Assembly (NCBI GenBank): GCA_963845755.1
Contig: CAWJTV010000011.1
Coordinates: 544,001 to 608,000, forward strand
DNA length: 64,000 bases
Direction: 5' to 3'
Source of the DNA: an uncultured Planctomycetota bacterium
GTDB taxonomy: Bacteria; Planctomycetota; Planctomycetia; Isosphaerales; Isosphaeraceae
The notes below the pieces were generated by a model. The model saw only the letters and a list, made by a program, of their open reading frames with translations, was not told the DNA's origin and made no database searches. Position 1 is the first letter of the stretch; every line of letters starts with the position of its first letter. The position numbers and the translations under genes were made by a program. This document shows, piece after piece, positions 1 to 64,000 of this stretch.

Positions 1-1227
1 GTTTCGCACGTGGCCTGGAGCGCCGACGGCCGGTTCGTCTCGGCCTCGGGCCAGGGCCGCAAGATCTTGACCTGGCAGATCCAGGCCCAGGACGAGCATC
101 TCACGCTCAAGGGGACTGACGAGGCGACCTGGGCCGGGCCGACCTCGGCGGCGAGTGCGAATCGGTTCGCCGCCGCCTTCGAGACGAAGCGAGGGCTCGG
201 GAAGACCGAGATCAAGGTCTGGGATCAGGCGGGTCAGGTGCTGTTCCAAACGACCGAACCCGCCCTAAACGGTCCCAGGATCAGCCTTACTCGTCGAGCG
301 GTCCAACTCAGTCGCGACGGCACCCGACTGGCGTACCACGCAACTTACCAGTCTCGAGCCGATGGGGCCGAAAAGAGGGTCGTTCAGATCCGGGCCTGGC
401 ACATCGTTACAGGTCGAAGCATATTCCATCGCGACCGCGAAGAGATCATTGCCCGCGACCTGGATCTCAATTCCGACGTCGTTGCCCTCAGTTCCGATGG
501 ACGGCTTCTGGCGACGGTTGCGGCCAGAGGGCCCTTATCGTCGGCAAGTTCAACGCTTTCCGTCTGGGAGCTCGATTCGGGCGAAGAGCGCCTCCATCGA
601 GATCTGGATGGGGTCTTCCTGCAAACGATCGTCTTCAGCCCCGACGGCCGCCGAGTCGCGGGCACATTCTGGCCTCAACCCGGGGTGCCTCAGGCTTCTG
701 GGCTTCTTCGAGCCTGGGATGTCGCGACGGGCCAGGTGGTCCTGAGCCGTAAATGGGACGAGCACTCTGCCGGCGAGCCCTCCTATAGTGGAGACGGCCG
801 ATGGTTGGCATTGCCATTGAGGAAGAGAGACGGTGGCGGTGTGATCAAGGTCCTCGAGGCCGCCAGCGGCGAGGAGCGTCACTCGCTCACCAGTCATGGC
901 TTTGGGTTCGGGAGGGTGACCTTCAGCCCCGACAGTCGGCGACTTGCCTCCTTCGACATCTCACAGGTCTTTGCTTTCCATCCGTCCGACGTCAAGCTCT
1001 GGGACCTCGCCGTGGGGAAGGAACTGCTGACCTTCTCGACGAAAGCGATCGAGCAACCTTCTCTGGAAAGGGCGATGTCTTTTCCGGCAAGGAGCCTCTC
1101 GTTCAGTCCGGACGGCAACCGCCTGTTCTACGTCGTCGGCAGCTATGGTCGCGAAGCCACGGTGCATGTTTGGGACGCCACCCCGCTGCCGGACGAGAAG
1201 GCCGAAGCCTCGCCACGACTACCCTGA
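1..1227 (+). CDS. WD40-repeat protein, 3' part only (probably the tail of a Ser/Thr kinase-WD40 protein starting upstream of the window)
   Basis: Repeated FSPDG..LA / W[DE] WD40 motifs. Colinear paralog of the tail at 4525-5716 (HVAWSADGR...VWDATP). Frame is open from base 1. Confidence 0.85.
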   Translation, partial: VSHVAWSADGRFVSASGQGRKILTWQIQAQDEHLTLKGTDEATWAGPTSAASANRFAAAFETKRGLGKTEIKVWDQAGQVLFQTTEPALNGPRISLTRRAVQLSRDGTRLAYHATYQSRADGAEKRVVQIRAWHIVTGRSIFHRDREEIIARDLDLNSDVVALSSDGRLLATVAARGPLSSASSTLSVWELDSGEERLHRDLDGVFLQTIVFSPDGRRVAGTFWPQPGVPQASGLLRAWDVATGQVVLSRKWDEHSAGEPSYSGDGRWLALPLRKRDGGGVIKVLEAASGEERHSLTSHGFGFGRVTFSPDSRRLASFDISQVFAFHPSDVKLWDLAVGKELLTFSTKAIEQPSLERAMSFPARSLSFSPDGNRLFYVVGSYGREATVHVWDATPLPDEKAEASPRLP

Positions 1228-1324
1228 AGCGACCCGGTGGATTACCCTGGATGTCGACGCTCCGTGCTCTGGTGTCGATCCATGGCCGCGGCGCCCTTGG
1301 GTTGGTCCGGAACGGCCTCCACCG

Positions 1325-1897
1325 ATGAACGAAGTGACGCGGATCCTCGAAGCGATCGACCAGGGCGAGCCCGGCGCCGCCGATCGGCTCTTGCCGCTGG
1401 TCTACGATGAACTGCGCAAGCTGGCCGCCACGCGTCTCGCCCGGGAAAAACCCGGCCAGACGCTCCAGGCGACGGCCCTGGTCCACGAAGCCTATCTGCG
1501 CCTGGTGGCTGGTGACGACCCGAAGCCGTGGAACAGTCGCGGTCACTTCTTTGGCGCGGCGGCCGAGGCCATGCGGCGGATCCTCGTCGAGAACGCCAGG
1601 CGAAAACGGCGCGTAAAGCACGGTGGTGCTCAGCATCGGGTCGATCTGAACGAGGCCGTCCTCTCGACTGACGGTCCGGCGGAAGAGCTGCTGGCCGTCG
1701 ACGAGGCGCTCGAGCGCCTCGCCGTCGAGGAACCGCAGGCTGCCGAGCTGGTCAAGCTGCATTACTTCGCCGGGCTGACCGTCGAGGAAGCGGCCGAAGT
1801 GCTTGGCGTATCGGCCAGAAAAGGCTATCGGATCTGGGCTTACGCGAGAGCCTGGCTCTTCCGCTACCTGGGTAGTGAGCAAGCGTGTGGAGACTAA
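1325..1897 (+). CDS. ECF sigma factor, Planctomycete kinase-associated type (TIGR02999-like)
   Basis: MNEVTRILEAIDQG..AADRLLPLVYDELRKLAA, TLQATALVHEAYLRL, HFFGAAAEAMRRILVE and a C-terminal region-4 HTH. Confidence 0.93.
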   Translation: MNEVTRILEAIDQGEPGAADRLLPLVYDELRKLAATRLAREKPGQTLQATALVHEAYLRLVAGDDPKPWNSRGHFFGAAAEAMRRILVENARRKRRVKHGGAQHRVDLNEAVLSTDGPAEELLAVDEALERLAVEEPQAAELVKLHYFAGLTVEEAAEVLGVSARKGYRIWAYARAWLFRYLGSEQACGD

Positions 1898-1989
1898 ATC
1901 CCGAAAACTCGGCTGACGTGGCAGTGATTCGTTCGGGATGTCGCACTGGGTTGGTGAGGTCATCAGAATCCCCTTGGGAGGACCAGACG

Positions 1990-4900
1990 ATGAATGCCAC
2001 CAGCCCCGATGTGAAATCGATCTTCGGCCGGGCCCTGGAGATGGAATCCGCGGCCGAGCGGTCCGCCTTCCTGAGCGCGGCCTGCGCGGCGGACCCCGCG
2101 CTCTGCGCAGAGGTCGAAGACCTGCTCCGCGCCATGGAGGGCGCCGGCGATTTCATGAACCGGCCGGCGGCGACGGGCTCGGTCACGATCGCCCATGCCC
2201 CGATCCTGGAAGGCCCCGGTACGAGGATCGGCCCGTACAAGCTCTTGCAGCAGATCGGCGAGGGGGGCATGGGTGTCGTCTACATGGCCGAGCAGGAGAC
2301 GCCCGTCCGGCGCAAGGTGGCGCTCAAGATCATCAAACCGGGGATGGACAGCGCCCAGGTCGTCGCCCGGTTCGAAGCCGAGCGCCAGGCGCTGGCCGTG
2401 ATGGACCACACCCACATCGCCAGGGTCTTCGACGCCGGCACCACCGAGACCGGCGCCCGTACTTCGTCATGGAGCTGGTCCATGGTGTACCGATCACCAA
2501 GTTCTGCGACGATGCCCAGCTCACACCACGCGAGCGCCTCGAGCTGTTCGTACCGGTCTGCCAGGCGATCCAGCACGCGCACCAGAAGGGGATCATCCAC
2601 CGCGACATCAAGCCGTCGAATGTGCTCGTGACGATGTACGACGACCGGCCGGTGCCCAAGGTGATCGACTTCGGCGTGGCCAAGGCGATCGAGCAAAGAC
2701 TGACCGAGCGGACGCTGTTCACCCAGTTCGGCGCCCTGGTCGGCACGTTCGAGTACATGAGCCCCGAACAGGCCGAGATGAACGCCTTCGGCGTCGATAC
2801 ACGGAGCGACATCTATTCGCTGGGGGTGTTGCTCTACGAGCTGCTGACCGGCACGACGCCGCTGGAGAAGCAACGGCTGCGCGAGGCGGCCCTTGGTGAG
2901 ATGGTGCGGCTGATCAAGGAGGAGGAGCCGCCGCGTCCGAGCGTGCGGCTGAGCAGTTCCGGCGACCTGCCCAAGATCGCCGCGGCGCGGAAGACGGAAC
3001 CAGCGCGACTGTCCAAGCTGGTGCGCGGCGAAGTCGACTGGATCGTGATGAAGTGCCTGGAAAAGGACCGGACGCGACGGTACGAGACCGCCAGCGGGCT
3101 GGCCAAGGACGTCGAGCACTACCTGCACGACGAGTCGGTGGAGGCATGCCCGCCGTCGGCCGGCTACCGGCTCCAGAAGTTCGCGCGCAAGAACAAGCGG
3201 TGGCTGGCGACCGCGACGGTCATCGCCGTGCTGCTGGCGCTCAGTGCGGCCGATGGCGCCTGGCTGCTCCTGCGCACCGCGCGGGCCGAGCGTCAAGCGA
3301 TGGAGGCCCTCAAGCGGGCGATGCAAGAGGCCGCCAACGCCGCCCAGGCCCAGAAGGACGCCTTGCGTCAGAGGGACCTGGCCACGGCCCAGCGTCAAAC
3401 GGCCGAGGACGCGAGGCAATCGGTGCGGCGGTCGCTGTACGCCTCGGACATGCAACTGGCCGAGGAAGCCTGGGAGTCGGGCGATATCCCTCGAATGCGC
3501 GACCTGCTGGAGGAACATCGGCCGCGGCCGGGCACGCCCGACCTGCGCGGCTTCGAGTGGCATTACCTGCGCGGGCTGGGCACGACCGTCCACATCGCCA
3601 AGCTGGCCCAGGACTCGACCTTCGGACAGCTCAGTCTCGATGGAACGCACTACGTCTACGTGGGCATGCTCTTCCCGCATCATGAGCCGGATGCGGGCAA
3701 GAAGCTCGAGCTGAAGCTGGTGGATGTCACCTCGGGCCGGACGGTGCGCCAGATCGTCCCCTTCCCGGACGAGACGATGAGCAACGTCCATGTTCCGCTC
3801 ACGTTCAGCCCCGACGGCAAGCGTTTCCTCGCCATGATGCGCGTCACCGACAAGTCGGGCCGCAGCGCTTGGCGGATCAAGGTCTTCGATTGGGAGACCG
3901 GTCGCGACATGTGCACGCTCGCCGATCTCGGCGGAGTGCCGGGCGCCGCGGCCTTCGACCATTCGGGCGGGAGGCTGGCCGTGGTGACCCTCCGGCAGGA
4001 GGGCCAGGCGGGTAGCGACCTGAGGATCTGGGATCTCGCCAGCGGCCGGCAACGCCTGGCGATTGCCTTGCCGGGCCGGCACATCGTACACCTCCATTCG
4101 GTGGCGTTCAGCCCCGATGGAACCCGCCTCGCGACGCTGACGAAGCCGGTCGGCCCCGAAGCCTCTCGGTCCGCGGGCGAAGTCCGCGCCTGGGACGCCG
4201 CTTCGGGTGCGGAGTGGCTGCGTTTCGAGACCGGGCCGGCCTCGGCCGGCCTGGCGTATAGCCCCGACGGCAAGTGGCTGGCGGAAATCAGCGTCGGCGG
4301 GGCCTCGCACCGGCTACGAGATGCCGGATCGGGGAAGGAGGTCCTCGAGCTCACCACGGCCCCGAGCGCCGGGATCTCCTTTTCGGTCGCCTTCAGCCCC
4401 GACGGCTCGCGGCTGGCCGTCAGTTCGCAGGATAGCAAGGTGCGGATCTGGAACGTCACGGACGTCGAGACCGGAGGCGGCCGCGCTGCCGACCGCATCC
4501 TGGATGGAAAGATCACGTTGCTGGACCACGTGGCCTGGAGTGCCGACGGCCGGCAGGTGTTCGCGTCCAGTGACAATGGCGCGGTCATGTCGTGGCCGGT
4601 CACCGCGCGCAGCCGCAAGTCGCGGTGAGGGGGTCGGGCCCGACCGAGCGGGTTACGGCGACCGCGGCCGCCGCCAACTCGCGGTTCGCTGCCGCGTTCG
4701 AAGCTCCCGGCGGGATGACCGTCCTGAAGGTCTGGGATGAGGCCGGCCATGTCCGTTTCACGACGGATGTCGCCTCGGCGGGCTACGGCTCGCCTCTCAT
4801 GGACCCCAAGAAGGTCGTGCTCAGCCGCGACGGTAGCCGTGTGGCCTACCACGGCTGGGATCCGCGCCAGGCGGACGGGCCGCCGAAGAAGATCGGCCGG

Positions 4901-5716
4901 CTGCGCGTCTGGGACGTCGCAACGGGCCGAGAGGTGTTCCACCGCGAGGGCGAACTCGAGAGGGGCCTCTTGTATCACGCGGCCTTCAGTCCCGACGGGC
5001 GACGGCTGGCCACGTCATGGAACGTGTGGAAAGACTCCCAGCCGGAGCGAAAGCACTGGGAGTTCCAGGTCTCGATCTGGGACATCGAGACGGGCCAAGA
5101 ACGGTTGCACCTGGATCTGCCGTTGCCGACGACTCTAGCGTTCAGTCCCGACGGGCGACGGCTCGCGGGCGGGCTGTCCTCTTCCTGGTCGAGCCCGGGG
5201 CGGGAGAGCGAGGTCCGGGTCTGGGACGCCGCGACGGGCGAGACGTTCCTGACCCGGAAGTTCGCGCACGGCCTGATCGACGCCGTGACCTACAACGGCG
5301 ATGGCACGTTGCTGGCTGCGGCCGTCGGCAACGTGGGCGACGCCGGAGTGATCAAGGTGCTCGACGCCGCCAGCGGCCGGGAGCGGCTGTCGTTCGCCGG
5401 TCATCGCTACATGATCTGGAAGCTGGCGTTCAGCCCCGACGGCCACCGGCTGGCCTCGCTGGCCTCGTTCCCGATGCAAGTGGCGGAGGTGAAGCTGTGG
5501 GACCTCGCCGGCGGCCGGGAGCTGTTGACCCTGAATCCGACCGGAGTCAACCTGGTCGGGAGCAACGGTTCCGGGAATAGCGGATTCGCCTTCAGCCCCG
5601 ATGGTCATCGCCTGTCTTATCTTCCCGGCGGGTCGAGGCGCGACGCCGAGGTGCAGGTCTGGGATGCCACGCCAATGCCGGACGAATCGGCCGCGGTCTC
5701 CGGTCGCCTGCGATGA
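1990..5716 (+). CDS. Ser/Thr protein kinase with TM segment and C-terminal WD40 repeats (frameshifts near 2455 and 4610)
   Basis: [25 protein letters not shown] and YMSPEQ motifs; hydrophobic segment; LRGFEWHYL linker; many WD40 repeats. Pieces join across ORFs 1885-2631, 1938-4628 and 4592-5716. Confidence 0.9.
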
Positions 5717-5808
5717 ACCACCGGCCGGAGACGTCTCGCCGCTCGATGATCTCCCGGGATAGAATGGAAGGAGAGACGATTTGCGGGTTAATGAGAGAGA
5801 CTCGATCC

Positions 5809-6107
5809 ATGAATGAGGCCACGACACTCGAACTGCCGGACGAACTCTACGAGGTCTTCCGACACCAGGCAGCCTTGATGGGAAAAACCCCGGAAGAGCT
5901 GGCGGCAGAATGGATGGCGCGCAATGGGCCGAAGCCTCGGCGACACCGGGACGATCCGGCGCACGCGCGGCTTTGGAGCAACTGCGGCGGTATGCGGGAG
6001 CGGTTGACAGCAGTAATCCCCAATCCGCCGATAACGAGGTGATCGACGCCGATCTCGCCCGAGAATCGGCCGGCCGGTGCGATTCCTCCTCCGAGGAACC
6101 GTCCTGA
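5809..6107 (+). CDS. Probable antitoxin (RHH-like, VapB partner); frameshift near 5960
   Basis: MNEATTLELPDELYEVFRHQA..GKTPEELA, then ..GAVDSSNPQSADNEVIDADLARE. Its stop overlaps the PIN gene start (TGATG). Confidence 0.65.
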
Positions 6108-6502
6108 TGCTCCTCGACACCTCGGGCTTGTTTTGCTACTTCGACGCCAGCGAGACGCGTCACCACGACGCCGTGACGTATTTTTACACGGCCCCGGCCC
6201 GGTTAGTGCACAGCGACGTCCTGGCCGAGTTCACCCCCTTTGCCAGGTCCGTGGCCTCGATCGAGTCAGAGCGCTGGCCTTCGTGGCGGACCTCATCGAT
6301 AACCCCGAGGTCAACATCGTCTGGGTTGACGAGTATCTCCATCGCGCCGCACTCGCGTTCCTGCAGGCGCGACCCGACAAGGCCTATTCACTTTGTGACG
6401 CTGTCAGTTTCTTGCTGATGAAGTCATGGGGAGTTCGACGAAGCCCTGACCACCGATCATCACTTCCAACAGGCCGGGTTCGTCCGACTCCTCTCCACAT
6501 AG
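6107..6502 (+). CDS. vapC: PIN-domain toxin (VapC-like); frameshifts near 6240 and 6440
   Basis: MLLDTSG, VLAEF, YSLCDAVSF and ALTTDHHFQQAGF give the conserved PIN acidic motifs. Confidence 0.85.
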
Positions 6503-6581
6503 GCATAGTTAACCGGCACGACATCGCGAACTCACTGGGCAGACCATTCGCGCCAATGGAGAATCCATGGGCTGATGAACG

Positions 6582-6882
6582 GCTTCAGCCCCCGACGGGC
6601 GGCGGCTGGCCTCGGTCCCCAGGCGAGCCGCGGGTGTGAATCTGTGGGACACTGCCGGAGGCCGCGAGTTGTTGACCCTGAAGACCGCCGGAATCGACCT
6701 GGTCGGGAGTAACGGCCTCAGCAATAGTGGCTTCGCATTCAGCCCCCATGGGCATCGCCTGTTTTATCTTCCCGGGGGCTCGCGCCGCGATGCCGAGGTC
6801 CAGGTCTGGGACGCCACGCCGCTGCCGGACCAGCGCGGCCGAGGACTCCGGTCCTCGCTGATGAGCCGCCGGCCGGTTACGA
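6582..6882 (+). pseudogene. Orphan diverged copy of the 3' end of the upstream kinase-WD40 gene
   Basis: [63 protein letters not shown] matches 5490-5690. Similarity extends past the original stop codon. Confidence 0.85.
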
Positions 6883-7113
6883 CTCACCTCACTGCCAGGA
6901 CCGGGGCGGGATGATCGGCTGGTGATCTTCCCGAATGCGGCTGGCACGCCGTTGGCCAATCTACGGCTACCGCCGGCTGGGGGAAGGCTGTCCCCTCCAG
7001 GTCGTTTGTGCGAGAATTTGACCGGCCCGTCGCGCGACCCGGCTGGATGCCGCCGATGATGGTATGTCTCGAGATCCCGCCGATGCGCCGCGCCCCGGCC
7101 GGGAGACCCATCG

Positions 7114-10100
7114 ATGGCCGCCGACGCCGATCGCCACCTCCTCTTTGGTCTACTCGCCTTGCAGAACGGCCTGATCGACCAGGCACAGCTGGTGGCCGCC
7201 TTCCAGTCGTGGACCCGCGACAAGGACCGACCGCTGGCCGACCATCTCGTGGATCTGGGCTACCTCGACCGAGCGCACTGCCCGCTCCTCGAAGGCCTGG
7301 CCGCTGTTCACCTCGCCCGCCACGGCGGCAACGCCGAGCAGAGCGTGGCGGCCATCCCAGCCGGCAAGTCCACGCGCGAGAGCCTGGCCAGGATCGGCGA
7401 TCCCGACCTGGTCGGCACGCTGGCCCGGGTCGGCCCGCGCTCAACCCTGCAAGACGATGACGGTGATGCCGACCGCACGGCCTCGTACTCCGTCGGCGCG
7501 GCCACCAGCGACGGCCAGCGGTTCCGCGTGTTGCGGCCCCATGCCCGGGGCGGCCTGGGGGCCGTCTTCGTGGCGCTGGACACCGAGCTGCACCGCGAGG
7601 TGGCGCTGAAGCAGATCCTCGACCACCACGCCGACGACCGGGTCAGCCGCCAGCGGTTCCTCCTGGAGGCCGAGGTCACCGGCGGGCTGGAGCACCCGGG
7701 CATCGTGCCCGTCTACGGCCTGGGCAACTATGGCGATGGCCGGCCCTATTACGCCATGCGGTTCATCAAGGGGGACAGCCTCAAGGAGGCCATCGAGCAG
7801 TTCCACGCCGATGAGTCGTTGAAGAACCAGCCCGGGAGGCGCTCGCTGGAGCTGCGCAAGCTGCTCCGTCGTTTCACCGACGTCTGCAACGCGATCGACT
7901 ACGCGCATTTGCGCGGCGTGTTGCATCGGGATATCAAGCCGGGCAACATCATCGTCGGCAAGCATGGGGAGACCCTCGTGGTCGACTGGGGTCTGGCCAA
8001 GGCCCGAGGGCGCGCCGACGTCGCCGAGTCCAGCGATGAGCGACCGCTCTTGCCCAGCTCGGCCAGCGGCTCGGCCGAGACGCTGCCGGGTAGTGCGCTG
8101 GGCACACCCGCCTACATGAGTCCGGAGCAGGCCGCCGGCGAGCTCGACCGTCTGAGCCCGCGGTCGGATGTCTACGGCCTCGGGGCCACGATGTACTGCC
8201 TGCTGACGGGAAAGGCGCCATTCGAGAATGACGATATCGGCGAAATGCTCCGCCAGGTCCGCAAAGGCGAGTTCCCGCCGCCGCGAGCGATCGACCCGGC
8301 GATCGACCGCGCCCTGGAGGCCGTCTGTCTGAAGGCGATGGCCACGAAACCGGAGGATCGTTACGGTTCGTGTCGTGCACTGGCCGACGACATCGAGCGC
8401 TGGATGGCCGACGAGCCGGTCACGGCATGGTCGGAGCCGTGGACGCGGACGCTCTTGCGCTGGCTAACCCGGCACCGGGTCGGTGTGACGGCGGCCGCGG
8501 TGGCGGGCCTGGTCGCACTGGTCGGCCTTGCTGCCGTCGCCGCCACGCAGGCGCAAGGCCGCGCGGCACTCGAGATCAAGAACCGCGAGCTGGCCGATGC
8601 CAACGCGAAGGTGCAGGCGCGCTACGACCTGGCCGTCGACGCCATCAAGACGTATTACACGGGGGTCAGCGAGGATTTTCTCCTCAGGGAGGATAAGTTC
8701 AAGGACCTTCGCAACCGGCTCTTGAAGTCGGCTGCCGACTTCTACGGCAAGCTCGGCGCGCTGCTGGGCAAGGAGAAGGATTTCGTCTCGCGGCGTGCGC
8801 TGGTGGCCTCGAACTTCGAGTTGGCCGACTTGACCGACAAGGTCGGCCGCAAGGAGGATGCGCTAGCGGCACACCGCGCGGTTCTCGCAGCGAGGGAGAC
8901 GCTGGCGGCCGAGCCCGGGACGGACGCTGCGACCAAGGCCGAAGTCGGTTTGAGCTTGACGGCGATCGCCACCTTGCTGACTTCGACCGAGCGGACGGAC
9001 GAGGCGCTGGCGACTTTTCGCCGGGCGGAGTCGCTGCTGGCGGGCCTGGCGGAGTCCGAACCATCGGCGCGGGCTGCGCTGGCGGCCTGCCGAATTGAGC
9101 TAGGTTTTCTCCTGTACCTTACGGGCAAGTCGGCCGAGGCACTGGCGGTCTACAAGATGGCGCTAGCCGATCAGGAGGCGCTGGCCGCCGCCCATGACGC
9201 CTCGAACGACGTGCGCCACGGATTGGCGCACACGCACCGGCGCATTGGCGTCCTGCTCATGAACATGGACAAGCTGGTGGACTCGGAAACCGAGCTCCGC
9301 GCGGCCATGGCGATCTACCAGAAGCTGGCCGACGACAACCCCGATGTCATCGAATTCCGCAGCTCCCTGGCGTACAGCCACTACCTTGTTGCCACCGTGC
9401 TCATGAAAACGCACCGCCCGGCGGTGGCCGAGTACCGCGCGGCCCTGGCGATTCAGCAGGAGGTGGTCGCCGACAATCCCGCCGTCACCTCATTCCGCAG
9501 GTTCCTGGCGATGAGCCACCTCGACGTTGCCACCGCGTTGCAATTTGCGGGTGAGTCGAGCGCGGCGGAGGCCGAGCTCCGCACGGCGAGGGAGACTCTT
9601 CAGAAGCTAGCCGACGACAACCCCGACGTCACCACATTCCGCATGTACCTCGCGCAATCGTACGACAGCCTCTCCAGCCTGTTGTCGGAGGAGGGCAAGT
9701 CGGCGGAGGCGGAGGTCGCGGCCCGCACGGCCGTGGCGATCCTGCGAATGGTGGTCGACGACAGCCCCGACGTCGGCACCTACCGTTTCAACCTGGCGCT
9801 GAGTCACAACGGCCACGGCTGGCTGCTGTCGCAGACGGGCCGGCCGTCAGAGGCGGAGCCCGTGTACCGCGAGGCGCTGGCGATTCTTCAGAAGGTGGCC
9901 GATGAGGACCCGAAGGTCCTGAGTCATCGACAGAACGCAGCCAATGTCGGCAACAATCTCTCGACGGTACTCCGCCGGCTCGGCCGCCCGGCCGAGGCCC
10001 GCGAGCAGTGCGAGCGAGCCCTCACCATTATGGAGGACCTGGCCCGAGAGGACCCCGGGGCGACGAGATACCGCGACGGCCTGGCAGAGTGCTACCTCAG

Positions 10101-10653
10101 CCGCAGCCTGATCCGACGTGCCCTGGGCGACCCCGCCGGCGCCGCGGCCGACGCCCGTCGGGCGGTGGCGCTGTTCGACGCCCTGCCGCCGCGGTCGGGC
10201 GAGCGAACGTTCTTGTCCGCGTGTGCCCACGCCGCGCTGGCCGGCCTGGCCGGTCGCGATGGCTCGGGCGTGGCGGCCGCCGAGGCAACGTCCGAGGCCG
10301 AGACGGCCGTGGCCCGGCTCCACAAGGCCGCCGGCGTGGGCTACCGCAACCCCGACGCCTACCGCACCGAGGACGCCCTCGACCCGCTCCGCGGACGGCC
10401 CGACTTCCAGTTGCTGATCATGGACCTGGCCATGCCGGCCGAGCCGTTCGCCGGCCCCCACCGAGACCCGGCGGGCGGCTGGGAGACCTCCGGTCCGGCC
10501 CGCGGCGGCGACTCTTCGGGTACCCGGAGACCCGTGCCTAGCGCGGCGCGTGCGCAACGCAACCGATCGGCGCTCTCAATTCACTTTTCGGCCACCTCGA
10601 GGGCGACCGAGTCCAGCCACGCGCAACCCACTCCGACCAGCGCCAGTCCGTAG
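7114..10653 (+). CDS. Ser/Thr protein kinase with TM segment and TPR repeats (true C-terminus probably near 10470)
   Basis: ARGGLGAVF, VALK, HRDIKPGN, VDWGLAK and YMSPEQ motifs, followed by TPR-like helical repeats and the family tail DALDPLRGRPDFQLLIMDLAMPAEPF. Confidence 0.92.
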   Translation: MAADADRHLLFGLLALQNGLIDQAQLVAAFQSWTRDKDRPLADHLVDLGYLDRAHCPLLEGLAAVHLARHGGNAEQSVAAIPAGKSTRESLARIGDPDLVGTLARVGPRSTLQDDDGDADRTASYSVGAATSDGQRFRVLRPHARGGLGAVFVALDTELHREVALKQILDHHADDRVSRQRFLLEAEVTGGLEHPGIVPVYGLGNYGDGRPYYAMRFIKGDSLKEAIEQFHADESLKNQPGRRSLELRKLLRRFTDVCNAIDYAHLRGVLHRDIKPGNIIVGKHGETLVVDWGLAKARGRADVAESSDERPLLPSSASGSAETLPGSALGTPAYMSPEQAAGELDRLSPRSDVYGLGATMYCLLTGKAPFENDDIGEMLRQVRKGEFPPPRAIDPAIDRALEAVCLKAMATKPEDRYGSCRALADDIERWMADEPVTAWSEPWTRTLLRWLTRHRVGVTAAAVAGLVALVGLAAVAATQAQGRAALEIKNRELADANAKVQARYDLAVDAIKTYYTGVSEDFLLREDKFKDLRNRLLKSAADFYGKLGALLGKEKDFVSRRALVASNFELADLTDKVGRKEDALAAHRAVLAARETLAAEPGTDAATKAEVGLSLTAIATLLTSTERTDEALATFRRAESLLAGLAESEPSARAALAACRIELGFLLYLTGKSAEALAVYKMALADQEALAAAHDASNDVRHGLAHTHRRIGVLLMNMDKLVDSETELRAAMAIYQKLADDNPDVIEFRSSLAYSHYLVATVLMKTHRPAVAEYRAALAIQQEVVADNPAVTSFRRFLAMSHLDVATALQFAGESSAAEAELRTARETLQKLADDNPDVTTFRMYLAQSYDSLSSLLSEEGKSAEAEVAARTAVAILRMVVDDSPDVGTYRFNLALSHNGHGWLLSQTGRPSEAEPVYREALAILQKVADEDPKVLSHRQNAANVGNNLSTVLRRLGRPAEAREQCERALTIMEDLAREDPGATRYRDGLAECYLSRSLIRRALGDPAGAAADARRAVALFDALPPRSGERTFLSACAHAALAGLAGRDGSGVAAAEATSEAETAVARLHKAAGVGYRNPDAYRTEDALDPLRGRPDFQLLIMDLAMPAEPFAGPHRDPAGGWETSGPARGGDSSGTRRPVPSAARAQRNRSALSIHFSATSRATESSHAQPTPTSASP

Positions 10654-12806
10654 TCGATCCGCTCCGCATCCTTGGGAACATCCCCGACCATCTCAAACAT
10701 TCGCCATTCGGGTGTCGTGATGGGCCGGTCGGCCATGTCATCCTCGAACGCCAAGGAAGCCGGGCCGAATCCTGGCTTCTGGATGCGTAACCACAGATGC
10801 GCCTGGTTCCCTGGACCGGCTACCTCCGTACGAACGGCCGCGCGCAGCTTGATCCGTTTCCCCTGGAATGGCTTCGCGTCGATCGTTTGCCCCAGACCTC
10901 CGAAAGTCTCTCCGTATCGTGGGCCGGGCTTCGGGCGGATCAGCGCGCATCGCTGACCGGTATGGGGATGATCTTCACTCGTCACTGCCTCATAGCTCAG
11001 ACCGCTAATCCCGGACGAGCCCGTCCAATCGGTCGGCTTCGTCCCCGGATCGCCGCTCTCGAAACCGAGGTTGGCGGGTGCGGCCAGTTTCTGGACCTTG
11101 GGACGCCCTCCCGCTGCGTTCGGTCGAGCGGAGGTCGTTTTCTCGACAAAGAGCAAGGCATCGTAAATCCGAGGTACCCTCGACGGCGAGAAAAACTGGC
11201 TCGCGGACTGCTCGGAGTAACCGGCCCCGATACTTCGGGTCGTGCGGGGCTGGTCGAACCAGGCCGCGACCGGTCCGTCCTTGGGTAGTTCTCGCAGATC
11301 GATCGCCGCCAGCGCCAGTCCACTCGCGGCCAGTATCGCATCGAGACTACCCTCGGGTGCCGGCTTGACCTGGAACGGACGCAGCCGACCAGTTCCGAAG
11401 GGCATCTCCACGGCTTGAAACGATCCCTGGTTAAAGGCGAAGCCAAAAACGACCATGTCGGTGCTGTACATCTTGCGCAGGTGATGGCCCATCCATTCCT
11501 GGCCACTGGCCACCGAGGTAGCCACGTGACCGTTATGCGCCCAGACCACCATTTTCGTGCCCGGTCCTTCGTGTTCGAGGATCCAACGAATGTTGTCAGC
11601 CATGGCCCGATCGCGAACCATAAACGTGTCCCCGGGGTTTTTCATGGCCAGGGCCTGGGCTAGGACCTGAGCGTGCTGCCGCGCGACGGCCAACTCGCTC
11701 TCGCTGGTCCGTTTGACGTAATCGGTTCTCTGCTGATCCAGAAGGTTCAGGAGCCCTTGCGCCGCGGTCATCACCGCCTGTTTCTTCGCCGGCGCGAGTG
11801 CGTCATACGACCTCGCGAGGAACGGGTTGGCCAGAGGCGAGAGTGCCTCTTTCGTCCCGCCTGGAAGCTGGGCATCGACCTTGGAAACGTAGGCCAGGGC
11901 GACTCTGGCCGCGCGGCCCGGGAACTGCGCGTCGAAGCCGTAGAACTTGACTTTCTTCTCATGACGCGGGTCGGCGTTGTAATTCCGCATCCAGCGGATC
12001 ATCTCGAGCACCTCTTCGGTGTCCCAGGTCCAGAAATACATCCCTGCCAGCGCGCTGGCGGGATCGCCTTTTTCGGTGAGAACGAACTCGTTGAGGTCGA
12101 AGGCTTCGGGCATCGTGGCCTCGATGCCGAAAACGGTGAATCCCATCTCGGAGACGAGGAACTCGAGCATCCTGTGCTTGAGTTGAAAGAACTCACGGGT
12201 CCCGTGCGTGGCCTCCCCGAGTGCCACCAACCGCGCCTCGCCGATCACCTTCTTGAGCGGCTGCATGTCCTCGAATCCGTGGCCGGCCTCCACACCCTTC
12301 AGACGAATCGCATGTTCCGCCAGCCATTTCTTGACTCCCTCGACCTGGGCCTTCTCGGCAGCCAGCCGCTCCGCGTATTGATCGGCCGTAAGCAACTCCT
12401 CGATTTTCACCTGGTAACCGCCGCGCTTCGCGGTCTTCTCGAGTGCGCGGATCTCCAGCCGGTAGTCGCCGGAGGCCGCTGCGACCACTTGAGCGGGTTC
12501 CGGTCCTTGATCGCCGTTGGGACTGTCCACTTCGACAATCCGTTTGCCGTCCGGGCCGAGGATCCTCACCACCACATCAATGCCTCGCTGATCGACGACC
12601 ACGTGGAGAAACTGACCGGCCTTCACGAAAACCTTGTAGTCATGAGCCTCGTGACCGGCCATGGTGCGCTCGATGGCCTTGCGTGGCTCGAGAGTGGTAA
12701 CGGTCTGGCTTGGCTCCGATGGCTGCTGCCCGCCCCGAATCCCGGGAGCGAACGATAGCATGGCAGCAACGAACATGGTGGCAAGCAAGGGAATGAGTCT
12801 GTCCAC
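10581..12806 (-). CDS. Erythromycin esterase family protein with signal peptide, N-terminal PPC-like domain and C-terminal CBM-like domain
   Basis: VALGEATHGTREFFQLKHRM, FYGFDAQ, RDRAMADN, WAHNGHV and YDALLFV motifs. The C-terminal module begins NLGFE. Confidence 0.88.
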   Translation of the reverse strand: MDRLIPLLATMFVAAMLSFAPGIRGGQQPSEPSQTVTTLEPRKAIERTMAGHEAHDYKVFVKAGQFLHVVVDQRGIDVVVRILGPDGKRIVEVDSPNGDQGPEPAQVVAAASGDYRLEIRALEKTAKRGGYQVKIEELLTADQYAERLAAEKAQVEGVKKWLAEHAIRLKGVEAGHGFEDMQPLKKVIGEARLVALGEATHGTREFFQLKHRMLEFLVSEMGFTVFGIEATMPEAFDLNEFVLTEKGDPASALAGMYFWTWDTEEVLEMIRWMRNYNADPRHEKKVKFYGFDAQFPGRAARVALAYVSKVDAQLPGGTKEALSPLANPFLARSYDALAPAKKQAVMTAAQGLLNLLDQQRTDYVKRTSESELAVARQHAQVLAQALAMKNPGDTFMVRDRAMADNIRWILEHEGPGTKMVVWAHNGHVATSVASGQEWMGHHLRKMYSTDMVVFGFAFNQGSFQAVEMPFGTGRLRPFQVKPAPEGSLDAILAASGLALAAIDLRELPKDGPVAAWFDQPRTTRSIGAGYSEQSASQFFSPSRVPRIYDALLFVEKTTSARPNAAGGRPKVQKLAAPANLGFESGDPGTKPTDWTGSSGISGLSYEAVTSEDHPHTGQRCALIRPKPGPRYGETFGGLGQTIDAKPFQGKRIKLRAAVRTEVAGPGNQAHLWLRIQKPGFGPASLAFEDDMADRPITTPEWRMFEMVGDVPKDAERIDYGLALVGVGCAWLDSVALEVAEK

Positions 12807-13167
12807 GTAGCCCTCCTACATGCGTCAAGGTCTGGAAACGCTCAAGGTTCTGCGGCCTTGCTGAGCTCAATGAAGTCAAACGGTGCGATCGATTATCGGC
12901 CCCGGGGTCCAGCTTGTCATTAGGCCTCGCTTTGAAGGATGGGAGGGCGAGAGGTTCAGCCCACTTTCCTTGTGGGCGGCCACCGCGAGCGCTACAGGGC
13001 GGTGTCCGAGTGACCTGTTCCAGAACAAGTAGTGTCTTCCTCCTCACGATCCCTGCTCCATGCGCATTTGGGAACCCGACGTTAGAGCGCCTCTCGGTTG
13101 GGTTGCGCACTGCGCATGGCGCGAGACGCGTGATCGATCCGAGCCCGAGGCCAAGGCGACGCCCTCC

Positions 13168-13480
13168 GGCGGCCCGAAGGGTCGCAGGAACCCAGCCCGG
13201 CGTGAGGAACGCTGACGAAATAAGTTCCCGAAGTCACTGACACCCACTCGTTCCCACGCTCCGCGTGGGAATGCCGTCTGCGACGCTCTGCGTCGTCGGC
13301 AAGACCGGGAAGTTATTTCGTCAGCGTTCCAAACGCCGGGACTCGGATACCCGCGCCTGCGCCGGCACCCTGAAGAGGTGCTGGAGGGTTTCCTGCGGCC
13401 CTTCAGGCCGCTGGGACCGGGGCTTGCACCTCGGACCCCGAGTTTCACCCGCGGCTGGGCTCCTGCGGCCAAAGGCCGCG
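13168..13480. repeat. Composite REP-like palindromic element
   Basis: GCGGCCCGAAGGGTCGCAGGAACCC at about 13169 recurs in inverted form at about 13387-13411 and 13455-13479. The hairpin CCCGGCGT..ACGCCGGG is split by an insertion. Confidence 0.7.
13206..13330. mobile_element. 125-bp MITE-like element with 25-bp terminal inverted repeats and an internal half-REP
   Basis: GGAACGCTGACGAAATAAGTTCCCG ... CGGGAAGTTATTTCGTCAGCGTTCC (24/25 match). The interior contains CTCGTTCCCACGCTCCGCGTGGGAATGCC. Confidence 0.7.
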
Positions 13481-13491
13481 GATGAGCTCTA

Positions 13492-13536
13492 TTGACAATC
13501 CGGAATCCACCGACATAATACAGACAGTCTGTCTGT
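13492..13536 (+). promoter_or_regulatory. Sigma70-type promoter and probable BlaI operator
   Basis: TTGACA-16 nt-CATAAT, followed directly by the palindrome ACAGACAG-T-CTGTCTGT, upstream of the blaI-like gene. Confidence 0.7.
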
Positions 13537-13568
13537 CTGTGATCATCAAGACCAGCAGGGGCGCCCTC

Positions 13569-13955
13569 ATGAAGAAGGAACCAGTCACCGAGGGGGAACT
13601 CTCGATCCTGGAAGTCATCTGGGAACAGGGAAGTCCAACCAGCCGCGAGATTGCGGCCGCGATCTACGAGAAGGTTTCCGACTCCAAGATGGCCTCGGTG
13701 CAAAAGCTGATCGAGCGGCTGGAAACGAAGGGCTACGTGAACCGCGATCGCTACGAACGGGCCCATCGCTTCGAGGCACGGGTGAGTCGGGAAGAGTTCC
13801 TGCGGCATCGCCTCCAGGGACTGGCCGATCGACTTTGCGACGGAGCCATCGTGCCGTTGGTGACGACACTGCTTCGATCGAAGAAAGGACTTTCCCGGAA
13901 GCAGGGAGAACAGCTCCGCCAGCTCATCGACGAGCTCTGGCCGTCGGATCAGTGA
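13569..13955 (+). CDS. BlaI/MecI/CopY family repressor
   Basis: TEGELSILEVIWEQGSPTSREI..VQKLIERLETKGYVNR..AHRF; lies directly upstream of an M56 gene. Confidence 0.92.
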   Translation: MKKEPVTEGELSILEVIWEQGSPTSREIAAAIYEKVSDSKMASVQKLIERLETKGYVNRDRYERAHRFEARVSREEFLRHRLQGLADRLCDGAIVPLVTTLLRSKKGLSRKQGEQLRQLIDELWPSDQ

Positions 13956-14124
13956 TCCTCGACATTCATTCCATTCGAGAGGTATCCCATGTACGCCTTC
14001 TGGGAAATCATTGCCAGTAATGCCGTGGTCGCGACGATCCTGGCGATCGGCGTCATGCTGCTGGGCCGCATCTGGAAGAACGCCGCCGCGGTTCATGCGC
14101 TCTGGGTCGTCGTACTGCTGAAAC

Positions 14125-15545
14125 GGGTGTGACCGACGATTGATGTAGCATATTATCGGAAACCGCCCAGGGTTCAGGCTGCCACCGGAAACCCGCAGCG
14201 GTCGATCTTCGACCAGAACTGGTCCCACCTCCCGGTCGTGTGGTTCAAGCAGCGTAGACTCAGCACCGCCGCCGCTCCCGACTCCTTCCATTTCATCCCC
14301 GAACCGCAGAGACGTTGCTTCACGATCACCTTGCAGGCGGCTTCGGTCACGCCACTGCCGATCGGCTCGTTGTTGGCGACCCGCGCCGCATAGTCCATCC
14401 GTCCCGCGGTCGATTGGTTGGTGAAGTAGGTGATGGCTCGTTGTACGTCCTCATCATCCTTGGCCCACGGCCGCACTTTCGCCAGCGACTTCAATTGCTT
14501 GAGGATCGTGGCCGCGCCTCCGGGTTCGTGCTTCAACGTGTGACAGCTCGCCTCCGTCCACGACCGACGCGTCGCGGGCTGGCCCCGGTACAGCACCGCC
14601 GCCGCCTTGCCCAGATACTCCGCAGCATGCCAGAAGTCCACGACCTGAGTGTCAGTGTACCGTCGGAGGAATTCCCAGTTCCCCTTGGCTCCGTCGGCGA
14701 TCCCGGCGTAGTGGGCCTGAGGATACTTCGCCTTCACCTGGGACACCTCCGCCTCCAAGCGACCCAGGAAGGTCGCCTTGCCGTACTCGGGCGTCGCCGC
14801 CAGGTAGATCGTGTGCTGCCGCTGGCCCGCGCCGTCGTAGAAGCTGATCGTCCCGACCATCGTCTCCCGCCAACCGTCCTCGCACATCAGCGCGCAGGTC
14901 CCGTCCAAGCTGAGGGCCACGGTCGTCGGGGGCGTGTCCATCGTGGGGAGGTGGTAACTCCAGTCTTCCTCCTTGACCAGCGCCACGGCGGCCACCGCGT
15001 CGGCGACGTCCTGGATCAGGCAGCGCGAGACGTCCCGGCCGTGGTTGTCGCGCAGATCGCGCCGGACTCGCGCCGAGCCGAATTCGGCGTACTTACTCGC
15101 GACCATCTTGGCGAACTTAGGGGTGGAGCTGACGATGATCCGGGCGTCACGATCCAGGGGGCAGTAGGTGGCTCCGCCCTGGGGACTCTGGTAGACGTGC
15201 CGTTGGACCGTGGCCATGCCATAGGGCGTCTGGTAATCCTTGGAGGACTGACCCTTGCTGGTCAACGTGACCGAGCCGACGGTGAGGGGAGAGCCGTCGG
15301 TGTCGAATTGCCGCAGTCCTTCCTCAGTGGCCAGGACACCGGCGGCGTTGAGTTGGTCCTGGAGCGTTTCCTCGAACTCGAGCATCGAGCGGTGGTAGGG
15401 GATGGTGATCTGGACGGTGAAACCCGCCTCAGTGCGGCTGATGATCTGTGCGGACATCGTCGGGCCTCCGTGAAGAGAGAAGAGAATCCCCCAAAATCTT
15501 ACTGAGAAAGCTCCTCAAACTCTACATCAATCGTCGGTCACACCC
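14125..15545 (-). mobile_element. Complete insertion sequence, ISKra4 family-like
   Basis: Perfect 24-bp terminal IR GGGTGTGACCGACGATTGATGTAG, flanking GCTGAAA duplication, and a single intact transposase. Confidence 0.9.
14174..15457 (-). CDS. DDE transposase, ISKra4 family
   Basis: SLDGT, IADGAKGNW, VDFWHAAEYL and IGSGVTEAACKVIVKQRLCGSGMKW motifs. Confidence 0.9.
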   Translation of the reverse strand: MSAQIISRTEAGFTVQITIPYHRSMLEFEETLQDQLNAAGVLATEEGLRQFDTDGSPLTVGSVTLTSKGQSSKDYQTPYGMATVQRHVYQSPQGGATYCPLDRDARIIVSSTPKFAKMVASKYAEFGSARVRRDLRDNHGRDVSRCLIQDVADAVAAVALVKEEDWSYHLPTMDTPPTTVALSLDGTCALMCEDGWRETMVGTISFYDGAGQRQHTIYLAATPEYGKATFLGRLEAEVSQVKAKYPQAHYAGIADGAKGNWEFLRRYTDTQVVDFWHAAEYLGKAAAVLYRGQPATRRSWTEASCHTLKHEPGGAATILKQLKSLAKVRPWAKDDEDVQRAITYFTNQSTAGRMDYAARVANNEPIGSGVTEAACKVIVKQRLCGSGMKWKESGAAAVLSLRCLNHTTGRWDQFWSKIDRCGFPVAA

Positions 15546-17849
15546 GCTGAAAGCTGAAACTGTTCACACCACCCCTGATCACCGCGGAGCTTCCGATCGC
15601 CTCCGGCGTCTTGCCGGCCGCGGAGAGCGCCGGCCCGCAGAAAACGATTTTGAGCTCGCCCGCACGCCACGAGGCACAACCAGCCGCTCCCGTGGCCGTG
15701 ACGCATTCTCGCGGCGCCATCGCCGCGGGCAACCCGCAGCCCGAACTCGGGAATTGGTCCACCGAGACGGCCGGCCTCGAGCCGTGGTCGCTCTCCACGA
15801 TCCTCGCCGCCATCTGGATTGGCGGCGCCTCTTTTACAGCTCTGGCTCATGCCGTCCGCATTCGCCGTTTTGCCACAGTCATCCGCGAGTCCGAGGCGGC
15901 GCCGGAGAGCATTCGCACGATGGTCACCGAGATCTCGAGCCGGCTGGGCCTGAGGCGCGTGCCCGACGTGTTGATGACGTCGCGTGCCCTGCCGCCCCTG
16001 GTCTGGTCGCTCGGGTTCTTCCCGCGCGTGATTCTGCCTTCCGATCTGTTTGCCCGCCTGAGTCCCGACGCTCAACGCACCATCCTCGCCCACGAACTCT
16101 TCCATATCCGGCGCGGCGATGATCGCGTCCGGCTGCTCGAGCTCGCGGCGAAGACGGTCTTCTGGTGGCATCCCGTCGTGTGGTGGGCAAGCTGGCAGTT
16201 GCGCGAGCTTGAAGAGCAGTGCTGCGACGGCCGCGTCCTCGAACTGGTCCCCGATCAGCCGCGGACGTATGCCTCGGCCCTGGTGGACACCCTGGAATTC
16301 CTTTCCGAGCAACCGCGTCATCTCGTCCCCTTGCGCACGGCGATCGATCCCGCCGGCTCATTGTCCAGGAGGATCTTCATGTTGACCTAGAGGCGACCGA
16401 ATCGGTTGAGTCTCCTGAGCGCCACGCTCGTCGCCGGACTTGTTGCCGTTCCGCTGGCCGTGGCCTTCGCCGTCGATCCCCAGCAGGCGAACCAGCCGGC
16501 CGCCGGGGCCCAGGCGGCGATTCTGCGCGGTCACGTGAAAGACGAAGCGGGTGCTCCGCTGGCCGATGTCCGCGTGCGCGTGGCCATTCCCGCCGCGGAT
16601 ATGCGGTTTGTCGATTCCCACACCCCGCACAAGCAGGCGGAGGCCCGGACTGATGCGAGCGGCGACTACCGGCTGGAAGTTCCCGGGATCACCAAGCCCA
16701 CGATGATCTCGATCGACGCAATGAAGCCGGGCTATCGCCGGTTAGTGGGAACCTTGATGTCCGGCGGCGATCCGAGGGACGTCGAGGTCGCGCCGGGCAA
16801 GGACGCGGTGGCTCCCCTGATCCTCAGGCCCGCGCTCTATTTCGCCGGCATCGTCGTGGACCAACAGGGCAAGCCGATCCCGGGGGTGGAGATTTACGCC
16901 AATGTCGTCATCGGACGCGGCTCGGGCGGCATTGAGCAGATCGCGAGCCATGCGGATGGGACATTCGAACTGTTCAGCTATCCCCGGAAAGAGGGCCCTC
17001 TCGGAAAGGAGCTCGGCTTCGGGTACGTCGTTTTCTCCCATCCGGATTATATCGAATATCGGCTTAAAGACGTTTACGCACTTGCGGAGAACCAGCGCGA
17101 AACCCTGCGGGTCATCCTCGATTCGGGTCACAAGGTGACAGGCACGGTGTTCGACATCGCCGGGAAGCCGGTCCCCCATGCGATGATCGAGGCCATCCGC
17201 AAGGATTGGTCTCATCGCAAGGCGACGCTAACCGACGCGAACGGCAAGTTCGCGTTGCGCGGTCTCAGCGACGGCCTGACGATGGTGACCGCTCACGCCC
17301 TGGATATCAAGCAGAAGACTCAACTGCCGATGGCCCTCAGCAGCGACAAGCTCGACCTCGAAGTCCGTCTGAAACCGATGGCGATGCCCGCCAATCTGAA
17401 GGCGTACACCGTGCTCGGCCTGCAGCTCACGGACATGACTCCGGAATTGAAATCGGCCTATGACCTTTTCAATGACCGCGGAGCGCTGATTCTCGATCCG
17501 GGCAAGGATTCCGATCGCCTCAAGATCGGCGAGCTTGTCGAAGGGTATGTCTTCTGGATGGTCGGCCAGCGGCGCATTGGCAGCGTCCGTGAGTTCGTCG
17601 ATCATCTTCTCGCCGAGACCGCCGGTCAAAACGCCGAGGAATCCTCCGTGCGCATCGTCTACACCTTCAGGACAGCCGAGTCCGTCGGAACGAATACGCA
17701 GTATCTGAAACTGACGAAAGACGACCGCAAGCAGTTGCAAGTCCTGTCGGACCAGCTCAGGCCCGAGGAGGACTGATCAGTAGGGGCGGTTTTACCTCGA
17801 TCCAAGCCGGATAGCGAGCGCATGCGTGCGCCAGGCTCTGTTGGCAATC

Positions 17850-17880
17850 CATTGACAAAACCTGTCAATGATGGCACAAT
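17850..17880 (+). promoter_or_regulatory. TA operon promoter with autoregulatory palindrome
   Basis: TTGACA-17 nt-CACAAT; the inverted repeat CATTGACA-n5-TGTCAATG overlaps the -35 element. Confidence 0.7.
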
Positions 17881-17901
17881 GGAGCCAAAGGAGGATCGGC
17901 T

Positions 17902-18165
17902 ATGGATACGATGAACATCGCCTTGCCCGAATCGATGAAACACTTCGTCCAGGAACGCGTCAGCGAGGGCGGATACAGCAGCGTCAGCGAATATGTCCGC
18001 GAGCTCATCCGCGCCGACCAGAAGCGGAAGGCCGAGGAGCGGATCGACGCTTTATTGCTCGAGGGGTTGGACTCCGGCCCGCCGATCCCCGTCACCCCGG
18101 AGTATTGGGAAGAGAAGAAACGCCGCCTGACCGAGCGGCTTGGCAAGGCCGTTCTCCCGCAATGA
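17902..18165 (+). CDS. parD: ParD-like RHH antitoxin (CC2985 type)
   Basis: MNIALPESMKHFVQERVSEGGYSSVSEYVRELIR..LLLEGLDSG. Confidence 0.9.
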   Translation: MDTMNIALPESMKHFVQERVSEGGYSSVSEYVRELIRADQKRKAEERIDALLLEGLDSGPPIPVTPEYWEEKKRRLTERLGKAVLPQ

Positions 18166-18491
18166 CCGCCCGATATCGCGTACTGCCCGCCGCCGACCGA
18201 GACCTGGACCACCAGGCCGCGTACCTGGCAACACAGGCTAGCCTGGATACGGCCCTGCGTTTCTATGATGCCGCCGGCGCCACCTTCGCCAAGCTTGCCG
18301 ACATGCCCGGCATCGGCGAGCGGTGGCCCTCGACAAACCCGCGTCTCGCGGGGCTACGCGTCTGGCGGATCGAGGGATTCGGGAAGCACCTGATCTTCTA
18401 CCGCCCTGCCGCCGATGGCATCGAAGTGATCCGCGTCATCCACGGGGCGCGCGACATCGACAGCGTGCTGGAATCAGGACCTGTGGTGTGA
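18162..18491 (+). CDS. parE: ParE/RelE family toxin
   Basis: RVLPAADRDLD..MPGIG..LRVWRIEGFGKHLIFYR..IEVIRVIHGARDI; ATGA overlap with the antitoxin gene. Confidence 0.9.
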   Translation: MTARYRVLPAADRDLDHQAAYLATQASLDTALRFYDAAGATFAKLADMPGIGERWPSTNPRLAGLRVWRIEGFGKHLIFYRPAADGIEVIRVIHGARDIDSVLESGPVV

Positions 18492-18895
18492 CATCCCAGA
18501 ACGGTCGCTGGCGGATGATAGATTTTCGGTCTGCGGCGCGGGGCTGGTGGTGGGTCGGGCTCGATCGGTCTGGCGGGCTCGGGTGGGTCAGGCTCGACGG
18601 GCAGCCAGGGGAATCGCGCCGCACGGCGGTACTTGAGGGCCAGCCTTCGGTGGTGCTCCTTAAAGCGTTCGTTCCATTCGTTATGACGTTTGATTAATTG
18701 TATTTCGGCATCATTGGGGGGTCCGAACCCGGAAGCCCTGAGAGGTATGAGGCCTTTTTCTGCTTTGGATTCGCATTCCTGAGCCTTGGCGGCGAACGCC
18801 ACGGACCGTCGCCCGAGCGTGTAGCCCCAGGGCACGAGCGCGGCGACGGCGACGGCGATCATCAACACACGGAGGGTGAATCGAGGCCTTTTCAT
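18398..18895 (-). CDS. Small membrane-anchored hypothetical protein (3' end uncertain)
   Basis: RFTLRVLMIAVAVAAL N-terminus and KYRRAARFPWLPVEPDPPEP tail, a pattern I recall from Isosphaeraceae small proteins. Confidence 0.6.
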   Translation of the reverse strand: MKRPRFTLRVLMIAVAVAALVPWGYTLGRRSVAFAAKAQECESKAEKGLIPLRASGFGPPNDAEIQLIKRHNEWNERFKEHHRRLALKYRRAARFPWLPVEPDPPEPARPIEPDPPPAPRRRPKIYHPPATVLGCHTTGPDSSTLSMSRAPWMTRITSMPSAAGR

Positions 18896-19326
18896 ATTTG
18901 ACCTCCGGGAGTCAGGCGGGTTCTCGGATGTGCTCGCCGGTCTATCAGAGTTGGAGATGTCAGTCAACTCGAATGATCGATTCGACGCACGCGGGATTCG
19001 GGCTGGGTCCGGTCATGGGAAAGTCAATCAGGCCCCTATGGAATCTCTTCGCCCATGACCTGCACCTACGAGAGCGCGATTGCCGACCTCCTCAGGTCGA
19101 AGACGAACTCGAGAACTCGATCCTGCCCTTGCCGAATCCCTCTCGCGAGTGCTAAGATCGGAAGATTTTCGGGCCGCGCCGCCTCCAATCGTCGAGGCGA
19201 GCGCGGCCCTTTGTCGCTTCGCTCCAGTTTTCAGTGTTAAGTGTTCAGTGAGTAGACCATTTATTACCTGAGCACTTGTGCGAGAAGACTCGAAGCCAGT
19301 TCCCTTTTCCTCCGGGGCTTCTTGAC

Positions 19327-22558
<3,232 letters not shown>

Positions 22559-22601
22559 CCTGGGCATCAGTCGAGTGGGAATCGGATAAGGGGGGAATCC
22601 C

Positions 22602-23661
22602 ATGGCAACCGTCACGACCCGAGCGACGTTGGACGACCTTCTCAAGACGGATGGCAAGGCCGAACTGATCGGTGGGAGGATCGTGCACTTCATGGCAAGC
22701 GGACATCTACCTAGTGTGGTCGCGCATGACGTGCATGAGTCGCTCGACGATCTGGAGGACCTGGACCAAGCCGATCTCAAGCACACCGCAGCGTCTACTG
22801 GCTCAACAGCCACGATCCCGACTTCGACGCGAAGGCTCTGGCGATTTGCAAGCTCTACCTGGAAGCACGAGTGATGTACGAACGAGGACGGCTGCTGATC
22901 TGCTGTGACGAGAAGACGGGGATGAAGGAGTTGGGACGGACTCATCGCACGCAACCGGCTCGGCCGGGCCAGCGCGCACAGCGCGAGCAAGACTCCATCC
23001 GCGATGGGACACGGGCCTTGATCACCTCGTTGATCGTGGCCACCGGTGAAGTGATCGGCGATTTGGGACCGACCCGAACCAGTGTCGATTTCGCGGCGCA
23101 TTTGGGACACGTCGCGGGCCAGTTCCCCGAAATCTTCGGGTGTGACTGGGTCGTGGACAACCTCAACACGCATTGGAGCCTGGACGTCTGCCAGCTGATG
23201 GCGGAACTCTGCGGTGTAAAGTTGCGCTCGAGATTACTGTGAGCCTACGCGAATATGCCCGGCGAAACGGCCGCGGTGTTGCTTATGCCGACGGCATGGG
23301 ATTCGCCGTCCCTGAGCTGCCATCCGGTCGTGAATCGTTTTCTCCCGATTCTTCCTATTACGTAGGGCCTCTGCCCGCGTGCCGGATGCGGTTCGTCGAA
23401 GGCCCGCCGACCCTGGCCGTCGAGGTGCGCAGCGAAAATGACTTCGGCGACGCCGCCGAGGCCGAGATCGTCGCCAAGCGTGTCGATTACTTCTCCGCGG
23501 GCACGCTCGTCGTCTGGGACGTCGATCCCGTGGCGGAGCAGGTCCATGTCTACCGGTCCACCGATCCGGGGCATCCCACGACCTACGCCCGGGGCCAGAC
23601 GGCCGAAGCCGAGCCCGCCGTGCCGGGCTGGCGGATGGCTGTTGATGACATCTTCGCGTGA
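22602..23661 (+). pseudogene. Uma2 (DUF820) PD-(D/E)xK family gene interrupted by an IS630 fragment
   Basis: ATLDDLLKTDGKAELIGGRIV..PSVVA | insert | LEITVSLREY..FSPDSSYY..LAVEVRSE..DYFSAGTLVVWDVDP. Confidence 0.85.
22726..23227 (+). mobile_element. Internal IS630-family transposase fragment without recognisable termini
   Basis: HRSVYWLNSHDPDFD, CCDEKTGM, R.GTRALI and WVVDNLNTH motifs; degraded. Confidence 0.75.
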
Positions 23662-23739
23662 GCCGGCGAAGGCCGCCGTTGCAAACGTGGAACGTCTGAG
23701 CACGGGGAAGCTCGAAGTTGATGCATTATAGGATTTGCT
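23662..23739 (+). pseudogene. Orphan diverged copy of the carB 3' end
   Basis: AKAAVANVERLSTGKLEVDAL*DL compared with car[25 protein letters not shown] (22466-22545). Confidence 0.85.
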
Positions 23740-23886
23740 TCGGGCCGATCGAGGAAAGTAGGGCCGGTTGCAACCGAGGGGTTCAGCTCGGTGCGCAGCA
23801 ATTCCCATACCTGCATGGATCGGCTCTCAACCTCGCGATCAGATCGGCATTGACCCCACACTCGCCACGCTCCGCGCGATTCACGA

Positions 23887-24497
23887 TCACAGCCCATTCG
23901 GTCCAACCGTCGCTTGCTGGGCTTCCTCCGCCGGCCCGCTCGGCGGCAGGATCTCGCGCAGCACGCATCGGAAGCCAGGAATCACGTCCTCGCCCAGCAG
24001 CTCGTCGTCCTCGAACAGGCGGCTGACCGAGCCGTCGCGGCGGTTGACGATCGCCGTGCGCGCGCCGGGATAGATCACCCAGATGATGGGCACACCCGCC
24101 TTGCGGTAGTCCGTTAACTTTTCCTCGACATCCTCGGCCAGATCATTGGGCGAAACGACTTCAACGGCCAGGTCGGGGGGGAACTTGGCCCACCCCTTCG
24201 GGAGCTTGCCGCCGGGGAGGTGCTCTTTGCGGATGAATGAGACGTCGGGCTTGCGGAGCCGGTTGGGATCATGGGGGAAGCACTGGTAGCCAGTATCGGC
24301 CGGCAACGCCCGCCCAAGTCCGTGCTGCTTGCAATGCGGTACGAGGAGAGCGAGTAGGTCTCCCCCGACTCCGCTGGATTCCAGTCCCCTCTTGCATCCA
24401 GTAGTTCCCCGTGGACCAACTCGTAGTCCACCCCATCAGGCATGGCGAGCAAGTCCTCCGGCGTGTAGCGGGACTCGGTCGCAATCGCCGTGCTCAT
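23887..24497 (-). CDS. Uma2 family endonuclease (frameshifted in the 5' half)
   Basis: RYTPEDLLAMPDGVDYELVHGEL..RKPDVSFI..PPDLAVEVVSPND..DYRKAGVPIIWVIYP. Confidence 0.85.
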
Positions 24498-24729
24498 GAT
24501 CCACCTCCCAATCGATGACGTGAAAGGCGCTGTCGATCTCCCGAATTGTACCACCTGTCCGAAACCCTCGCGAGACCGGCCGAAACCATGTCAACCGACC
24601 CGATCACGGACGCGCGAGACCCGTCGGTCCAGAGCCCCCTGACAACCGTCCGATCTTTCGGATAGAATGTCGCGGTGCCGTCGGCGAACGAAGGACATCG
24701 CGGGAATCATCGTGTGGGGAATCCTATCC

Positions 24730-26611
24730 ATGGCACTACGGGTCGGGCCGGGGCCGGTGTTCGTTTACGAATCGCTGATCCTGGCGCGGCGGCGGCAGGT
24801 TTATGCGGGCCGGGCCCTGTTCGTCGTCCTGATGTTCCTCGGCCTGGCGGCGGCCTGGTGGAACACGGGTGTCGAATCGTTCGCGAGCACGGGGCCCGGT
24901 ACTGCGGCGCTGTTCCGGGTTCTCGCGCGCGTCGGCGAACGGTTCTTCTACAACCTGGCCGGCCTCCAGCTCGCGCTGGTGCTGCTGGCGGCGCCGGCGG
25001 CGACGGCCGGGGCGATCTGCCACGACCGCGCGGGGGATCTTCGAGCAGCTCGCCATGACCGATCTCTCCAGCGCCGAGATTGTGCTCGGCAAGCTCGGCT
25101 CGCGGTTGGCTCCGATCCTGGGACTGCTGGTCTGCGCCTTGCCGGTGACGGCGCTCGCCGCGTTGCTCGGTGGGATCGATCCGCAGGCGTTGTTCAGCCT
25201 GTTCGCCGTCTCGGTGGCCATCGCGGTCCTCGGGTGCTCGCTGGCGCTGGCGATCTCGTTGCGGGCCGCGAAGACGCATGAGGTGATCATCGCGGTGCTG
25301 GCCCTCTGGATCCTCTGGCTGCTAAGCCTACCGATCTGGTCGGGCGCGTCGAGCATCAGCGGAGTCGTGCCGCCGCCCGACTGGTTCAGGAAGGCCAATC
25401 CGGTGCTGGTGGTCTATGCGCCCTATGCCTGGCCGGGATATGTGACTCCATCCGAAGTCGCCATCTTCGTGACGGCGATGTTTCTGCTGTCGGCCGCACT
25501 GGTCGCACGGACGATCGCCACCGTGCGTCGGAGCGTGCTCGAGCCGGCCCGGAGGGCCAGCGGTCGCGCGTTCCTCGACCGCCTGAGCTTCGCGCGGTGG
25601 CTGCCGGGGCCGTCGCTCGACGGCAATCCCGTCCTCTGGCGCGAGTGGCATCGCAACCGACCGTCGCGATTGATGCGGATCATCTGGGTGATCTATGTCA
25701 TCAGCTCGGTCGCCGGACTGGGGATCGGGATTCATGAAGCGATCGTCTACGGCGTCGGCCGGGCCGCCGGCTCCTTCACGCTCGTGATTGCACTGCACCT
25801 GCAATTCCTCTTCGGCCTGATGATCGTGAGCGTCCAGGCGCCGACCTCGCTGGCCGAGGAGCGGGTACGGGGCAGCCTGGACGTCCTCTTGACGACGCCG
25901 CTGTCCACGCGATCGATCCTCTGGGGCAAGTGGCTGGGGAGCTATCGGGTCGTCCTCGGGCTGGCGCTACTCCCCGCCGTGGGCTCCGCGATCGTGGCTG
26001 TCATGGCATCTCCATCGCGCGGGATGGGCCTCGTCGATCGCATCGTGGCGCCCGGCCTGGTCGTCGGCGAGATGCTCGCCTACGGGGCGGCGATCACCAG
26101 CATGGGCCTGGCGCTGGCGACCTGGACGCGTCGGCTCGGCCGCGCGATCGCCATCAACGTGGTCATCTTCGCCCTGATGACGATCGGCTGGCTGTTCTTC
26201 ATCGATTACGTCGTCTGGCAGCCGCTCGTGAGATGGCTGACGTTGAGAGGCGTTACCGACACGCGCTGGCTCGTGGAAGGTATGATGGTCATCAGCCCCT
26301 TCTGGGCGCCGATCGGGACGCTGAACTGGCTCCTGGAGAACCGTGGGGGTCCTGCGTGGAAGTTCTGGCTGCTCGCGGCGGCGTGGTGCGCGCTGGCCTG
26401 GGCGTTTGCCGCGGCGATGTTCTGGGCGACGCTCAGGACGTTCGACCGCTGCCTGGGGCGGATGCCGGAGACGAGCGTCCCCGAGGACGGCGATCCCGCA
26501 GTCCGATTCGGCGGTCCCGAATCGGGCGATCTCGACCTTGTGGTTTCGTCGGCCGCCCCATCGCCTCGCCTTGCCGGTGCGGCCGATGGGCGTCAGTATG
26601 GCGATCGGTGA
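24730..26611 (+). CDS. ABC-2-type permease-like membrane protein (frameshift near 25030)
   Basis: GPVFVYE..ARR, TDLSSAEIVLGKL, GNPVLWREW and EERVRGSLDVLLTTPLS..ILWGK; multiple TM segments. Confidence 0.85.
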
Positions 26612-26647
26612 CACCGAGACGCCACGGGCCGAAACGCGATCGATCGT

Positions 26648-27262
26648 CTACCCTGGTCCGTTCGGCGCGGCTGGCGCGGATGAGACGGGATCGGCCGGCT
26701 TGCGTGGCGGGAGGATCTCCCGCACAAGGCAGCGGAAGCCGGGAATGACATCCTCGCCGGAGAGTTCGTCATCCTCGCCCAGTTCGCTCGGTGGGCCGTC
26801 GCGGCGGAGGACTTTGACCTTGCGCTGCTTGGGATAGATCACCCAGATCAGGGGCACGCGAACTTTTCGATAGTCATCCAGCTTTTCCTCGAGTTCCTCA
26901 ACCCGATCGTTGGGTGAGACGACCTCGACCGCGAGGTCCGGCGGAATCCTGACCCAGCCCACTGGCTCGACATCTCCAGGCAAATGGCCGCGGCGCACGA
27001 ACGAGACATCCGGCTTGCGGACGAGGCCGGGATCGTGGGGAAAGCACTGAAAGCCATTGTCGGCCGGCCAGGCCATTCCCAGGCCGTGCTCTGCACAGAA
27101 CTGGCCGAGACGCAAGAAGAGGCGCCCTCCGACTCCGCTGGATTCGGCTCCCATGTTCCTCTCCACCAGTTGTCCGCGAACCAGCTCGTAGCTCTTGCCG
27201 TCGGGCAGGGCGAGCAAGTCCTCGGGCGTGTAGCGGGTCTTGGTCGCGACGGCCGTGCTCAT
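26648..27262 (-). CDS. Uma2 family endonuclease
   Basis: YELVRGQLVE, RKPDVSFV and PDLAVEVVSPND; intact; close paralog of 23887-24497. Confidence 0.92.
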   Translation of the reverse strand: MSTAVATKTRYTPEDLLALPDGKSYELVRGQLVERNMGAESSGVGGRLFLRLGQFCAEHGLGMAWPADNGFQCFPHDPGLVRKPDVSFVRRGHLPGDVEPVGWVRIPPDLAVEVVSPNDRVEELEEKLDDYRKVRVPLIWVIYPKQRKVKVLRRDGPPSELGEDDELSGEDVIPGFRCLVREILPPRKPADPVSSAPAAPNGPG

Positions 27263-27504
27263 GGTCGGTCTCCCGATCGATGAAGCGGATCGTGGGTCGG
27301 CTCAATACCGTCGATCTCGAAGATCGACGGATCGATCACCTCCGCTTCCGACGAAGTCCGTAGACGATCGTAAACCTCGGCTTTGATGATCAGGTCAGTG
27401 CGATGCGTTTCGGGATCGAGGATCGGGACAGGCACATCGTCAGCCTCGTCGACCGCGCAGTCGGAGCTCGTGAGTGAAGATGGCCATGATCTCTGGATAC
27501 CCAT
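27259..27504 (-). CDS. Small hypothetical protein (antitoxin-like; probably frameshifted near its start)
   Basis: AVDEADDVPVPILDPETHRTDLIIKAEVYDRL; its stop overlaps the Uma2 start. Confidence 0.45.
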   Translation of the reverse strand: MGIQRSWPSSLTSSDCAVDEADDVPVPILDPETHRTDLIIKAEVYDRLRTSSEAEVIDPSIFEIDGIEPTHDPLHRSGDRP

Positions 27505-27603
27505 TCAGCCGGTTGTTTCCATAACGAAGATTTTACAATCGGTGCGATCGCCACGCGAGACGAGTCCCGCTCCGGCTCGTTCCGGATTTGCGCCGGGGTG
27601 CCG

Positions 27604-27697
27604 TCGTCAACCGCCACATCGCCTCGCCTTGCCGGTGCGGCCGATGGCTGTCAGAATGGCGATCGGTGACACCGAGACGCCCCGGACCGAAACGTGA
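27604..27697 (+). repeat. Direct repeat of the permease 3' end and downstream bases (copy of 26546-26639)
   Basis: Shared CATCGCCTCGCCTTGCCGGTGCGGCCGATGG..GTCAG.ATGGCGATCGGTGACACCGAGACGCC.CGG.CCGAAACG, including the stop codon. Confidence 0.92.
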
Positions 27698-27708
27698 GGA
27701 GTCCCTCC

Positions 27709-28372
27709 ATGGCCCAGGCGACGATCGAAGCTCCAAAGAACCGGACGCTGGCCGATCTTGTGAAGCGGCTTGGGAATATCCCGCTCGACCGGATCCGCAG
27801 CCAGCCTCCGCCCGGAACCGCCACGGAGAAAGACGTCATCGAGGTCGAACGGCGTGAGAACCGGAGCTGCGAATTAGTCGAACGGCACCTTGGTGGAGAA
27901 GCCCTTGGGTACGAAGGAAGGTTACATGGGCTGGCGGCTTGGCCACCTCCTGGGCACGTATCTCGATCAGAACGACATCGGAGTCGGTCTGGGCGCCGAC
28001 AGCATGATGCGGATCGCGCCGGGTCTGGTACGGATCCCCGACTTGTCGTTCGTCACGTGGGACAAGCTTCCGGACCGGATGCTCCCCGAGGAGCCGGTCG
28101 CCGGCTTGGTCCCCGACCTCGCCGTCGAGATCCTCAGCGAGGGCAACACCCCGGCCGAGATGAAGCGCAAGGTCGGCGAATACTTCAACGCTGGAGTCCG
28201 ACTCGTCTGGCTGATCGATCCCAGGAGGCGTGCGGCGCGGGTTTACACGGCTCCCAACCGATCGGTCGCGATCCGCGAGGACGAGTCGCTCGATGGCGGC
28301 GACGTCCTGCCGGGTTTCACGGTTTCCCTCGCCGAGTTGTTGCGACACGTCCCGCATCCGCGGAAGAAGTGA
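27709..28372 (+). CDS. Uma2 family endonuclease (frameshift near 27885)
   Basis: [65 protein letters not shown]. Confidence 0.88.
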
Positions 28373-28586
28373 CCGGCGTGCGTTCCGCCGGTTCGCAATC
28401 CTCGGCGGTCATCCGCGCTTGTCGGGAGACTTGTGCTATCTCGATAATAGAGGGATGGTTCGTCCGGTGAGGGCGTGTCCAGCCCATTCGGTCGCGGAGC
28501 GGCCCGAATCGAACTGGTTCGACCTGAGCGTCGAGCTGGGAGATTGCGCGCCGGACGAAGGGAGCAACGAGGGGAGAGTTCGAACC

Positions 28587-29903
28587 GTGAAGATTGCAGT
28601 CGTCGGGACGGGATACGTGGGGCTGGTGCAGGGGACCTGCCTGGCCGAGAGCGGCAACGACGTGGTGTGCGTCGACAAGATCGAGGCCAAGATCGAAGGC
28701 TTGAAGAACGGGCGGGTGCCGATCTACGAGCCGGGGCTGGGCGAGCTGGTCCACCGCAACATGCGCGACGGCCGGTTGACGTTCACGACCGACCTGGCCG
28801 CGGGGATCGCCGAGGCCGAGATCGTCTTCATCGCCGTGGGGACGCCGCAGGGCACGCACGGCGGCGCCGACCTGACCGGCGTCTGGGAGGTCGGCCGCCA
28901 GATCGCCTCGAACCTCCACTCCTCCAAGGTCATCGTGGTCAAGAGCACAGTCCCGGTCGGGACCAACGCCGAGCTGGGGCGGCGGATGGCCGAGGTCACC
29001 CAGGTCCCCTTCGACGTCGCCAGCAACCCCGAGTTCCTCAAGGAAGGTGCCGCGATCGACGACTTCAACAAGCCGGACCGCGTCGTCGTCGGCGTGCGGC
29101 GCGACGCGGTCGCCGATCGGCTGCACGAGCTCTATGCCCCGTTCCTCCGCACCGACCGGCCGTTCTTGATCATGACGCCCGAGAGCGCCGAGATGACCAA
29201 GTACGTCGCCAACTGCCTGCTGGCCACCAAGATCAGCTTCATCAACGAGATGGCCAACCTCTGCGAGGTCTACGGGGCCGATGTCAACGACGTGCGGCGC
29301 GGGATCGGCCACGACCAGCGGATCGGATTCCACTTCCTCTTCCCCGGCGTCGGCTACGGCGGCAGTTGCTTCCCCAAGGACATCCGCGCCGTGATCCACA
29401 TGGCCCAGTCGATGGGCCTGCCCGCGCGGATGATGGAGGCCGTCGACGAGGTCAACGAGGCCCAGAAGGATGTGCTCTTCCGCAAGATCCACCGGCACTT
29501 CGACGGCGCGCTCGAGGACAAGACCATCGCCGTCTGGGGCCTGGCGTTCAAGCCGCGCACCGACGACATCCGCGAGGCGCCCGCGATGGTCCTGATCGAG
29601 TCGCTCATCGCCGCCGGCGCGCAGCTCCGCCTGCACGACCCCGAGGCGCTGGCCAACGCCCGCCAGATCTACGGCGATCGGCTCGTCTACTGCGACCGCC
29701 CCTATGGCGCGCTCGAGCAGGCCGACGCCCTGGCCGTCGTCACCGAGTGGAACGAATTCCGCAGCCCGGACTTCGAGGTCATGCGCCGGCTGATGCGGCA
29801 GCCGGTCGTCTTCGACGGCCGCAATGTCTATGACCCCGCGCGCATGGCCGCACTGGGGTTCACCTATCACGGCGTGGGCCGGGCCTCGACCATCCAGGGA
29901 TGA
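28587..29903 (+). CDS. ugd: UDP-glucose 6-dehydrogenase
   Basis: [40 protein letters not shown] and [15 protein letters not shown]. Confidence 0.96.
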
Positions 29904-29928
29904 CGATGCAGCTCGAGCGAGCGAGCCC

Positions 29929-31594
29929 TCACGCCGCGCGCACCCGGCTGCCCACGACCTGGGCGGCCAGGGGCGCCAGCGCGCCGGCGACCAGCACAAC
30001 CGGGATCATCAACAGACCGGTCAGCCGCAGATTCAAGCCGATAAACAGTCCGGGCAAGATCATCGCGTAGAGGATCAAGAGCGGGACGGCGCCCAGCCAC
30101 GATGCGAGCAGAGCGACCGTCCCGCACCGAGACACCAGGAACGCCACGGCCTGGCCGGCCAGGATTCCGAGTAAGGGCCAGAGGAACGCGTAGCTCGCGC
30201 CGGGCAGCCAGAGCGAGGTCGCCACGGTCACCGCCAGCCACCAGCCCAGGATGCCCAGGCCGAGGCCCTCCCACGACCCCCGCCGGCTCGCCCGGACGAA
30301 GACCGCCCCCGCCACCAGCACCGCCACCATCGAGAAGATCGGCAGGAGCGGGAATTCGAGCCCGATAAAGGGCACACCGAGGTTTAGCAGGATGTCGCGC
30401 ACGACGAACCAGAAAAGGTCGGCCGCAAGAATCGCCGCGACCAGGGACAGGAGGAAGGCCCCGAACCCGATCACGATTTCCACGATTCGGACACGTCCCC
30501 GCGCCAGGCCCAGCGCAATCACGACCAGGTACGCCAGCACGGCGATCCCCATCAGGGGGATCACCCACCTCATGGGATAGATCGCCACAAATCGCTGGAG
30601 CACCGAGAGGTAAACGACATCGTCACGACGGACGTCGTCGAGGTCGAGCCGGACCAGGTGCCGGGCCATCTCCAGCAGGTTCTCACCTTGATGCTGGAGC
30701 GCGCGCACGTCGAGATTCGCGGGCGTGTCTTCGGGCGAATGATAGGAATACAGCCCATCAATGAACGCGAAATTCAGTCCCGGCATGCCGTGTTTCTTGT
30801 AGATCGTGAAATCGGTATCGTTGGGCATGATCCGATAGACGGCGCCGGTCAGCGAGGTCGCCATGGGATGAGGGAGCGCCTGCGCGAGCTGCTCGATCAG
30901 CCAGCCGTTGCCCTCGCTGGTCTCGAACATGTACGACGGGCCGGAATTCCCCCGGGCGTCGAAATTCATCGCGACGCCGACGTCCTTGGCCCAGGGATGC
31001 TCCGCGGCGAAGACGTCGGCCCCGAGCAGGCCGGCTTCCTCGCCGTCGGTAAGGAGGGCGATCACGTCGCGCTCGGGCGGAGGGCCGGCCTTCAGCGCGC
31101 GGAGGGATTCCAGGATCGCCGCGACGCCCGAGGCATCATCGGCGGCTCCCGGGCCGCTGATGCGCGAGTCATAGTGGGCCGAGAGCAACAGCGCCTTCTT
31201 CCCGGCCGGCCCCGTACCGCGCCATCGGGCGACGATGTTCCGCACGTCGCGCCGGGACGGAGCCGATTTCGACTCGGGACCGAGTCGGGCGGGCATCGCG
31301 CGGCTGCTGGATCTCCGGCTCGAAGCCCAGCGCCTTCAGCTCGGCCATGATGTAGGCGCGCACCGGCTCCGCCGCGTCCGAGCCGAGTGGGTGCGGCTTC
31401 TGGGCGATCGCCTCGACGTGCTTCATGGCTCCCATCGCGGAGAAGATATCCGTCGCTTTTGCGGCCGACACCGCCGCAGGCGGCTGCTGGGCGGAGAGCG
31501 CGATCCCGCACACAACCGCCACGAAGACGACGGTTGCGGTCGCGGGCAGGAAACGCCGGGTCGCGGACAGCCCGTCCGGAGTGTTGCTCGTCAC
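29929..31594 (-). CDS. M28 family membrane peptidase (ERMP1-like; frameshift near 31290)
   Basis: LSAHYDS..PGAADDASGV, TDGEEAGLLGA, NFDARG, PNDTDF and YHSPEDT, followed by many TM helices. Confidence 0.88.
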
Positions 31595-31634
31595 GGCGGC
31601 GGCCTCACGGTTCTGGAGTTTCGATACGCCTGCC

Positions 31635-31883
31635 CTAGGCGGACTGCGCCGGCGACGACCCGGCCGGCTCCACCCGCAGCACATCCGCCAGGGGGACGGT
31701 GGTCATCCGGTCGAACATCGGTTCCGGATCGCCGCGCCGCGCCAGGCCGACGGCCACCGTGGTCCGGCCGATCACGGCCAGCTCCGGATGGCGGACTTCG
31801 AACGTCCGGCCATCGGTCAAGATGAGGCGGAACGGCCGGAAGGGCCGTTTGCGAAGGTGGTCTCGAAGCTCTTCCGGTCGCAT
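31635..31883 (-). CDS. Conserved small hypothetical protein
   Basis: MRPEELRDHLRKRPFRPFRLILTDGRTFEVRHPE, a pattern I recall from Planctomycete small proteins; GGAG lies upstream. Confidence 0.75.
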   Translation of the reverse strand: MRPEELRDHLRKRPFRPFRLILTDGRTFEVRHPELAVIGRTTVAVGLARRGDPEPMFDRMTTVPLADVLRVEPAGSSPAQSA

Positions 31884-31991
31884 GGGCGAGGGTCTCCAGG
31901 GCGTTGATGGTCGGGGACATTGTACGACAACGCCCGCCGGGCGCCCATCGGAGACGCGCGGTGCCTTCGCGCTCGGAGGTCGATCGGCCGG

Positions 31992-33182
31992 TCACTCGCT
32001 AGCCCCGGCCGCGAGCCGGGCCTCGGCGCGCCAGGCGTCGGCCAGCCGGGCGAGGCCGGCGTGGCTGGCCAGGTCGGCGAGGTCGCGCAGGGAGACCGGG
32101 TCGTCGCGATGGGTGAGGGCGACGTCGAGGCGCGGCCCCAGCGTCAGGGGGTCGAGCACCTCGCGGATGCGGCCGATGGTCACGGCGGCCTGGAGGGCCT
32201 CGGCATCGCGGCGGAGGATCCGCAGGGAACGGGCGATGCACGACCACGATCGCCAGTCCTGGGGCAGCACGGCCACGGCCTTGCGGCAGGCGTCGACCGC
32301 CCGATCCGGCCGGCGATTGTATTCCAGGTCCCAGCGGCCGCGGAGCCGCCAGTATCGGGCGTCGCGCGCCGATTCGGGGCCAGGCCAGCCGTCGAGCACA
32401 GCCCGGCCGCGATCGGGCTCTCCGGCGTCGGCCAGGGCGGTTGCCAGCGCCTCGCGCGCGCCGAGGTGCTCGGGATGGGCCGACAGGATCGCCTCGAGCT
32501 CGGCCAGTCGCGTGTCGCGATCGGGATCGGCCGCGCGCGGTTGCGCCGCGATCCGCTGCGACAACGCCACGCGGGCGTCGATATCGCCGGCATCGGCGTC
32601 GATCCAGCGCCGCAATATCGTCCGGGCCCGTTCATCGGTCAAATCGGCGAGCAGGGCCAGGGTCAACTGGCCCAGCAATTCGCGGCGGGACTCGGATGAG
32701 ACCCGGTCATACCCCGCCCAGCCCAGCTCCTGGGCCTCGAGCGTCCGGTCCTCGACGCGCAGGATCTCCAGCAAGAGGATCCAGCCCTCGGGTTCGGCCG
32801 GATCGGCGGCGACCGCCCGCCGGAGGCTGCGCTCGGCCTGCGCCGACAGGCTCAGACCCAGGCAGGCCCGCGCCTCAGCCAGGTGGGTCGCGCCCGTCGC
32901 GGCACTCGTGGCGTTGAGCCTACGCCAGGCGCGCAGCGCCGTCACCCAATCGCCGGCATGGGCCGCCGACTCGGCTTCCGCTCGCAACCGTGCGGGCGAT
33001 TCGGGGAGCAACCCTCCGATCACGAGCACCAGGCCGACGCCCGCGACACACAGGGCCGCCAGGATCCACCGCCGGCGCCCTCGGCCGATCGAACGACCCG
33101 CGCCGGGTCGCGACGCGGCCGGGTTCGGAGCGGCGGGGGCCGGGGCTCGGGAACGGGATCGGCCTGCGGGACGTCGGGGCAT
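31992..33182 (-). CDS. Membrane-anchored TPR protein
   Basis: N-terminal TM segment (WILAALCVAGVGLVLVIGG) followed by Ala/Leu-rich TPR-like helices. Start is uncertain. Confidence 0.7.
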   Translation of the reverse strand: MPRRPAGRSRSRAPAPAAPNPAASRPGAGRSIGRGRRRWILAALCVAGVGLVLVIGGLLPESPARLRAEAESAAHAGDWVTALRAWRRLNATSAATGATHLAEARACLGLSLSAQAERSLRRAVAADPAEPEGWILLLEILRVEDRTLEAQELGWAGYDRVSSESRRELLGQLTLALLADLTDERARTILRRWIDADAGDIDARVALSQRIAAQPRAADPDRDTRLAELEAILSAHPEHLGAREALATALADAGEPDRGRAVLDGWPGPESARDARYWRLRGRWDLEYNRRPDRAVDACRKAVAVLPQDWRSWSCIARSLRILRRDAEALQAAVTIGRIREVLDPLTLGPRLDVALTHRDDPVSLRDLADLASHAGLARLADAWRAEARLAAGASE

Positions 33183-33399
33183 CGGTGGATCGTCGTGATG
33201 GATGGCGAGTGGCGGGTGAGAGTCCGTTTCCTCACTGACAACCCTTCGCTCGGGAGCACTCGAGGGACCTCTCCCCAGGAGTCGCGGCGGTCGACCCGCC
33301 CTACAAAACCTTATGTGCCTTGAGCCCTCCGCGCCAAGGGCAGACAATGGACCGGCGCGAGAAACCCGATCGCCTCGAGAAATCCGATCCAACGAGCCG

Positions 33400-36300
33400 A
33401 TGACCATGAAGACCAACGAACATCCTCGAACAGGATCGAGCCGGGAGCCCGTCGTTCGCCGACCGGACTGGGTCGTCCTGATCGCCGCGATGTCTGCCCT
33501 GATCGCTCCGTCGCGCGCCACGGCGGACGACGAGGCTTTCATCATCACGCCGCCCGGCTTCACCCAACCGGGCCAGGCGAAGACAGCGATAGGTGAGAAG
33601 ACCGCCCGGCTCCGGATCACCGTCCGCGACCGCGCCACCGGCCGGCCGACACCCTGCCGGCTCAACGTCGTCGGGCCTGATGGCAACTTCTACCAGCCTG
33701 CGCCCGGTCCGCTCTCGCCCTACAGCCTGACCGGCCAGTGGCCCAGGACCGGCAAGGGGAACCGCGAGGGCAAGGCGCCGATCCGCTACCTCGGCCGGTT
33801 CTTCTACACGAGCGGAGCAATCGAGGTGGCCGTCCCCGCCGGGACCATGCGTATCGAAGTTTGGAAGGGGTTCGAGTATCGGCCCGTGGCAAAGACCATC
33901 GAGGCGGCCATCGGCCAGACAATCCCGGTTGACCTCGCGATCGATCGCACGGCTGCGATGGCACCGAGCGGGTATCACTCGGGCGACCTGCATCTGCACT
34001 TCCCCCGCAAGACCGAGGCCGACGACCGGGTCATCCTCGACCTGCTGGAAGCCGAGGACATCCAATTCGGTTCGATCCTCGCTTACAACGAACCGGCCGG
34101 ACCGTACAACGGCGTGATGGAAGCCATGGACGCGCCCCAGCTCCGCGGGTTGGGGAAAGCCTCGGTCGTCCGTCGCGGCGAAATCGCAATCGCATCGGGA
34201 CAAGAATATCGAAGCTCGACTTATGGTCATCTCAACCTATTCTGGCGCGATGACCTCGTGCTGAAGAGCCAGCAGGTGGATGCCAACAACTGGCCCCTGT
34301 ATGGCATCCTCGGCCGGGAAACCCGGCAGCACGGCGGCTTCGCCATCCACGCGCACGGCGGTTATGCCCAGGCGATCTATGCCGACTTCGTCCAGAAGGA
34401 CGTCAACGCCGTGGAATTGCTCCAGTTCGGCGTCTATCGCGGGATCGAGCTGACGGACTGGTACCGGATCCTCAACATCGGTTATCGATTTCCGTGCGTC
34501 GGCGCGAGCGACTACCCGGCCTGTCGCTACCTGGCCGATTGCCGGACATACGTCGATCTCGGAGCGAAATTCCTCCCCCCCTTACGGAGGAGGGGCCAGG
34601 GGGGATTGAACCCGCCGGAGCCTTCGACGCCGAGCGCCTCTGATCGGCCGACCCGAACAGTACCCCCCCATACCCCCCCTTCGCAAGGAGGGAGAAAAGG
34701 CGCGGGCGGCCGCGAATCACGGCGTGGCCGCAGACAACGCGTTCGCCGCCTGGCTCAAGGCCGCTGTCGAGGGCCGCAGCTTCGTCACCACGGGTCCGCT
34801 GCTGTTGCTCGAGGTGGATGGCGAACGCCCCGGCGGCATCCTCCGCAAGACCGGACCGGGGCCGCATCGCATGAAGGTGAATGTGCGCGCGGTGTGCGAG
34901 GTCGCGCCGATCCAGACCGTGCAGATCATCGTCAATGGCAAGGTCGTGCACGAGCAGGCCGTGCCGGCGGAGCAGGGCAGGGGGGTCTGGATCGACGTCG
35001 AGCAAACCCTCGACCTGAATCGCTCGTCGTGGATCGCGGCGCGGGCGTTCTCGAAGGCCCCCTCCGGGGCGCCCGACTCCGAGGCTCATACCAACCCGGT
35101 GTACGTCACCTTCGACGACAAGGCCCCCTACGACCAGGATTCGCTCGATCACCTGGTGACGCGGATCGACGAGCAGATCGCCGTGCACCGAAAGCGACGG
35201 TTTGATGAGAAGGCCCGCGTGCTCGATTATTTCCAGAAGTCGCGGGACATCCTGCTGAGGATTCGACGGAATGGCGGACTGCCGGCCGGAGGCGTCCCCG
35301 ACGCCTGGATCGCGGATACCACCGAGTCAATCGACGCCAGCCGGCGGAAGATCGCCGACGATCAGCTCGAGCACTTCCTCCAGGCCGAGCCAGCCGTCAC
35401 ACCACAGGATGCTTTGAAGACGTTCGAGACGGTGGATCGATTCCGCATGGAGCTGGTCGCGGCAGAGCCGATCGTGCAGAGCCCCGTCGCCGCGGCCTTC
35501 GATGCCGACGGTCACCTCTACGTCGCCGAGATGCGGGACTATCCCTACAAGCCCAGGGCCGGTAAGACGCCGCTGGGCACGGTGCGACTGCTGCGCGACA
35601 CCGACGGCGACGGCCGGTTCGACCAGAGCACGGTCTTCGCCGACGGCCTGCTCTGGGCGGCCGGAATTGCGCCGTGGAAGGGGGGCGTCTTCGTCACGGC
35701 GCCGCCGGACATCTGGTACCTGAAAGACACCAACGGCGACTTCCGGGCCGATGTGCGGACGAAGGTCTACACGGGATTCGGCACGCAGAATCAGCAGGCG
35801 ATGGTGAACAACCTGGCCTGGGGCCTCGATCACGTCATCTACGGCGCGGCGTCGGGCAATGGCGGAATGATTCGAGTGGCGGACGATCCCAAAGCGCCGG
35901 GGGTCTCGGTCGAGCACAGCGACTTCCGATTCGACCCGGTGAGTGGGGCGTTCGAACTGGTCTCGGGCAACAACCAGTTCGGCAACACGTTCGATGACTG
36001 GGGGAACCGGTTCACGTGCAATGAGTCGCACCCGCTCTCGCAGCCGGTCTTACCGCGCCGGGAGCTGGCGCGGAACCCGTACCTCGCCGTGCCTTCGGCG
36101 GTCCGGGACATCGCCGGGGGCTCGGTGCCGATCTTCCGGATCAGCCCGGTCGAGCGCTGGCGGCAGATCCGTTCGAGTCGACGGATCGCCTATAGCGAGC
36201 GGCCCACGGGATCGGCGGGAGTGAGCCACCACGTCGTCAACGCCGGCGCAGGCGCGACCGTCTATCGCGGCGGCGCCTACCCGGCGGAGTTCTACGGAAA

Positions 36301-38363
36301 CGTGTTCGTCGGCGACGCCCAGAATAACCTGATCCATCGGAGGATTCTTGTTCCTGATGGGCCAACCTTCCAGGCGGTCCGCGGCCCGCGCGAGCAGGCC
36401 ACGGAGTTCGTCCGCTCGTCGGACAACTGGTTCCGGCCCGTGAACTTCGTGAACGCGCCGGATGGTACGCTCTACGTCCTCGACATGAGCCGTGCGGTCA
36501 TCGAGGCAATTCATATCCCGCTCGACGTGGTCAAGCATCTCGACCTGAAGCGTGGGCGCGATCAGGGCCGGATCTACCGGATTGCGCCGCCGGGGTTCCG
36601 CTATACACGTCCGCCGCGCCTGAGCCAGGCTACGACGATCGAGCTGGTGGCCGCGCTGGCGCGGCCTGACGCCTGGTACCGCGACACGGCGCATCGCCTG
36701 ATCTTCGAACGCCAGGACCCGGCCGCGATCGAGCCGTTACGGAAGCTGTTGAGTCCGGCCAGAGCCGCATTCCCACCGGCACAGGTCAATGCGCTCTGGT
36801 CGCTGGAAGGATTGAAAGCGCTCAGGGATGATGATCTTGCCGTGGTCTTATCAGACCCCGTGCCGGAAGTCCGCGCCCAGGCGGTCGTGCTGGCCGCCGC
36901 GCGGCTCGATCGATCGCGGGCCTTGCTCGAGAAGGTCATGGACCTGGCCATTGACGTCGATTCGCGCGTGCGGTTCCGCGTCGCGCTGGCACTCGGTGAA
37001 ACGAACCGACCCACGTGCCGTATGCCGCTCTGGCGCGGATCGCCCGCATCGGGATGCGGCGAACCGCTGGATCCGCACCGCCGTGCTCAGCTCGTGCGCC
37101 GCGACGGCCGATCGGCTGTTCGTGGACCTCTGGACGAACCAGGCCCCGCCCACACCGGACGTCGCCGAGTTGCTGAAGCCGCTGGTGGAGATCGTCGGCG
37201 CGCGGAACCGACCCGAGGAGATCGGCCGCGTGCTCGATGTGCTGGCGGGCTCACAGGTCGCCTCGGCACTTGCGATGCGAGACGGGCTGGTCCTGTCCTT
37301 GGCCCGAGGCGTGCGGCGTTCGGGCGGACGGATTCCGATCGATCCGAAGTCGGCGCGGCCTGGGGTTGCGATGGTCGCGCGCTCGTTCCAGCGTGCCCGG
37401 GCCTTGACCCACGACGCGCACACGCCCGAGGCGGCACTCCTGACCGCGATCGACATATTGAGCACGCTCGACCCGGACGGATCGCATGCGGATTTGCAGG
37501 AATGGCTCGCACCGCAGCAGCCGCTGTCGGTGCAGGTCGCCGTGGTGCGGGCCATGGCCGAGGGCCGCGCGGCGAACCTGCCCGACATCCTGCTGCCCCG
37601 CCTGCGCACCTTCGAGCCGACGGTCCGCGCGGCGGCCATCCGGACCCTCTTGAGCCGCACCGATTGGACCAGGGCGCTGCTCCGCGCCATCCAGCCCGGC
37701 GCCGCGGGCGGGATCAGCCCCAGCCTGATCGAGCCGTCCGACCGGACGCCGCTGGTGAAGCATCGCGACCCCGAGATCGCCCGGCTGGCCAGGCCGTGTT
37801 CGGCCAGTCCGCAACGGGCTCCCGCGCCCCGAGTCATCGCCGACTACGCCTCGATCCTGCGGACCAAGGGTGACCCCGGCCGCGGTGCCAAGGTGTTCGA
37901 CCGCGAATGCAAGACCTGTCACAAGGTCAGCGACCGCGGATTCGCGCTCGGCCCCGACCTGACCGGCTCACCGTCGAGCGATTCCGCCGCGCTGATGGCC
38001 AACATCCTCGACCCGAATGCCAGCGTCCAGCCTGCGTATCTTCAATACATGGTGATTGACCAGAACGGCCGGACGTATTCAGGCATCATCGCAAATGAGA
38101 CGGCGACCAGCCTGACCCTCCGCCGCGGCGACGGCGCCGAGGACACCATCCTCCGTGCGCAGGTCGCCGAGATGGCCAGCACCGGGCTGTCGCTGATGCC
38201 CGAGGGGATCGAGAAGGCAATCACCAAACCCGAGATGGCCGACCTGATCGCCTTCCTGCGAGCCTCGCATCGCGGCGGCCCGGGAGAAGGGCCGGACGCC
38301 GACGACCGCGCGCGTCCGCTCGATATCGGGACCTTGCCGGGGCTGATCGAGCCGGATCATTGA
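33400..38363 (+). CDS. CehA/McbA-type metallohydrolase fused to a PVC-type dehydrogenase-like beta-propeller, HEAT repeats and a CxxCH heme domain (frameshifts near 34700, 37010 and 37800)
   Basis: SGDLHLH, EYRS..YGHL, GASD, GRSFVTTGP and AHTNPVYV; then FRMELVAAEP, LLRDTDGDGRFD, FDDWGNRF, WFRPV and GRIYRI; then CKTCH..GPDLT..SLMPEG..DLIAFL. Confidence 0.82.
34570..34696. repeat. REP-like inverted-repeat element inside the coding sequence
   Basis: TCCTCCCCCCCTTACGGAGGAGGGGCCAGGGGGG ... ACCCCCCCATACCCCCCCTTCGCAAGGAGGGAGAA. Confidence 0.75.
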
Positions 38364-38403
38364 GGCCGTTGCTCTCGCGGACGACGTGGCGTAGCATGAG
38401 TGT

Positions 38404-38444
38404 ATGCCGACCGTACTCCGAAGCGGGCCGTTCCGATTCTTCCC
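38404..38444 (+). pseudogene. N-terminal stub of a DUF4160-family gene
   Basis: MPTVLRSGPFRFF matches the typical DUF4160 start. It is cut off by a REP element and lies upstream of DUF2442, the usual partner. Confidence 0.65.
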
Positions 38445-38565
38445 CTCGTCCCACGCTCCCGCGTGGGAATGCCGTCCCGGACGCTCCGCGTCCCCGTCGG
38501 CGCCGAAGACCGCGACGCAGAGCGTCGACGACGGCATCCCACGCAAGAGCGTGGGAACGAGGGGA
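38441..38565. repeat. REP doublet (REPIN), CTCGTTCCCACGCTC type
   Basis: TCCCCTCGTCCCACGCTCCCGCGTGGGAATGCC ... GGCATCCCACGCAAGAGCGTGGGAACGAGGGGA; same family as 13247-13294. Confidence 0.88.
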
Positions 38566-38606
38566 GTTCGCCGTCTGACCGCGTGATTGAAGAAGACGGT
38601 CCTGAA

Positions 38607-39023
38607 TTGGGGGCTGATTCCGCGGTTGAAAGCCGGGTCGCCTTGGCCACCGGCGTGATGGTCAGCGAGGATACTCTCTCCGTGGAGCTAGCCGACGGCC
38701 GCACCATCGCCGCACCGCTGGCCTGGTATCCACGCCTGTCGCATGCCACAGCCGAGGAGCGGAATTCCTGGCGGCTAATCGCCAACGGCCAGGGAGTCCA
38801 CTGGCCAGCCCTCGATGAAGACATCAGCCTCGTCAATCTCCTCGCGGGTCAACCCTCGGCCGAAAGCCAGAGTTCGTTCAAGAAATGGCTCGCGAGCCGG
38901 GCCAAACCACGCCCCGGAACAAAGTGGCCGAGAGCCTACATCACGTCAGTGGTGGCTTCTCGAGGAATCCGATGCGGTAGATCCGAGGAACCGAACGCGG
39001 TGAGCACAGTTAGACGCCGTTAA
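38607..39023 (+). CDS. DUF2442 family protein (putative antitoxin); start uncertain
   Basis: LSVELADGRTIAAPLAWYPRL..AT.EER..W..GQGVHWPALDEDISL..LLAG. Confidence 0.85.
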   Translation: MGADSAVESRVALATGVMVSEDTLSVELADGRTIAAPLAWYPRLSHATAEERNSWRLIANGQGVHWPALDEDISLVNLLAGQPSAESQSSFKKWLASRAKPRPGTKWPRAYITSVVASRGIRCGRSEEPNAVSTVRRR

Positions 39024-39052
39024 GTACCGGCGAGGAAAGGATGGGACACACC

Positions 39053-39445
39053 ATGGAGATGGAGCGGTTCGAGGCGGAGATCAAGGATCTCTCCCAGCGC
39101 GTCAGCAAACTGGAGCCCGGACGAAAGGGATGGCGGGTCGCTCGCCGCAACCGAGGCCTGCCGATCCTTCGACACATCATCAGGGTTCCGAGGACCCGGC
39201 AGGACAAGGGCAACCCACCGACTGGCCTGGGCTCGAGACGATCGAATTCCGATCGGTCGCGGCCTTCGAGCAGGATCTCGAAAGGCTCGACGCACCGCGA
39301 GCACCAACGTGTCATCGAGACCATCAATGCCAAGTCGCCGCTCTGGCTGAAGGATCGTCGGAGAGCGGAGAAGGAGTTCCTTCGTCCGTTCGTCTTCCGG
39401 CTTCGCGGTGGACTGGAATCGTCGCTGTATGACGATTCCGGCTGG
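39053..39445 (+). pseudogene. Frameshifted, truncated hypothetical gene with a RelE-like pattern
   Basis: Joining frames gives IEFRSVAAFEQDLERLD..EHQRVIETIN..LRGGLESSLY, which resembles a RelE/ParE N-terminal half. Confidence 0.35.
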
Positions 39446-39617
39446 AAAGGCGCAGAGGAATCATCCTGGCGGTGGATGACGATCCCATCTTCGGCCAGGT
39501 GATTGTTACCCTGTGAGGGTCGTGACGAAGCGTGTCAGAAAGGCGGCATACGACGAGCTTGCAGAGCTGCTGTATCCTGGACAAGTCCTCGAAGTTCAGA
39601 AGCTGGAAGGTCAATGA

Positions 39618-39998
39618 ATGGCCAGGATCAAATGCTTGAAGGACGAGTACGGGATCATCCGAGAGGCCGCGAAGATTCTACCTGATGATGCCTTGAAGGC
39701 TGCCTTCCCCGATGCGCTCGGCGAACTCGAGGACAATGATTGTTATGTGAAGAAGTCGTTCCCTCAGACCCGGCTGCACCGGATTACTGGGATCAAGCAG
39801 GCCATCTTTCGTGCCGACATCGACAGGATTTCGGGCTGGAGGTTGCACCTGCAGATGGGCAAGGATACTTGCATCCATCTCAAGGATATCATCGAGGGTC
39901 AGAAGCACGATGACGTGGTTCAGGTGATCAAGGCCAAGAAAGAGCCTCTCCAAGATAGAATATGCACTCAGCCTCCTCGTTTATCGGGCGAATCCCCC
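39618..39998 (+). CDS. About 110-aa basic hypothetical module, in frame with the downstream STAND gene
   Basis: Natural-looking protein (TRLHRITGIKQAIFRADIDRISGWRLHLQ..HDDV) with GGAAGG upstream; composition is more AT-rich than its neighbours. Confidence 0.6.
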
Positions 39999-42900
39999 AT
40001 GAACGAACTCCGCGTCCTCTTCACCCCTGACAAAGACAAGGGCTATCTCGCCCACCTCGCCGATGCCGGCGACAACAAACTGGGCGTCGAAGTCCCGTTC
40101 ACACCCTTCCTGACCGAGGACGATTACGAGAACCTGTGCTGGTACCTGGAAGAGTACATGGACCTGCCCGACGGCGGCGCGGTCACCCGGGCGCGGGGCA
40201 TCGAAAAAGACCTCGACCGCTGGGGCCACACGCTGCACGACGCCCTGTTCGCCGCCAGGGAGAACCGCGACCTGCTGAAGAGCCTCCTCGCCGCTTCAGA
40301 GCCGCGCGAGCTGACCCTGGCCACCCAGGACCCGATGCTGCTGCGGCTCCCCTGGGAGCTGATGGCCGACGGCGCGGGCCGGCTGGCGCAACGGGTGTCC
40401 GTGCGCCGGCAGTTGGAAGAACCGGAGAAATCCGCGACGGTCGCGGCCAAGCTTCCCCTGCGGATCCACTACATCGTCAGCCGGCCGACCGATGCGGGCT
40501 TCATCGATCCCCGGTTCACCACCAAGGCACTCTTCGACGCGCTCGACCCGCTCGGGGGCAGCGTGCGGGTGGATTTCTGCCGCCCGCCCACCGTGGCGCG
40601 CATGGAGGAGCTGCTCCGCGACGGCCAGCATGCCAGCGACCCGTACGACCTCGTCCACTTCGACGGCCATGGCACGTTCTTGCCGCATTCGCAGATCGGC
40701 GCATTGTGTTTCGAGCAACCCGACGATGGTTCGGACGTCTCGAAGACCGACCTCGTCGAGGCCGAGCGGCTGGGCAACCTCCTGGCGAAGTATCGGGTTC
40801 GTCTCGTCGTGCTGGAGGCATGCCGTAGCGGCACTGTGGGGAAGTCCGCCGTCTTCCGTTCGGTCGCACCCAGGTTGATCAAGGCGGGCGTAAGCAGCGT
40901 GCTCTCGATGAGCCATGCCGTCCACGTCGAGGCTGCAAGACTGCTGCTCGACCGCTTCTACCGCGAACTGGTGCGCGGGACCACCATCGGCCATGCCGTG
41001 GCCCAGGCCCGCGGCGCCTCGACGTCCACCCCAGCCCGCTGGCTGGAATCCGGTCCGGGAGCCTTGACCATCACCCTGGCGGACTGGTTCCTGCCCCACC
41101 TCTACCAGCGCGGTGTGGATGATGCACTCGTCCCGCCCGATGCCGCCGAACAGCCGCCCGTGCGAGAGTTCGACATCTTCCTCAGCCACAATCACAACGA
41201 CTCGGACCGCGTCGAGGCGCTCGCCCGCTTACTTGTGGAAACGCACGGCCTGCGAGTCTGGCTCGACAAGTGGGAGTGCGGGCCTGGCGGACTAGAGCCG
41301 CAATGCGAGATCGGTATCAAGAACAGCCGTTTCACGGTTGTCGTCACCTCGCAGGACGCCCTTAAGTCGAGGTGGGTGCGGTGGGAAATCAAGAAGCACA
41401 ACCAGCTCAATCCCGATGGCGACCGCCTCATCCCGGTCAAATTTGAGCCGCTGAAACTTCCGCCCAAGTTGGATGGTCTGCTCTGGGTGGACTTCACCGA
41501 TCCCGCCCGTGACGTCGACAACGCCGCGATCCTCGCCCGGCTCATCCGCAGTGCCGACGCCGAGGACGCCCGTCGCCGTCGCAGGTTCCGCAGCCCGGCA
41601 CAGCGGCCCGAGGAACCCGGCCGATTCCCACCGCCGCCGCAATACAGTTTCCACGGCCGGGCGCGGGAGCTCCACATTTTGGAGCGACGATTCCGCACCG
41701 AGCGCGGCATCGTGCTGCATGCCATGGGCGGAATGGGCAAGACCGCGCTGGCCACCGAGGCAGCCCACTGGTGGACGCGCAGCGGCCTGTTCCACGATGG
41801 CGCCTGCTTCCTCAGCTTCGAGCAATTCGCCAGCGCCGACCGCGTGATGCAAGTCCTCGGCACCTACCTCGCCGGGCCGAAGTTCGAGCAGCTCCCCGCC
41901 GTCGAGCAGCGCCGCCGAGCCATCGAGCTGTTCCAGCAACACGCCGTGCTCATGGTCTGGGACAACTTCGAGAGCGCCCTGCCGGAGTTCGAAGACCCGG
42001 CCAGCCCCTACACCGACGACGAGCGCCGCCGCCTCGCCGAGCTGTTCCGCGACCTCACCACCGGCGAAGGCCAGGGCCGACTGCTTGTCACCTGCCGGCC
42101 CGGCGACACCGGCCTGCCCGGGGCCGGACGATACGAACTCCACGGCCTCGAACCCGCCGACAGCCTGTGGCTGCTGTCGCACATCCTGAAACGCGATGGC
42201 CTGACCTTCAACGATCCCCGGTTCGCCCGCGACCGGCTCGATCCCCTGCTGCGCGATCTGGCACACCATCCACACTCACTCGAGCTCGTTGGCCCGTACC
42301 TGCGCATCGCTCACGCCGGAGGCTATCCGGGCCGACCTCGGTAAGATCGTGGCGGAGGCCAAGCAGGATGCGCCGGAGGGCCGCAACCAATCGCTGTTCG
42401 CCTCCCTGGAGTTCTCCCGCCGCCATCTCAGCCCCGCCGCCCGCGCGGCGCTCCCCTGGCTCGGCCTGTTCCGCGGCGGGGTGTTTGAGATCAATCTGCT
42501 CGACGTGAGCCAGCTCGACCCGGCCGCCTGGGAATCCATCCGCCGGGAGCTGCAAGCCATCGCCCTGGTGCGGCCGGAGGACGACATCCAGATCACCGGC
42601 CGCCTTTTTCTGCGTTTCCACCCCACCCTCGCCTCCGCCGCGGCCGACGCCGCCCTGGCGCAGCAGCCCGAGACCCGCCGGCGCTTCATCGACGTCTATT
42701 ATGCCCTCAAGCGGGCGCTGGACCAGGCACTGAACGGCTCCCAATCGCGTACTGCGCTGGCAATCCTGGACCGCGAGGAGGCGAACTACCGCACCGCCGT
42801 CCACTGGGCCTTGGCCGATCGGCAATTCCGGGCCGCCGCGGCGCTGGGCGACACGTTTCGCGACTATCTGCAAATGTCCGGCCGCCTCCGCGAACGCGAT

Positions 42901-44361
42901 GCCTGGGTGCAGTGGCTGAAGGACGTAGTGACCCAGCAGGGCTTTACCCGGGAAGCCGCCACCTACGAACGGCAGCACGCCTACACGCGGTTTACCCAGG
43001 GCGATCCGCAGGGCGCGGTAGAGCAGCTCCAGGCCCTCATCGAGCGCCTCCGCCACACCACGGAGTTCGATCCCGCGTTTCAACTGGCCTTGGCGATTGG
43101 GGACTTGGGCAGGATCTTGTACCTCAGCGGTGCTCCGACCCAGGCGATCCGCATCCTGCGGGAATCCATCGGGCTCTGGGAGGCTCTGGTAGAGAAAACC
43201 GGTGGCCAGCCCTGGGAGACGCTGTTGTCCATGCCGGACCACGCCAAGGCCGCGGCCGAACTGGGGAACCTCTCCGCCACGATGGGCGATTTGGCCAATG
43301 CCCTGAGGGAAGCTGGTCAATACGACGAGGCCCTGGTCGTGGCGGAGAAGGTTCTGGGGATTCAACAAACTCTGGGCAACCAGCGCGAAGTCGCGACCGG
43401 CCACATCCAGTGCGCCCAGATCCTCATGGCGGCGGGCCGCTACGACGAGGCCGATGCCCGCTACGACCTGGCCCTGGCCGCCGCACGCCAGGCCGGGGAC
43501 AAGGAACAGGAGGGAACGACCCTCCAGCATCAGGGTTTCCTCGCCGACAACCGCAATCAACTCGGCCGCGCCATTCGACTTTACCAGCAGGCGCTCCGGC
43601 TCTTTCAGGAGGCGGGCGATCAGGGCTCGATGATGCGGACCTACAACCTCTTCGGCGAGGTCGAACGGAAGGCGGGCCGCCTGGCCGAGGCGCGGGCCTG
43701 GTACGAGAAGTCCCGCGAGCTGGCCGGGCAGTTGAAGGATCAGGTCGGCCTTGGCCAGGCCGCCCAGAACCTCGGCATCGTCTGTCAGATCGAAGGCGAT
43801 GCCGCCCGCGAGCGGGGCGACGAGCCGGCGGCCCGGCGGCACTACGAGGCCGCCCGCCAATCCGTGGAGGAAAGCTTGCGAATCAGGCAATCCCTCGGCA
43901 ACAAGCCCGATGAAGCCGGCTCGTTGAGTCAGCTCGCCCGCATCCACCTGCGCCTCGGCGACCTCGCCGCCGCCGCGCACCACGCCCACGCAGCCCGCCA
44001 GATCCGCGAATCCCTCGGCCTCCTGGATGTCTGGAGGAACTACGACACCCTCTCCGAGATCGCCCAGGCCCGCGGTGATGCAGCCGCCGCTAGCGAGTCG
44101 GCGCAGAACGCGCGATGCCGTGCTCGCAGAAGCCAAACGCCGCGCCCACGGTCTGGCCAAGTAGGGTGCTCTGCGAGCACCGAATCCCCGTGTCAAAACG
44201 ATTGGTGCTCACAGAGCACCCTACAAACCGGCTTCGGCGATGGCTCGTTCCCCGCGTTCGCCGTCGGCCAACTCCCGCCGATCCCCCACGGCCTGCCGGC
44301 CGAGCTTCGCCAGTGGCTGGAGGAGTTGACGCAACCCATCCGAGACGCGCCGCGGGGATGA
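39999..44361 (+). CDS. CHAT protease-TIR-STAND NTPase-TPR protein (frameshift near 42308; 3' end uncertain after about 44100)
   Basis: LPWELM, VHFDGHG and VVLEACRS (CHAT); FDIFLSHN..VWLDKWE..SRWVRWEI (TIR); FHGRAREL, MGGMGKT and VWDNFES (STAND); C-terminal TPRs. Confidence 0.88.
44161..44224. repeat. GTAG-type REP doublet
   Basis: GTAGGGTGCTCTGCGAGCACCGAATC ... GATTGGTGCTCACAGAGCACCCTAC. Confidence 0.8.
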
Positions 44362-44472
44362 GGGCGCGAAGGCAAGCCGATTGTTGGGTGCGGGTCGCTT
44401 CACCGGCAAAATCGGCAATGATCGCAATAACGGCAAAGACGGCAGACCTTGCCACAATGAGGCTCGTCCGCT

Positions 44473-44784
44473 CCATAGATACTCAGTTTCTCCGTAGATG
44501 CTCACCTCCCCGAGTGAGTATCTACGGCGTTTGGTGAGTATCTACGGGGCCCGGTCAACACACATGACCACCCCCACGGCCCGTCGAGCCGGTCCGGACG
44601 GGGACGGCTCCGTTCCCATAGAGGCTCACCTCTCTTCATAGGGGCTCACTCTCTGAAGGTGAGCCCCTTCGGCGGTTGGTGAGCCTCTACGGTCGAGCCG
44701 GTCCGGACGGGGACGGACGGCTCCGGTCCCATGCAGGCTCACTTTGTCTATGGAGGCTCACGCGCGCAGGCTGAGCCTCCATGG
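44473..44784. repeat. Array of eleven 14-bp motifs (consensus about CCATAGAGGCTCAC) in three inverted blocks
   Basis: Forward copies at 44473, 44492, 44616, 44636, 44729 and 44748; reverse copies at 44514, 44534, 44659, 44679 and 44771. Blocks are joined by the repeated linker GTCGAGCCGGTCCGGACGGGGACGG. Confidence 0.85.
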
Positions 44785-45127
44785 GGATGCCGGTGGAGAG
44801 GACCGAAAGAAACGACCAGGACCGCGGCCTGCTCCGCAATTCCTGACCATGGACCATCGACGACTCTTCCTTCCGGCACGCGATGGTCGAAAAAGATGCC
44901 AAAAAGTGCCACCCTGCCGAGCCGGTTGGCCGCCCGAAGTCTCGGGAGCAACTGTTGTTGCTTCAAGACCATCGCCTCGGCCCCGCGTGGCACGGCACTC
45001 GGGTGTGAGGCGTCAGGAGATGGCGGACACGTCGGGAGAGTCCGGCGGGAAAGACTGACCTATAAGTGGACTTCCCCGGTACACTGAGTTGACTTCAACG
45101 CGATGTCATCCTCCCAGGGTTCTCACG

Positions 45128-45908
45128 ATGAACACAACCCCCACGACCCCATGGAATACCAGCCTCTACGACGACAAGCATTCGTTCGTCTGGAAGCATG
45201 GGGCCGCGCTGCTCGATCTTCTGGTACCAAAGCCGGGCGAGCGGATCATCGACCTCGGCTGCGGCACGGGTCATCTGACGACCAAGATTGCGGAGGCCGG
45301 GGCCGAGGTCGTCGGCATCGATTCCTCATCCGAGATGGTCGCAGAGGCGCGGAGCCTCTATCCCAACATTCGTTTCGAAATCGCCGATGCCCGCGACTTC
45401 GCGTTCGCTGAGCCGTTCGACGGGGTGTTCTCCAACGCCGTGCTCCACTGGGTCAAGGAGCCCGAGAAGGCCATCGCCTGCGTGCAAGAAGCCCTGAAGC
45501 CGGGCGGTCGGTTCGTGGCGGAGTTCGGCGGGCGGGGAAATGTCAAAGCGATCGTCTCAGCCCTCGATGCGGCATCCCGCGCGATCGGCCTCGGAGCCTG
45601 GGAACATCCCTGGTACTACCCCGGCGTCGGCGAGTATGCTCCGCTGCTCGAACGTGCGTGGGCTGGAGGTGACCCACGCGTTCCTCTTCGACCGCCCGAC
45701 TCCTCTGGAAGGCGAACAGGGCCTGCGAGACTGGGTCAAGATGTTCTGCGGCAGCCTCCTGGGCCGCGTACCGCCTGCCGATCATGAGGGCTTCTTCCGG
45801 AATGTCGAAGAGGTCGCCCGGCCGACGCTCTATCGCGACAGTGGGTGGTTTGCCGATTACCGACGCCTGCGTATCGTGGCACGCAGGACCGACGATCTCG
45901 AGACCTGA
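45128..45908 (+). CDS. Class I SAM-dependent methyltransferase (trans-aconitate methyltransferase-like; frameshift near 45660)
   Basis: IIDLGCGTGHLT, GIDSS, FDGVFSNAVLHWV, GGRFVAEFGG and WFADYRRLR. Confidence 0.9.
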
Positions 45909-45929
45909 TCCAGACAAAGGAGGCAGTGG

Positions 45930-46482
45930 ATGAAACGCAGCTTTGCCATGCTGGTCCTGCTGACCGGCTTTACGGTGGCGGCTTTCTCGGCGATGGAAAC
46001 GGATCCCCCGGCGCCGAGCGCCGATCGGGTCGGCTTCCCGAAAGACTACCGCGAGAAGTTCACGGTGCTCCGCCGCGTCAACCGGCCCGAAAAGAAGCAG
46101 GTCGTCACCGTCTATGGGAACGAGCCCGCCGCGTCGATCAAGCGTCCCGCGGACTTGCCCTATCCCTATGGCTCGATCCTCGTCATGGAGACGGCCGGTG
46201 CCAGGAAGGATGCCGAAGACAAGACTCTACTCGATGGCGAGGGCTATTATCGCAAAGACCAGGTCGTCGGCCTCCATGTCATGAGGCGAGAGAACGGATT
46301 CGGCGAAGCCTACGGCAAGAATCGGACCGGTGAGTGGGAGTACGTGGAATACCGGGCCGATCAGACCTACATCACCCCGCCCCAGAAGTCCTTCGCGTGC
46401 GGCAGAGTGCCACCTCAAGGCGGGGCGAGAGCGCGACTTCGTCTACCGGGGAAGGCTTCCGGCCGCCGCAGGGGAGAAATGA
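45930..46482 (+). CDS. Cytochrome P460 family protein (frameshift near 46400)
   Basis: Signal peptide, FPKDYRE, YPYGSILVME, VMRR..GFG and GEWEY. Removing one base restores CAECH..RDFVY. Confidence 0.8.
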
Positions 46483-46493
46483 GGTCCCTGAGC

Positions 46494-46883
46494 ATGGAAC
46501 CGATTCAGATCCTAGGCTTACTCCTGATGGCCTTGTGCCTTTTCCTGGCCTTCTGGGTCCCCGCGGAGTTCCTGCGCAAAGCGGGATTCTCCCGATGGAT
46601 CGCCTTGATCATCCCGTTGACCGGATTCGTCGGACTGGCCATCTTCGCGTTCATCGAATGGCCGGTTGAGCGCGAGCTGGCCTGGCTGCGCTGGAAGTCG
46701 GGTGAGCTGACGGCCGATACCCTCCCATCGATCGAACGATACGCTGTCGAACTCGAGCGGCGCGGCGAATGGAAGAAGGCCGCCGAGATCTACATGGAGC
46801 TGGCACAGAGGGTACCTGCTGATGAGAACGGTGAGTATTACCAGAACTGCGTGAAGCGCCTGAAGGAGCACCTGGACGTGTAG
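46494..46883 (+). CDS. Small membrane protein with a TPR-like tail
   Basis: LRKAGFSRWIALIIPL..LAIFAFIEWP; two to three TM segments. Confidence 0.65.
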   Translation: MEPIQILGLLLMALCLFLAFWVPAEFLRKAGFSRWIALIIPLTGFVGLAIFAFIEWPVERELAWLRWKSGELTADTLPSIERYAVELERRGEWKKAAEIYMELAQRVPADENGEYYQNCVKRLKEHLDV

Positions 46884-46923
46884 CCGGGGGTCCTGGGCGA
46901 GCGTGCCCCGTGAGGGACCTGTC

Positions 46924-47712
46924 ATGTCAATCGACACCTACGCGGCCGGGACGTGTCTGATCGTGGCAAGCGCCGTGATTGCCGTCCTTGGCCTGATCGC
47001 GGTCCGGAGGACCTATAACGTCCGGAACCTGGCCACGATCCACGAGGTGAGCGGGCAATTCCTGTCGATCGTCGGGACCCTGTATGCGGTCCTCCTCGGC
47101 CTGATCGTCGTGGAAGCCATGTCCCGATTCCAGCAGGCCAGCACCCTGGTTGGAGACGAATCGAATGACCTCGCCGAGGTGATCTACCTGGCCGGCGGAA
47201 TGCCGAGCGCTCAAAAAACGGCGATCTACGAACGGGCCACGGCCTATGCGCATCTCGTCATCGATCAGGAGTGGCCCCTGATGGCCCGCGGCCGGCCCCT
47301 GCTGGAAGCCCGGCAGGCCGTGCTCGATCTCATGCAGATCGTGCGCGACTGGGAACCGGCGACCGAGCGTGAGAAGGCCATCTACGCCGAAGCCCTACCG
47401 ACCGTCTCGGACCTGTGGAACACCCGGCGACAGCGGATCATCGCCAGCCAGCACGGCATCCCGGCGCTGGAGTGGTGCGCCGTCATCCTGGGCGGCATTA
47501 TCACCGTGGGACTCACGTACCTCTTCGTCCTCGACAATCTCAGGCTCCAGATCGCCCTCACGGCGATGGTCGCCCTGCTGATCGCGCTGAATATCTTCCT
47601 CCTCCTGATGTTCGGCTATCCGTTCTCCGGCGACCTGTGCGTCAGCCCCGACAGCTTTCGCGTGGCCTTGTTGGCCTTGCCCCAAAATCAGTCCATCCCC
47701 GGGTCGCGGTGA
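46924..47712 (+). CDS. DUF4239 (bestrophin-like) membrane protein
   Basis: VGTLYAVLLGLIVV, VIDQEWPLM and YPFSGDLCVSP. Confidence 0.82.
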   Translation: MSIDTYAAGTCLIVASAVIAVLGLIAVRRTYNVRNLATIHEVSGQFLSIVGTLYAVLLGLIVVEAMSRFQQASTLVGDESNDLAEVIYLAGGMPSAQKTAIYERATAYAHLVIDQEWPLMARGRPLLEARQAVLDLMQIVRDWEPATEREKAIYAEALPTVSDLWNTRRQRIIASQHGIPALEWCAVILGGIITVGLTYLFVLDNLRLQIALTAMVALLIALNIFLLLMFGYPFSGDLCVSPDSFRVALLALPQNQSIPGSR

Positions 47713-47716
47713 GTCG

Positions 47717-47968
47717 ATGGCCGACATCCAGAGCCCCCGGCTTCTTTACATCAAGGGCGCCTTGTTCCTCGGCCTGGGCGTCCTGGCATCGACGATCCTG
47801 CTCATCGAACACCCGCGCGTGAAGACCGCCGCGCTGCTGGCGCTGGCCGTCTGGGCGTTCGCGCGGGCCTATTACTTCGCCTTCTACGTCATCGAGCATT
47901 ACATCGATCCTCATTACAAATATGCGGGACTCCTGTCGTTCTTGCGATATGCGATCCGGCGGAAGTAG
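47717..47968 (+). CDS. Conserved small membrane protein
   Basis: KGALFL..WAFARAYYFAFYVIEHYIDPHYKYAGL; two TM segments. Confidence 0.75.
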   Translation: MADIQSPRLLYIKGALFLGLGVLASTILLIEHPRVKTAALLALAVWAFARAYYFAFYVIEHYIDPHYKYAGLLSFLRYAIRRK

Positions 47969-48229
47969 ACGTTCGTCCTCGAATTTCAGGAGCCGCCGCC
48001 ATATAATGAGGAAGGACCGAATCCCCATGGGAGGGGACGAGGACCGACTCATTCACCGCGCGGAGTGGCCATCGCGGATGAGATTGGCGCGCGGCAAGGC
48101 GGCACCCAGAACGGCCTTGATGATTTGCCTGATTCTGGGTCGCATGTCGCCCTGATCTGAAGTCATTATCCAGGGACCGAACGGGCCTGGTTTGAACCGA
48201 TTCACCCGATTTGAAGCTGGGAGATTGTC

Positions 48230-48544
48230 ATGGTCGACCTGATCAAGAAGGCGTTTTACACGGGCCTGGGCCTGGCGGTGTTAACCAAGGAGAAGGCCGA
48301 GGAGCTGGTCAAGGACCTCGCCGAGCAGGCCAAGCTCTCGGAACACGAGGGCAAGGACCTGGTCGAGAACATGATGAGGCAGTCCGATCAGGCGCGGAAT
48401 GATTTCCAGGCGAAGATCGATGAAAGCGTGCAGGCGGTCGTCAAACGGCTCAACCTGGCGTCCAAGGACGAGGTGGCCAGCCTCAAGGCCAAGATCGACG
48501 AGCTGTCAGCCAAGCTCGGGCAAGGGCAGGGGACCGGATCGTAG
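48230..48544 (+). CDS. Phasin-like / PHA-regulator-like protein
   Basis: IKKAFYTGLGLAVLTKEKAEELV..LSEHEGK..LNLASKDEVASL; GGAG RBS. Confidence 0.8.
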   Translation: MVDLIKKAFYTGLGLAVLTKEKAEELVKDLAEQAKLSEHEGKDLVENMMRQSDQARNDFQAKIDESVQAVVKRLNLASKDEVASLKAKIDELSAKLGQGQGTGS

Positions 48545-49085
48545 TACCCAGGCGCATCTCGCCCTTCAGGGCCTCCAGCTCGGCGCGGAGGGCGGCATGC
48601 CCGGATTCGGGAACCTCGTCGAGATAATCCTCGATCGCCGGCCGCTTCCCGGTTCGCCAGTCAGCCTCGAAGCGGCGACAGACGGCGTCGATGCGTCGCG
48701 CCAGGTCAAGGTCCAGACGATCGAGACGGGAATCTGTCGGGTTGTTCATCGGATAGTCCGTTATTGGCAAGCTGGCGCGATCATCGCAACCGGACGGTGC
48801 TCGCAGAACACCCGCCGACGGCAAGATGTCCGCTCCGACGGAAACGGTGACAGGAATCAGTCCGAATCGGTGTCGAGGATGCGGCGGATCAGCGCCAGTT
48901 GCCGCGCCACGGTGCGGCGGGCGCAGCCGAGCTGATCGGCGATGGCGTCGGTCGTGAACCCCTCCATGTGCAGGATGGCGACCCGGCGAAGGACATCGTC
49001 GTCCAGGCGGTCGAGGAGCCGCCGATATTCCTCGGCCACCATGGCGGCGAACTCGGGAGTCGGCTCGGAGCTGACGGCCTGAGCA
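48545..49085 (-). pseudogene. Relic of an ECF sigma/kinase pair: ECF 3' end (about 48857-49085) and kinase 5' end (about 48545-48749)
   Basis: EPTPEFAAMVAEEYRRLLDRLDD..EGFT..IADQLGCARRTVARQL, and RIDAVCRRFEADW..GKRPAIEDYL; both pieces are truncated. Confidence 0.75.
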
Positions 49086-49724
49086 GGAGGTCGTCGTCAT
49101 CGCCCTCGTGAGGATCGGTGAATTCGGAGGCGGCCCGGCTCGATGGCCGGTCCGCTGAGTGCGAGAAGATGTTCAACGCAGTCGTCTCCTGACTCAGCCC
49201 GGATGCCGGACCGGAGGTCTCCTTCCCCTCGCCGCCCACCATATTCCCCTCATGGGCCAGGACCTCAAGTGGTGAGTGACGAGCGAGACACGACCGATCG
49301 TTTCCTTTTCTCGCGAAGGGCTGCTGCAAGTCCCTATCCACTAAATTTATAGTTCAAAGATTATTGGGATCAGGATTATCAGGGACTGGCATTGCGCAGT
49401 CTTATCTGGTAGATTAACCCTTCAAGAATTGTCAGAGCCACCTCGAACGTCCCTGGTTGTCGTGCCGTCCTATCTGTCGCGTGGGGCGTCCCGAGGTTGT
49501 CGGATCACATCCGATAGTCGCCCGGCCCGACGTTGCGCAATCCTGTCGTCTGCATCGATCATTCGAAAAGGTGAAGTCGCCTCGGCAGTGGCGAGGAATC
49601 GACCTCGCCAGGATGTCATCATGTCTGACTAATTCATGGCCCGGGTTCTCGCGGGACGGCGGATTCCCGAAGGAACCAGGCGACGAACCCCGGACCGCGC
49701 CTGTCCCGAAGGAGGGGGTTCTCC

Positions 49725-51020
49725 ATGTACGCCTATTTGCGGGTGGTCTCCGGCCCCGATCAGGGTCGCATTTTCAACCTGGTCGAGGGGACGTCGCTCT
49801 CGATTGGTCGTGGCGAGAAGACCGACACACGACTGACGGATAAGGCCGCCGCTCGGCTCCATTGCGAGCTGCGCTGCGCGGCGGGAGGGTTCCTGCTGGC
49901 CGACCTGGACAGCATCAACGGGACGCTCGTCGGCGGCCAGAAGATCCAGGAGCACGCCCTGAAGCACGGCGAGGAGTTCGAGATCGGCAATAACCGGATG
50001 AAGCTGTACACCTCGGTGATCGCCGATACCCAGAAATTGGAAGAGGCGGCGAAGTCGGCGTTCCATCCCGCCATCCGGACGGAGGAAACGGTACTCACCG
50101 GCCAGACGATCTCGCACTACGAGCTGGGGCCGCTGCTGGCCCGGGGCAGCACGGGCATGATCTACAAGGCCCGCGACACCCGAACTGGCAAGGAGGCCGC
50201 CTTCAAGATGCTCTATCGCGAGATCGCGCAGGACGAGGAGAACCTCAGGCGGTTCATGCAGGTCATGAAGACCACGGTCGGCCTGCACCACTCCAACCTG
50301 GTCGCCATCTGCGGCGCCGGAAAGCAGGGCGAGAGCTGCTGGTTCGCGATGGAGTATGTCGAGGGCGAACCACTCGTCAAGATCATCGAACGCCTGGGTA
50401 CGAAGAAGATGATTAGCTGGCGATACGTCCTATCGATGGGGATGCAGGTCGCCGGTGCCCTGGAGGCCCTCCACGAGAAGCATGTCATCCATCACAACGT
50501 GGCGCCCCAGAGCATCCTCATCCGCACCAAGGACAAGGTCCCCAAGCTCGGCGACATGATGCGGGCCAGGGTGATGAACGGAGTCGAGGTCAAGCCCGCG
50601 ACCCGTCCGGGCGAGCTGACGGGGAACGTGGCGTACCTGGCCCCCGAACGGACCCGCGGCGACGCGGAGGTGGACATCCGCTCGGACATCTACAGCCTGG
50701 GAGCAACCCTCTACACGCTCCTGGCCGGCAGGCCCCCGTTCGAGGGGAAGACCCTGGTCGAGACCGTGGCCAGGATTCGTCAGGAGGACCCGATCCCTCC
50801 CAAACGATTCCAGGACGCGATCCCCGACGAGTTCCAGGATGTCGTGGAGAAGATGCTGGCCAAGCGCCCCGAACTTCGCTACCCGACCCCCGCGGCGGTG
50901 GCTCGCGTGCTGGGGCACGTGGCGAAGGCACAAGCCACGGCCTCGGACCCGAACAAGTCGGCGTTCATCCGGCTCTCCAGCCAGCCCGGATCGACGGGAG
51001 GCGGACCCGTCGGCGGCTGA
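49725..51020 (+). CDS. FHA domain plus kinase-like domain (probable pseudokinase)
   Basis: SIGR..ARLHC..DLDSINGT (FHA); kinase fold with YLAPE and RSDIYSLG, but HHNVAPQS and GDMM replace HRDxKPxN and DFG. Confidence 0.85.
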   Translation: MYAYLRVVSGPDQGRIFNLVEGTSLSIGRGEKTDTRLTDKAAARLHCELRCAAGGFLLADLDSINGTLVGGQKIQEHALKHGEEFEIGNNRMKLYTSVIADTQKLEEAAKSAFHPAIRTEETVLTGQTISHYELGPLLARGSTGMIYKARDTRTGKEAAFKMLYREIAQDEENLRRFMQVMKTTVGLHHSNLVAICGAGKQGESCWFAMEYVEGEPLVKIIERLGTKKMISWRYVLSMGMQVAGALEALHEKHVIHHNVAPQSILIRTKDKVPKLGDMMRARVMNGVEVKPATRPGELTGNVAYLAPERTRGDAEVDIRSDIYSLGATLYTLLAGRPPFEGKTLVETVARIRQEDPIPPKRFQDAIPDEFQDVVEKMLAKRPELRYPTPAAVARVLGHVAKAQATASDPNKSAFIRLSSQPGSTGGGPVGG

Positions 51021-51127
51021 CGCGGATCGACGACGGACAGGCTCGAGCCTTTATCGCCCGAGTCTCCCGGTGTACGATACTGGGGATATCTTACATCTGT
51101 AGTCGTTGCGTTGGCCAGGATCAAGTT

Positions 51128-53024
51128 GTGGGCCTCAATCCGATCATCCGCTTCGAGCTGATCCGGACTGCCCGCCGGAGTCGCCACTATGTGATGCGCG
51201 CGGCCCTCGGCCTGGTCCCGGTTTACGTCGCCTGGGTACTGTATGAATTCGGTGCGCAGGCCGCGGCGATGAACGGGGGCCACGAGAGATCGATCGGCTT
51301 CCGGTTCCGGCCCGAGGTCGCGGATCTGGTCTTCCTCGAGCTGACCTGGGCGCAGGGGCTGGCGATCCTCCTGTTGGTGCCCGGTCTGGTGGCCGGATCG
51401 ATCGCCGAGGAAGATCGGCGTGGGACGATGCTCGATCTGCTGGCCACTCCTTTATCGAGCGTCGCGATCGTGCTGGGAAAATTGATGGCGCGGTTGGTGC
51501 ACGTCGGTGTGGCCGTGGGAGTCGGTCTGCCGGTCGTCGTGCCGCTGGGTCTACTGGGGGCGCTCGACCCCGTGATCGTGGCGCTTGCCTACGCGATGTT
51601 GCTTGCGCTGACGTTATTCGTCAGCTCGCTCTCGCTACTCGTCTCGGTCATCGTGCGCCAGTCGGCGCCTGGCGATTCCGACAGCGTACCTCCTGGTCGG
51701 TAGCTGGCTCCTGCTCCCGGTCTGGTATGCCCCGATCGCCGGAAAACTCGGGTGGCCCTTCTCCTGGCTCCGGGCGCTCAACGACGGGATCCTCCAGAGC
51801 CACCCACACGAGGCCGCCATGTTCCTGTGGCGGATCCCCTCAGCGCGGCTGTTCTACCCGCCGAATCTCGCGTGGGCCTGGTCGGGGTTCTTGAAGGCGT
51901 TCCCGAGCTTCGTGGGACTCCAGGCGGCGTGCTCGGCACTCTTTCTGCTGCTGGCCGCCTTTTACCTCCGCCGCCTCCGTTTAGGGCTCGGGAGACGGCG
52001 AGCCCGTGACCTGATCGGCTCGCCGCGCCCCGCCATCGGCGACGACCCGATGCTCTGGAAGGAGTGGTACGCTCCTTCACGCCTCTCTCGAACGGCGGTC
52101 AGGCTCGCGGCGATAGTGCTCGGCGTGCTGCTGTTGTGCCCGCTGATCGAGCCAGCCTGGGCTGCCTTCCGGGAGTGGCAGGCGAGTTGGTGGGATGAGA
52201 CGACCAGCCTGGGAGCACGAGGGGATCTGAACGAGTCCCTGCGTCAGCTCAATGCGGGGATTTACCTTCTCGGACTCGTCGCCGTCGCCGCCCTCGCGGC
52301 GAGCAGCATCACCGGCGAGCGTGAGCGGGGGACCTGGACGAGTCTGGCGACGACCCTCGTCAGCGGCCGCGAAATCGTCATTGCCAAGGTCTCCGGCACC
52401 CTTCGGGCCGTGCGAGGGCTGTCCATGCCCTTTCTGACCTTGTGGGGGATCGGCCTGGCGACCGGTTCCGTCCACCCGCTCGGCGTCCTGGCCGCGGCGG
52501 CCGGACTCATCATCTACGCCAGATACGCGGCTGCACTTGGCGTGCTCTTCTCGATGGTGTCGAGTAGCTCGGACCGGGCGATTGCGGCGGCGCTCCTCGC
52601 CCTCTTGACCAGCAACGCGATCGCTTTGCTCTTCATACCCCTAGATCTCATCGGCCCACTCGGCGGGTCATGGCAGACCGTATGGCTGGCCGGTGTGACG
52701 CCGTTGGTCGAGTGGGTCTCGCTGGCATCCCCCGTGGAGATCCGGTGGTGGCTCGAAGGCCGAATTGGGGAGGGGCAGATCGGACTGCCGTGGGGCCTCT
52801 GGAGCACGCGGATCCGTCTCGATCCTGGTCTGGTCCGGACCTATCTGGCCAGTCTTATTCTGCACGCGATCGGCACAGTCGCCGTGATGCGGGTCGCGGC
52901 CTGGTTATTCGACTCTCAACGCGATGGATTCCGACGTCCCTTGAAATCCCTCTGGGGAGGTCCGGCGCGTGTAGACCGACCCCGAACATGGAATCGAAAG
53001 AATCGAACCGCCTCTGGTCGTTGA
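51128..53024 (+). CDS. ABC-2-type permease-like membrane protein (frameshift near 51660)
   Basis: NPIIRFEL, SIAEEDRRGTMLDLLATPLS..IVLGKL, DDPMLWKE and SITGERERGTW. Confidence 0.8.
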
Positions 53025-53207
53025 GAGAGGGTGTTGGAGCGGAGCAACCGCCCGACGGTCCGAGGGGGCTTCCGCCGATCCTGGGCTCTTCTTCGGATCC
53101 GCGCCGGACGGCTCGCTTGACTTGCTCCCGCGCCTCGACCAAGATTCCGTTACGAGGAACCTTGGCGATCGATTCCGATCAGGGCCATCAGATAAGAGGG
53201 ACCACGC

Positions 53208-54151
53208 ATGGGACAGGATCCGACGCGCCGAACTTTCATGAAGGACTGCTCGACCTCGGCCGCGGCCCTGGTGGTGCTCACCGCCGCGCAGCCGGGCGCC
53301 GCCGAGGCCGAGGCCGACGAGCTCCGGGCGGGCACGCCCTATCTCTGCATCACCTGCGGGACGCAGTTCTCCGAGTCGGCGCAGCCGCCCGCGCACTGCC
53401 CGATCTGCGAGGACGAGCGGCAGTACGTCCATCCCGACGGCCAGCAGTGGACGACGCTGGAACAGCTCCGATCGTCGCACAAGAACGTGATCAAGCCGGA
53501 AGAGCCGGGGCTCTACTCGATCAATACCGAGCCGAAGTTCGGCATCGGCCAACGTGCGTTCCTGATCCAGACAACGAAGGGGAACGTCCTGTGGGATTGC
53601 GTCGCGCTGGTGGACGACGCGACGATCGCGAGGGTCAAGGAACTGGGAGGGATTGCCGAGATCGCGGTCTCGCACCCGCACTATTACACGGCGATGGTGG
53701 AGTGGAGCCGGGCGTTCGACGGCGCGCCGATCCACCTGCACGAGGCCGAGCGCCAGTGGGTGATGCGCCCGGACCCGTGCATCCGTTTCTGGAAAGGCCG
53801 GACGCTCGCGCCTGCGCGAGGGCCTGGCGCTGGTCAGCACCGGCGGCCACTTCGAAGGCTACCAGGTCCTGCACTGGCCGGCCGGCGCCGGCGGCCGGGG
53901 AGGCGCTGATGGCCGGCGATCAGCCGCAGATCTGCATGGACCCCAAGCAGGTCACCTTCATGTACAGCTACCCCAACTACATCCCGCTGAACGCCCCATC
54001 GATCCGCCACGTCATGGAATGCCTCGACCCGCTCGAATATGACCGGATCTATGGCGCGTTCTTCACGCGCGGCAAGGGCATCATCCCGACGCGGGGCAAG
54101 GAGGTCGTCCGCCGTTCGGCGGAGCGATACCTGCGGGCCATCCAGAGTTGA
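53208..54151 (+). CDS. MBL-fold hydrolase-like protein with Tat signal (frameshifts near 53820 and 53900)
   Basis: TRRTFMK signal, CITCGTQF..CPICEDERQYV, FGIGQRA, NVLWDC, SHPHYY, GGHF and FMYSYPNYIPL. Confidence 0.85.
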
Positions 54152-54184
54152 ACGCCGGTCGAGGCTATTCAAAGGAGTCGTCCC

Positions 54185-54736
54185 ATGGCAACCGCCGAGG
54201 CCCTGATGACCGCCGAGGAGTTCGGCCAACGGCCCGACCCCGGCTATCCCGAGGAGCTCGTTCAAGGAAGGATCGTCGCGATGCCCCCACCGGATCGACG
54301 TCATGGTCGGACCTGTCTCAAGGCTGGGCGAATCCTGGACACGTATGCCGAGGAGCACGACCTCGGGCGCGTGATGACGAACGACTCCGGCATCATCACG
54401 GAGCGCGACCCGGACACAGTGCGCGGGGCCGACGTCGCGTATTACAGCTTCACGCGGCTGGCCAAGGGGCCGCTGCCGGCCGGCTATGGTCCGGAAGTCC
54501 CCGAGCTGGTCATCGAGGTTCGGTCGTCCGGCGATTCGTGGCGAGAAATCCTTCGCAAGGTCACGGAGTATCTGACCGCCGGTGTGCTGAAGGTCGTGGT
54601 CCTCGACCCCCAGTCCCGTAAGGCGCATATCTACAGCGTGGATCAGGAGCCAGAGGTCTTGGGCCCGGAGGACGAGCTGACCATCCCCGATCTGCTGGGC
54701 GATTTCCGGGTCGCGGTGCATCGGTTCTTTGAATGA
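54185..54736 (+). CDS. Uma2 family endonuclease
   Basis: LMTAEEF..ELVQGRIV..DPDTVRGADVAY..PELVIEVRS..EYLTAGV..VLDP. Confidence 0.92.
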   Translation: MATAEALMTAEEFGQRPDPGYPEELVQGRIVAMPPPDRRHGRTCLKAGRILDTYAEEHDLGRVMTNDSGIITERDPDTVRGADVAYYSFTRLAKGPLPAGYGPEVPELVIEVRSSGDSWREILRKVTEYLTAGVLKVVVLDPQSRKAHIYSVDQEPEVLGPEDELTIPDLLGDFRVAVHRFFE

Positions 54737-54801
54737 TCGGCATCTTGCTCTGAGCCGGTCGCGCCAGCCGGGAATGGGCCTTTGGTTGATCCCGGCCGAT
54801 C

Positions 54802-57800
54802 TCAATCAGGGGCGCCCCGATAGAGCTGAACCAACCCCCCGTGGTCGGCCGAGGCGAGGGTGCGGCCGTCAGGCGCGAACGCCAGGGCGTTGAACTGTCC
54901 GGGGCTCTCGCCCAGGCTCAACAGCTCCTGACCGGTGACCGGGTCCCAGAGTCGAACGGTACGGGATACTCCGGCCGAGGCAAGGGTGCGGCCGTCGGGC
55001 GAGAACGCCAGGGCGCGCACCTCATCATCGTCGGCATTGATGACCCGGCGCGGGGACCAGGACGCCGGGTCCCACAGGGTGATGAAACCGCTCTCGTCGG
55101 CCGAAGCCAAGGTCAGCCCGTCCGGGGCAAAGACGACCGAGGAGACCGGGTATCGGCCCCGCAAGACGGCCAGGGATTGACCCGTGCGAACGTCCCAGAG
55201 TCGGACGGTCCGGTCGTTGCTTGCCGAGGCCAGGGTCAGGCCCTCCGGGGAAAACGCCAGCCGGCGGACGACGTCGTCGTGGCCGTTGAGGACGGCCCGC
55301 GGGGCACCGGTGTCGCCATCCCAGAGCCGGATCGTCCGATCGGAACCGGCCGAGGCCAGGATGGCGCCACCGGGCTGAAACGCGACCGACCGGACGCGAT
55401 GGGTGTGCCCCGAGAGCGTCTGGATCAGCCGCCCGGTCGCGGTCTCCCAGAGTTTCACATTGTCCCGCGCCTCGAGACTCCCCGAGGCGATGACGCGCCC
55501 ATCAGGTCGGAAGGCCAGAGCGACGACGGTCGCCTCGTGACCCCTGAGTACGGCGCGTTCGCGGCCCGTGGCCGGGTCCCAGAGTCGCAGGGTGTCGTCG
55601 TTCCCCCCGGAGGCCACGGTCGCGCCGTCGGGCGAGAACGCCACGTCCCAGACTTCGTCACGGTGCTTCGCGAACTTGCGGAATTCGGCGGCCGGGTGGG
55701 GCCGCCAGTTGGATAGGTCGTGGTCGCCGCCGAGGTACAGACTCTCGCCGTCGCCGGCGAAGGCGATGTACTGGAAGGTCCGCCGCCCCGGGAAGACCTG
55801 CTCCCGCAAGCCGGTCGCGATCCGCCAGACGGTCATGGGGATCGCGCCGCCGGGCTGGCCATAGCCATAGAGGGCGAGCCGGCCGCCGTCGGGCGAGAAC
55901 GCGAGCTGAAAGGTCCCCTCGCGCCGACTCGAGCGAGACGAGCACGCGTCTCCGACCCGTCGCCAGGTCACGGAAGCTGACCTGCCGTCCCTCCGCGAAG
56001 GCGACGAGCGTAGACCCGTCGGGAGAAAAGATCAGGCGGTCGGGACGCAGCTCGTCGTCGGAATGGACCCGAGGCGCCTGCGCCTGGGCCAGGTCCCAGA
56101 CGAAGACGCGATTGGGAGCGGCGGCGGCCAGGCTCCGCCCATCGAGCGAGACCGCCAGCGCCGAGGCGTCCGGGAATTCCGCCGAGATCGTCCGGGTGAT
56201 CCGGCCACTGATCGCATCGCGGAGGGTTAACCGGCCGTCAGACTCGCGGACCGCGAAGAACCGCCCGTCGGGCGAGGCCATGACGAATCCAAAACCCGCG
56301 ACGACGTAACTTGGCCGTGGCCGCGAAGCATCGGACGCCAGGTCCCAGACCCGGATGGTCCGGGTGCCGCGCGGGTCTCTGGTGACAAGGGCCAGCAGGC
56401 GGCCGTCGTCCATGAAGGTCATCACCCGGACCTCGTCAGCGAGTTCGCCAACGGGCCGCGACCGAAGCCGGCCTTCGGCCACGTCCCAGAGCCGGATTTC
56501 CTTCATTCGGGTTGACGTGGGCTCGATCTCTCCGCATGAGGCCAGGATCCGACTGTCGGGCGAGAACGCGAGCCATTCGGCGGCGCCCGCGTGACCGGAC
56601 AGGGTGGCCCGGGAGCGACTCGAGGGCGTGTCCCAGAGGATGATGCCGCCCGCCGCGTCGCACGATGCCAGCGTGCGACCGTCCGGGGACAGGGCGACGC
56701 GACGGACAGGCGCCTGGTGTCTCCCCAGCAGTGCGACTTCGCGGCGGCTGAGCCGCCAGAGGTATCGCCAGGCAAAGTCACGATGCCTGGGGCCGGGCCC
56801 GTTGACATCGTCGGTGAGGACCTCCTGGCGGCGCTCGAACTGTCCCATGTCGCATGCCTGGTGGGCCAGTCGCATCTGGGCGGAATGGAGGTGCCGATCG
56901 GCCAGGGCCTCTCGCTCCACCGCGAGCCGACGTTGCCGATCGGCCTCCTCGGCCTGGCGGTCGGCCCGGTCGATCTCGTGCTGGAGCCGCACGTTGTGGG
57001 CGCGGAGCCAGGTGTTGGACCAGGCCATCCCACCCGCCGTGCCGATCACGACGATCACCGCCACGGCAGCCAGGGCGGCCTGTGCCGGGCGCCGGCGCGA
57101 CCACTTCAGGCCGCGCTCCCATGCCGATGCCGAGCGGGCCTGGATCGGCCGGCCGGCGAGGAACCGTTGGAGATCCTCGGCCAGGGCCGCGGCCGATGGG
57201 TAGCGGCGGGCAGCGTCCTTCTTCATACAGTGAAGGCAGATCGTTTCCAGGTCGCGGGGGACGTCGGGGCGCAGCACCCGGGGGGCGATTGGGTCGTCGT
57301 CGATGACCTGGCGGACCGTCTCGGACGGTGTCTCACCCCGGAATGGCGCGCGGCCGGTCAGGACCTCATACAAGGTCGCCCCCAGCGCGTAAACGTCGCT
57401 CGCCGGCCCGATGTCTCGCAGGCGGCCCGCAGCCTGCTCGGGAGCCATGTACGGCGGCGAGCCGATCGGCAGTCCGCTGTGGGTCTGATCATTGTCTTCC
57501 TCGGCCAGCTTCGCCAGGCCGAAGTCGGTCACGCGCGGGACCAGGTCCGAGAGATCCTTGGCCGTGTCCGGATCGGCCGGAGTTTGGAACAGGACGTTGC
57601 TGGGCTTCAGGTCGCGGTGGAGGATCCCCCGTTCGTGCGCGTGCTGGACGGCCCCGGCAATCGTCGCGATCAGCCGGGCTGCGGTCCGTGCGGGTACCGG
57701 ATGCTGTCGTCGCCTTCAGCCAGGTCGAGAGCGAAGGACCCTCGCAATACGCCGAGGCGATGTAGGCGATCGGCCCCAACTCGCCGGCCTCGTAGACCGG

Positions 57801-58196
57801 GACGATGTTCGGGTGGTCGAGGACCGCCGCAGCGTGGGCCTCGCGCATGAACCGTCGACGCCCTTGGGTCGTGATCAGTCGTTCGAGCCGGGGCACCTTC
57901 AGGGCCACATCGCGGCCGAGGACCGGGTCGTGCGCCAGGTAGACGACACCGAAGCCGCCCCGGCCGACCTCGCGGACCACCTCGAAACGGCCGAGCGCCA
58001 ACGACGACCCGAGCCCGGCCGGGCCTCCCGACGACTCCGCGCGCGGACGGATCATCTCCAGCAACCGAAGACAGTCATCCATCCAGGGCTCGTCCGCAGG
58101 CCCCTTCGGCCCGGCCCCGGCGGCCATCGCCGCGTCTGCGGACAGGAGTGCCTCGAGCAGATCCGCATCGATCGGCGTGGTCTCATCGTGGGTCAT
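54802..58196 (-). CDS. Ser/Thr protein kinase with TM segment and WD40 repeats (frameshifts near 57710 and 55920)
   Basis: VGRGGFGVVY, VALK, HRDLKPSN, TDFGLAK, YMAPEQ and FAWRYL, followed by about 14 WD40 repeats. Confidence 0.9.
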
Positions 58197-58824
58197 GGCC
58201 GGAGCCCATCGTTTCGCGCAGCCGCAACAGCGCCCGCGCCCAGACCTTGCGCGCGGCTTCCGGCGAGATCCCGAGCCGCAGGGCGATCGCCTCGAACGTC
58301 AGCCGCTCCTCGTGATGCCACCGGATGACTTGCCGGTAGTGCTCGGGGAGGCCCGCCATCGCCGCACGTAGCGCGTCTTCCCGTTCGTGCTTCATGGCAC
58401 GCTCGCTCGGCGAGGTCGCCGACTCGGACACGTTCGCCGCCGGGTCCCGGCCGGTCTCATCCCAACCGCGTCCGCACGCGACTTCCCGGGAGACTCGCCG
58501 CTTCCCGGTCCCACGGTAGCGGCGGCGCATGTTCGCGAGCAGATGCCGGAGGATCCCCTCGAGCCAGGTCCGCAACACCGCCGCGTCGCCGCTCCGCAAC
58601 TGAGCGATGTCGCGCCCGGCGGCCAGGAACGTCTCCTGGACCAGGTCCGAGGCGTCCACCTTCGCCGCCAGATCGGGCGCCAGCTTCCGACGCGCCATCA
58701 GGGTCAAATGGCCGCGGAATACCTCGAGCGCCCGGCCGATGACCTCGGCTCGTCCCCGGTCCTCCACCTCGCCTCCTCCGGAAGAGGCCTCCGGGATGAG
58801 CCGACTTTCAGAGTCGATGAGCAT
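58183..58824 (-). CDS. ECF sigma-70 factor, Planctomycetaceae subfamily (TIGR02984-like)
   Basis: LAAKVDASDLVQETFL, WLEGIL, RRVSREV, TSPSE and LPEHYRQVI..LTFEAIA; its 3' end overlaps the kinase start. Confidence 0.9.
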   Translation of the reverse strand: MLIDSESRLIPEASSGGGEVEDRGRAEVIGRALEVFRGHLTLMARRKLAPDLAAKVDASDLVQETFLAAGRDIAQLRSGDAAVLRTWLEGILRHLLANMRRRYRGTGKRRVSREVACGRGWDETGRDPAANVSESATSPSERAMKHEREDALRAAMAGLPEHYRQVIRWHHEERLTFEAIALRLGISPEAARKVWARALLRLRETMGSGHDPR

Positions 58825-59298
58825 GTTGGAATACCATTCAGAAATCCCGCCTCCTCGGCGTCTCGACCAAGCGTTGCAGAGAAAGGCCAATTCCGCGACC
58901 CCAGGCCGGTGGGCACGGAGGCCCACCCCGCTGGATCAAAGCAGGATCTGCTCAGTACCCCGGACTCGAGGCCGCTCGGGCGTTCAATCCTGTCTCCGAC
59001 CGGATTGAGTGAGACTGCATCACCTCATGACTCGCCGGTCCGGGCGCCGAGCGGCTCTCCTGTAAGAAACGTCGGAAGGCCGCGTCCGGTCGCGACAGGA
59101 ACGGGTCCTTACCGGGAGAAGCCGGCTCATCCCATCAAGCGTCAGACGGCGTCGTGCGCTGGCGAGGCGTGTCACCCGCGATGGGCCAGCGGTCTCTTTC
59201 CACGAAGGACTTTCTCATGGGAGCGGTCTGCAAGAAACCAACAGATTGTTTGACGGGAGACCGCTCTCGCCGACGTCACAAGCTCAGTGGAGATGATC

Positions 59299-59634
59299 AT
59301 GGCGGGCTTTGAGATCTGGTCCGAGATCACGACGGACGCTACAGGAGGCGACGGGGTGCGGCATTCCGCTTGGAGCGGTTGGGATTCCAACACCGCCCCA
59401 CCCGACTTCGTCATCAACAACAACACGGTTCGCGTCGAATGGCACGGACAAAACGGCTCCGAGAACAGCTACGACCTCGTGTATGACGATTATGTCGAGA
59501 TCGTCCCCGGGTCGGGCCTGAAGTTTCCGTCCACGATCAAGGTCCGGACTTACGCACGCAGCCCCAAGGGGAATGGCAGCGGCCGGGGCTGGTCGAAGAT
59601 CAAGGTCGTCGGCGATTACGTGAAGTATCGCTGA
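59299..59634 (+). CDS. Small beta-rich hypothetical protein
   Basis: Clean ORF with coding-like codon usage and GGAG upstream; no family recognised. Confidence 0.65.
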   Translation: MAGFEIWSEITTDATGGDGVRHSAWSGWDSNTAPPDFVINNNTVRVEWHGQNGSENSYDLVYDDYVEIVPGSGLKFPSTIKVRTYARSPKGNGSGRGWSKIKVVGDYVKYR

Positions 59635-59969
59635 CGACGCCAGCGCTGCGGCTGGCTCCCTCACCAATCATCACCCCGTGAGCCGAGCGAAGGGCCCTCG
59701 CAAAGTGATCGCTTTCATTCATCAAGCGGCTCCGACTCCCGATAGGGAGGCCGAAGTCTCCGAGGGCCACGTCCGTGCGATTTCCCGACGGATGGGGCTC
59801 CCCATGTTCTCCGATCCGGCCATTATGCCCGGCTGGCCATCGAGCCCCATCCGTGCGGCTTCCGCACGGGCGAGGACCTGTGTTGCCCGTGCGGCCGAGG
59901 TGCCGAACGGCGAAGGTTCGATCCGCGGTCGAAGACCGCATCAAGACGTGCACTCAGGAGGTACTGCCG

Positions 59970-62863
59970 ATGCTGAATCAAGTCAAAGGTCTGCGCCAAC
60001 GCGGACGCGGGCTGACGCCTTCTTGGAGAGGCAAACCGTTCCGGCCGACGCGATGGCGGCCCGTGCTGGAGCCACTGGAGGAGCACCTGCTCCTCAACGC
60101 TTCCAACCTGGTGGTCTCCGCGGCCGTAGCACCGACAACGCTCATTTCATCGCAGTCGGCCCACTTGAGGTGGGACGTGACCAACCGGGGGACCGAGGCG
60201 GCTAACGCGAGCTGGGTCGATCGCGTCTATCTGTTGACGGACGACGCGATCGACGGCGCCGACGCCCTCCTCGGCGGGTCGGTCGCCGCACCCTCGACGC
60301 TCGGGCCGGGCGAGAGCTACACCCAGGATCAGAGCATCACCGTGCCCGCCGCCGACTCGGGCAACTATTACCTGCTCTTCGCCACCAATTCCGACGGGGC
60401 CCAGGACGAGGCCACAACGGCCGACAACATCCGCGCCGTACCGATCACCCTGGTCGGGTCCTCGGGCAAGCTCCCCGACCTGGTCGTCACCGCCGCAACG
60501 GCGCCGACGTCGGCCGAGGTCGGCCCCATCGATGTCTCCTGGACCGTCAAGAACCAGGGAACGGGCAAGGCCTCCGGTTTCTGGGGGGACACGTTCTACC
60601 TGTCGAAAGACAACACCTACGACTCGTCCGATACCTCGATCACCACTTCATACCACGACGCATCTCTCGATCCCGGAACGAGTCAGTCCTTCGATGCGAC
60701 GCTCTATCTCCCGAGCGTAGCGGCCGGCAACTATTACCTGCTAATCGTCGCCGACGGTTCGCATTACGTGAGCGAGAGCGACGAGTCGAACAACGTCTTC
60801 GCCCTGCCGATCGCGCTCACGGTCCCGGACGTTCGACCTGGTCGTGACGGCGGCCGAAGCCCCCAGTACTTTCAAGTCCGGCTCGAACGTCGACGTCTCC
60901 TGGACGGTGACCAACCAGGGGATCGACTCGACGACGGCTCCTTACTGGTACGACTACGTCTATCTGTTGACCGACGACAAGTACGACGGCTTCGATCCTT
61001 ACGTGACTAACGAATACATTGGCAACACGACCCCGCTCGCGGCGGGCGAGAGTTACACGCGCAACCCGACCATCACGATCCCTGCGGTGACTCCCGGCAA
61101 TTACTACCTGCTGTTCCTCACCGACAACTCGCACAGCCAGGCCGAGGCCAACGAGAACAACAACGTGCGCTCCGTCGCCGTCACGGTGACGCCAGCCAAC
61201 CTCGATCTTGTGGTCACCGGCGCGACCGGGCCGGCCTCGTCGCCGCTCGGCGCGATCGACGTTTCCTGGACGGTCAAGAACCAGGGGACGGACCCGGCCG
61301 GAGGCTACTGGTCGGATTACGTCTACCTCTCCACGGACGACGCGCTCGACGGCTCCGATCTCTTCGCCGGGTCCAGTTTCGTCTCGGCGAGCCCGGTGAT
61401 CGACGGCGGGAGCAGCTATACCCGGACCCTCACCGTAAACCTGCCGAACGTGGCGGCCGGCAACTATCATCTGCTGTTCGTCGCCGACGGTTCGCACTCC
61501 CTGAGCGAGACCGACGAGAACAACAACACCTTCGCCCTGCCGATCACGCTTTCGGTCCCGGACGTTCGACCTGGTCGTGACGGCCGCCGGCGCCCCCAGC
61601 TCGGCCAGGTCCGGCTCCGGGGTCGCCGTCTCCTGGACGGTGACCAACCAGGGGAGCGATTCGACGACCGCACGGAACTGGTACGACACCGTCTACCTGT
61701 TGACCGATGATACGCTGGACTTCTTCGATGACTACGTGACCTCCGTGTACATCGACAACCCCACCCCGCTGGCGGCGGGCGCGAGCTACACCCACGATCA
61801 GACGATCGGCCTTCCCTCGGTGGCGGCAGGCAATTACTACTTGATCTTCGTCACCAATGAATCGAGCTATGACCAGCCCGAGACCAACCCGGACAACAAC
61901 GCCCGCGCCGTGCTCATCGCGCTCACCGCGGCGGAAGTCATCAGCCCAGTCGATCTGGAGGTCGAAAACACGACTGCCCCGGACTCGGGCTCGGCCGGCG
62001 AGTACATCGCCGTCACGTGGGTCGTCTCCAACGTGGGGACGGACTCGGCGAGCTCGAGCTGGCTCGACGCCGTCTACCTCTCGACCGACGACACCCTCGA
62101 CACGGCGGCCGACACGCCGCTGGCGTCGATCTCGATCGCTTCCCAAAGCCCGCTGCCCGACGGTGACGGATACATCGTGTCGATGGACGTCTTCTTGCCG
62201 GGATCGGTGGCACCGGGAGATTATTTCCTCCTGTTCACCGCGAATTCGAACGACACTCAGGATGAGGCGAGCCGGGCGAACAACGTCGGGACGCTCTCCT
62301 TCACGGTGGAGAACGTCTCGACGCTACCGGCGACCGTGTCGTCGTTCCTCGTCAACGACGGCGAGGCGCAGCGGTCGATGGTCACTCATCTGACGTTGAC
62401 ATTCAGCGGGGTCGTCACGATCGGGAGTGACGCGTTCGTGCTCACGCGCTCCGACGGGGCGACCTTGGGCGTGGTCGCTTCCTCGGAGGTGGTGAACGAC
62501 CAGACGGTGGTGACCCTGACCTTCACGGGGAGCGGGATCGTGGCCGGTTCGCTGGCCGACGGCAAGTACACGCTCACGATCCGGGGCGACCGGGTCCATG
62601 ACGCGGCGGGTCAGGCGCTCGACGGCGATGGCGACGGCGTGGCGGGCGGCGATTACGTGGCTCATCTCTTCCGTTTCTTCGGCGACGCCAATGGCGACGG
62701 GGTCGTGGACAACGTGGACTACTTCTCCCTCCGATCGACGATCGGCAAGAAGGCCGGCGACACCGGGTTCCTCTGGTTCCTGGACTCCACCGGCGACGGC
62801 ACCGTCAACCTCGCCACCGACTATTCCGCGTTCAGCAGCCGGTACCACAAGACGATCGCGTGA
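59970..62863 (+). CDS. Extracellular protein: LEPR-XLL-type N-terminus, six CARDB repeats and a C-terminal dockerin-like motif (frameshifts near 60833 and 61566)
   Basis: PVLEPLEEHLLL; repeats of DLVVT..VSWTV.NQG..W.D.VYLS.D..GNYYLL..E.NN; QRSMVT..FFGDANGDGVVDNVDY tail. Confidence 0.85.
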
Positions 62864-62961
62864 GGCGATCCCTCCCGCGAGCCGGGGACCGCCCGCAGAC
62901 AACGGCGCGGTCCCCTCTTCTCTCGTTCCGAACATCCGTTTTTCAACACCAGGAGATTCTG

Positions 62962-63672
62962 ATGAACTCAGTCAAGAGGATTTTTGCTCTGATTGTGGTC
63001 GGGGCCGGTGTGTCGTCCGCATCGGTCGCCGAGGCGGGATCGGTCTATCAGTTCGCCTTCGACCAGTTGACTTACGAGGTCGATCCCGGCACCCAGGTGC
63101 TGGTGAACGTCTTCTTGCAGGAACAGGTCAGCGCCGGGACCTCGTCGGTCCTGGCGACCGACGGTCTGATCGGAGCAGGCGTGCGGGTCTCCTTCGACCT
63201 GTCTCCGCTGCCGAGCGATCCGGCGAAGGTCCTCGGCGTGAGCGGCGTCCTGCCGAACGACGGCTCGGGCGGCTTCACGGGCGGCCTCTATCACCTCGGC
63301 GTCGCCTCGGGTTCCTATGCCGAGCTTTCGGAGACCGTCGGGCTTTCGAGCCCTCCCATCATGGGGACCGATCTGGGAGGCGGCCTGTTCGAGATCCTGA
63401 TCGGGACGTTCCGGTTCACGGCGGGTTCGATCGCCGGGCAGACCACGTTGATCCAGGCCGGCGACATCCCGGGGTTTTCCGAGATCGTCACGAACACTGG
63501 CGAAGTGTTGGATGCTTTGATCGCCCCAGGAACGGCCAGCATCCATGTCCGCGGAGAGGCCGTGCCCGAGCCCTCGAGCTGGATCGTGCTGGCGCTAGGT
63601 CTGATCGGTGTCGGCGGCTACGGCCTGACGCAGTATCCCCTGCGGACTTCATCGGGCCGCCCCATGCTGTAA
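62962..63672 (+). CDS. PEP-CTERM protein with a possible cohesin-like domain
   Basis: Signal peptide ending AEA, and a VPEPSSWIVLALGLIGVGG sorting motif with TM segment. Confidence 0.85.
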   Translation: MNSVKRIFALIVVGAGVSSASVAEAGSVYQFAFDQLTYEVDPGTQVLVNVFLQEQVSAGTSSVLATDGLIGAGVRVSFDLSPLPSDPAKVLGVSGVLPNDGSGGFTGGLYHLGVASGSYAELSETVGLSSPPIMGTDLGGGLFEILIGTFRFTAGSIAGQTTLIQAGDIPGFSEIVTNTGEVLDALIAPGTASIHVRGEAVPEPSSWIVLALGLIGVGGYGLTQYPLRTSSGRPML

Positions 63673-64000
63673 TCGCGGCCACGCCCGCCTATGGCTCGGC
63701 CCCCTGGGTCGAGCCGGACGATCATCGGAAAGCCGCGTCCGGTTGCGCAGGAATCGGCTCCGTACTCAGGGAAGGACGTTCGCACTGACGAGGCCATCCG
63801 ACGCGCCGTGCTCGGCGGCCGATCCACTGCGGGGTTGGGGCGGCATGCATTCCGCTTCAACCCCGCCGCGGGCCGCTCCCGATGAACACGGTGGATCAGG
63901 GTTACTTGTTGGGGTCGTCGTTCTCGAATCTTTTGAACGAATTCACTCTCGTGGAGATCGTATGATGATACCATCTTTCTCGGGCCGGTTCCTCTACCGG

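Follow-up and report, generated by a model that had tools for sequence, protein, structure and literature searches.

Tandem CHAT protease and TIR domains in a planctomycete gene, a likely member of a widespread NLR-like STAND family

The 64,000-nucleotide stretch of an uncultured Planctomycetota genome analyzed here (the window) contains two plus-strand open reading frames (ORFs) that overlap in different frames, ORF 1 at 39618–42344 (908 aa) and ORF 2 at 42289–44361 (690 aa). Do they encode one NLR-like protein, and if so, what might such a protein do? The original prediction read the locus as an NLR-like STAND protein with two effector domains in tandem. In our analysis, the layout is an N-terminal domain followed by a CHAT protease, a TIR domain, a STAND NTPase, and a TPR sensor (Table 1), and on balance we favor the view that positions 39999–44164 represent one member of a widespread single-gene NLR-like STAND family.

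Table 1. Features of the NLR-like gene and its surroundings, in window coordinates
Feature	Position	Strand	Evidence
Small ORF of 127 codons ahead of the NLR gene, continuing into it in frame, outside the family	39618..39998	+	Homologue starts; separate gene in G001
Start ATG (MNELRVLF) and N-terminal beta/alpha domain, residues 1–75	39999..40223	+	P0004 alignment, representative matches, model
CHAT (caspase-like) protease domain; dyad His224 (HFDGHG) and Cys275 (LEACR)	40224..41033	+	Pfam, conservation, Foldseek
TIR domain with Glu463 (WVRWE)	41175..41528	+	Pfam TIR_2, domain model, conservation
Conserved Arg-rich TIR–STAND linker, predicted disordered (SADAEDARRRRRFRSPA...FPPPPQYSFHGRA)	41529..41657	+	pLDDT, column identity
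STAND NTPase, Walker A GGMGKT 41727–41744, Walker B VWDNFE 41955–41972, up to winged-helix motif HPHSLELVGPYLR	41658..42308	+	Pfam, conservation, Foldseek
Single extra base, +1 frameshift, window-specific	42309..42309	+	Missing from L011, L023, L041, same-genus G001
Helical/TPR sensor region, frame +1 relative to start	42310..44108	+	P0004 identity, Pfam, profile matches
Second single extra base, window-specific	44109..44109	+	Missing from L011, L023, L041, G001
REP-like repeat unit, 67 nt, two hairpins (44165–44181, 44204–44220)	44161..44227	.	Hairpin pattern, genome matches, homologue comparison
Remnant of ancestral tail at the C-terminus (GFGDG...LPPIPHGLPAELRQWLEELTQPIRDAPRG), 54 and 21 nt deleted	44228..44361	+	Homologue alignments

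The predicted domain order was borne out by fold matches and by the suggested Pfam search. On ORF 1, with residues counted from the ORF start at 39618, the latter identified CHAT (residues 203–472, E 8e-25, 88 bits, cut-off 24), TIR_2 (520–637, E 7.7e-23, 81.7 bits, cut-off 28), NACHT (699–831, E 1.1e-6, 29 bits, cut-off 26.7), and AAA_16 (E 2.2e-6), and on ORF 2 TPR_12 (E 1.3e-26), TPR_10, and TPR_MalT. CHAT plus TIR, the NTPase, and the TPR families thus supply the effector, NTPase, and C-terminal repeats of a tripartite architecture. The expected motifs are in place: HFDGHG starts at 40656, LEAC at 40812, MGGMGKT (Walker A) at 41724, and VWDNFE (Walker B) at 41955, and WVRWE ends at 41385–41387. 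They are also intact, and the catalytic residues are invariant in all 30 aligned relatives (52–85% identity); counted from the Met at 39999, these invariant positions are H224, G225, C275, E463, the GGxGKT residues G577, G578, G580, K581, and T582, and D655 and E658. A 769-aa structure model reached a pLDDT of 75.4.

The CHAT domain contains the His–Gly and Cys dyad of clan CD proteases. Its Foldseek matches are SAVED-CHAT 8tl0, Csx29/TPR-CHAT, and separase (E 1e-8 to 5e-5) at 10–19% sequence identity, and a profile search found no solved CHAT relative at E ≤ 1e-3. SAVED-CHAT, Csx29 (Craspase), and separase share the protease fold and the dyad with the family, but differ in how they are controlled: through a cyclic-oligonucleotide sensor, a CRISPR effector, or securin, instead of the fused STAND NTPase of the family. 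The segment proposed to be a TIR domain does model as one (41145–41573, pLDDT 88.6), with TM scores of 0.74–0.83 to the TIRs of MyD88, Hydra TRR-2, AbTir, and SPARTA. In profile searches, it matches AbTir and PdTIR at about 2–4e-12, MyD88 at about 3e-6, and also the Roq1 TIR. The closest solved TIR sequences, AbTir, PdTIR, and TcpB/BtpA, come from short TIR proteins whose N-terminal parts are coiled-coil or of other kinds and which, unlike the family, have no NLR fusion. Glu463, the Glu of the WxxxE motif, aligns with the Glu of PdTIR WPQKELD and with that of AbTir WTNYELD, which we take to be the catalytic Glu of this NAD+-cleaving enzyme. It is kept in 20 of the 21 sequences of a further alignment (A2), the exception being the closest orthologue, L011, which has Gln.

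The NTPase has a P-loop with Walker A and B motifs together with helical and winged-helix modules, and fits the NACHT or NB-ARC type. Its fold aligns with the NB-ARC of RPP1, and TIR and NTPase together align with chains of this plant TNL over 446–451 columns (Foldseek). The TPR region is 74% identical to the homologue P0004 from residue 773 on, and its profile matches are the TPRs of LGN/Pins and kinesin light chain.

Homologue alignments moved the start of the gene, which had been placed at 39618, to Met128 of the ORF (39999). All listed homologues (at least 120) cover about 85% of the query and begin at MxELRVLF, matches of the representatives begin at query residue 128, and P0004 aligns from its own residue 1. 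The N-terminal beta/alpha domain, modeled with a pLDDT of about 90 over residues 1–40, is a constant companion of the CHAT domain. The counterpart of 39618–39998 in the same-genus genome (G001) is a stand-alone gene for 112 aa that has its own stop (L062 748–1086). Judging from this comparison, the upstream ORF is a separate small gene, whose stop has been lost in the window. From Atlas matches to small proteins (scores 0.96–0.98), one of which is named "cytotoxic translational repressor of toxin-antitoxin", it appears to be a toxin of the RelE/ParE type from a two-gene cassette; Pfam and NCBIfam gave no match.

The architecture is common, contrary to the rarity implied at first. A total of 678 proteins scored at E ≤ 1e-3 among 8,000 scored, and CHAT and TIR_2 occur in 120/120 homologues among the matches listed. 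At least 120 homologues are 67–84% identical and mostly 1,389–1,556 aa long. The family is found in at least six phyla, its hosts being mainly large-genome soil and sediment lineages (Acidobacteriota, Planctomycetota, Thermodesulfobacteriota, and Entotheonella). Among 36 long representatives, 22 have no TIR or other extra domain, 3 have the order CHAT–TIR, and 7 the order TIR–CHAT, which agrees with the earlier view of a TIR inserted into the linker of a commoner CHAT–STAND–TPR layout. The insertion point lies between the motifs DWFLPxLYQ and FPPxPxYxFHGRAxEL. The TIR–CHAT–STAND–TPR proteins have the same scaffold and enzyme pair and share these boundary motifs (as DWFxPxLYQ and FPPxPxYxFxGRAxEL), but carry their TIR at the N-terminus, whereas in the family it lies between CHAT and NTPase, immediately ahead of the NTPase, which is also its place in plant TNLs, and is followed by the conserved Arg-rich linker. 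The gene is present in the one same-genus genome (1/1). Of 17 further genomes from the same family, none has the gene and one (1/17) has a CHAT-region match at 33% identity, and 12/12 same-class genomes contain neither. Copies from Planctomycetota and Acidobacteriota differ by a dS of 0.6–0.78, which is low for inter-phylum pairs.

The window copy was expected to be a single frame interrupted only by a frameshift near 42308. The break itself was confirmed as a single extra base at 42309, over which the protein alignment with P0004 is gapless, but it is not the only lesion: a second extra base, a REP-like repeat, and tail deletions follow. The REP-like repeat replaces part of the tail-coding sequence and supplies a TAG (44162–44164) in the ancestral frame. 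Genome-wide, its hairpin pattern was counted 136 times and a reversed control 0 times; the unit has 80 matches genome-wide and is missing at the corresponding place in G001, L011, L023, and L041. Given the second extra base, the TAG, and the deletions, the end at 44361, taken earlier as the end of the gene, is therefore a remnant of the ancestral tail rather than a clean end. At least eight homologues are natural short forms (1,389–1,394 aa) that end at RRAGGGGG, just before the tail, and the ancestral frame of the window meets its TAG at the matching point. The REP-like insertion is real and leaves a truncated protein of about 1,385 aa, near the length of these short forms.

The extra bases at 42309 and 44109 are probably assembly errors rather than mutations, because neighboring genes are also frameshifted: the orthologue of an uninterrupted 1,318-aa ORF of the syntenic locus L043 is split over three frames in the window, and a methyltransferase gene over two. 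The source genome is 87.88% complete in 49 contigs, and the L023, L041, and G001 assemblies of the family gene are full of single-base indels. Purifying selection is indicated by dN/dS values of 0.22–0.37 for the window against five homologues (leaving out the L009 row, which is in the wrong frame with 27 stops) and of 0.23–0.26 among homologues. We consider it possible, although clearly the less probable reading, that the window copy is a dead pseudogene of a family that is perhaps functional elsewhere, with both extra bases being real mutations. In that case, the fusion with the upstream ORF would be a further mark of decay, along with the REP-like insertion and the deletions in the tail. 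Five window-specific lesions in one gene would fit such a history, as would the position of both extra bases outside homopolymers and the insertion and the 54- and 21-nt deletions, which are atypical of consensus errors. Syntenic L043 keeps only about 190 nt of the gene, dN/dS peaks for the window against L011 (0.37), and the Gln of L011 at the catalytic Glu position, together with stop codons in its tail, hints at decay in the lineage of the window. Yet three frame changes in two conserved neighboring genes within 12 kb point to assembly, the frames between the breaks are open and 74–84% identical to P0004 with all catalytic residues kept, and the truncation point coincides with the natural short forms. 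Truncated by a REP-like element and frameshifted or mis-assembled, the window copy calls for caution, and an intact homologue is the better choice for experiments.

The proposed immune role is still inferred. PADLOC gave no whole-protein match, only domain-level TIR and CHAT matches at E ≤ 0.01 (PDC-S66, SAVED_TIR, ThsB, and SAVED_CHAT) and nothing over the NTPase at that threshold; no named Avs or bNACHT family model was matched, all NCBIfam matches being far below cut-offs. Beside 18 loci, surveyed with crude ORF picking and with PADLOC, which is centered on well-studied phyla, there was no defense-island signal: 2/86 neighboring ORFs matched PADLOC at E ≤ 1e-8, both generic (a cysteine-desulfurase-like and a HEAT-repeat protein). 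There was also no conserved partner gene, with no flanking ORF cluster common to more than 3 of 27 loci, and the literature searched held no experiments on any family member. The TPR sensor is not hypervariable, its mean pairwise column identity being 0.62 compared with 0.70–0.76 in the enzymatic and NTPase domains; a sensor only mildly less conserved than the enzymes would be unusual for an arms-race receptor. With a rather low probability, the family may not be an anti-phage sensor, but a regulated cell-death, stress, or developmental switch responding to a conserved cellular or environmental cue. Besides the conservation of the sensor over phyla and the lack of adjoining defense genes in the 18 loci, the predominance of large-genome soil and sediment hosts is in line with this idea, as are a fold match to DdvA and a match to HetF, the latter only weak in NCBIfam; both are examples of CHAT–TPR proteins with a regulatory function, DdvA as an anti-sigma factor. 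On the other hand, the patchy distribution, the low inter-phylum dS, and the loss in L043 fit an accessory, transferable gene, typical of conflict systems, and the pairing of TIR with STAND is a hallmark of immune proteins.

The plan of the family, with effector, STAND NTPase, and TPR-like sensor following one another from N- to C-terminus in a single polypeptide, is shared by Avs (AVAST) and by further bacterial defense proteins of the NLR-like STAND type. Ligand-driven oligomerization is reported to assemble the effector of Avs (Nature 2026, PMC13581612). The family differs from Avs in its two tandem enzymatic domains instead of one, and in the PADLOC and defense-island results given above. 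Plant TIR-NLR resistosomes (RPP1, ROQ1) likewise have their TIR directly N-terminal to the NTPase, but the family has an extra CHAT protease and is bacterial; it is not a plant-type TNL (TIR, NB-ARC, LRR): TIR and NTPase are alike in fold, but the repeats are TPR rather than LRR. The protein is most likely an NLR-like sensor that is encoded by one gene and has two enzymes activated by proximity. Ligand binding by the TPR region would release autoinhibition and allow the NTPase to drive oligomerization, and clustering would switch on TIR and CHAT, both of which would need self-association. The clustered TIR might then act as an AbTir-like NAD+ glycohydrolase or cyclase, and the caspase-like CHAT protease might cleave proteins of the cell or the linker within its own chain. 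The outcome would be growth arrest or cell death, either as immunity of the abortive-infection type or as another regulated cell-death response.

A model for the two enzymes acting in series rather than in parallel is type IV Thoeris, which also pairs a TIR with a caspase-family protease and provides cell-death immunity that requires both active sites (bioRxiv 10.1101/2024.10.24.620036). As described there, it is a two-gene operon in which the TIR is the sensor and the protease has a separate putative signal-binding domain, whereas the family has one gene and a STAND–TPR sensor. The window gene is a single fused gene, with no cluster shared by more than 3/27 loci, and is thus not type IV Thoeris. 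A cascade, in which the activated TIR makes an ADP-ribose-derived signal for the CHAT of the same or a neighboring molecule, appears improbable. A route via N7-cADPR from a TIR protein to a caspase-like protease is established in the two-gene system, according to that report, and both enzyme orders occur on the same scaffold (the 3 and 7 of 36 representatives above). However, the Thoeris caspase is described there as having a putative signal-binding domain at its C-terminus (bioRxiv 10.1101/2024.10.24.620036), while Pfam and the model reveal no extra ligand-binding domain beside CHAT in the window protein. Moreover, 22/36 relatives have CHAT–STAND–TPR without a TIR, so a TIR signal is dispensable for this CHAT lineage.

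The TIR–STAND linker stands out. Residues 519–553 have a pLDDT of only about 31–34, yet mean pairwise column identity in the linker is 0.71 compared with 0.70 in the TIR domain, and D520, A521, D523, A524, R528, F530, and R531 are nearly invariant in the 30-sequence alignment. Since a linker predicted to be disordered is as conserved as the TIR, some explanation such as self-cleavage is needed. We would give only a small chance to a self-cleaving NLR, in which CHAT, after STAND oligomerization, cuts the Arg-rich linker just past the TIR (SADAEDAR|RRRR) and frees a CHAT–TIR double enzyme. The site fits the ExxR cleavage rule of separase-type proteases, and release from the sensor would make activation irreversible and the effector diffusible. 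That the TIR is an oligomerization scaffold like MyD88 rather than an enzyme is very improbable, for although MyD88 TIR assemblies are the best Foldseek matches of its model, the catalytic-position Glu is invariant in 30/30 relatives, and AbTir and PdTIR, not MyD88, are the closest solved TIRs by sequence.

Bacterial, plant, and animal innate immunity have two main executioner modules in common, caspase-like proteases and TIR domains, and the family sets both under one NLR-type switch within one protein, with all catalytic residues conserved over at least six phyla. It is therefore a compact system for three questions: whether TIR and CHAT activities run in parallel, in series, or via self-cleavage; which ligand the conserved TPR sensor sees; and how such genes move between phyla, as the low dS between Planctomycetota and Acidobacteriota copies leads one to ask.

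The gene is read from the plus strand as two overlapping ORFs in different frames, and Pfam searches of both bear out the predicted domain order CHAT > TIR > STAND NTPase > TPR (Table). The motifs named in the original prediction were likewise found at their positions. In the closest full-length homologue among the matches listed, the 1,473-aa protein P0004, residue 1 pairs with Met128 of the first ORF; the alignment (84% identity) runs on without a gap over the frame break (LELVGPYLR followed by SLTPEAIRADLG) into the second ORF (74% identity), so the true gene start is at 39999. In agreement with this alignment, matches in a search of representative sequences start at query residue 128. Thus, a CHAT-TIR-STAND-TPR gene is present as predicted at 39618..44361, but its start, its single frameshift and its end do not hold.

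Table. Positions of the NLR-like gene, its domains and lesions, and the adjoining upstream features in the window.
Feature	Position	Details
DUF2442 gene	38400-39023	directly upstream; Pfam 2.6e-19; conserved in L043 (9633-9962)
Small cassette	38938-39990	between DUF2442 gene and NLR gene; ORFs 39130-39432 or 39041-39502, and 39618-39998
First ORF	39618-42344	908 aa
CHAT	residues 203-472 of first ORF	Pfam E 8e-25
TIR_2	residues 520-637 of first ORF	Pfam E 7.7e-23
NACHT	residues 699-831 of first ORF	Pfam E 1.1e-6, 29 bits vs cut-off 26.7
ThsB_TIR, AAA_16	first ORF	further Pfam matches
Second ORF	42289-44361	690 aa
TPR_12, TPR_10, TPR_MalT, other TPR models	second ORF	Pfam; TPR_12 1.3e-26
Single extra base	42309	window-specific
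Single extra base	44109	window-specific
REP-like unit, two hairpins	44161-44227	~67 nt; TAG at 44162-44164 in ancestral frame
Tail-coding sequence swapped for two-hairpin segment		~57 nt; window-specific
In-frame deletions	beyond two-hairpin segment	54 and 21 nt; window-specific

The architecture proved to be widespread rather than rare. A word-indexed search scored 8,000 candidates, of which 678 reached E<=1e-3. Of these, 120 were listed, the window's own product included, and every one contains CHAT together with TIR_2; identity to the homologues in this list is 67-84%, and most of them measure 1,389-1,556 aa. A library of representatives at 50% identity gave 18,337 matches at E<=1e-3 and 905 at E<=1e-30, and among the matches listed only the homologues P0100 (1,483 aa, annotated from Aquincola sp. 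S2), P0125 and P0126 matched in full length over residues 128-897. Among 36 representatives of at least 1,000 aa, chosen from the top 63 of 150 listed, 22 have a CHAT-(NTPase)-TPR layout without TIR or other extra domain, seven have TIR>CHAT, three have CHAT>TIR, three contain another domain (subtilase, HTH, kinase), and one is a TIR-TPR fragment truncated at its N terminus. The motifs DWFxPxLYQ and FPPxPxYxFHGRAxEL recur in TIR-less and TIR-first relatives alike, with ~35 variable residues between them, and it is within this linker that the TIR of the CHAT>TIR family is located. These boundary motifs support the proposal that the TIR was inserted between CHAT and NTPase of the commoner layout. 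The same genome also encodes a TIR-less CHAT-NTPase paralogue (G000:C1:135566-137331; loci L002, L004, L005), which is 27-35% identical to the window protein over three pieces.

Contigs from one genome per species contain 49 loci, distributed over Acidobacteriota (Thermoanaerobaculia, Holophagales), Planctomycetota, Verrucomicrobiota, Entotheonella, Thermodesulfobacteriota (Syntrophobacteraceae) and Pseudomonadota (Sulfuricellaceae, Chromatiaceae). Contigs of 4-8 Mb carry some of these loci, and three copies occur in a single Holophagales genome. Among 30 relatives, the one same-genus genome (G001) has the gene, the 17 other genomes of the same family yielded just one 33% match limited to CHAT, and the 12 genomes of the same class yielded none. 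No close relative was found in 72,556 plasmid records (best identity 33%, none with >=80% query cover) or in 50,697 phage records (one 28% CHAT-only match). The window is syntenic with two loci from Planctomycetota MAGs, L011 and L043. In L011 the NLR gene occupies the corresponding position (82% nucleotide identity); in L043 (9993-14469) only about the first 190 nt of the gene are left, followed by ~4.3 kb of other DNA that includes ECF-sigma-like ORFs (Sigma70_r2 5.5e-12), which marks the locus as a variable spot. In a tree of 19 rows, disregarding the unreliable long branches of L019 and L032 that stem from crude ORF picking, the window pairs with L011 (support 99) and the ten Acidobacteriota rows cluster together (97). 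Short branches (0.04-0.08) separate the phylum groups, and the Planctomycetota rows are spread over at least three positions. Comparison of the window with Acidobacteriota or Syntrophobacteraceae copies gave dS of 0.59-0.78 and dN/dS of 0.22-0.29, the L009 row being left out for its wrong frame (27 stops). Together, distribution, tree and the dS and dN/dS values indicate a few fairly recent inter-phylum transfers, with purifying selection throughout.

The copy in the window is less intact than the single predicted frameshift near 42308 implied. When its nucleotide sequence was aligned with the homologues in L011, L023, L041 and the same-genus genome G001, a second extra base, a REP-like insertion and deletions in the tail came to light besides the extra base at 42309. 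We consider assembly error the somewhat better explanation for the two extra bases, because neighbouring conserved genes are frameshifted too in comparison with L043 and L011, indicating an indel-prone assembly: a DUF7133-HEAT-cytochrome c gene, orthologous to a 1,318-aa ORF that is unbroken in L043, occupies three frames (34264-34551, 34742-37012, 37062-38360) with breaks between 34551-34742 and 37012-37062, and the downstream methyltransferase (45230-45905) occupies two, which meet near 45655-45660. The same explanation is favoured by the numerous single-base indels that G001, L023 and L041 have within their own copies, and by the state of the window's genome (14.27 Mb, 49 contigs, 87.88% completeness). 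We give clearly less credence to the copy being a pseudogene; that the extra bases could be real is suggested by the absence of homopolymer context at both, and the sole public run found spans neither. This run contains 5% of sampled words, and its three contigs cover only 40718-40918, 40725-40743, 43248-43265 and 44221-44396, the second and third being stretches of 18-19 bases. The REP-like insertion and tail deletions are unlike consensus errors and are taken as real. The window copy is damaged or mis-assembled.

The hairpin motif of the REP-like unit, GGTGCTCNNNGAGCACC, occurs 136 times genome-wide versus 0 for a reversed control, and the whole 67-nt unit has 80 matches in the genome. The hairpins are spaced ~39-41 nt, some copies form tandem arrays, and further copies lie at G000:C1:60089-60230 and G000:C11:541195-541334. 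We rejected the TAG at 44162 as an ancestral nonsense mutation common to L011, since it lies within the REP-like unit and is absent from G001. Eight homologues of 1,389-1,394 aa naturally stop at the same point (...RRAGGGGG); in the ancestral frame, the window protein would be such a short form of ~1,385 aa, and 44228-44361 is the remnant of a long tail. In the tail of the same-locus orthologue in L011 (10001-14433), the reading frame is interrupted by TAGs and by a shift; like the Gln in its TIR motif (see below), these changes reflect either decay or sequencing error.

Upstream, the small cassette is missing in L043 and present in G001, and this ~1-kb insert is single-copy in the genome. In G001, 39618-39998 corresponds to a stand-alone gene of 112 aa that ends at its own stop (L062 748-1086), is abutted 5' by a 93-aa ORF (L062 466-747) and is followed by a spacer of ~135 nt before the NLR start. 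In the window, homology to the 112-aa gene ends 13 nt short of its stop, the spacer is shorter, and, with the second cassette gene's stop lost, the 127 codons are continuous with the NLR gene in the same frame. Atlas leads for the upstream ORF (0.96-0.98) are small proteins, including one that bears the name of a toxin-antitoxin translational repressor, and the small ORFs have no Pfam or NCBIfam match; the cassette is probably toxin-antitoxin-like. DUF2442 genes, such as the one preceding it, often form half of small two-gene cassettes. The window's other neighbours are the methyltransferase, a cytochrome P460-like gene and a bestrophin-like gene. No conserved partner gene was found within 5 kb, and no flanking ORF cluster is common to more than 3 of 27 loci. 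No defence-island context was seen, with PADLOC matches (E<=1e-8), both generic, in 2 of 86 nearest-neighbour ORFs at 18 loci. A role as a cell-death or stress switch in response to something other than phage appears unlikely.

None of the published full texts searched was found to name a CHAT-TIR-STAND-TPR protein or put one to the test. Related sources describe TIR and CHAT as frequent at the N terminus of bacterial NLRs (Dyrka et al, 2020, preprint), caspase-like and TIR effectors in STAND and related systems (Kaur et al, 2020, 2021), and Avs sensors and Apaf-1 orthologues bearing caspase (PMC13581612). Type IV Thoeris is a TIR-caspase system made of two genes (Rousset et al, 2024, preprint, 10.1101/2024.10.24.620036), whereas here both are in one gene. 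A cascade of the same kind, running from TIR to protease, seems improbable for this family.

In fold searches with a 769-aa model (pLDDT 75.4), the CHAT part resembles SAVED-CHAT, Csx29/TPR-CHAT and separase, and the TIR and NTPase part resembles the plant TNL RPP1 over ~450 columns. The segment proposed as a TIR is predicted to adopt a TIR fold when modelled separately (pLDDT 88.6, pTM 0.84), with TM scores of 0.74-0.83 to MyD88, Hydra TRR-2, SARM1, AbTir and SPARTA TIRs. Two copies of residues 1-385, in a run without controls, gave a score of 0.00 for CHAT self-association, which speaks neither for nor against it. Mean pairwise column identity is 0.74 for CHAT, 0.70 for TIR, 0.76 for NTPase and 0.73 for the helical/winged-helix region, and 0.62 for the N-terminal domain, 0.71 for the TIR-STAND linker, 0.62 for TPR and 0.60 for the tail. 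This Arg-rich linker matches the TIR in conservation although it is predicted to be disordered (pLDDT ~31-34). The most daring interpretation compatible with the data, and a doubtful one, is that the protein cleaves itself there. H224, G225, C275, E463, GGxGKT and D655/E658 (numbered from the Met at 39999) are invariant in 30 sequences of 52-85% identity. Among solved TIRs, AbTir and PdTIR come closest in sequence-profile comparison (2-4e-12), and the family Glu aligns with that of AbTir WTNYELD; it is kept throughout a 21-row TIR alignment except in L011, which has Gln (WVQWQID). That the TIR serves only as a scaffold is very hard to credit.

Taken together, the original finding is real and its reading largely right, once the gene model is corrected and the state of this copy and the breadth of the family are allowed for. 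The gene stands alone and joins CHAT, TIR, NTPase and TPR domains in this order, with matching folds and conserved active sites. By analogy with established STAND/NLR proteins, TIR NADases and caspase-family proteases, we infer that the TPR region would bind a ligand and the NTPase would drive oligomerisation, upon which the clustered TIR and CHAT domains would turn active, and the resulting NAD+ loss and proteolysis may lead to arrest or death of the cell.
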